A DNA stretch of 64,000 nucleotides from Eledone cirrhosa (Eukaryota): contig OZ024763.1 in the NCBI GenBank assembly GCA_964016885.1, positions 6,882,001-6,946,000 on the forward strand. Direction: 5' to 3'. The position numbers were made by a program, and so were the translations under genes. Under the pieces are notes generated by a model. That model was not told the origin of the DNA. It saw nothing but the letters and a program-made list of their open reading frames with translations, and did not search any database. Shown here piece by piece: positions 1-64,000 of the stretch (positions within the stretch are counted from its first letter, which is position 1; each line of letters begins with the position of its first letter).

Positions 1-45
1 ATAAAAATATAAGTATTAATAAAATAGATGTTCTTTTGATCAATT

Positions 46-102
46 ACATTTTATTATACATATTTCGGATGTACAACAGTACGTCCTCATCAGACAAAAT
101 AT
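46..102 (-). ncRNA. Minimal type I hammerhead ribozyme motif (Penelope-associated type)
   Basis: Minus strand reads ATATTTTGT-CTGATGA-GGACGTAC-TGTT-GTACATCC-GAA-ATA-TG-TAT-A/ATAAAATGT. This gives an intact CUGAUGA/GAAA core, stem II 8 bp with one mismatch, a tiny near-palindromic stem III, an AUA cleavage triplet and stem I of about 9 bp including G-U pairs. Confidence 0.7.
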
Positions 103-166
103 AATGATACATGACATACCCTGAGATGTTAAATGGTTAAGATTTAATCAATATATATTTGAAAAC

Positions 167-545
167 CATAGACAGTGTCTTTCATTAGAAATATGGTAAT
201 GAAAGGGTTAATGACATAGACAGTGTCTTTCATTAGAAATATGGTAATGAAAGGGTTAAGACATATGTAGTGTCTTTCATTAGAAATATTGTAATGAAAG
301 GGTTAAAGACATAGACAGTGTCTTTCATTAGAAATATGGTAATGAAAGGGTTAAGACATATGTAGTGTCTTTCATTAGAAATATTGTAATGAAAGGGTTA
401 AAGACATAGACAGTGTCTTTCATTAGAAATATGGTAATGAAAGGGTTAATGACATAGACAGTGTCTTTCATTAGAAATATGGCAATGAAAGGGTTAAAGA
501 CATAGACAGTGTCTTTCATTAGAAATATGGTAATGAAGGGGTTAA
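167..545 (-). repeat. 48-bp minisatellite (about 8 units) derived from the left end of a TTAA-ended MITE
   Basis: Reverse complement of TTAACCCTTTCATTACCATATTTCTAATGAAAGACACTGTCTATGTC(A/T); same unit as the arrays at 28817 and 51506. Confidence 0.9.
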
Positions 546-625
546 AAGAAGCCCCTTTTGTTCACAATGACCCTGTTTCTATTGTTATTTAATTCAGCTT
601 TGACTCTTCAGTAATATTGACATTA

Positions 626-671
<46 letters not shown>

Positions 672-879
672 CAAGAAAGAAGAGTGACACGGTTTGCGAT
701 ACAATAAGGGCTTTATTCACATTGCTGACAATTGTATCTCCGAGCTGGTAGGTCTAGAGATCGCTACCCGCCTGTTTCTGTGTCAATCGATCACCAATAC
801 TTTGTTATAACCAGTCAATTGATCAGAGCTTGGGAGATTACATCTAAATGGACTACATATAACAATAATTTGTTATCCC

Positions 880-939
<60 letters not shown>

Positions 940-1042
940 ATAAATTAACGGAGGCATAGGCCGTCGTTATATATATATATGAAAGCGTGGAATATGGATG
1001 TTAAACGATGATGATGATGATATATATATATATATATATATC

Positions 1043-1110
<68 letters not shown>

Positions 1111-1191
1111 CATATATATATATACATACATATATATATATACATATATATATACATACATATATATATATATATACATATATATACATAC

Positions 1192-1246
<55 letters not shown>

Positions 1247-1784
1247 CATATATGTATATACATACATATATATATACATACATTTCATTTTTTCATTTCA
1301 TTTTACGTCCACTTTTCCCTGCTTGCAAGGGTGGGATGGGAATTGTATATATATATATATATATACATACATATATATATATACATACATATATATATAT
1401 ACATACATATATATATATATATATATGTATGTATATATATATATATATGTATGTATATATATCTATGTATGTATGTATGTATATCTATGCATGTATGTAT
1501 ATATATATATACATACATGCATAGATATACATACATCGATGTATCTATGTATGTATGTACACACACATATATATATATATACACACACACAACCTGTGAG
1601 ATATTCTTTATGATTTAGGGTGTGTCTGGAACCCCTTTAAAATCAGGTATTTGTTTCTTTCATTATCTAGGTTATGGGGGCTTTAGTTGTAACATCTGAC
1701 CTAGATCAAATCTGTTAACCCCATTTTTAAAAAAATTAAACCTCTTCTCTCTTAACCCTATAATACTCTAAAGTTTCAACAGAG

Positions 1785-2090
1785 ATTTCTAATTTAGGCA
1801 CAAGGCCAGAAAATTTGGGAGAGTGGCATAAACTATTAAATGAACCCCAGTACTTGATTGGTACTTTATTTCATCAAACCCTAGCAGGGTGAAGAACAAA
1901 TTAGATTCTAAAAGGCCAGAAATGTTTGAAGAGGGGCAAAAAAGTTTAAATTAATCCCAGTACTCGACTGGTACTTTGTTTTATTATCAACCCCCAGAAG
2001 GGTAAATGGCAAATGTGACCTCTGTGGGATTTGAACTCAGTATAGAGTCAAGACAAATATCACAATGGCATTTTATCCAAAACTCCCAAT
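1785..2090 (-). mobile_element. Two decayed fragments of tRNA-derived SINE family A
   Basis: Reverse-complement hallmarks GGCACAAGGCCAG, ACTGGTACTTTATTT and GGGATTTGAACTCAG (B box). Confidence 0.75.
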
Positions 2091-2099
2091 TCTACTTTA

Positions 2100-2381
2100 A
2101 AACCAACAGTTTTATATCATAGAACAAGGGCTGGGTTCAGATGGTTTGGAACATAACTTAACAAAGGTTCTTACATGAAATTATGATGGAAGGTTTTTAA
2201 ATAAATATAAACAGTTTTGTATCATAGAACCAGGGATGGGTTCAATTGGTTTGGAACATAACTTAACAAAGGTTCTTACATAAAGTTATGATGGAAGGTT
2301 TATTTAAATATAAACACTTTAAAATAAACAGCTTCAGAGAACCAGGGGCAATTTCAGGCTGTTCCCATATCAAAAGGGTTA
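2100..2381 (+). mobile_element. Right-end fragments of the piggyBac-type MITE (internally duplicated)
   Basis: GGAACATAACTTAACAAAGGTTCTTACA occurs twice; ends ATCAAAAGGG-TTAA as in the complete copy at 48270-48502. Confidence 0.7.
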
Positions 2382-3465
2382 AAATATTGATGTCCTGTTT
2401 TGTTTTGTTTGGTGTAGCCCCCTAATTGGATTAAATTGTTGGCCTTAATCCCCTTATTATCTCCTTATAACCTCTACTTATCCCATTTATATTTACAGAT
2501 CCTTTAAAACTATTTAACACCCTAACTTCTAAATTACAACAAAAATCCATGTTAGACAATTTTATATTTACAGTTGAAAATGTCTCCCGCCCCCCTCCCC
2601 TTCACTGCCTTCCATTTCACCTCTGCCTTCACCTCTTCAACTACCTCTTACTTCGACCATCTCATATCCCAGGCTCTCTCTCTCTCCTCTTAGTCTCTCA
2701 GTCCCCCCCACTCTCTCCTCTTAGTCTCTCAGTCCCCCCCCACTCTCTCTCTCCTCTTAGTCTCTCAGTCCCCCCCTCTCTCTCTCCTCTTAGTCTCTCA
2801 GTCCCCACCCCTCTCTCTCTTTGTCTTTCTCTCACTCTCTCTTTATCTCCTTTTCTCTCACCACCTCTCTTATCTATCTATCTATCACTTCTCTCTGTCT
2901 CTCTCCCCCCTCTCTCTCCCTAACACAGTCACTTCCTTTCTCACCTTCTGTCCTCCATCTCTCTCCATCTTCCTCTCTCCCTCTTCCTCTCTCTCACACA
3001 CAGTCTCTTTATTTCCATCACTGCCCCCCCCCCCTGTCCCTCTCTGTTCCAGAAGTTTCCAGGCCACACACAATAACATCAACAGTTGAGTGACCTGACC
3101 TGACCAATCCTTCTGTTGTAGTTTTACAGAACAACCTCTTTCTTTTACACTGACCTCACCTAGATATACAGACCCCCATCCCCCACACCCTCACCTCCAC
3201 ACCTGCCCTACCACCACCGCCACCACCAACACCACCACTACTATCACCAACACCACCACCAACAACAACAACAACGCCACCACCACCACCAACAACACCA
3301 CCACCACCAACAACAATAAGACCACCAACACCAACAACATTTATTTTACACAAAAAACCCTCACTGTCTCATCCTGTTCTGTCTTTAATGTCTTCTTAAT
3401 GTGAGCCCTGTGTGGTTAATAAAGAAATTATTATTATTATTATTATTATTATTTGGATTGGCAAA

Positions 3466-3900
3466 GGGCGGTGGATTGGCAGTATCGGACACCATGCTTT
3501 CCAGCATAGAGTTACGCCCCTTTATAATTTGAGTTCAAATCCCGCCGAGGTTAACTTTGCCTTTCATCTTTAAGGGGTCGATAAAATAAAGTACCAGTAA
3601 TACACTGGGGTAATTGCTGGCCTTGTGCCAATAGTAGAAAGTACCAGTAATACACTGGAGTAATTGCTGGCTTTGTGCCAAAAGTAGAAACAATTATTAT
3701 TATTATTATTATTATTGTTGGCAGTACTCGGTAGAGTGTCAGACGAAATGCTTTGCTGTATTTATTTAGCTGTGATGTTCTACATTCTGAGTTCAAAACC
3801 CATGAAGGTCAACTCCCATCTTTCATCCTTCCGAGGGGGTTCAATAAATTGAAGTACCCCCCCCCCCCTCACTAATTGCTGGCCTTATTCCAGAAAGTTA
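3466..3900 (+). mobile_element. Two tandem copies of tRNA-derived SINE family A
   Basis: A-box-like TGGCAGTATCGG, B box GAGTTCAAATCCC, central GCCTTTCATC...GGGGTCGATAAAATAAAGTACCAG, tail TTGCTGGCCTTGTGCC followed by (TTA)n. Confidence 0.85.
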
Positions 3901-4022
3901 GAAAGAATTATTTTTATTTTTCCCACCATTAGAGACCAACAATTTCCTACTAAAGTTGGCGTCTGCTATTCCAGGACTGTATTGGTTATTTTTAAATTGA
4001 AACCCTAAACATGGGATTGGTG

Positions 4023-4775
4023 TTAGTAGTGGTGGTGGTGTGGTGGTGGTGGTAGTGGTGGTAGTGGTGGTGTGGTGGTGGTGGTGGTGGTGTGGTGGTG
4101 GTGGTGGTGGTGGAGTGGTGGTGTGGTGGTGGTGTAGCGGTGGTAGTGGTGGTGTGGTGGTGTGGTGGTGGTGGTAGTGGTGGTAGTGGTGGTAGTGGTG
4201 GTGTGGTGGTGGTGGTGGTGGTGTGGTGGTGGTGTAGTGGTGGTGTGGTGGTGGTGTAGCGGTGGTAGTGGTGGTGTGGTGGTGTGGTGGTGGTGGTAGT
4301 GGTGGTGTGGTGGTGTGGTGGTGGTGGTGGTGGTGGTGTAGTGTGGTGTAGTGTGGTGGTGGTGGTGGTGGTGGTGGTGGTGTAGTAGTGGTGGTGGTGG
4401 TGGTTGATGGGTCATAGGTCACACCACCACTACCACCACCACCACCATCACCACTACCACTACCACCACCACTACCACCACCACCACCACCACCATCACC
4501 ACTACTACTACTACCACCGCTACTATGTTAATGTTTCCTAACTATATAACTATACAGGATATTGCTGGAAGTTGAATTATTATACCATTATGTCTGGCCA
4601 AGTGGTGGTGGTGGTGGTGGTGGTGGTGGTGGTGGTGGCGGTGGTGGTGGTGGTGGTGGTGGTGGTGGTGGTGGTGGTGGTGGTGGTGGTGGTGGAGGTG
4701 GTGGTGGTGGTGGTGGTGGTGGAGGTGGTGGTGGTGGTGGTGGTGGTGGTGGTGGTGGTGGTGGTGGTGGTGGTG
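4023..4775. repeat. (GGT)n / (ACC)n / (GGT)n trinucleotide tracts in alternating orientation
   Basis: Direct reading of the sequence; explains the poly-Gly, poly-Pro and poly-Val ORFs. Confidence 0.95.
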
Positions 4776-5022
4776 AGGATATAAATGGTAGAGGGTCTTT
4801 GTTGTTGTTGTTTAGCCCCGGGTCAACCATTATCCTGTAGACCTATGAAGAAAGCTGTCTGAACTGCGATCATCCTGTGTCGTGTTAGGCCAATGTAGCA
4901 TTGCTCTTCCTTACATAAGATGTCTGGATGTAATTCAAGTGAGATTTAGCTACTGTTTCTAGCAAGTCAAGTGACTATGTAGAGGTTCCCTCAATAGGCG
5001 TTGTTGTTGTTGTTGTTATTAT

Positions 5023-5360
5023 TGTGGTGGATTGGTAGTAATTGGTGGAGCGTCAGATATGATTTGTGGCATAGAGTTATGGCCCTTTGCACTCTGAGTT
5101 CAAATCCTGCCAAGGTTAACTTTACCTTTCATCCTTATGGGGGGGGGGTCAGTAAAATATAGTACCAGTAACGTACTGGAGTCGATTTAATCGACTTTCC
5201 CTCCCCAAAATTGCTGGCCTTGTGCCTATATCAGAAACTATTATTAATGTAATAAAGGGTGATGGATGAGCTGTAATCATATATTTTGCGGTATAGAGTT
5301 GAGGCCCTTTACGTTCTGAGTTCAAATCCCGCCGAGGTTAGATTTGCCTTTCATCTTTAC
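5023..5360 (+). mobile_element. SINE family A, one near-complete and one partial copy
   Basis: GAGTTCAAATCC B box and central/tail motifs as at 3466. Confidence 0.8.
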
Positions 5361-5611
5361 AAAGCTGTATCATAGAACCATGTGTGGTTTCATTTGTGAG
5401 GTGGTATTTTTACCAAATCTAGTCAGAACCAGTTCTGGTTCTATGAAATAAAACCACCCATTTTAGAGGTTTCCAATTTAAATTAACATAATTTTATATA
5501 AAAACGTATAAGTTAGTATCTTAGTAATGAAATAATTAATAATTTTAGTAAATACCTCAAAATTCTTCATTAATTAATTGAAGAAATACAGGCTTCCTAT
5601 CTAAATATAAT

Positions 5612-5799
5612 TGTTTCTACTTTAGGCACAAGGCCAGCAATTATCCCAGTGCATTACTGGTACTTTATTTTATCGACCCCGTAAGGATGAAAGGCAAAGT
5701 CAACCTCGGCAGGATTTGAACTCAGATCGTAAAGGGCCGTAACTCTGCTGGAAAGCATGGCGTCCGACCCTCTACCGATACTGCCAATCCACTGCCCTG
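5612..5799 (-). mobile_element. Full-length SINE family A with 12-bp target-site duplication
   Basis: Complete reverse-complement copy flanked on both sides by TCTAAATATAAT (5600-5611 and 5800-5811). Confidence 0.9.
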
Positions 5800-6760
5800 T
5801 CTAAATATAATATCTTCCAATATTATATAAGAACCTTATGTTAATTTACTATTTTAGTAATGAAATCAAATCCCGCCGAGGTTAACTTTTCCTTTCATCC
5901 TTACGGGGTCGATAAAATAAAGTACCAGTCACGCACTGGGGTCGATTTAATCGACTTTCCCCTCCCCAAAATTGGTGGCCTTGTGCCTATATAAGAAACC
6001 ACTATTTTAGTAATTAAATAATTAATAATTTTAGTAAATCTATCAAAATTCTTCTTCACTTACTTATTCCTGAGAGAGTTGTGGGGTCAGAGTCCTTATA
6101 GATTCCCTTCAGTGGGTCCTGTCAGAAGCAACCATCTCCAACTGATCTGGTTGGATCCCACACAATTCTTCATTAATTAATTGAAGTGTCTCATTAGAAA
6201 TACGCTCATAAAAGGGTTAACAGTTTTGTATCATAGAAGCAGGGTGGTTGTATTTAAAAGGATAACTTAAACACATTCAAAATAAACAGTTTTGTATCAT
6301 AGAAGCAGGGGTTGACATCAAAAGGGTTCGTGATATTCAATATATTATCAATGGGGTAGATTTATCTGGAAAAAAAAAAAAATTTAAATTAAAGAATTTT
6401 TGTGAATTCAAGAAAATTTATGAGATTTTTACCATTCCAGATTTTTGGGCTTAAAAAAAAATTTTTTCTTTGCTTATTCATTATTTTTGGAAGTTTTAAG
6501 TTAATTAGCATACTTTAATTAACTGTGATATATATTAATTAGTTAAGCTAATCCATTCAGTTATTGGTATTTAACCCATTGATTTCTTCTGTAATAAGCT
6601 GCAGTCTTATGTGAGGAGGGAGGGGGAAGAGGTGTTGGGGAGGGGTTTCTTTTGCTTTTGAAATATATCATCATCATCATCATCATAGTCATCATCATCA
6701 TCATCATAGTCATCATCATGCTTTTACTTCCATTCTCCATGCTGGCATTGGTTGGACATG

Positions 6761-6861
<101 letters not shown>

Positions 6862-7077
6862 TAATGATTAGATGGTGTAATAGATAGGATATATATATAT
6901 ATATGTATGTATAATATGTCTGGTATGGGGATTGTATGAATAGAATTTTACTGATTTCCTGTGCATGTATATATATATATACACATATATATATACATAT
7001 ATATATATATGTGTATATACATATATATATATATATATATACACATATATATATATATACATATATATATATATGTG

Positions 7078-7175
<98 letters not shown>

Positions 7176-7348
7176 TATGATGCATATATATATATATACA
7201 TATGTGTGTATGTGTGTGTGTGCATAAATATTTCCTGTGGAAATATTTTCTGTTTGTATTACAACATTCCATCTTGTTTTAACTTGGTCACCTTTTATAC
7301 ACACTCTCTCTAGTGGTGTGTGTATATATATAGGTGTGTATATATGTA

Positions 7349-7390
<42 letters not shown>

Positions 7391-7407
7391 TGTGTATATA
7401 TGTATGT

Positions 7408-7446
<39 letters not shown>

Positions 7447-7460
7447 TGTGTATATATGTA

Positions 7461-7500
<40 letters not shown>

Positions 7501-7635
7501 TGTGTATATATGTATGTCTATATATATATATATATAGGTGTGTATATATGTATGTCTATATATATATATATAGGTGTGTATATATGTATGTCTATATATA
7601 TATATATATGTGTTTGTATGTGTATATAGGTAGGT

Positions 7636-7666
<31 letters not shown>

Positions 7667-7707
7667 CATATATGTGTGTATGTGTATATAGATAGGTGTG
7701 TATATAA

Positions 7708-7741
<34 letters not shown>

Positions 7742-7976
7742 ATGTGTATATAGATACGTGTATATATATGTGTATGTATATATATATGTATACATATATG
7801 TCTATGTATATATATATATATACCCACATATATATATATGTATACATATATGTGTGTATGTGTATATAGATACGTGTATATATATATATATGTATACATA
7901 TATGTCTATGTATATATATATATATATACCCACATATATATAGGTATGTATATATATATATGTATATATTTATATG

Positions 7977-8030
<54 letters not shown>

Positions 8031-8865
8031 TATGTATACATATATATGTATACATATATGTGTGTATGTGTATACAAATGTGTGTGTATGTGTGTATATA
8101 GGTATGTGTATATGTGTGTGCATGTCTTCCCTAGTACTGTTCCTTCCTCTCTGCTGCAGCCAAGAGGAAGACACACACATTTGTGTGTGTATGTATATAT
8201 ATGTGTGTGTGTATTTGTGTATATATATGTGTGTGTGTATTTGTGTATATATATGTGTGTGTGTATTTGTGTATATATATGTGTGAGTGTATTTGTGTAT
8301 ATATATGTGTGTGTATTTGTGTATATATATGTGTGTATGTATATATATATATGTGTGTGAGTGTATTTGTGTATATATATGTGTGTGTATTTGTGTATAT
8401 ATATGTGTGTATGTATATATATATATGTGTGTGTGTGTATTTGTGTATATATATATGTGTGTGTGTATTTGTGAATATATGTGTGTATGTATATATATAT
8501 GTGTGTGTGTATTTGTGTATAAATATGTGTGTGTGTATTTGTGTGTGCATGTATATATATATATATATATGTGAGTGTATTTGTGTATATATATGTGTGA
8601 GTGTATTTGTGTATATATATGTGTGTGTATTTGTGTATATATATGTGTGTATGTATATATATATATGTGTGTGTGTGTATTTGTGTATATATATATGTGT
8701 GTGTGTATTTGTGAATATATGTGTGTATGTATATATATATGTGTGTGTGTGTATTTGTGTATAAATATGTGTGTGTGTATTTGTGTGTGCATGTATATAT
8801 ATATATATATATGTGAGTGTATTTGTGTATATATATGTGTGAGTGTGTGGTTACAATAACATTAA

Positions 8866-9138
8866 CTTCTTCTTCTTTTTGGGAGGGAGGGCCGTGGTAA
8901 GTCAAAGTCCTCAAACACTCCTTCCAGCGGGCCCTGTCAGAAGTAGCTGTCTCCAACTGATCTGGCTGGATCCCTAAATGTGACCAGCCAAGCTCATGGC
9001 TATCATCCAGTCATATTGTACAGGGTCTACCTCTGGGTTTCCTGACAGTTAGTTTTGCCCTTAAAATGTTTCCACCCATATTTTCCCTGAAACATTCTAA
9101 CCACATGTCTGTAATATCGGAGCTGTGATCTCTCAATT

Positions 9139-9140
<2 letters not shown>
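8866..9140 (-). mobile_element. RTE-clade LINE 3' fragment with (GAA)n tail
   Basis: Minus-strand translation includes GRP...W...LETATSDRARWKECLR, a typical RTE ORF C-terminus. Related pieces lie at 6050-6160, 42368-42610 and 43195-43290. Confidence 0.7.
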
Positions 9141-9175
<35 letters not shown>

Positions 9176-9196
9176 CTATTCTCTATTCTAAGGCGG

Positions 9197-9450
9197 TTAA
9201 AATTCCTGAGATCCATGGACGAGTTCTCTCCAGCGATCTCTGTCCCTCATTATCGCTGCCATGTCCCGCGTCTCCAACAGACCAGTGTCTGTCCTTAGGG
9301 CATCAACATGTGTTAACCTTGGTCTTCCTCTTCTAGTGTGTCCATGTAGGGGCTCCCAAAGGAGCACTGAGTGCAATGTCAACTCTGGATGTTGGTGAGC
9401 ATGTCCAGCTAACCTCAGTCTCCTCTGTGTCACTTTTGAGCTGACTTTTA
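9197..9450 (-). mobile_element. RTE-like LINE ORF C-terminal fragment (second family)
   Basis: QRRLRLAGHAHQHPE...LLWEPLHGHTRRGRPRLTHVDAL...MRDRDRWR matches the RRLRxxGH / GRP / DRxxWR C-terminal pattern. Confidence 0.8.
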
Positions 9451-9565
9451 TATTTATATATGTTTAATACAATTATAAATATGGAGGGTAGTACTAGTAC
9501 TAGCTGGTTATCGGTATGACAAAAGGTTCAATGCAAATTTTCAAGTGTTTTACAGAGCCGAGATA

Positions 9566-9867
9566 CAAAATGTTAAAACGATCAAATTTTAGTTTAGAAC
9601 ATTTATTAGCTGACAATTGTTTCTTCCAGAGGGAAGTGTGGAATCATCAGAGCAGAGGGGATGTTGAAACATGTAACTAAAATCCTAGTCATTCAGAACA
9701 TTTAGGGTACTGTTCAGAACGTTTAGGGTACTGTTCTAAATGACTAGGATTCTAGTTACACATTCTCGACATTCCTTATGCTCCGATGATTCCAGACTTC
9801 CCTCTGGAAGAAACAATTGTCAGCTAATAAATGTTCTAAACTAAAATTTGATCGTTTTAACATTTTG
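9566..9867. repeat. About 300-bp fold-back inverted repeat with a hammerhead ribozyme motif in each arm
   Basis: Arms of about 135 bp; the outer about 70 bp are perfectly complementary. Minus 9609-9653: GCT-CTGATGA-TTCCACA-CTTCCC-TCTGGAA-GAA-ACAATTGT-C/AGC. Plus 9780-9824 is the same with CCGATGA and a perfect stem II. Confidence 0.8.
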
Positions 9868-9912
<45 letters not shown>

Positions 9913-10310
9913 ATTAGAAAGTGAACAACACAAAATATAACTACTCCATTACCAAAGATTTCTGGATCCCAGACAATATTAACATACGTCTGGCGTAGGA
10001 CAGAACAAAGGAGAGGCACAAAAACAAAGAAAAGAATCCCCAGTCACTGAAGAGGTCACAGAATGTGTGACGAAAGAACTTTGACAATATATAAACAACC
10101 ATCTGGTTGTGAAACCAACCAACCAACCAACCGGAAATTTATAAATTCCTAAATTTATAAATTTATTATACTAAATTGAAGTGAAAGCAACTGGTGCGTG
10201 TGTTTCTTATTGGCAACATGACCCTCCCAGAGTATAACAATATTGGTTTCAACACACGATTTCAGATAAAGAATCTTGCTAAACAAATTCAGAAACGAAA
10301 TATGTATACA

Positions 10311-10356
<46 letters not shown>

Positions 10357-10861
10357 ATATATATATATGTATATATGTACATATATACATATATATATGT
10401 ACATATATACATATATATATATGTATATCTATACATATATATATGTATACATATATATATGTATATCTATACATATATATATGTATATCTATACATATAT
10501 ATATGTATACATATATATATGTATATCTATACATATATATATGTATATCTATACATATATATATGTATATGTATACATATATATATATATATATACCATA
10601 TATATATATGTATGTATGTATATATATATATATTTATATAGAGAGAGGTGAGGGGGGTAGGGAAGTAGATGTAAGACATCTGGTAACCAATAGAGCTGTT
10701 CTCAGGTCAGACCTCATTGAAGTAATTAACAGCTGGGACAGATTTCATATTACATAATCTGGTGTGTAATATGGTGTGTAATATTACACACCATATGGGG
10801 GGTGGATGGGGGGGGGGTGACTGGGACTGTGTGTGTGGGGGGGACTGGGACTGTGTGACTA

Positions 10862-11205
10862 TGTATGTGGCTGTGTGTAACACTGTCTGTGACTGTGACT
10901 GACTGTGACTGTCTGTGTGTAACACTGTCTGTGACTGTGACTGTGACTGTGTGTGTAATACTGTGTGTAACACTGTCTGTGTGTGTCTGTGACTGTGTGT
11001 GTAATACTGTGTGTAACACTGTCTGTGACTGTGACTGTCTGTGTGTGACTGTGTGTAACACTGTCTGTGACTGTGACTGTGACTGTGTGTGTAATACTGT
11101 GTGTAACACTGTCTGTGTGTGTCTGTGACTGTGTGTGTAATACTGTGTGTAACACTGTCTGTGACTGTGTGTGTCTGTGTGTGTGTAAAACTGACTGTGA
11201 CTGTA
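10862..11205. repeat. Complex GT-rich minisatellite (TGTGTAACACTGTCTGTGAC variants)
   Basis: Direct reading of the sequence. Confidence 0.85.
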
Positions 11206-11239
11206 CACATTGAAACACACTCATGTACACACACACATA

Positions 11240-11272
<33 letters not shown>

Positions 11273-11739
11273 TCATACACACACACACCCTCATACACAC
11301 ACCCACTCATACACACACACACACTCATACACACACACACACTCATACACACACACACACACACTCATACATACACACACAGATGCACTCACACTCATAC
11401 ACACATTCATACATACACACACACATAGATACACTCACACACACACACACACATACACACACTCACAGACACACACATATACACACTCTTACATTTGACT
11501 CTACATTTCACCAGGCATTGAGTACTACTATGGTTTGTGTCCTCCTCCCTAGTCTTCACACCTCGTAAGAACATGAGCTAGAATACTTTACAGTATTTGC
11601 TCCAGTTGTCTTTATTTCTCAGTTCAAACCCTGCGGGTGTCAGATTTGTCTGTCATCCTGTATTGTCGAACTGATTCAATTATGACTGAAATCTCGCTGC
11701 TCTTTCTAGCAGATGAGATGTCCAATTTTATCTATAATA

Positions 11740-12077
11740 ATCATCATCATTCATCATTTCATTTTACGTCCGCTTTTCCCTGCTTGCAAGGGTGGGACGG
11801 GAACTGATTCTGGTTTGATTTCTACAGCTGGATGCCCTTCCTAACACCAACCTCATTTACAGTGAGTGCTGGGTGCTTTTTTGCCGTGGCACCTCCACGA
11901 CCACTTTGCAGTGGAATGATAGGGACCCCAGTCCCTATCATCTCATTTCTACAGCTGAGTAAACTGGAGCAATGTGAAATAAAGTGTCTTGCTCAAGGAA
12001 ACAACACATCACCCGGTCTGAGAATTGAACTCACAACCTTTTGATTGCAAGTCCATTGCTCTAACCACTAAGCCATG
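11740..12077 (-). mobile_element. SINE family B: tRNA head, central domain and RTE-derived 3' tail
   Basis: Minus strand has TGGCTTAGTGGTTAGAGC (A box) and GAGTTCAATTCTC (B box), then TCCTTGAGCAAGACAC, then a tail matching the RTE 3' UTR (AGGAAGGGCATCCAGCTGTAGAAA) ending in (TGA)n. Near-identical to 46040-46390. Confidence 0.85.
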
Positions 12078-26105: not shown

Positions 26106-26378
26106 ATATCTATCTCTCTGTATTTCTATCTATCTATCTATCAGTCTCTCTTTATATATATATATATATATAGGCATATACAGACATATATATGTGTGTG
26201 TATATATATATATATAGGCATATATATAGAGACATATGTGTGTGTGTGTGTATATATATATATAGGCATATAGAGACATATATGTGTGTGTGTATGTATA
26301 TATATATATAGGCATATAGAGAGATATATATGTGTGTGTGTATGTATATATATACATATATATGCATATAGAGACATA

Positions 26379-26422
<44 letters not shown>

Positions 26423-27994
26423 TGCCTATCTCTCTCTCTATGTCTCTCTATCTAGGTTGTGTTAGTAGTGTTGTTGTTGTTGTTGGTGGTGATGATGATG
26501 ATGATGTTGTTGATGTTAATTGCGGTGATGTTGGTGTTGTTGTTGTTGTTGTTGTTGATGTTGATGTAGACAAGTATGATGGGGGGTGAGGTACATTGCT
26601 GTCTCCTGGGACTTTTCACAGACACAACACCCAGTACTTCCCTAAAACACATGTACTTCTTCCTTGGTGGTGTAGGTGGTATGGGTGGTGGTGGTGTTGT
26701 TAGTGGTGGTGGTGGTGTTAGTGGTGGTGGTGGTGTTGGTGGTGGTGGTGGTGGTGGTGTTGGTGTTGTTAGTGGTGGTGGTGTTGTTAGTGGTGGTGGT
26801 GGTGTTAGTGGTGGTGATGGTGTTGGTGGTGGTGGTGGTGGTGGTGTTGGTGTTGTTAGTGGTGGTGGTGTTGTTAGTGGTGGTGGTGGTGTTAGTGGTG
26901 GTGATGGTGGTGTTGTTGGTGGTGATGGTGGTGGTGGTGTTGGTGTTGTTGTTGTTGGTGGTGGTGTTGGTGTTGTTGTTGTTGGTGGTGGTGTTGGTGG
27001 TGTTGTTGGTGGTGGTGGTGGTGTTGGTGTTGTTGTTGGTGGTGTTGTTGATGCTGGTGATGGTAGTGTTAGTGGTGTTGGTGTTGTTAGTGTGTAGAGG
27101 TGTGAGAGAGGGGTGGAGGGACGGAAGGAATTACACTTGTGTGTCCCCTCCCCTGGTATCTACCCCCCCCTCGTCCGGACACAACATAATACCTCATAAT
27201 ACCGGCATCTAGAGCACATGTAGTTCTTCCTTCCTCCCTGACAGCAGGAGAGAGGGAGAGAGAGAGGGAGAGAGAGAGGGAGACAAAGAGAGATAATATT
27301 ATATTGTATGTGGTTCTTATTTTACCTTTGCCTGGAATTTAATCTACCTTACCACCATACACCACCACCACCACCACACACCACCACACACCACCACACA
27401 CCACCACCACACACCACCACACACCACACACCACCACACACCACCACACACCACCACCACCCCACACATCACCACCATCACCACCACAACCCTACCGCTA
27501 CACTCCACCACTACACCCCCACCACCATTACACCACCACCACCGCTACACCGCCACCACTATACCACCACCACCACCACCACCACCACCATTATAATGTT
27601 AACCCTCCTCTCCCTATAAAAATATGTCATAATTGGTCCAATATCTCGTCTGTTTTTCTAATTAAATTTACTGGTTAATTAAACATAAGTAAGCTGTTGA
27701 ACAACTTTAACCTGTATACCACCATCATCACATCATCACATCATCATCATCATCACATCATCACATCATCACATCATCATCATCATCATCATTTAAGATC
27801 TGCTTTCCCTGCTAGCAAGGGTTGCATGGGTCTACATAGACCAAGTCAGCACTGAAGTGGGGCTACTGATCTCTCAGACAGGCTAGAGGTAGGGTCTGTA
27901 TCTCACCTAAGTAAGGTCTCACATTCTATAGAGTGCACAGGGCGAAGTTATCATGTCTTTGAGGCAACTGAGGGGGTCCTCTCACCCTTCCTCT

Positions 27995-28816
27995 CACCAA
28001 CCATTTTACGCCATGTACTGGGTGCATCTATCATTATGCAGTAATACAGAAGATCCACGTTCCTTTGGGGACTGGCTGAAGCATACATATAGTATGTACA
28101 ACCCCTACCACCATCCACCCCACTCTCCCATACATCCATGAAGACAGGCTGAAGTATACATCCAGTGAAGCACCCAGTCCACACTGTAAAGTGGTCATGT
28201 AGGTGTCACGACAAAAAGCACCCAGTCCACACTGTAAAGTGGTCATGTAGGTGTCACGACAAAAAGCACCCAGTCCACACTGTAAAGTGGTCATGTAGGT
28301 GTTACGACAAAAAGCACCCAGTCCACACTGTAGAGTGGTCATGTAGGTGTCACGACAAAAAGCACCCAGCCCACACTGTAAAGTGGTCATGTAGGTGTCA
28401 CGACAAAAAGCACCCAGCCCACACTGTAAAGTGGTCATGTAGGTGTCACGACAAAAAGCACCCGGCCCACACTGTAAATTGGTTGTGTAGGTGTCACGAC
28501 AAAAAGCACCCAGTCCACACTGTAAAGTGGTCATGTAGGTGTCACGACAAAAAGCACCCAGTCCACACTGTAAAGTGGTCATGTAGGTGTCACGACAAAA
28601 AGCACCCAGTCCACATTGTAAAGTGGTTAAGATGGTGTCATGACAAAAAGCACCCGGCCCACACTGTAAAGTGGTCATGTAGGTGTCACGACAAAAAGCA
28701 CCCAGTCCACACTGTAAAGTGGTCGTGTAGGTGTCACGACAAAAAGTACCCAGTCGACACTGTAAAGTGGTCATGTAGGTGTCATGAGAAAAAGTACCCA
28801 GTCCACACTGTAAAGT
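27995..28816 (+). mobile_element. RTE LINE 3' UTR fragment with 48-bp unit expanded to about 13.5 copies (28168-28816)
   Basis: GCAGTAATACAGAAGA...GCTGAAGCATA matches RTE copies at 60170 and 63480, followed by the unit AAGCACCCAGTCCACACTGTAAAGTGGTCATGTAGGTGTCACGACAAA. Confidence 0.85.
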
Positions 28817-30164
28817 CACTGTCTATGTCTTTAACCCTTTCATTACCATATTACTAACGAAAGACACTGTCTATGTCTTTAACCCTTTCATTACCATATT
28901 TCTAATGAAAGACACTGTCTATGTCTTTAACCCTTTCATTACCATATTTCTAATAAAAGACACTGTCTATGTCTTTAACCCTTTCATTACCATATTTCTA
29001 ATGAAAGACACTGTCTATGTGATTAACCTTTCATTACCATATTTCTAATGAAAGACACTACCTATGTCTTTAACTCTTTCATTACCATATTTCTAATGAA
29101 AGACACTGTCTATGTGATTAACCTTTCATTACCATATTTCTAATGAAAGACACTGTCTATGTCTTTAACCCTTTCATTTCCATATTTCTAATGAAAGACA
29201 CTGTCTATGTCATTAACCCTTTCGTTACCACGTTACCATATTTCTAATGAAAGACACTGTCTATGTCTTTAACCCTTTCATTACCATATTTCTAATGAAA
29301 GACACTACCTATGTCTTTAACCCTTTCATTACCATATTTCTAATGAAAGACACTGTCTATGTCATTAACCTTTCATTACCATATTTCTAATGAAAGACAC
29401 TACCTATGTCTTTAACACTTTCATTACCATATTTCTAATGAAAGACACTGTCTATGTCATTAACCCTTTCGTTACCACGTTACCATATTTTTAATGAAAG
29501 ACACTGTCTATGTCTTTAACCCTTTCATTACCATATTTCTAATGAAAGACACTGTCTATGTCATTAACCCTTTCGTTACCACGTTACCATATTTCTAATG
29601 AAAGACACTGTCTATGTCTTTAACCCTTTCATTACCATATTTCTAATGAAAGACACTGTCTATGTCATTAACCCTTTCGTTACCACGTTACCATATTTCT
29701 TATGAAAGACACTGTCTATGTCATTAACCCTTTCATTACCATATTTCTAATGAAAGACACTACCTATGTCATTAACCCTTTCATTACCATATTTCTAATG
29801 AAAGACACTGTCTATGTCATTAACCCTTTCGTTACCACGTTACCATATTTTTAATGAAAGACACTGTCTATGTCTTTAACCCTTTCATTACCATATTTCT
29901 AATGAAAGACACTGTCTATGTCATTAACCCTTTCGTTACCACGTTACCATATTTCTAATGAAAGACACTGTCTATGTCTTTAACCCTTTCATTACCATAT
30001 TTCTAATGAAAGACACTGTCTATGTCATTAACCCTTTCGTTACCACGTTACCATATTTCTTATGAAAGACACTGTCTATGTCATTAACCCTTTCATTACC
30101 ATATTTCTAATGAAAGACACTACCTATGTCATTAACCCCTTCCTTACCATATTTCTTATGAAAG
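28817..30164 (+). repeat. 48-bp MITE-end minisatellite (about 27 units, with 47- and 56-bp variants and a 360-bp higher-order duplication)
   Basis: Lines 29461-29760 are repeated at 29821-30120; MITE internal sequence resumes at 30165-30270. Confidence 0.9.
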
Positions 30165-30612
30165 TCTGTGTTTCAAATAATGTTTTGAAAATTTGAAAGG
30201 ATTAGTAATATAAGATTAGTAATATAAGATTATAATGAGAGGGTTTTAGATAAATGTAAACTACACTTTAAAACTTTCATTACCACATTCCTTGTTGATA
30301 TTAATGTGTATTGTTGTTGTTGTTTGGTCAGCTGAAGTTTGTTAAAATTCAGTTACAACTAGTCACGACCACCACCGCCATCAACATTATTACCACCACC
30401 ACCACCACCACCACCACCACCTCCTACCACCACCTCTTCCACCACCACCACCACCACACCCTCTCCTACCACCACCTCTCCTACCACCACCTCTTCCACC
30501 ACCATCATCACCATTAACATCACCACCATCATAACAATTTTAACCAGTTTACCGAGTTTTTAGTGGTATATACATATATATATGTGTATATATATATATA
30601 TATGTGTGTGTG

Positions 30613-30689
<77 letters not shown>

Positions 30690-31160
30690 ATATATATATA
30701 TATATATGTGTGTATATATATACATATATGTGTGTGTCTGTATATATATATATATATATATATACATATATATAAATATATGTATATATATATACATATA
30801 CATATATATACATATATATATATATACATATACATATATACAGATATATATACATATATACAGATATATATACATATACATATATATATATATATACATA
30901 TATACATATACATATACTCTATACATATATATACACATATATGTATATAAAATTCTAAGTTTAAAGAGCAGACAGACAAAATTTACCTAACTTTTCTTCT
31001 TAGTCCAGAGAAATTAACTAAATAAATAATCAATTAAACGGGGCTAAATATGTATATATATGTATATATATATACACAAACAGACATATATATATATACA
31101 TACATGTGTGTGTATATATATATATATATACACAAACAGACATATATATATATACATACA

Positions 31161-31206
<46 letters not shown>

Positions 31207-31213
31207 AACAGAC

Positions 31214-31244
<31 letters not shown>

Positions 31245-31499
31245 CAGACAGACATATATATATATACATACATGTGTGTGTATATATATATATATGTATA
31301 TATATATATACACAAACAGACATATAAATATATACATACATGTGTGTATATAAACTAAACTGTATACTGTATCATTTCACTGAATGAACCTGAAGCATGT
31401 GAACTGGTGACAGACAGACACTGTTGACGTGTTGCACATACAGACACATTACATACATACACACACACATATATATATATATACATATATATACATAGA

Positions 31500-32113
31500 C
31501 ACCACATATATACATTACACATACATACCATATATATACATATACATACACACCACATATATACATATACATACACACCACATATATACATATACATACA
31601 CATCACATATATACATACACATATACACCACATATATACATATACATACACACCACATATATATATATACATACACACCACATATATACATATACATACA
31701 CACCACATATATACATATACATACACACCACATATATACATATACATACACACCACATATATACATATACATACACACCACATATATACATATACATACA
31801 CACCACATATATACATATACATACACACCACATATATACATATACATACACACCACATATATACATATACATACACACCACATATATACATATACATACA
31901 CACCACATATATACATATATATACATACCACATATATACATATACATACATACCACATATATACATACACATATACACCACATATATACATATACATACA
32001 CACCACATATATACATATACATACACACCACATATACACACCACATATATACACACCACATATATACATATACATACACACCACATATATACATATACAT
32101 ACACACCACATAT
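31500..32113. repeat. 26-bp CA/TA minisatellite (CACCACATATATACATATACATACAC-type)
   Basis: Direct reading of the sequence. Confidence 0.85.
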
Positions 32114-33616
32114 AAGCTAACTCACATACACACACAAACACACACATACAGAGGCACACACATACATAACCAAACACATGCGAACACACACACACACACA
32201 CACATGAAGAGACACACACACATAATATGACACAGGCTAACACTCACGCACAACACACATACATAAACAAACACAGGAAAACACACACACAGGCAGGCAG
32301 AGACAGATACACACACATACACACATGCAGACCACATACACACATACATACACATACATATATAAACAACCGCATGCGAACCCACACACATACAGACATA
32401 GAGACTGACACACACACACACACACATGCAAACATACAGACACTGACAAACACACACACACATGCATGAAGACATACAGACACAGACACACACACACACA
32501 GACATACAGAGACAGACAGACACACACACACACATGCAGACATACAGAGACAGAAAGACACACACACACAAACATACATACACACACATACAGACACACA
32601 CACATACAGAGACTGACACACACATACACAGACATACAGACACTGACACACATGCAGACATACAGTGACCATTGCACAAACACACACACACACACATTCA
32701 CACTCACACACACTCACACACACACACACACATTCACACTCACACACACTCACACACACTCACACACACACATACACACACACTCACATACACAAGGACA
32801 ACAACAGTTAAACAACATCAACAACAACAACAATGTGGTATTTAATTATCAATCCGGTGTTAACGAGTTATTAAATAGATCGTTATAGAGATTAATAAGA
32901 GTTTCTGTTCTCGTTATATTTTCTACTTAGAGCTTAATCCGCTTCCTTAGCGCGGCACAGGTCCACAGGTATTGTTGGCGGGGGTGGGGAGCTGGTACAT
33001 TCCAGTTAACCCTTCACATACTCACCCCTGCCTGAAACACCCCACCAAACCCCCACTCCTGGTCCTCTTGGTTTTAAAGTGTTCATCATCATCATCACAA
33101 CCATAATCATCACCATCACCATCACCACCATCACCACAACCACCATCATCACCATCACCACCATCATCATCATCACCATCACCACCATCATCACCATCAT
33201 CACCACCATCACCACAACCACCATCACCACCATCACCACAACCACCATCATCACCATCACCACCACCGCCATCATCATCATCATCACCATCACCACCATC
33301 ACCACCATCACCACAACCACCATCATCACCATCACCACCACCGCCATCATCATCATCATCACCACCATCACCACAACCACCATCATCACCATCACCACCA
33401 CCGCCATCATCACCATCACCATCATCATCACCATCACCACCGCCATCATCACCACAACCACTATCATCACCATCACCACCGCCATCATCACCACAACCAC
33501 CATCATCACCATCACCACCACTGCCATCATCATCATCATTTAACATCCATTTTCCCACACTTACATAGGTATTTATATTTATTTATAAACCTTCCATAAC
33601 AATTTTGTGTATTCAG

Positions 33617-34510
33617 TGTCCACATTGTAAAGTGGTCATGCTGGTCACACAACAAAAAACACCTAGCTCATACTGTAAAATGGTTGTGTTGGTGACACGA
33701 CAAAGAGCACCCAGTCAACACTGTAAAGTGGTTGTGTTGGTGCCACAACAAAAATGACCCAGCCCACACTGTAGAGTGGACGTGTGGGTGACATGACAAA
33801 TAACACCCAGTCCACACTGCAAAGTAGTTGAGTTGGTGAGACAACAAAAAACACCCAGTCCACACTGTAAAGTGGTCATGTAGGTGTCACGACAAAAAGC
33901 ACCCAGTCCACACTGTAAAGTGGTCATGTAGGTGTCACGACAAAAAGCACCCAGTCCACACTGTAAAGTGGTCATGTAGGAGTCACAACAAAAAACACCC
34001 AGCCCACACTGTAAAGTGGTCATGTAGGTGTCACGACAAAAAGCACCCAGTCCACACTGTAAAGTGGTCATGTAGGTGTCACGACAAAAAGCACCCAGTC
34101 CAGACTGTAAAGTGGTCATGTAGGTGTCACAACAAAAAGTATCCAGCACACACTGTAAAGTGGTCATGTAGGTGTCACGACAAAAAGCACCCAGCCCACA
34201 CTGTAAAGTGGTCATGTAGGTGTCACGACAAAAAGCACCCAGTCCAGACTGTAAAGTGGTGATGTAGGTGTCACAACAAAAAGTATCCAGCACACACTGT
34301 AAAGTGGTGATGTAGGCATCACAACAAAAAGTACCCAGCACACACTGTAAAGTGGTGATGTAGGCATCACAACAAAAAGTACCCAGCACACACTGTAAAG
34401 TGGTCATGTAGGAGTCACAACAAAAAGTACCCAGCACACACTGTAAATGTGTTTGGTGTTAGGAAGGACATCCAGCCATAGAAACCTTGCCAGAACAGTT
34501 CTGTATGGGT
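33617..34510 (+). mobile_element. RTE 3' UTR with about 17 copies of the 48-bp unit (diverged at left, homogeneous at right)
   Basis: Array runs into GGTGTTAGGAAGGACATCCAGCCATAGAAACC, the RTE terminal UTR. Confidence 0.85.
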
Positions 34511-34629
34511 AAATCAGAGGTTTATAAGGCTGGTGTTTTCCCTGTTTCCATGGCAGGAACCAACTGAGAATACAAGGAAGTTAGTTATATTACTAAATCA
34601 TCTCCAAATTTCTTTTTTTTAAGTGGTTT

Positions 34630-34915
34630 GCATTAGAAATATGGTAACAAAAGTGTTAAAGTATTTATATTTATCTAAATAACTTCCATCATAATTTTAT
34701 ATAAGAACCTTTGTTAAGTTATGTTCCAAACACCAGCTTAACCCTTTTGCCACCAACCCACCTGAAACCACCCCTTGTTATATGGTACAAAACTGTTCAT
34801 TTTAAAGCATTCATATTTATGTTTTTCTAAAAATTTACAAAAAAAAAAAAGACCCTTCCATCATAACTATATTTAAAAACCTTTGTTAAGTTATGTTCCA
34901 AACACCAACTTAATG
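34630..34915 (-). mobile_element. piggyBac-type MITE fragments
   Basis: Reverse complement of the 48.2-48.5 kb region: TTAACCCTTTTGCCACCA and CTTTGTTAAGTTATGTTCCAAAC. Confidence 0.7.
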
Positions 34916-35356
34916 ATTTTTTTCTACTTGACTGGTACTTTATTTTATTGACCTTGGAAGGATGAAGGGCAAAGTTAACCTCGGTGCAATTGAGCCAGAA
35001 TCAAATACTACAAAACATTTAGTCTAGTGCTCCACCGATTCAACCAATTCACTGACAAACACCAACTTAATAATGAGTGAGACCTCAGCACTAACAGAGG
35101 TTGTCATGTCCTTGAAACAACTAAACAGCCCTCACAACCCTAACTTGGACATGGTTTCTACAACACCTGGCTACTTTCCAGGAGGTAGATCCCTCATCTG
35201 CAATGTCACATGTTGTGACATGTTCTCTGCCTCCAGCTTAGTCCCTTCAGTCACAAACCCCGGTACTGAGTCCCACAATGCTGAGGAAAGGAAGATAAAC
35301 AAATACTGGGGATAGTCCAGCAGCTTCCTCTTTGCACCGTCGAGACCTCAGATGTA

Positions 35357-36410
35357 CTTGGACCCAGTACTGGTAAGCTCTTCCTTGGACCCAGTACTGG
35401 TAAGCTCTTCCTTGGACCCAGTACTGGTAAGCTCTTCCTTGGACCCAGTACTGGTAAGCTCTTCCTTGGACCCAGTACTGGTAAGCTCTTCCTTGGACCC
35501 AGTACTGGTAAGCTCTTCCTTGGACCCAGTACTGGCAAGCTCTTCCTTGGACCCAGTACTGGTAAGCTCTTCCTTGGACCCAGTACTGGTAAGCTCTTCC
35601 TTGGACCCAGTACTGGTAAGCTCTTCCTTGGACCCAGTACTGGCAAGCTCTTCCTTGGACCCAGTACTGGTAAGCTCTTCCTTGGACCCAGTACTGGTAA
35701 GCTCTTCCTTGGACCCAGTACTGGTAAGCTCTTCCTTGGACCCAGTACTGGCAAGCTCTTCCTTGGACCCAGTACTGGCAAGCTCTTCCTTGGACCCAGT
35801 ACTGGTAAGCTCTTCCTTGGACCCAGTACTGGCAAACTCTTCCTTGGACCCAGTACTGGCAAACTCTTCCTTGGACCCAGTACTGGTAAGCTCTTCCTTG
35901 GACCCAGTACTGGTAAGCTCTTCCTTGGACCCAGTACTGGCAAGCTCTTCCTTGGACCCAGTACTGGCAAGCTCTTCCTTGGACCCAGTACTGGCAAACT
36001 CTTCCTTGGACCCAGTACTGGCAAACTCTTCCTTGGACCCAGTACTGGTAAGCTCTTCCTTGGACCCAGTACTGGTAAGCTCTTCCTTGGACCCAGTACT
36101 GGCAAGCTCTTCCTTGGACCCAGTACTGGCAAGCTCTTCCTTGGACCCAGTACTGGCAAGCTCTTCCTTGGACCCAGTACTGGCAAGCTCTTCCTTGGAC
36201 CCAGTACTGGCAAGCTCTTCCTTGGACCCAGTACTGGCAAGCTCTTCCTTGGACCCAGTACTGGCAAGCTCTTCCTTGGACCCAGTACTGGCAAGCTCTT
36301 CCTTGGACCCAGTACTGGCAAGCTCTTCCTTGGACCCAGTACTGGCAAGCTCTTCCTTGGACCCAGTACTGGTAAGCTCTTCCTTAGACCCAGTACTGGT
36401 AAGCTCTTCC
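35357..36410. repeat. 27-bp minisatellite, about 39 units, with internal palindrome CCAGTACTGG
   Basis: Unit CTTGGACCCAGTACTGG(T/C)AA(G/A)CTCTTC; essentially two variable positions. Confidence 0.95.
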
Positions 36411-36767
36411 GCAAGATCGGAAAATTGGCAGCCCATCGTAGGAAGGGTCCCTGCGAGGTGGGGTGGCTGTTGCAGCAGGTGTATCGCTGGCGATAGTCCA
36501 TGAGAATGCTTTTGTGGTTCTGTCCGTGGAGCTTTACCACCGCACCCTAGGCCCAGAGCCCAATCACCCTCTCCTCCTCTCTCTTCTGGAGAGGGGTTAG
36601 AACTATATTTATCGAAAAAAGATATTAGAGCGTGTGTGTGTCAGCCCCCAGGGATGGTTATCACAACCTTCAGACAACAGGTCTATAGAATTGGCGTCCA
36701 TCCTGGCAGCAAATGACCCTAATCAAGGAATAGTATAAGTTGACTGAAGGGGAGACATATCTGTCAA

Positions 36768-36944
36768 TGGCAGTATCAATAGAGGGTCGGACGCCATGCT
36801 TTGAAGCACAGAGTTACGGCCCTTTGTGGTCTGCGTTCAAATCCCGCCGAGGTTGACTTTGCCTTTCATCCTTTCGGGGTCGATAAAACAAAGTACCAGT
36901 AATGCACTGGGATAATTGATGGCCTTGTGCCAAAAGAAGAAACA
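36768..36944 (+). mobile_element. SINE family A with 11-bp target-site duplication
   Basis: GCGTTCAAATCCCGCC B box; flanked by ATATCTGTCAA at 36757-36767 and 36945-36955. Confidence 0.9.
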
Positions 36945-36985
36945 ATATCTGTCAACAAATTGACGACTAATTTCTTAGTTGGAAG

Positions 36986-37244
36986 AGGCTATGTAGCCGG
37001 TAAGAGTGCCAGAGACCATGAGTTGTGGCCCGACTTAAGACATTTTGAAATCTTTTCCATCATAAATTGTTAAAAAAACAAATTAAAATCATTTAGTCGT
37101 CCATTCGTAACATATGTTACGCTTTAGTTACATAAACCACACAACTACACGTAAATACATAAACAGACAACAGAAGGAAGGGGCTGGTGAAACGCTATAG
37201 CGGTGTGTGTTGCGTCCCTTTAGGGTTTACCGGCTACGTAGCCT
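36986..37244. mobile_element. Candidate 259-bp MITE
   Basis: 18-bp terminal inverted repeats AGGCTATGTAGCCGGTAA / TTACCGGCTACGTAGCCT (one mismatch); no clear TSD. Confidence 0.5.
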
Positions 37245-37412
37245 ATTCGTTCTTATTTATCTGAACAAACCAGGAACAGCCAGCCAACTCAACTGCACAC
37301 ACTGACATTTGATGACACAACAATAGATGTTATTACTACAAGGTTGACTAAAGTTAGGAATTTGGATATTATTTGAATAAGCTAATCGTGTATATATAAA
37401 TATATATATATA

Positions 37413-37928
37413 CTAGCAGTAAAGCCCGGCGTTGCTCGGGGTCGCTCAGTAGCTGTGTTAAAGTTACAATGTTAAGTTTCTTTTTTGGCTTAAAAACTGT
37501 AGTGTCTACTGTGCAGACTTGCATGTGGTGTTTTTGATTAATATTCCCTCAACCAACAATATGCCTTATGAAGTTAAGAAAACATAACGATAACCCGAAT
37601 GTTATAACAAAAGAGGATGCTGGGGATAAAAACTGCACTGGTTATTTATTAACAAAGACTGAGAAAGCCAGCGTAATTTTTTACGTAAGACGCTCAATGT
37701 AAACAGAACAAAGGGAAATAACTGATAACTTACGCTCAAAAATCGATACATTATATTCGATTTCGTCACATAGGGTGGGTCAATTTGAAATTTTTTTTTT
37801 CCGATGTCTTCGCTAGGGCTCAATGTACAAGTATAGCAATTTCGGTGCAATTCCGTGAGAGATTCTAAGAGGAGATGTGTGCCAAAAATCGATAGACAGA
37901 CAGACAACCACAGTTTTATATATATAGA
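37413..37928 (-). mobile_element. Complete non-autonomous Helitron (about 516 bp)
   Basis: Minus strand begins TCTATATATATAAAAC...(TGTC)n and ends with hairpin CCCGAGCAACGCCGGG, 8 nt, then CTAG. Inserted between A and T with no TSD. Confidence 0.8.
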
Positions 37929-37973
37929 TATATAGATAGATATATATAGATAGATATATATATAGATAGATAA

Positions 37974-38218
37974 ATTTCTTTATTAGCCACAAGGGCGCAC
38001 AAGAAAAGGGGACAATACAAAGACATGCCGGGGATTTTACAAACAGTCGTGTAAAAAATATAAAAACAAACAATTACAACAATCGAAATCCCCAATAGGG
38101 GGGAGGTGCCACAAATGGGTTGTTTAATACCCCGTCGATAGAACAACCCTCAACTCCAGGAGCGTGTTGTGCAAGTGCTCCTTTCTTCCTTTTGCTCTCT
38201 TCCTCAACCTACAGGCTT
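37974..38218 (-). mobile_element. Tx1/L1-like LINE 3' UTR in (TAGA)n
   Basis: TTTCTTTATTAGCCACAAGGGCGCAC and CCTCAACCTACAGGCT are reverse complements of the 25860-26105 element. Confidence 0.7.
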
Positions 38219-38481
38219 ATATACAGAGAATATATAGATAGATAGATAGATAGTGTATATATATATAATATATAAATATATATATAATATATAAATATAT
38301 ATATAATATATAAATATATATAATATATAAATATATATATAATATATAAATATATATATAATATATAAATATAAATATATATATAATATATATATTATAT
38401 ATAATATATAAATATATATATAATATATAAATATATATATATAAATATATATATAATATATAAATATATATATAATATATA

Positions 38482-38517
<36 letters not shown>

Positions 38518-38524
38518 ATATATA

Positions 38525-38575
<51 letters not shown>

Positions 38576-39520
38576 AATATATATAATATATAAATATATA
38601 TATAATATATAAATATATATATAATATATAAATATATATATAATATATAAATATATATATAATATATAAATATATATATAATATATAAATATATATATAA
38701 TATATTGCTATGACTAAGTTGACAGTACTGTGTAATGGATGTTCAAAGGGATTTTTTTGTAAATTTTCTTCTGTTGAGCCAATTGTATGATCCCCCCCCC
38801 CTACGTCACACAACCCCACCCTTACCTCACCTTACCCCACGTCACACCACATACCTCAGCCACATGTCACACCACAGTTGAGGGTTGGCAAGGAGGGAGA
38901 ATAAATAATACTAACAATAATAACAACAACAATAACAACAATAACAATAACAACAACAATAACAATAACAACACAATAACAATAACAACACAATAACAAC
39001 AATAACAATAACAACAACAATAACAACAACAATAACAATAACAACACAATAACAATAACAACACAATAACAACAACAATAACAACAACCACAACATCAGC
39101 AATAACAACAACCACAGTAACAACAACAGTAACAACCACAACAACAACAACAGTAACAACAACAGTAACAACCACAATAACAACAACAACAATAAAAACA
39201 AATATAAAACTACAAAGAATGCCAAAAAAAATTCTTGTTGAGTTTCTTGTTTGTTATCAACACAATTTTACATGGTGGGGTTAATTAGTTTAGTGTTCAC
39301 AAGGTGGCGCTAGTGGTAGTGGCGTTGGTGGTGGGGGGGGGGGTATATGTATTGGTTGTGGTGATGGTGGTAGGGGTGGTGATGGTGATATATGTGTTGG
39401 TGGTGGTGGTGGTGGTGGTGGCAGTGGTGGTATATATGTTGGTTGTGGTGATAATGGTGTATGTGTTGATGGTGGTGGCGGTGGTAACGTCCTGGGGGTC
39501 AATGTTTGTAAACCCACAAA

Positions 39521-40546
39521 GGTACAGGATGGTACAGGATGGTACAGGACAGCACAGGATGGTACAGGACAGCACAGGATGGTACAGGACAGTACAGGAT
39601 GGTATAGGACAGCACAGGATGGTACAGGACAGTACAGGATGGTATAGGACAGCACAGGATGGTACAGGATGGTATAGGACGGTACAGGACAGCACAGGAT
39701 GGTACAGGACAGCACAGGATGGTACAGGACAGTACATGATGGTATAGGACGGTACAGGACAGCACAGGATGGTACAGGACAGCACAGGATGGTACAGGAC
39801 AGTACATGATGGTACAGGACAGCACAGGATGGTACAGGACAGTACATGATGGTATAGGACGGTACAGGACAGCACAGGATGGTACAGGACAGCACAGGAT
39901 GGTATAGGACAGCACAGGATGGTACAGGACAGCACAGGATGGTACAGGACAGCACAGGATGGTACAGGACAGTACATGATGGTATAGGACGGTACAGGAC
40001 AGCACAGGATGGTACAGGACAGCACAGGATGGTATAGGACAGCACATGATGGTATAGGACGGTACAGGACAGCACAGGATGGTACAGGACAGCACAGGAT
40101 GGTACAGGACAGCAGAGGACAGCACAGGATGGTACAGGATGGGATAGGACGGTACAGGACAGCACAGGATGGTACAGGACAGCACAGGATGGTACAGGAT
40201 GGTAAATTACAGCACAGGATGGTACAGGATGGTACAGGACGGTACAGGATGGGATAGGACGGTACAGGACAGCACAGGACGGTACAGGACAGCAGAGGAC
40301 AGCACAGGATGGTACAGGACAGCACAGGATGGTACAGGATGGTAAATGACAGCACAGGATGGTACAGGATGGTACAGGACAGCACAGGATGGTACAGGAT
40401 GGTAAATGACAGCACAGGATGGTACAGGACAGCACAGGATGGTACAGGACGGTACAGGACAGTACAGGATGGTAAATGACAGCACAGGATGGTACAGGAC
40501 AGCAGAGGACAGCACAGGATGGTAAATGACAGCACAGGATGGTACA
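39521..40546. repeat. 10-bp minisatellite (about 100 units; GGTACAGGA(C/T) alternating with AGCACAGGAT)
   Basis: Columns align exactly on the 10-nt blocks. Confidence 0.95.
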
Positions 40547-41353
40547 AATATGGGTTTCTGTGTGTACAAAAAAAAACGAAACAAAACAAGATGTAACAAA
40601 ATAATGGAAACAAAGGAAAAATCCCCAATAGGGAGAAGACCACCGAGGGTTACTCGTGAAGAGAGCCCACAAAGCCCTTAATCACCCTGACCACCAGGCC
40701 ATGTGACCTCTCCCAGTTTTCCTTCCACAATATTACAGACATATGCTCAGGGCAGGCCCATTCTTGCCTCCGTCACCCACCGTAAGGATGAAAGACAAAG
40801 TTAACCTCAGCAGGATTTGAACTCAGAACATAATAATACATTAACATTTGTTCTTTCTCTTCTAAACCTCATTTAAAATGGATGACATAGATTTTACCAT
40901 TATTATTTTTGTTATTTTTATTTGGATTTAATTTCAATGAAATTATTTGATTCATTTGCATGTGTCGCTGTAGTGTTTGACTTTTATCTTCTGGAAGTAC
41001 AAAATAAATAGATACCTTCCCCTCCATCTCACCACACCCTTCATCATCATCCTGCAATCACCCCCCCCCTCTCAGTCCCTCACCCACCTTTAGTCTCACA
41101 CAAATCCTTTGTATCTATCTCTATACAATTGTTATTTTAATGTCTCTCTGCTGGATCACAAGTTGGTTGGCCTTTTTTTTCCTTTCTTTTTTTCCTAAAT
41201 TGCTTTCCTAATAGAATCAGTTTTTTGTTGTTGTTGTTTTTTTGTGGTTTTGGCTGACTTTTACTGGGGAATAAAATATGTATGCGTGTGTGTATATATT
41301 TATATATATGTATATATATATGTAGATATGTATATATATATGATGATGATGTA

Positions 41354-41388
<35 letters not shown>

Positions 41389-41464
41389 CGAAGGAAATGT
41401 GGTAAGGAAGCAGATGGACCATAACGCACCAAAGTGCTCAATACTTAGGGTAGTAGAGTGGGTG

Positions 41465-41576
41465 ATAGGAACGAGTAGGACCCCGGCGGCTGAGCTCAAG
41501 CCATTTCGACGGCTAATTCTGGTCCAGAATTAGCCGTCGAAACGGCTTGAGCTCAGCCATTGGGGTCCTACTCGTT

Positions 41577-41581
<5 letters not shown>
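41465..41581. repeat. 117-bp near-perfect palindrome within a TA-flanked dispersed element (about 41387-41581)
   Basis: 58-bp arms centred on T41523 with 4 non-Watson-Crick positions; related element at 63886-64000. Confidence 0.9.
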
Positions 41582-41635
<54 letters not shown>

Positions 41636-41874
41636 ATGTGTATACATGTGTGTTATAACTGCCCTCAACCTCTTCCTCAACTTAGTTGTATGTTTGCTGC
41701 AACTCTGAGTATCTTTAGCTAGCTCTGCTTGAGTGAGTGTAAGTACGTGCTTGAGTGTGTGCTTCAGAGAGTGTGAGAGAGTGAATGAAAGTGAGTGTTT
41801 TATGTCCAGTATTCCATGCATGTACAGATAGGACAAAGTCCAAAAGTTATCTTGGTTTCATAAGCATTGAGTGG

Positions 41875-41990
41875 AGGAAGTTCCATGGCCTAGTGGTTAC
41901 GGTGTTGGACAGACAGTCATAAGATCGTGGATTTCATTCTTGGGTCCTAGTATTGTGTAGTTTTCTAGAACAAGGTACTTCATTTCATGC
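41875..41990 (+). mobile_element. Old tRNA-SINE head (family B-like)
   Basis: ATGGCCTAGTGGTTA A box, decayed B box, AACAAGGTACTTCATTTCA central motif. Confidence 0.5.
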
Positions 41991-41997
41991 TGCTTTT

Positions 41998-42352
41998 CAT
42001 GATAGGACTGGGGCCCCTATTATTAAAATACCCAAGAAACGCCCTACTAAAAACAACCTCATAGGAAGCCAACTAAACCTACATAGGTGTGAGCTGTAAC
42101 AACATGATAGATTTGGGCCCCCTATCATTAAAACACCCAAGAAACCTCCTGTGAGATACAACCTCATTTTGAGGCCAACTAATCCAACAGAGGTATGAGA
42201 TGTAACATGATAAGACTGGAGTTCCTATCATTAAAACATCTGAGAAACTTCTTCTGAGATAGAACCTTGTAGGAGCCCAACTAAACCTATATAGGTGAGA
42301 GCTGTAAAAACATGATAGGACTGGGAGTCCCTTATCATTAAAACACCCAAGT
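41998..42352. repeat. Diverged tandem repeat of about 104 bp, about 3.5 units
   Basis: CATGATA...CCTATCATTAAAACA-type anchor recurs at about 41998, 42102, 42206 and 42311. Confidence 0.75.
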
Positions 42353-42695
42353 GTTTCCCAAAGGGGCTCTTCTTCTTCTTTGCCCACTTATTCCTGAGAG
42401 GGTCGTGGGGTCAGAATCCTAAAAAAAAACTCCCTCCTTTCAGCGGGTCCTGTCAGAAGCAACCGTCTCCAAGCCCCACTGAAAGCAACCGATCCCCAAG
42501 CGGGACCAGCCAAGCTCATGGATGTTATCCAACCATCTTGCTTGGGGTCTACCCCTGGGTCTCCTGCCGGTTGGTTTTGCCCATAAAATCTGTCCAGCGA
42601 TTCTTTCCTTCATGTTTTAATAAAATACATGCTAGTAGACCCAGGAATCCATTAACTTGATTTTTATCTATTCTTTTCAATAATTAACCCTTTAC

Positions 42696-43195
42696 CATTT
42701 ACATTACTCTATATATACTATTGTATTTTCACAGTAAAGGCTTTACTTCACATAATATCTCACATAACATTTACATTACTCTATATATACTATTGTATTT
42801 TCACAGTAAAGGCTTTACCTCACATAATATCTCACACAACATTTACATTATTCTATATATACTATTGTATTTTCACAGTAAAGGCTTTACCTCACATAAT
42901 ATCTCACACAACATTTACATTATTCTATATATACTATTGTATTTTCACAGTAAAGGCTTTACCTCACATAATATCTCACATAACATTTACATTACTCTAT
43001 ATATACTATTGTATTTTCACAGTAAAGGCTTTACCTCACATAATATCTCACACAACATTTACATTATTCTATATATACTATTGTATTTTCACAGTAAAGG
43101 CTTTACCTCACATAATATCTCACATAACATTTACATTACTCTATATATACTATTGTATTTTCACAGTAAAGGCTTTATCCCACATAATTATCTCA
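42696..43195. repeat. 72-bp AT-rich minisatellite, about 7 units
   Basis: 24-aa periodicity in the spurious ORF 42721-43236. Confidence 0.9.
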
Positions 43196-43566
43196 CAAGC
43201 TCATGGATGTTATCCATTCTAACCACATGTCCATAGTATCGGAGCTGTGATCTCCCAATTCAGAGAAGTACCAGCTCTACTTGGAGTGGGTTCCATGTAA
43301 AAATTCTGTGATTTTTCTGTTGATTCTTTGGGGATTGTTGTTGTTGTAGTTGTCCCCCCCCCTCCACAGTATATAAAGAGGGTGATAATGATGGTGGTGG
43401 CGGTAGGGGAGGGTGTTGACATGTGGGGAAGGTCTATATTTAAAATAGTTGTCCAAATGAGATGTAGAGGTGGTGGGGGAGATTGTGTGATTGTGATGCA
43501 ACAACATTGAATAGTAATGGGGTAGAGCTGAGAACTGTGTGTGTGTATATATATGTGTGCATGTGC

Positions 43567-43598
<32 letters not shown>

Positions 43599-43633
43599 AT
43601 ATATATATATATGTGTGTGTGTGTTTAGGTATA

Positions 43634-43676
<43 letters not shown>

Positions 43677-43682
43677 ATACTG

Positions 43683-43713
<31 letters not shown>

Positions 43714-43862
43714 ATATATATATGTGTGTGTGTATATATATATATGTGTGTGTGTATATATATATATGTGTGTGTGTGTTTAGGTATATGTGTGTGTATA
43801 TATATATATGTGTGTGTGTGTGTGTATATATATATGTGTGTGTGTTTAGGTATATATGTATG

Positions 43863-43942
<80 letters not shown>

Positions 43943-44691
43943 GGTTGGGGAAACTGAGGTGAGAGTGAGAGCGAAGGGAAACCCACATTGTAGGTCAACC
44001 AGGGTGAGGGGTCAACCAAGGTCAGAGGTTGAGAGATGTCAGTAAGGTTGAGATGATGGATTGACTAATAAGGCAGATGACATTTTCTGGAACTGACCCA
44101 GGATTTCAATAACTGTTTGTATGTGTGTGTGCGTGAAAGCTTGTGTATGTGTGTGAGAGAGAGAGAGAGAGAGGTGTATGGGTGTGAGGGGTGTAGAGCA
44201 GACTAGGACAGAGCTTACATTACTATAGATGTTAGTTTAGACATAGGGGTGACCCAGGATGTCCAATATCTGGTTGGGGGAGGGGGGGGGGGTAGACCAG
44301 GCCATGACTATTACTACAGACCCAGGGGTGACACAGGATTTAAGTGTCTGTCAAGGTGGGTCATGATAGCAATGACCCACCAAATGTTTTATCACAACTC
44401 ACAAATTTTCACATACCAGTTTTTAATATTAAAAAAAATGTTCATATCACACCGAGCCATTTCAACACATTTACACACACACATCACATCCACACATCAC
44501 ATCCACACACACACACACACACATCACATCCACACACATCACATCCACACACACACATACATACACACACATCACATCCACACACACACATACATACATA
44601 CATACACATACATACATACATACACATACATACATACACACACATACATACATACACATACATACATACACATACACACACACACACACAT

Positions 44692-44730
<39 letters not shown>

Positions 44731-44893
44731 TACACACGCACACATACATACACACATACATACATACATACATACATACATACACAGGCACACATATAGA
44801 AATACCTCTCTTAAAACATATACACACACACAGACAGATAGACAGATGCACAGACACACACACAGACAGAGAGACAGACAGACAGACACACTC

Positions 44894-44936
<43 letters not shown>

Positions 44937-45159
44937 CAGTCACAGACAGACAGACAGACACAGTCACAGACAGACAGACAGACACAGTCACAGACAGACA
45001 GACAGACACAGTCACAGACAGACAGACACAGACACAGACAGACAGATGTACAGACATCTGTTAATAGGAATGTGATCTGTCGCTAATGAAATGCCTGAGA
45101 TTCATTAGGAATATAGAAATATGGCCATAAATATTCTGTTATTTTCATTAACATTCTTT

Positions 45160-45190
<31 letters not shown>

Positions 45191-45255
45191 CCATCATTAT
45201 CATCACCATCATCATCATGATCACCACCATCATCACCATCACCATCATTATCATC

Positions 45256-45287
<32 letters not shown>

Positions 45288-45419
45288 CACCATCATCATC
45301 ACCACCATCACCATCATCATCACCACCATCATCATCATCATCACCACCATCATCATCATCATCACACCATCATCGCCATCACCATTATTATTATTATTAT
45401 TATTATTAGTAATACAGTA

Positions 45420-45636
45420 AATTGTCAGTATTGATGGAGCGTCAGACGCCATGCTTTGTGGCATGGTGTTATGGCCCTTTGTGTTCTGAGTTCAAATCCC
45501 ACCGAGGTTAGCTTTACCTTGCCTTTCATCCTTACGGGGGTCGATAAAATAAAGTACCAGTAATGCACTAGGGTCGATTTAATCGACTTTCCCTTCCCCC
45601 AAAAATTGCTGGCCTTGTGCCTAAAGTAAAAACAAT
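45420..45636 (+). mobile_element. SINE family A
   Basis: B box GAGTTCAAATCCC with central and tail motifs. Confidence 0.85.
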
Positions 45637-46039
45637 TACTATTACTAGCAGAAAACCACCCTTCACGGGTGGTTTTCTGCTATCATGTGTAGTGTGTATG
45701 TTGATATTATACGCAAGTATACATACATGTACATATGATATGTCAAATAACATTGTAATTGACAATATCCACAGAAATTGAACCAAGACTGTGTTACACT
45801 GTCTTATGTAATCAGTAACGTAATCCATGATACATTAAAAAAGACGATATTATATATAAACTGCATTACAGTGAAAACGAAAAAGGAGAAAATTAAGCAA
45901 CAGAAATATAAACGTTGTGATATAACGATGGAAATATATGAACATTTATATAAGCGATATGATATAGCGTCCATTATATAATAACCGGAAGTATTGACAT
46001 TTGAAAAATTTTAAAGAACTGAATCTTAAAATAAGCAAT

Positions 46040-46390
46040 CATTATCATTCATCATTTATCATTTCATTTTACGTCCACTTTTCACTGCTTGCAAGGGTGG
46101 GACGGGAACTGATTCTGGCTTGATTTCTACAGCTGGATGCCCTTCCTAACACCAACCTCATTTACAGTGAGTGCTGGGTGCTTTTTTGCCGTGGCACCTC
46201 CACGACCACTTTGCAATGGAATGATAGGGACCCCAGTCCCTATCATCTCATTTCTACAGCTGAGTAAACTGGAGCAATGTAAAATAAAGTTCCTTGCTCA
46301 AGGAAACAACACATCACCCGGTCTGAGAATTGAACTCACAACCTTTCGATTGCAAGGCCAATGCTCTAACCCCTAAGCCATGTGCCTCCA
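46040..46390 (-). mobile_element. SINE family B (tRNA head plus RTE tail), second copy
   Basis: Nearly identical to 11740-12077 over its full length. Confidence 0.85.
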
Positions 46391-46494
46391 TTATATTTAT
46401 GTTTAATCAGCAATTACTAAATTTAGTAGATAAATTATGTAATATTCATTATTTATTCAAAGTAATCCAACTTATTTTACTAACAGATAAAATA

Positions 46495-46735
46495 ATTGTT
46501 TCTACTTTTGGCACAAGGCCAGCAATTACCCCGTACATTACTGGTACTTTATTTTATCGACCCCGTAAGGATGAAGACACAATCTCGCACTCCTCTCTTT
46601 ATTATATTATTATTGTTGTGTTATTCAAATCCCGCCGAGGTTGACTTTGCCTTTCATCCTTACGGGGTCGATAAAATAAAGTACCAGTAATACACTGGGT
46701 AATTGCTGGCCTTGTGTCTAAAGTAGAAACAATTA
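46495..46735. mobile_element. Two SINE family A fragments in inverted orientation, about 45 bp apart
   Basis: 46495-46575 is the reverse complement of about 46652-46735. Confidence 0.8.
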
Positions 46736-46741
46736 TTATTG

Positions 46742-47484
46742 TTGTGTTATTCCGTTTAGCTCAGTTCTGTCTCTCTATTGCCAGGTTCAGACCTTAAACC
46801 TAGGGCTATAGAGGTTTTCATTGTAGAGAGAGAACTCGTCTGAGAATGTGAGCTGTTCCTCGTAGCCTGATCTCCTGGAGCTCATATTTGCTGATCTTGC
46901 AAGGAAGGACGCTAAGGTGCAGATCTGAGGATTTGGGTATTAATCCTAATGCCCCTATTACCCCAGGGATAGTGTTTGTTGTCATCCTCCACATTTGGTT
47001 GATCTCTATTTCCAGGTCTTTGTATTTTGACAGTTTTCCCATTGTTTTTACAGATGTATTCTTGTCAACTGGTATGGAAATATCTGTTTTGTTTTTTATG
47101 ACAATATCTGGTCTGTTGGCAGCGATTTCTTGGCCGCTTATAACAGGCATATCCCTCAAGATGGATATGTTGCCATTTTCCATGATTGTTTTTGATTGAT
47201 GTTCATACCATTTGTCAGAGGTTTAGATGTCATGAAAGCGACAGAGCATCCAGTGCACATATTTGGCAATGCAGTTATGTCTTTCTATATAGTCAGTTTT
47301 TGCCAGCTCTTGACATCCAGAGATAACATGATCTACCATTTCTTCACATTTGCAGCATATTCTGCTTAGCAGGCTAGTCCCATCTTGTGCAGCAACTAAG
47401 AGTCCCTCAGCCTCTGCTTTCAAACCAGCACTTCTAAGCCAGGATAGTGAGCCATGCTGATCAATATCATTGTCAGAAAGTCGT
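46742..47484 (-). pseudogene. 5'-truncated R4/Dong-clade non-LTR retrotransposon (zinc knuckle plus restriction-like endonuclease)
   Basis: WLRSAGLKAEAEGLLVAAQD...C...EMVDHVISGC...YIERHNCIA...NRPDIVI...DISIP...KYKDL...IPGVIGALG...TAHILRRVL, with stops and deletions; both ends abut (TTA/TAA)n. Confidence 0.85.
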
Positions 47485-48269
47485 TATTATTATTAAAAAT
47501 AAAGTACCAGTAACCCACTGGGGTCAATTTAATTGACTTGCCCCATCTTCAAAGTTATTTTGCAGGAGTGACTTTTTCACATCCAACAGTTGATGTAAAC
47601 TGATATATTTACATACTTAGCTGTTTTGGTTAGGAACCTTTGTTTAGTAAACTGTGTGGTACAGGACTGAGAGTACAGGATACCCATGGATAGGATACCA
47701 GTCCATTGCAGGGTTAAACTCTGTTTAAATACTCTAGAGCTCACCAGGTCTTAGCTTTTTCCTGTTCCATTGGTGACTGAGAGTATATGACAACCCTGGA
47801 CAGGGTACTAGTCCATTACAGGGTTAAAGTTTATCTAAATATCCCAGAGACTCACCAGGCCAGAGTTTATCTCGGTTTCATTGCTGTTAACTTACTGAAA
47901 GTACAAGACTGTCCCATTTTGAAAATTTGGTAATTCAATTAACTTCCCCAATAATTATAATGAAAGACACTGTCCTCTATAATTCATTAATTTTTTCAAA
48001 AATAATTTTGAAAATAATGAGATTTAGTAATATAACTTTCTCATTATTCAGCTGGTACTTGGAGCATAACTTAACAAAGGTTCTTACATAGAATTATGAT
48101 GGAAGGCTGTTTAGATAAATATAAACATTAAAATAAACAGATTCGTATCATAGAACCAGAGGTGGTTTCATGAGGTTTCATATCAAAAGGGTTAAGTTAG
48201 CGCTTGGAACATAACTTAACAAAATTTCTTACATAAAATTATGATGGAAGGTTTTTAGCTATAAACACT

Positions 48270-48502
48270 TTAACCCACTTGTTACCATATTTCTAATAAT
48301 AGACACTGTTTATAGTTTTTCAAGTATATTTTTTAAATAATCAAGAATTGGGAGAGATTTAGTAATATAACTAAATTTCTCATTATTAAGTTAGTATTTG
48401 GAATATAACTCAACAAAGGTGGAAGGTTTTTAGATAAATATAAACAGTTTTGTATCGTAGAACCAGAAATAGTTTCAGGTGGTTTGGTATCAAAAGGGTT
48501 AA
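48270..48502 (+). mobile_element. Complete piggyBac-type MITE (about 230 bp); further partial copies at 47955-48270
   Basis: TTAA-CCCACTTGTTACCA ... TGGTATCAAAAGGG-TTAA: TTAA target site and CCC...GGG imperfect TIRs. Confidence 0.7.
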
Positions 48503-48979
48503 ACTATTACTACACCCTGTCACCTCTACAGCACACCGCCATTACCACCACAATTACCACCACCACCACTACCACCTTTACCACCACTACCATTACCACC
48601 ACCACCATTACAACCACCACCATTACCACCACCACCATCACCGCCACTACCACCACCATTACCAACACACCACCCCACCACCACCACTACACCACCCCAC
48701 CACCACTACCATTACCACCACCACCACTACACCACCCCACCACCACCACTACACCACCCCACCACCACTACACCACCCCACCACCACTACCATTACCACC
48801 ACCACCACCACCACTACACCACCCCACCACCACTACCATTACCACCACCACCACCACCACCACTACACCACCCCACCACCACCACTACACCACCCCACCA
48901 CCACTACACCACCCCACCACCACTACCATTACCACCACCACCACCACCACCACTACACCACCCCACCACCACCACCACA

Positions 48980-50200
48980 TGGTATTGCAGCTGCATGTGT
49001 CTGTCTTCACACTGCAGATGTCCTTATCTCTGTTACTGCTGCAGCTGCTGCCGCTATGTCTGAGAGACTGCTGCTGGTGGTGGTGGTGGTGCTGCTGCTG
49101 TGTCTGGAGAGACATCTGCTTCTCCTCATGCTGCTGCTGCTGATGGTGGTGGTGGTGGTGGTGGTGGTGGTGGTGTATCTGGTGCTGATGGTGCTGATGG
49201 TGCTAGTATATCTGGCGTTGCTGCTGTTGTTGATGCTGCTGCTGCTGATGGTGGTGGTGGTGTATCTGGTGCTGATGGTGCTGATGGTGCTAGTATGTCT
49301 GGTGTTGCTGCTGTTGTTGATGCTGCTGCTGCTGAAGATGCTAGTAGGGCTGTTGATAGTGCATTGTCTACGAGACTGCTGCTGTTGGTGCTGCTGCTGT
49401 TGATGGTGCTAGTGGTGCTGCTGGTGGTGCTGGTGGTGGTGCTGGTGCTGCTGTTGGTGGTGCTGGTGGTGGTGCTGCTGTTGTTGATGGTGCTAGTGGT
49501 GCTGCTGCTGTTGATGGTGCTGCTGGTGGTGCTGGTGGTGCTGCTGGTGGTGCTGCTGGTGGTGCTGGTGGTGGTGCTGATGGTGTTAGTGCTGCTGCTG
49601 GTGTTGCATTGTCTGGGTGACTGCTGCAGCTGGTGTTGGTGCTGCTGCTGCTGATGCTGATGTTGCATTGTCTGGGTGACTGCTGCAGCTGGTGTTGGTG
49701 CTGCTGATAGTGTTTGTGCTGCTGCTGCTGGTGTTGCATTGTCTGGGTGACTGCTGCTGCTGCTGATGGTGCTATATAGTCTAATATGTCTGAGAGACTG
49801 CTGGTGATGCTGCTGCTGTTGATGTTACTCCTGCTGTTAGTGCTGCTGTTGTTACTGCTGCAGTTGCTGCTTCTGTTGCTCTACTGTCCTTACTGTTGCT
49901 GCTGTTGTCGTAATTGTTGCTGTTACTGTTGCTGCTGTTGTTGTTACTGTTGTTGCTGTTGCTGTTACTGTTGTTGTTGTTGCTGTTGCTGCTGCTGTTG
50001 CTGTTACTGTTGCTGCTGTTGTTGTTACTGTTGCTGCTGCTGTTGTTGTTACTGTTGCTGCTGCTGTTGCTGTTACTGTTGCTGCTGTTGTTGTTACTGT
50101 TGCTGTTGTGCTGTTACTGTTGCTGCTGTTGTTGTTACTGTTGCTGCTGCTGTTGCTGTTACTGTTGCTGCTGTTGTTGTTGTTGTTGCTGTTGTTGTTA
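48980..50200. repeat. CTG/GTG/TTG-rich low-complexity region with internal duplications
   Basis: No frame stays open across it on either strand. Confidence 0.7.
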
Positions 50201-51505
50201 CTTTGGACAAGAACATTGAATCATCTAACACCTCTGTGTGGGGTGTGTTGAGGTGTGTGGGGTGTGTATGTGTGTGTTGAGGTGTGTTAAGGTGTGTATG
50301 TGTGTGTTGACGTGTGTATGTTTGTGTTAAGGTGTGTATGTGTGTGTTGACGTGTGTATGTGTGTGTTGACGTGTGTATGTGTGTGTTAAGGTGTGTATG
50401 TGTGTGTATGTGTGTGTTGACGTGTGTATGTGTGTGTTGAGGTGTGTTAAGGTGTGTATGTGTGTGTTGACGTGTGTATGTGTGTGTTGAGGTGTGTATG
50501 TGAAGGTGGGTGTTGGGAAAATAAGGTGTGTATGTGTGTTGTGTGTGTGGGGGGGGAGGGTTTGATGTGTGTGTTTCAATGGTGGTGAGGTGTGACTGTG
50601 TCTAATGTGTCTGTGTGTGTATGTGTGATGTATATGTAGGTATGTATGTGTGATACATATGTAGGTATGTATGTGTGATGTGTATGCAGGTATGTATGTA
50701 TATATATATATAAGATGTGTCTGTGTGTGTATGTGTGATGCATATGTAGGTATGTATGTGTGATGTGTATGCAGGTATGTATGTATATATATATATAAGA
50801 TGTGTCTGTGTGTGTATGTGTGATGCATATGTAGGTATGTATGTGTGATGTGTATGCAGGTATGTATGTATATATACATGTATATGTATATATATATATA
50901 TACACACATGTATATAAGATGTGTCTGTGTGTCCCCGCCCTATCCGATCAGTCCCCCCTCCCACACACACCCATTCCCCACCCCCACCAACAGACAATGC
51001 CACTGATGAATGAATGAATCAGGGAATGCAATGTGTGGAATCTCACTGTCACATACACACACACATTCACACACATACACACACATACACACATTCACGC
51101 TCATGTGCACACACACACATTCACACACATACACACACATACACACATTCACGCTCATGTGCACACACACACATTCACACACATACACACATACACACAT
51201 TCACGCTCATGTGCACACATACATACGCACACACATACACACATTCACGCTCATGTGCACACACACACATACACACACATACACACATTCACGCTCATGT
51301 GCACACAAACACATACGCACACACATACACACATTCATGCTCATGTGCACACAAACACATACACACATTCATGCTCATGTGCACACAAACACATATGCAC
51401 ACACATACACACATTCATGCTCATGTGCACACACACACTCCTGTGAACACACACGCACACACACTCTCACGCCCATGTGTACACACACACACTCACTACT
51501 GCACA

Positions 51506-54268
51506 CATTACCATATTTCTAATGAAAGACACTGTCTATATCTTTAACCCTTTCATTACCATATTTCTAGTGAAAGACACTGTCTATGTCATTAACCCTT
51601 TCATTACCATATTTCTAGTGAAAGACACTGTCTATGTCTTTAACCCTTCCATTACCATATTTCTAATGAAAGACACTGTCTATGTCATTAACCCTTTCAT
51701 TACCATATTTCTAATGAAAGACACTGTCTATGTCATTAACTCTTCCATTACCATATTTCTAATGAAAGACACTGTCTATGTCATTAACTCTTCCATTACC
51801 ATATTTCTAATGAAAGACACTGTCTATGTCATTAACTCTTCCATTACCATATTTCTAATGAAAGACACTGTCTATGTCATTAACCCTTTCATTACCATAT
51901 TTCTAATGAAAGACACTGTCTATGTCATTAACCCTTTCATTACCATATTTCTAATGAAAGACACTGTCTATGTCATTAACCCTTTCATTACCATATTTCT
52001 AATGAAAGACACTGTCTATGTCATTAACCCTTTCATTACCATATTTCTAATGAAAGACACTGTCTATGTCATTAACTCTTCCATTACCATATTTCTAATG
52101 AAAGACACTGTCTATGTCATTAACTCTTCCATTACCATATTTCTAATGAAAGACACTGTCTATGTCATTAACTCTTCCATTACCATATTTCTAATGAAAG
52201 ACACTGTCTATGTCTTTAACCCTTTCATTACCATATTTCTAATGAAAGACACTGTCTATGTCATTAACCCTTTCATTACCATATTTCTAATGAAAGACAC
52301 TGTCTATGTCTTTAACCCTTTCATTACCATATTTCTAATGAAAGACACTGTCTATGTCTTTAACCCTTTCATTACCATATTTCTAATGAAAGACACTGTC
52401 TATGTCTTTAACCCTTTCATTACCATATTTCTAATGAAACACACTGTCTATGTCTTTAACCCTTTCATTACCATATTTCTAATGAAAGACACTGTCTATG
52501 TCTTTAACCCTTTCATTACCATATTTCTAATGAAAGACACTGTCTATGTCATTAACCCTTTCATTACCATATTTCTAATGAAAGACACTGTCTATGTCAT
52601 TAACTCTTCCATTACCATATTTCTAATGAAAGACACTGTCTATGTCATTAACTCTTCCATTACCATATTTCTAATGAAAGACACTGTCTATGTCATTAAC
52701 TCTTCCATTACCATATTTCTAATGAAAGACACTGTCTATGTCATTAACTCTTCCATTACCATATTTCTAATGAAAGACACTGTCTATGTCATTAACCCTT
52801 TCATTACCATATTTCTAATGAAAGACACTGTCTATGTCATTAACCCTTTCATTACCATATTTCTAATGAAAGACACTGTCTATGTCATTAACCCTTTCAT
52901 TACCATATTTCTAATGAAAGACACTGTCTATGTCATTAACCCTTTCATTACCATATTTCTAATGAAAGACACTGTCTATGTCATTAATCCTTTCATTACC
53001 ATATTTCTAATGAAATACGCTGTCTATGTCTTTAACCCTTTCATTACCATATTTCTAATGAAAGACACTGTCTATGTCATTAATCCTTTCATTACCATAT
53101 TTCTAATGAAATACACTGTCTATGTCTTTAACCCTTTCATTACCATATTTCTAATGAAAGACACTGTCTATGTCATTAATCCTTTCATTACCATATTTCT
53201 AATGAAATACACTGTCTATGTCTTTAACCCTTTCATTACCATATTTCTAATGAAAGACACTGTCTATCTCTTTAACCCTTTCATTACCATATTTCTAATG
53301 AAAGACACTGTCTATGTCATTAACCCTTTCATTATCATATTTCTAATGAAAGACACTGTCTATGTCTTTAACCCTTTCATTATCATATTTCTAATGAAAG
53401 ACACTGTCTATCTCTTTAACCCTTTCATTACCATATTTCTAATGAAAGACACTGTCTATGTCATTAACCCTTTCATTACCATATTTCTAATGAAAGACAC
53501 TGTCTATGTCTTTAACCCTTTCATTATCATATTTCTAATGAAAGACACTGTCTATGTCTTTAACCCTTTCATTACCATATTTCTAATGAAAGACACTGTC
53601 TATGTCTTTAACCCTTTCATTATCATATTTCTAATGAAAGACACTGTCTATGTCTTTAACCCTTTCATTACCATATTTCTAATGAAAGACACTGTCTATG
53701 TCTTTAACCCTTTCATTATCATATTTCTAATGAAAGACACTGTCTATGTCTTTAACCCTTTCATTATCATATTTCTAATGAAAGACACTGTCTATGTCTT
53801 TAACCCTTTCATTACCATATTTCTAATGAAAGACACTGTCTATGTCTTTAACCCTTTCATTATCATATTTCTAATGAAAGACACTGTCTATGTCTTTAAC
53901 CCTTTCATTACCATATTTCTAATGAAAGACACTGTCTATGTCTTTAACCCTTTCATTATCATATTTCTAATGAAAGACACTGTCTATGTCTTTAACCCTT
54001 TCATTACCATATTTCTAATGAAAGACACTGTCTATGTCATTAATCCTTTCATTACCATATTTCTAATGAAATACACTGTCTATGTCTTTAACCCTTTCAT
54101 TATCATATTTCTAATGAAAGACACTGTCTATGTCTTTAACCCTTTCATTACCATATTTCTAATGAAAGACACTACCTATGTCTTTAACCCTTTCATTACC
54201 ATATTTCTAATGAAATACACTGTCGATGTCATTAACCCTTTCATTACCTTATTTCTAATGAAAGACAC
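51506..54268 (+). repeat. 48-bp MITE-left-end minisatellite, about 57 units
   Basis: 16-aa period in the spurious 942-aa ORF; variants occur in blocks; MITE internal sequence follows at 54270-54320. Confidence 0.95.
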
Positions 54269-54636
54269 AACCTGTAGTTCTCAGATATTTTTGAAAATAA
54301 TTTAAATTTTGGAGAGATTTTGCAACAACTAAAGCCAGCTGCTTGCTACAGATTTTTGACCATCCCCTTCCTTCCTTTTACACACACATACATTCACACA
54401 AACACACACACATTGTGTGAGAGACAGACCATGCAGTACTGTCTGGTCAGGCTCGTCAACAGTCACATGCTGGGTTGTTTTTCATTTTTCATGGATGTAC
54501 CTAAAACCAGGGGTGATTTCATCAGATAGTCTCTTATAAAAATGGTTAAAACCAACAGTTTTGTCTCAGAAACACGGATGGTTTCATCAAACATTTTGGT
54601 TTGATACAAATAGAGTTAGAACCATCAGTTTCGTCT

Positions 54637-55039
54637 CATAGAACCACAGGTGGTTTCAGTTTGGTATCATAGAACAGGCAATGGTTTCAGTTTGGTATCA
54701 TAGAACCAGAGATGGTTTCAGTTTGGTATCATAGAACCAGAGATGGTTTCAGTTTGGTATCATAGAACTAGAGATGGTTTTAGTTAGGTATCATAGAACC
54801 AGAGATGGTTTCAGTTTGGTATCATAGAACCAGAGATAGTTTCAGTTTGATATCATAGAACTAGAGATGGTTTTAGTTTGGTATCATAGAACCAGAGATG
54901 GTTTCAGTTTGGTATCATAGAACTAGAGATGGTTTTAGTTTGGTATCATAGAACCAGAGATGGTTCCAGTTTGGTATCATAGAACTAGAGATGGTTCCAG
55001 TTTGGTATCATAGAACTAGGCGTGGTATGTAAAGGGTTA
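54637..55039 (+). repeat. 31-bp minisatellite from the MITE right subterminus, about 12 units
   Basis: Unit TTTGGTATCATAGAACCAGAGATGGTTTCAG; ends GGTATGTAAAGGGTTA, like the MITE right TIR. Confidence 0.85.
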
Positions 55040-55569
55040 CTAGCACTAGATTTGTGTCATAGAAGCAGGGGTTGGTTGTGTCAGACAGATTGGTATGTAA
55101 AGTGTTAATGGTTGAATAAAAGACAGAGAAAGCAGCAGAGCATGTGACATACCTTAGAGGAGAGAAAAAGTTCTGTATTTATGGAATTTGAAAAAAAAAA
55201 AAAAAAAATGGGATTCTTTTTAAAATAGGAAAATAAAATATATAAAAAAGACATTTTAGCAATGTAGAATTTTGGAAGCCTGTGATGTTTCTCTGCTCTC
55301 AAGGGGGAAGTAGAAATATTTAGTTCAGTTTATTGATGTCCCAAAATAGAGAAAAGAGGGGTGGTGGAAGGGAGACGGAGGGAGGGGAGGGAAGAGAGAG
55401 GGGGAGGTTAGGGTAGACAGAGAGAGGGGTGAGGTGTAGTGGCAGGTAGAAAAGAAGAAAATATTCATAATTCCAAAGAAAATTATGAATAAAAACTTAT
55501 GTTTAGCTTTGTTGTTGTTGTTTTAAAGAATTACAATCCGTAGTCTCTCTCTCTCTTTCTCTTGTTTTT

Positions 55570-55610
<41 letters not shown>

Positions 55611-55636
55611 GTATAGTTCTTCAATTTCTCATTCTA

Positions 55637-55673
55637 TTTTCTGATGAAGGACTAGCATCTGAAATGTTAAAAC
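55637..55673 (+). ncRNA. Degenerate minimal hammerhead motif
   Basis: TTTT-CTGATGA-AGG-ACTAGCA-TCT-GAAA-TGT-TA/AAAC; core intact but all stems weak; the TGT loop looks like a decayed AACGTT palindrome. Confidence 0.4.
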
Positions 55674-55803
55674 ACTTTTCCTACTATATCAAGTGTAAAA
55701 CTAATATATTTCTTCATTGAACTGTCGTTTACTTTCTTATTTGTTAGTTCTGTTTACTTTGTGCACTCACACATATATATATATATACCTATATGTATAT
55801 ATA

Positions 55804-58165
55804 TCATCATCATCACTGTTTAATGTCCATTTTTCCACGCTAGCATGTGTTAGACAAGTTATCCTGTTTTGAGCAATGTTAGGTCAGGTGACCATGTCTT
55901 GCTCATACAGAATCAATTTTGGCTTGGTTTCTACAGCTGGATGTCCTTCCTAGCGACAACCTCATTTACAGTGTGGACTGGGTGCTTTTTGTCGTGACAC
56001 CTACATGACCACTTTACAGTGTGGGCTGGGTGCTTTTTGTCGTGACACCTACATGACCACTTTTCAGTGTGGACTGGGTGCTTTTTGTTGTGACACCTAC
56101 ATGACCACCTTACAGTGTGGACTGGGTGCTTTTTGTCGTGACACCTACATAAACACTTTACAGTGTGGACTGGGTGCTTTTTGTCGTGACACCTACACGA
56201 CCACTTTACAGTGTGGTCTGGGTGCTTTTTGTCGTGAGACCTACATGACCACTTTACAGTGTGGACTGGGTACTTTTTGTTGTGTCACCTGCACGACCAC
56301 TTTACAGTGTGGACTGGGTGCTTTTTGTTGTGACACCTACATGACCACTTTACAGTGTGGACTGGGTGCTTTTTGTTGTGACACCTACATGACCACTTTA
56401 CAGTGTGGACTGGGTACTTTTTGTTGTGACAGCTACATGACCACTTTACAGTGTGGACTGGGTACTTTTTGTTGTGACACCTACACGACCACTTTACAGT
56501 GTGGACTGGGTGCTTTTTGTTGTGACACCTACACGACCACTTTACAGTGTGGACTGGGTGCTTTTTGTTGTGACACCTACATGACCACTTTACAGTGTGG
56601 ACTGGGTGCTTTTTGTCATGACACCTACACGACCACTCTACAGTGTGGACTGGGTGCTTTTTGTCGTGACACCTACATGACCACTTTACAGTGTGGACTG
56701 GGTGCTTTTTGTCGTGACACCTACACGACCACTTTACAGTGTGGTCTGGGTGCTTTTTGTCGTGACACCTACATGACCACTCTACAGTGTGGACTGGGTG
56801 CTTTTTGTCGTGACACCTACATGACCAGTCTACAGTGTGGACTGGGTGCTTTTTGTCGTGACACCTACAAGACCACTTTACAGTGTGGTCTGGGTGCTTT
56901 TTGTCGTGACACCTACACGACCACTTTACAGTGTGGACTGGGTGCTTTTTGTCATGACACCTACATGACCACTTTACAGTGTGGACTGGGTGCTTTTTGT
57001 CGTGACACCTACATGACCACTTTACAGTGTGGACTGGGTGCTTTTTGTCATGACACCTACAAGACCACTTTACAGTGTGGTCTGGGTGCTTTTTGTTGTG
57101 ACACCTACATGACCACTTTACAGTGTGGACTGGGTACTTTTTGTCGTGACACCTACATGACCACTCTACAGTGTGGACTGGGTGCTTTTTGTCATGACAC
57201 CTACACGACCACTTTACAGTGTGGACTGGGTGCTTTTTGTTGTGACACCTACATGACCACTTTACAGTGTGGACTGGGTGCTTTTTGTCATGACACCTAC
57301 ATGACCACTTTACAGTGTGGACTGGGTGCTTTTTGTCATGACACCTACAAGACCACTTTACAGTGTGGTCTGGGTGCTTTTTGTTGTGACACCTACATGA
57401 CCACTTTACAGTGTGGTCTGGGTGCTTTTTGTTGTGACACCTACATGACCACTTTACAGTGTGGACTGGGTGCTTTTTGTCATGACACCTACAAGACCAC
57501 TTTACAGTGTGGTCTGGGTGCTTTTTGTCATGACACCTACATGACCACTTTACAGTGTGGACTGGGTGCTTTTTGTCATGACACCTACATGACCACTTTA
57601 CAGTGTGGACTGGGTGCTTTTTGTCATGACACCTACAAGACCACTTTACAGTGTGGTCTGGGTGCTTTTTGTCATGACACCTACATGACCACTTTACAGT
57701 GTGGTCTGGGTGCTTTTTGTTGTGACACCTACATGACCACTTTACAGTGTGGTCTGGGTGCTTTTTGTTGTGACACCTACATGACCACTTTACAGTGTGG
57801 TCTGGGTACTTCATTAGATGTATGCTTCAGCCTGTCCTTATGGGAGATGTACAGAAGAGTGGGGTGGGTGATGGTGGAGGTTGTACATACTATATGTATG
57901 CTTCAGCTTTGACCTGTGCCCATTTCAAGGTGGGCCTTCTCTATTACTGCATAACACCAGAGATATTGATCCTGTGTCATCCTCTTTGAGAGGTGCAATT
58001 GGGCAAGGTCAGCTTCTCGTCCCAAGTTTCCTGGGTCTCCCACTCCATGGCTTCCATCGACTTTGAGTGTTCTACGGATATTTATGGAGCTGCCATCCTT
58101 CATATGAACAAATACAGACAGTAGTCCCATCTCATCAGTCGACAGCTAGAGAGGTGTTTCATTGC
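55804..58165 (-). mobile_element. RTE LINE 3' end with about 38 copies of the 48-bp unit in its 3' UTR (55965-57810)
   Basis: (CAT)n tail at 55804, terminal UTR, array, then decayed ORF end ([23 protein letters not shown]) matching 59926-60210. Confidence 0.9.
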
Positions 58166-58217
58166 TTTATATATATATGTATATATATATATATGTATAT
58201 GTATATATATGTATATG

Positions 58218-58277
<60 letters not shown>

Positions 58278-58300
58278 CATATATATATACATATATATAC

Positions 58301-58331
<31 letters not shown>

Positions 58332-58478
58332 CATATTAGAAATTGGAATAAATGCTCTGAAATAGCGATATATATGTGAATATAGACATAGAATATTCGA
58401 AAATATTCTGTATGTTTATAATAAACATTTTGAAGACCTAATCGCTATAGAATAGAATACGTCACGTATTACAATTAG

Positions 58479-58567
58479 ATTCTCGACAAAAGCAAGGGAA
58501 GTAATCTACGCGTTTCATTCTTTTTAGAAATCATCAGGACCACATATCCAGTGCTTTTATCGAGAAT
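58479..58567 (-). ncRNA. Type I hammerhead ribozyme (inverted copy)
   Basis: Exact reverse complement of 58842-58930. Confidence 0.75.
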
Positions 58568-58841
58568 GACACAGCTAGATAGGAAACGCGTAGATTACTT
58601 CCCTTGCTTTTGTCGAGAATCTAATTGTAATACGTGACGTATTCTATTCTATAGCGATTAGGTCTTCAAAATGTTTATTATAAACATACAGAATATTTTC
58701 GAATATTCTATGTCTATATTCACATATATATCGCTATTTCAGAGCATTTATTCCAATTTCTAATTTCTGCCGGACCGGCAACCGCTCTTTCAAACCAGTT
58801 CCTGTACACAGCTAAGTATTCTATAAGTCTCTAGCTGTGTC

Positions 58842-58930
58842 ATTCTCGATAAAAGCACTGGATATGTGGTCCTGATGATTTCTAAAAAGAATGAAACGCG
58901 TAGATTACTTCCCTTGCTTTTGTCGAGAAT
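58842..58930 (+). ncRNA. Type I hammerhead ribozyme, copy 1 (predicted cleavage after 58902)
   Basis: Stem I distal ATTCTCGATAAAAGCA/TGCTTTTGTCGAGAAT and proximal GTGGTC/GATTAC; core CTGATGA 58872-58878; stem II TTCT-AAAA-AGAA closed by U.U; GAAA; palindromic ACGCGT stem III; GUA triplet. Confidence 0.8.
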
Positions 58931-59151
58931 CTAATTGTAATACGTGACGTATTCTATTCTATAGCGATTAGGTCTTCAAAATGTTTATTATAAACATACA
59001 GAATATTTTCGAATATTCTATGTCTATATTCACATATATATCGCTATTTCAGAGCATTTATTCCAATTTCTAATTTCTGCCGGACCGGCAACCGCTCTTT
59101 CAAACCAGTTCCTGTACACAGCTAAGTATTCTATAAGTCTCTAGCTGTGTC

Positions 59152-59240
59152 ATTCTCGATAAAAGCACTGGATATGTGGTCCTGATGATTTCTAAAAAGA
59201 ATGAAACGCGTAGATTACTTCCCTTGCTTTTGTCGAGAAT
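59152..59240 (+). ncRNA. Type I hammerhead ribozyme, copy 2 (predicted cleavage after 59212)
   Basis: Identical to copy 1, offset +310. Confidence 0.8.
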
Positions 59241-59461
59241 CTAATTGTAATACGTGACGTATTCTATTCTATAGCGATTAGGTCTTCAAAATGTTTATTA
59301 TAAACATACAGAATATTTTCGAATATTCTATGTCTATATTCACATATATATCGCTATTTCAGAGCATTTATTCCAATTTCTAATTTCTGCCGGACCGGCA
59401 ACCGCTCTTTCAAACCAGTTCCTGTACACAGCTAAGTATTCTATAAGTCTCTAGCTGTGTC

Positions 59462-59550
59462 ATTCTCGATAAAAGCACTGGATATGTGGTCCTGATGATT
59501 TCTAAAAAGAATGAAACGCGTAGATTACTTCCCTTGCTTTTGTCGAGAAT
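59462..59550 (+). ncRNA. Type I hammerhead ribozyme, copy 3 (predicted cleavage after 59522)
   Basis: Identical to copy 1, offset +620. Confidence 0.8.
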
Positions 59551-59667
59551 CTAATTGTAATACGTGACGTATTCTATTCTATAGCGATTAGGTCTTCAAA
59601 ATGTTTATTATAAACATACAGAATATTTTCGAATATTCTATGTCTATATTCACATATATACATATAT

Positions 59668-59698
<31 letters not shown>

Positions 59699-59707
59699 CA
59701 TACATAT

Positions 59708-60505
59708 GGCACCTAGTCCACACTGTAAAGTGGTCATGTAGGTGTCACGACAAAAAGCACCCAGTCCACACTGTAAAGTGGTCATGTAGGTGTCACGACA
59801 AAAAGCACCCAGTCCACACTGTAAAGTGGTCATGTAGGTGTCACGACAAAAAGCACCCAGACCACACTGTAAAGTGGTCATGTAGGTGTCACAGTAATAT
59901 ACGTGAACGACAAAGCATAAATGAATTGAGAGAGAGACTGAGCATAAGAGGAATCAAATGCTGTGTGCAGGCGAGGCGGTTGCGCTGGTATGGACATGTG
60001 ATGCGTATGAAGGATGACAGCTGCATAAAAAGGTGCAGAGCACTAGAAGTCGATGGAAACCGCGGAGTGGGGAGACCCAAGATGACTTGGGATGAGGTGA
60101 TAAAAGCCGACCTTACCCAACTACACCTCTCAAAGTCAATGACACACGACCGTGACTTCTGGCGTCACGCAGTAATACAGGGTACCCGACCTCCCATGGG
60201 TACATGCTGAAGCATATAAACAATATGCCCCCACACCCCCCACCGCAAGGTGGTCGTGGAGGTGCCACGGCAAAAAAGCACCCAGCCCACACTGTAAAGT
60301 GGACATGTAGGCGCCACGAAAAAGCACCCAGCACTCACTGTAAATGAGGTTGGTGTTAGGAAGGGCATCCAGCTGTAGAAATCAAGCCAGATCAGTTCCT
60401 GTATGAGCAAGGCATGGTCAGCCGACCAGACACTGCCCACAACAGGACAACCCGTCTAACCCATGCTAGCGTGGAAGAACGGACGTAAAACAGTGATGAT
60501 GATGA
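59708..60505 (+). mobile_element. RTE LINE 3' end (ORF C-terminus 59890-60210, UTR, (GAT)n tail) preceded by about 4 orphan 48-bp units
   Basis: LRERLSIRGIKCCVQARRLRWYGHVMRM...GRPKMTWDEVIKADL...DRDFWR. Confidence 0.9.
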
Positions 60506-60539
60506 TATATATATATATACATATATATATATACATATA

Positions 60540-60570
<31 letters not shown>

Positions 60571-60655
60571 GTGTGTGTGTGTATATATATATATATGTGT
60601 GTGTGTGTATATATATCTATGTGTGTGTGTGTATATATATATATATGTGTGTGTG

Positions 60656-60751
<96 letters not shown>

Positions 60752-60853
60752 AATATATATGTGTGTGTGTATATATATATATGTGTGTGTGTGTATATAT
60801 ATATATGTGTGTGTGTGTGTATATATATATGTGTGTGTGTATATATATATATA

Positions 60854-60899
<46 letters not shown>

Positions 60900-60907
60900 A
60901 ATATATA

Positions 60908-60988
<81 letters not shown>

Positions 60989-61254
60989 ATATATATATAT
61001 GTGTGTGTGTGTGTATATATATATATGTCAAGTAGGTTGACATATAGGTTATTATAGGAATCTATGTCTGTTCATGTTATTTGTTCTCTCACCATCACAC
61101 ATACCCCCCCCCCATACTTGGCTGCCCTCCTCTCTACCTTTATATATATTATATACATATATATATATATAAAATATAAAAAAAATAATGAATAAAACAA
61201 TGAAACAGTTCCTTATATTAAACAAAAAAAGTTCATTATTTAAAGATCGTTTCT

Positions 61255-61316
<62 letters not shown>

Positions 61317-61478
61317 TAGATAGATTCATGCACATATATTCATAACAGTTCATCTGTATATATATATATATCATATGTATATAATATATATATATATATC
61401 ATATGTATATAATATATATATATAATATGTATATATATATCATATGTATATATATATATATTATATGTATATAATGTG

Positions 61479-61509
<31 letters not shown>

Positions 61510-61611
61510 TATAATGTATATATATATATATATATTATATGTATATAATGTATATATATATATATATATATTATATGTATATATATATATATATATTATA
61601 TGTATATAATG

Positions 61612-61678
<67 letters not shown>

Positions 61679-61727
61679 TATGTATATAATATATATATAT
61701 ATATCATATATGTATATATATTATATG

Positions 61728-61761
<34 letters not shown>

Positions 61762-62237
61762 CATATGTATATATATATATATGTATATAATATATATATA
61801 TATACACACAGACACACACTACACACCACCCTCTTGTAATGAAGTCCCAGACATACAAGACATTTCTTGAGTGTAAATTGCTTTACCACACACACATACA
61901 CTCACATACACACACACACATACACGTAGACACACACATACTCAGACACACACACACACACACACACACAGGGACACATACTCAGAGACACACACACATA
62001 TTCAGACACATGCACACACAAATACATATACCCTCTTACACACACATATATACTCACACAGATACACTTACACATTCCTACAGACATGCACACACACACA
62101 CACACAGTTGACACTCCCATCTAGAGATACCTTGTTGTTGTTGTTGCTGCTCTGCTTCCCTTCCCTAATTTTGAATTCCTCCAGAGGAAGAAAAATAGGG
62201 CAGACCTTTATATATATATACATATATATATATATAC

Positions 62238-62347
<110 letters not shown>

Positions 62348-62685
62348 CAGATACTGACTTTACATTTCATGATCAAAGGTCCCCCCCTCAGTGTGTGTGT
62401 AATCGGCTGTGTGTGTAGTGTGTGTCTGTGTGTAGTGTATGTAGTGTGTGTGCGTGTGTAGTGTTTGTCTGGGTGTAGTGTGTGTCTGTGTGTAGTGTAT
62501 GTAGTGTGTGTCTGTGTGTGTAGTGTGTGTCTGGGTGTAGTGTGTGTCTGTGTGTAGTGTATGTAGTGTGTGTCTGTGTGTGTAGTGTGTGTCTGGGTGC
62601 ATGTGTCACACACAGACAGACAGACAGACAAACATTCTGATTTTCTTTCATTCATGACTTATAACTTCAGTATATACATATAATA

Positions 62686-62720
<35 letters not shown>

Positions 62721-62723
<3 letters not shown>

Positions 62724-63825
62724 TCAGTAAGCAGGGAAGGTGTAAGTAGAAATTCCATCCTCTGCCCCAAATGCAAACTATGGGTACACAAGAGATGTAG
62801 TGGGATCTCAGGAAGCCTAACTACTAGGAATGTAGGCTTCACATGTAGCAGCTGCACCGGGACAGTAAGCAGCAAAAGGCCACAGGAAACAAGCACTACC
62901 AAATTCTAGGAGGGCTCGGTAGAAACAGTAGACAGCTTCTGCTACCTGGGTGACCGAATTAGCAGCAGAGGTGGGTGTTCTGAAAGTACAGTAGCCAGAG
63001 TAAGAACAGCATGGAAGAAGTTCAGGGAGCTACTACCACTGCTAGCTGCAAAAGGCTTTTCCCTCAACATGAAAGGCAGACTGTATGATGCGTGCATACG
63101 AACAGCAATGTTGCCTGGTAGTGAGACCTGGGTGTTGTGTGTAGAAGACTTGCGTAGATTAGAAAGAAATGAAGCTTGCATGCTCCGATGGATGTGTAAT
63201 AGTAATATATGCGAACCGCAAAGCATAAAGGAATTGAGAGAGAGAGACTGAGCATAAGAGGAATCAAATGCTGTGTGCAGGAGAGGAGGTTGCGTTGGTA
63301 TGGACATGTGATGCGTATGAAGGATGACAGCTGCATAAAAAGGTGCAGAGCACTAACAGTCGATGTAAGCCGTGGACTGGAGGGACCCAGGAAGACCTTG
63401 GATGAGGTGATAAAAGCCGACCTTGCCCACTTACACCTCTCAATGGCGATGACATAGGGCCATGACCTCTGGCGTCACACAGTAATACAGAAGACCCGAC
63501 TTCCCACGGATACAAGCTGAAGCTGAAGCATATAGACAATATGCCCCCACCCCTTCCCACTGTAACTTGATTGTGTAGGTGTCAGGACAAAAATCACCCA
63601 GTCCACACTGTAAAGTGGATGTGTAGGTGCCACAGTAAAAAGCACCCAGCACTCACTGTAGATGAGGTTGACGCTAGGAAGGGCATCCAGCTGTAGAAAC
63701 CAAGCTAAAATCAGTTCTGTATGAGCAAGACAAGGTCACCTGACCTGGCATTGCCCACAACAGGACAACTCGTCCAACCCATGCTAGCATGGGAGAATGG
63801 ATGTAAAACAGTGATGATGATGATA
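62721..63825 (+). pseudogene. 5'-truncated RTE-clade LINE with a PHD-like finger, RT end, C-terminal domain, UTR and (GAT)n tail
   Basis: CSVS...NSILCPKCKLWVHKRCSG...FTCSSC, in-frame TAG, VDSFCYLGD...RVRTAWKKFREL...GSETW...MLRWM, frameshift in an (AG)n run, RRLRWYGHVMRM. Confidence 0.9.
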
Positions 63826-63885
63826 TTGATATATATATATATATAATGATATATATATATATATATATAAGTATTATATATATAT

Positions 63886-64000
63886 AAAGGAAATGAGTCA
63901 GGACCTTGACGGCTGAGGTTCGGACAGGATCTAGCTATCGGGATCCTGACTCTTTTTCTATGACCCACTCTACTACCTTAAGTATCGAGTACTCTGGTGC
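63886..64000 (-). mobile_element. Second member of the 41.4-kb fold-back element family (runs off the window)
   Basis: ACCCACTCTACTACCTTAAGTATCGAGTACTCTGGTGC is the diverged reverse complement of about 41426-41463; carries its own inverted repeat GAGTCAGGA...TCCTGACTC. Confidence 0.7.

Follow-up and report, generated by a model that had tools for sequence, protein, structure and literature searches.

The tandem repeat spanning positions 58335-59660 of the window (the whole analysed stretch of 64,000 nt from Eledone cirrhosa, contig OZ024763.1) is a single insertion of a very young, dispersed retrozyme family. Its units are non-coding and carry a predicted hammerhead ribozyme, and their tandem transcripts probably self-cleave, circularise and are copied in trans into (TA)n tracts by a Penelope-like element (PLE). 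The genomic copies of the family are dispersed; their outer ends are fixed and their inner ends random, haplotypes extend over whole arrays, and the ribozyme bears the imprint of selection.

Anatomy of the locus

Identity at a lag of 310 nt was 100% over 58583-59660 (3.48 units), and 58335-58579 was a perfect inverted copy of 245 nt (Table 1). With the unit numbered from the predicted cleavage site, the two arms diverge: the junction lies between their 5' ends (unit positions 238 and 301), and TA repeats follow their 3' ends (172 and 138). The tandem layout was without LTRs, with a GC content of 34.5%, and the longest stop-free frame in the repeat had 59 codons.

The preliminary description of this DNA had reported three direct hammerhead copies 310 nt apart and one on the minus strand, a lack of coding capacity, a TA-rich microsatellite context and a 16-bp extension of stem I. 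All of these were borne out: the cores were present as described, no frame was longer than the one given above, TA-type repeats flanked both ends, and the extension appeared in the computed fold (58842-58857 with 58915-58930, including one G-U pair). The head-to-head, fixed-end anatomy, absent from that description, is the most informative part of the locus.

A 48-bp tandem repeat family was present on both sides of the retrozyme in opposite orientation, beside LINE-end-like fragments (55965-57810, 59702-59893, 28168-28816 and 33620-34447 of the window). A promoter scan remained at chance level, using a bacterial model that is not applicable here.

Table 1. Features of the retrozyme locus, in coordinates of the window.
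Feature	Position	Strand	Remarks
(TA)n-type target microsatellite, left	58168..58334	.	
Inverted, 5'-truncated arm, 0.79 unit	58335..58579	-	unit 238 to 172; 'long' end with ~35-nt tail
Type I hammerhead of inverted arm	58501..58543	-	predicted cut after 58507
Head-to-head junction, 3 nt	58580..58582	.	no match to either arm
Tandem arm, 3.48 identical 310-nt units	58583..59660	+	unit 301 to 138; 'short' end merging into TA
Hammerhead 3' half (fifth, partial)	58583..58598	+	opens truncated plus-strand arm
Extended stem I	58842..58930	+	16-bp helix that closes the ribozyme and, in the circular fold, the circle
Type I hammerhead 1	58866..58908	+	predicted cut after GUA at 58902
Predicted monomer 1	58903..59212	+	310 nt; GC 34.5%; circular fold z = -3.7
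Two inferred reverse-transcription start zones (PLE 'tail'), in monomer 1	59026..59074	+	unit 124-139 and 160-172; from anatomy and PMC11167929
Type I hammerhead 2	59176..59218	+	predicted cut after 59212
Predicted monomer 2	59213..59522	+	
Type I hammerhead 3	59486..59528	+	predicted cut after 59522
(TA)n-type target microsatellite, right	59661..59706	.	

A predicted hammerhead ribozyme in each unit

The core CTGATGA-TTTCTAAAAAGAAT-GAAACGCGTA was located on the plus strand at 58872-58902, 59182-59212 and 59492-59522, and on the minus strand at 58537-58507. The predicted ribozyme comprises a stem I of GUGGUC/GAUUAC, a canonical core, a U-U pair at the base of stem II, the triplet GUA, and a stem III formed by the palindrome ACGCGU. 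As the Rfam scan, a check proposed in the preliminary description, yielded 62 matches at E<=1 but none to a hammerhead family (only low-complexity miRNA matches), the hammerhead assignment is based on the descriptor together with tests of covariation and selection.

The unit matched the descriptor of a type I hammerhead with a palindromic mini stem III, as previously claimed. Covariation of core and stems among genomic copies, which the preliminary description had named as a point to be checked, was found across four subfamilies for stems I-III and the C3-G8/U3-A8 pair: the stem sequences of sister subfamilies differ yet pair, and subfamily B has U3-A8 in place of C3-G8, a core pair whose importance has been demonstrated (PMC11167929). 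A sequence-only alignment of the four subfamily hammerheads was one column off the structural register, hence no count of pairs is given.

A single hammerhead copy was predicted to misfold. The computed minimum-energy fold of a two-unit transcript was a double hammerhead with paired ACGCGU palindromes, in agreement with the dimer-type ribozyme anticipated from the sequence; dimer cleavage of PLE hammerheads is reportedly the subject of an earlier published study. The monomer was predicted to adopt a stable self-paired circular fold (minimum free energy of -67.4 vs -49.0±5.0 in 100 shuffles).

Within the 43-nt ribozyme, the structure was kept by 9 of the 9 array-wide alleles of the window's subfamily (A1, see below) and by 2 of the 13 single-unit alleles (p = 2e-4). 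The compatibility rule that defines 'keeping the structure' was devised for this analysis, and 30 of the 129 possible ribozyme alleles satisfy it. These proportions are evidence of selection on the ribozyme in transposing lineages, self-cleavage itself being a prediction.

Family size, subfamilies and age

The hammerhead pattern of subfamilies A1 and A2 had 18,201 matches in the genome vs 0 for the reversed control, which rules out chance occurrence. The shared terminal motif occurred 21,028 times and the long-end junction, in one exact form, 1,032 times, both with 0 control matches. The family consists of at least 1,032 arrays dispersed over many contigs; the genome-wide copy number, left to be established by the preliminary description, is above 1,000 arrays. 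The approximately 18,000 units amount to roughly 5.6 Mb (by multiplication) and represent a live source of insertion variation in the Eledone cirrhosa genome.

An assembly artefact, raised beforehand as a possible source of the tandem units, was rejected on the basis of the more than 1,000 loci, the distinct inner junctions and flanks of the mapped ones, and short-read contigs containing the same variants and many inversion joints (one run possibly being the assembly's own sample). A single 340-nt contig (unit plus overlap) was present in three runs of unrecorded kind, an outcome expected from a circle and from a tandem array alike and hence uninformative.

The array in the window belongs to subfamily A1, with the sister subfamilies A2 (312 nt), B (320 nt) and B2 (about 330 nt). 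Per base, the rate of single-unit differences was about 0.04% for A1 and 0.16% for A2; the family is very young, and A2 is older than A1.

Insertion anatomy across loci

In the A1 set, composed of the 30 best-scoring loci (29 fetched plus the window) and biased to long arrays, 26 loci were head-to-head pairs, and all 26 pairs combined one short (124-139) and one long (160-172) end, outer-end positions being expressed as nt past the cleavage site. Among the 38 A2 loci, 31 were pairs (25 long+short, 2 long+long and 4 other). To remove the bias, the first 61 long-end matches on one contig (C1), in coordinate order, were examined in 60 stretches. These included 53 pairs, of which 46 were long+short and none long+long, the remaining seven having an arm running off the fetched stretch or a small rearrangement at the junction. 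Of the seven loci showing one arm, one was due to a gap, three had an arm that occupied all of the 5 kb fetched, and three were true single arms.

Outer ends ran into (TA)4 in 112 of 124 cases, and both ends of the insertion lay within (TA)n, where a target-site duplication is unreadable. Of 110 inner junctions, 63 overlapped by 1-16 nt, 17 were blunt and 30 had extra bases.

The fixed outer ends are the Penelope 'tail'. An inverted truncated copy, a one-sided tail of 30-40 bp and TA targeting are described as PLE features (Craig et al., 10.1101/2021.04.23.441226), and the length of the tail equals the spacing of the two internal sites at which the PLE protein, which cuts and extends both target strands, starts reverse transcription (Frangieh et al. 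2024, PMC11167929).

Array haplotypes and the template of copying

Haplotypes were compared over 90 A1 loci (~715 units), retaining columns with at least three units, trimming 12 nt at arm ends and leaving out foreign short arms in L055, L292 and L299. Variant events were array-wide in 124 cases (105 across both arms), confined to a single unit in 90 and partial in 12. Eleven array-wide alleles were private to one locus, and indels of 1-2 nt were array-wide in seven loci, producing 311-nt units in six arrays and 308-nt units in one, with no unit-to-unit indel heterogeneity at 899 junctions. Inner ends were uniformly distributed on the unit (KS p = 0.53), those of A2 taken alone being non-uniform before refinement (p = 0.028), and 4 of 220 lay within 3 nt of the cleavage site vs 4.3 expected if uniform. 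The lengths of long-end arms (60 arms, 3 censored; mean = 1.67 kb) fitted an exponential distribution (p = 0.79).

As the family is so young, each array records one copying event, and each was likely made at insertion, copied from one RNA circle. A monomer bottleneck combined with multi-lap copying explains the private array-wide variants, the uniform inner ends and the exponential lengths.

Alternatively, a PLE could have copied an uncut linear multimer, or jumped among linear monomers, with circles incidental or absent. Uncleaved, unprocessed linear RNA is the chief PLE substrate in vitro (PMC11167929), a result that also counts against a circular template; moreover, pure donors give pure daughters, and random 5' truncation would likewise yield uniform inner ends. 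However, an array copied from a linear multimer can be no longer than its template, and a new variant has no route into all of its units, whereas the 11 private alleles and three indel alleles occupied every unit of their arrays, the longest of which had about 16 units. A ribozyme under selection further implies that cleavage is part of the route. Jumps among monomers should leave an accumulation of ends or scars at the cleavage site, where the number of inner ends did not exceed expectation, and they are at odds with the homogeneity of the 899 junctions. A linear template is therefore considered unlikely.

Very unlikely is the insertion of monomers or short pLTR remnants followed by local growth through unequal crossover or gene conversion, although some shuffling was visible in a 22-unit A2 array (L228), which contained 9 of the 19 partial variants of A2, and in the few A1 arrays with the 12 partial events. 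Local growth predicts many partial variants, but these made up 12 of 226 events, and the arrays are long yet nearly undiverged. Opposite arms also share haplotypes, both end at reverse-transcription start positions, and lengths are exponential. Local satellite growth was rejected on the scarcity of partial variants, the shared arm haplotypes and the fixed ends.

Counting against copying from a circle are the 19 partial variants of A2 and three A1 arrays with irregular haplotypes: one partial variant was confined to a single arm (L299), and the haplotype switched mid-arm in L264 and L291, in the latter at three linked sites at once. These patterns may reflect a change of template, a nested insertion or conversion.

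Just after unit position 2, a 1-nt insertion had become array-wide twice independently (L241, L249, L274, L284, L280 and L293), i.e. two of the three array-wide indel alleles compared to 0 of 15 singleton indels. Being near the predicted ligation site, they are possibly a ligation scar or a selected bulge in stem I. Single-unit changes were strand-biased in A1 and A2 arrays (C>T 28 vs G>A 9; T>C 20 vs A>G 7), as if many of them were reverse transcriptase (RT) errors, the bias being weaker in the larger A1 set.

A candidate partner element

Mobilisation in trans by a Penelope-type RT, proposed in the preliminary description, agrees with the PLE tail and the inversion, but among the sampled loci no autonomous element shared sequence with the retrozyme. 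No RT or GIY-YIG ORF was found in the unit or its arrays (window and A1/A2 loci examined), and no parent PLE ending in retrozyme sequence was present in 50 RT-centred loci, 50 GIY-YIG loci and 301 fetched sequences, so that the expected linkage to such ORFs was not recovered. Homology of a pLTR to the unit was likewise absent among the sampled PLE loci, which are a small share of the 10,597 GIY-YIG candidates. That the units are terminal repeats of an autonomous PLE with an unsampled coding part is hardly credible, since, even if the anatomy matches PLE ends and a second arm was not visible in 7 of 60 sampled loci, not one of the 90 A1 and 38 A2 loci continued into a PLE ORF, nearby PLE fragments were separate insertions, none of 50 GIY-YIG loci ended in the unit, and the unit reads directly into itself.

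Two sets of apparent parents were rejected: an RT fragment beside L049, which is a separate insertion on the opposite strand, and matches in L095, L099, L302 and L346, which are sister retrozymes adjoining a PLE. A Pif1 helicase fragment (L049:1844-2839), probably from a Helitron, lay between the PLE RT fragment and the 16.8-unit single-arm array of L049.

A very young two-ORF element (L091-L107, e.g. L092:3628-5982 and L095:6202-7569) possessed an intact 784-aa frame with RT and GIY-YIG domains (protein in L092), and its CxxC linker makes it Neptune-type by published description (10.1101/2021.04.23.441226). All 11 complete insertions had one end of each class. A hammerhead-like motif preceded these ends by 126 and 164 nt, distances close to 130 and 165 of the retrozyme. 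The end of the element had no similarity to the 310-nt unit (score of 68 vs 66±8 in shuffles). We regard it as a candidate partner and no more.

The upstream frame of the Neptune-type element (455 aa) was without Pfam match, its tandem junctions read through the long end, and in its hammerhead-like motif GCA replaced GAA in 29 of 29 matched copies. Several older Neptune-like families (L302, L315, L331 and others) had, downstream of the ORF, a U3-A8 hammerhead variant with a palindromic ACCGGU stem III. At least three further hammerhead repeat families were encountered (L059:877-2275; L120; L031; L106:6930-7800), one of them with ~466-nt tandem units, and these were often nested in the same TA tracts.

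Proposed mechanism

In the proposed cycle, read-through transcription of an array would be followed by pairing of adjacent ribozymes via the ACGCGU palindrome and cleavage after GUA, releasing 310-nt monomers. A host ligase would close the monomer, and its ribozyme, now without a partner, is predicted to misfold and remain intact. A PLE protein would then nick both strands of a TA tract, and on each strand reverse transcription would begin from its own fixed internal site, the two sites being ~35 nt apart. Each RT would circle the monomer and fall off at random, and the two cDNA ends would be joined, often via microhomology of 1-5 nt, into a head-to-head array. The acting enzyme would be a Penelope-like RT-endonuclease, probably Neptune-type.

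Besides the in vitro preference for linear RNA, several observations weigh against this scheme: one of nine Xenopus retrozyme dimers was cleaved in vitro (bioRxiv 10.64898/2026.07.22.740005), in the axolotl, monomer activity is weak where stem II has a U-U base (PMC7229834), and 6 of 31 pairs in A2 deviated from the long+short arrangement.

Comparison with known systems

The family is a non-LTR retrozyme, a described kind (PMC7229834; bioRxiv 10.64898/2026.07.22.740005); what is new is the anatomy, namely the head-to-head arms, fixed outer ends and array-wide haplotypes. It resembles the metazoan non-LTR retrozymes described by Cervera & de la Pena (2020, PMC7229834) in its tandem non-coding units (170-400 nt in those elements), one type I hammerhead per unit, GC below 50%, self-paired fold and co-occurring PLEs. 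The Eledone motif unites features of two axolotl ribozymes: the 1-bp stem III and palindromic tetraloop seen in HHR_Amex1, and the U-U at the base of stem II seen in HHR_Amex2. In the Eledone arrays, unlike in those retrozymes, the arms are joined head-to-head and terminate at two fixed ends within (TA)n; the main text of that article mentions target duplications but does not contain the words 'inverted', 'microsatellite', 'octopus' or 'cephalopod'. Circles were demonstrated for those elements, whereas those of the Eledone family are predicted from DNA.

Vertebrate retrozymes are likewise described as co-occurring with PLEs, with a proposed dependence on them, based on co-distribution and pLTR homology and with local tandem growth suggested (Li, Clavereau & Pollet, bioRxiv 10.64898/2026.07.22.740005). 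In contrast, no homologous pLTR was found for the Eledone family among the sampled loci, and its anatomy and haplotypes point to multimers at insertion. For animal retrozymes in general, PLE mobilisation and reverse transcription of circles have been put forward as proposals (PMC7229834; bioRxiv 10.64898/2026.07.22.740005).

With the EN+ PLEs Neptune, Poseidon and Naiad (10.1101/2021.04.23.441226; PMC11167929), the family shares the inverted 5'-truncated copy, the tail (30-40 bp in those elements), TA-microsatellite targets, two internal RT start sites and the hammerhead, which in these PLEs is located in the pLTR. It differs from them by the absence of an ORF, a unit of 310 nt rather than 3-4 kb and arms of up to 22 units.

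A literature search, short on subscription journals and key supplements, retrieved no report of retrozymes in cephalopods, of retrozyme arrays arranged head-to-head or of retrozymes changing through editing. By combining PLE end chemistry, a single-monomer bottleneck and ribozyme selection, the family offers an unusually clean genomic record of the proposed mechanism. It also provides what a direct test in the existing in vitro PLE assay would need: a defined substrate (310-nt circle, starts near 130/165, TA target) and a candidate enzyme that is intact.

A possible contribution of RNA editing

The host is presumably an octopod with high ADAR activity. With variant polarity assigned by the commonest letter, A>G changes represented 7 of 24 array-wide alleles compared to 6 of 90 singletons (p = 0.006), and the A>G:C>T ratio was 7:2 array-wide vs 6:17 in singletons (p = 0.015). 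In subfamily B, the four array-wide variants, which came from a single locus out of 22, included no A>G; this lends no support to editing but has little power. Selection tolerating A-U to G-U changes could account for part of the A>G excess.

We put forward only tentatively, and with some doubt, that a circular ribozyme RNA is copied in rolling-circle fashion by a two-start PLE, that A-to-I edits written back into DNA drive the evolution of the family, and that the switches in L264 and L291 are RT jumps between circles. The array-wide A>G sites were mostly located at predicted A-U pairs of the long stem, and all four combinations were present at sites 20 and 276.
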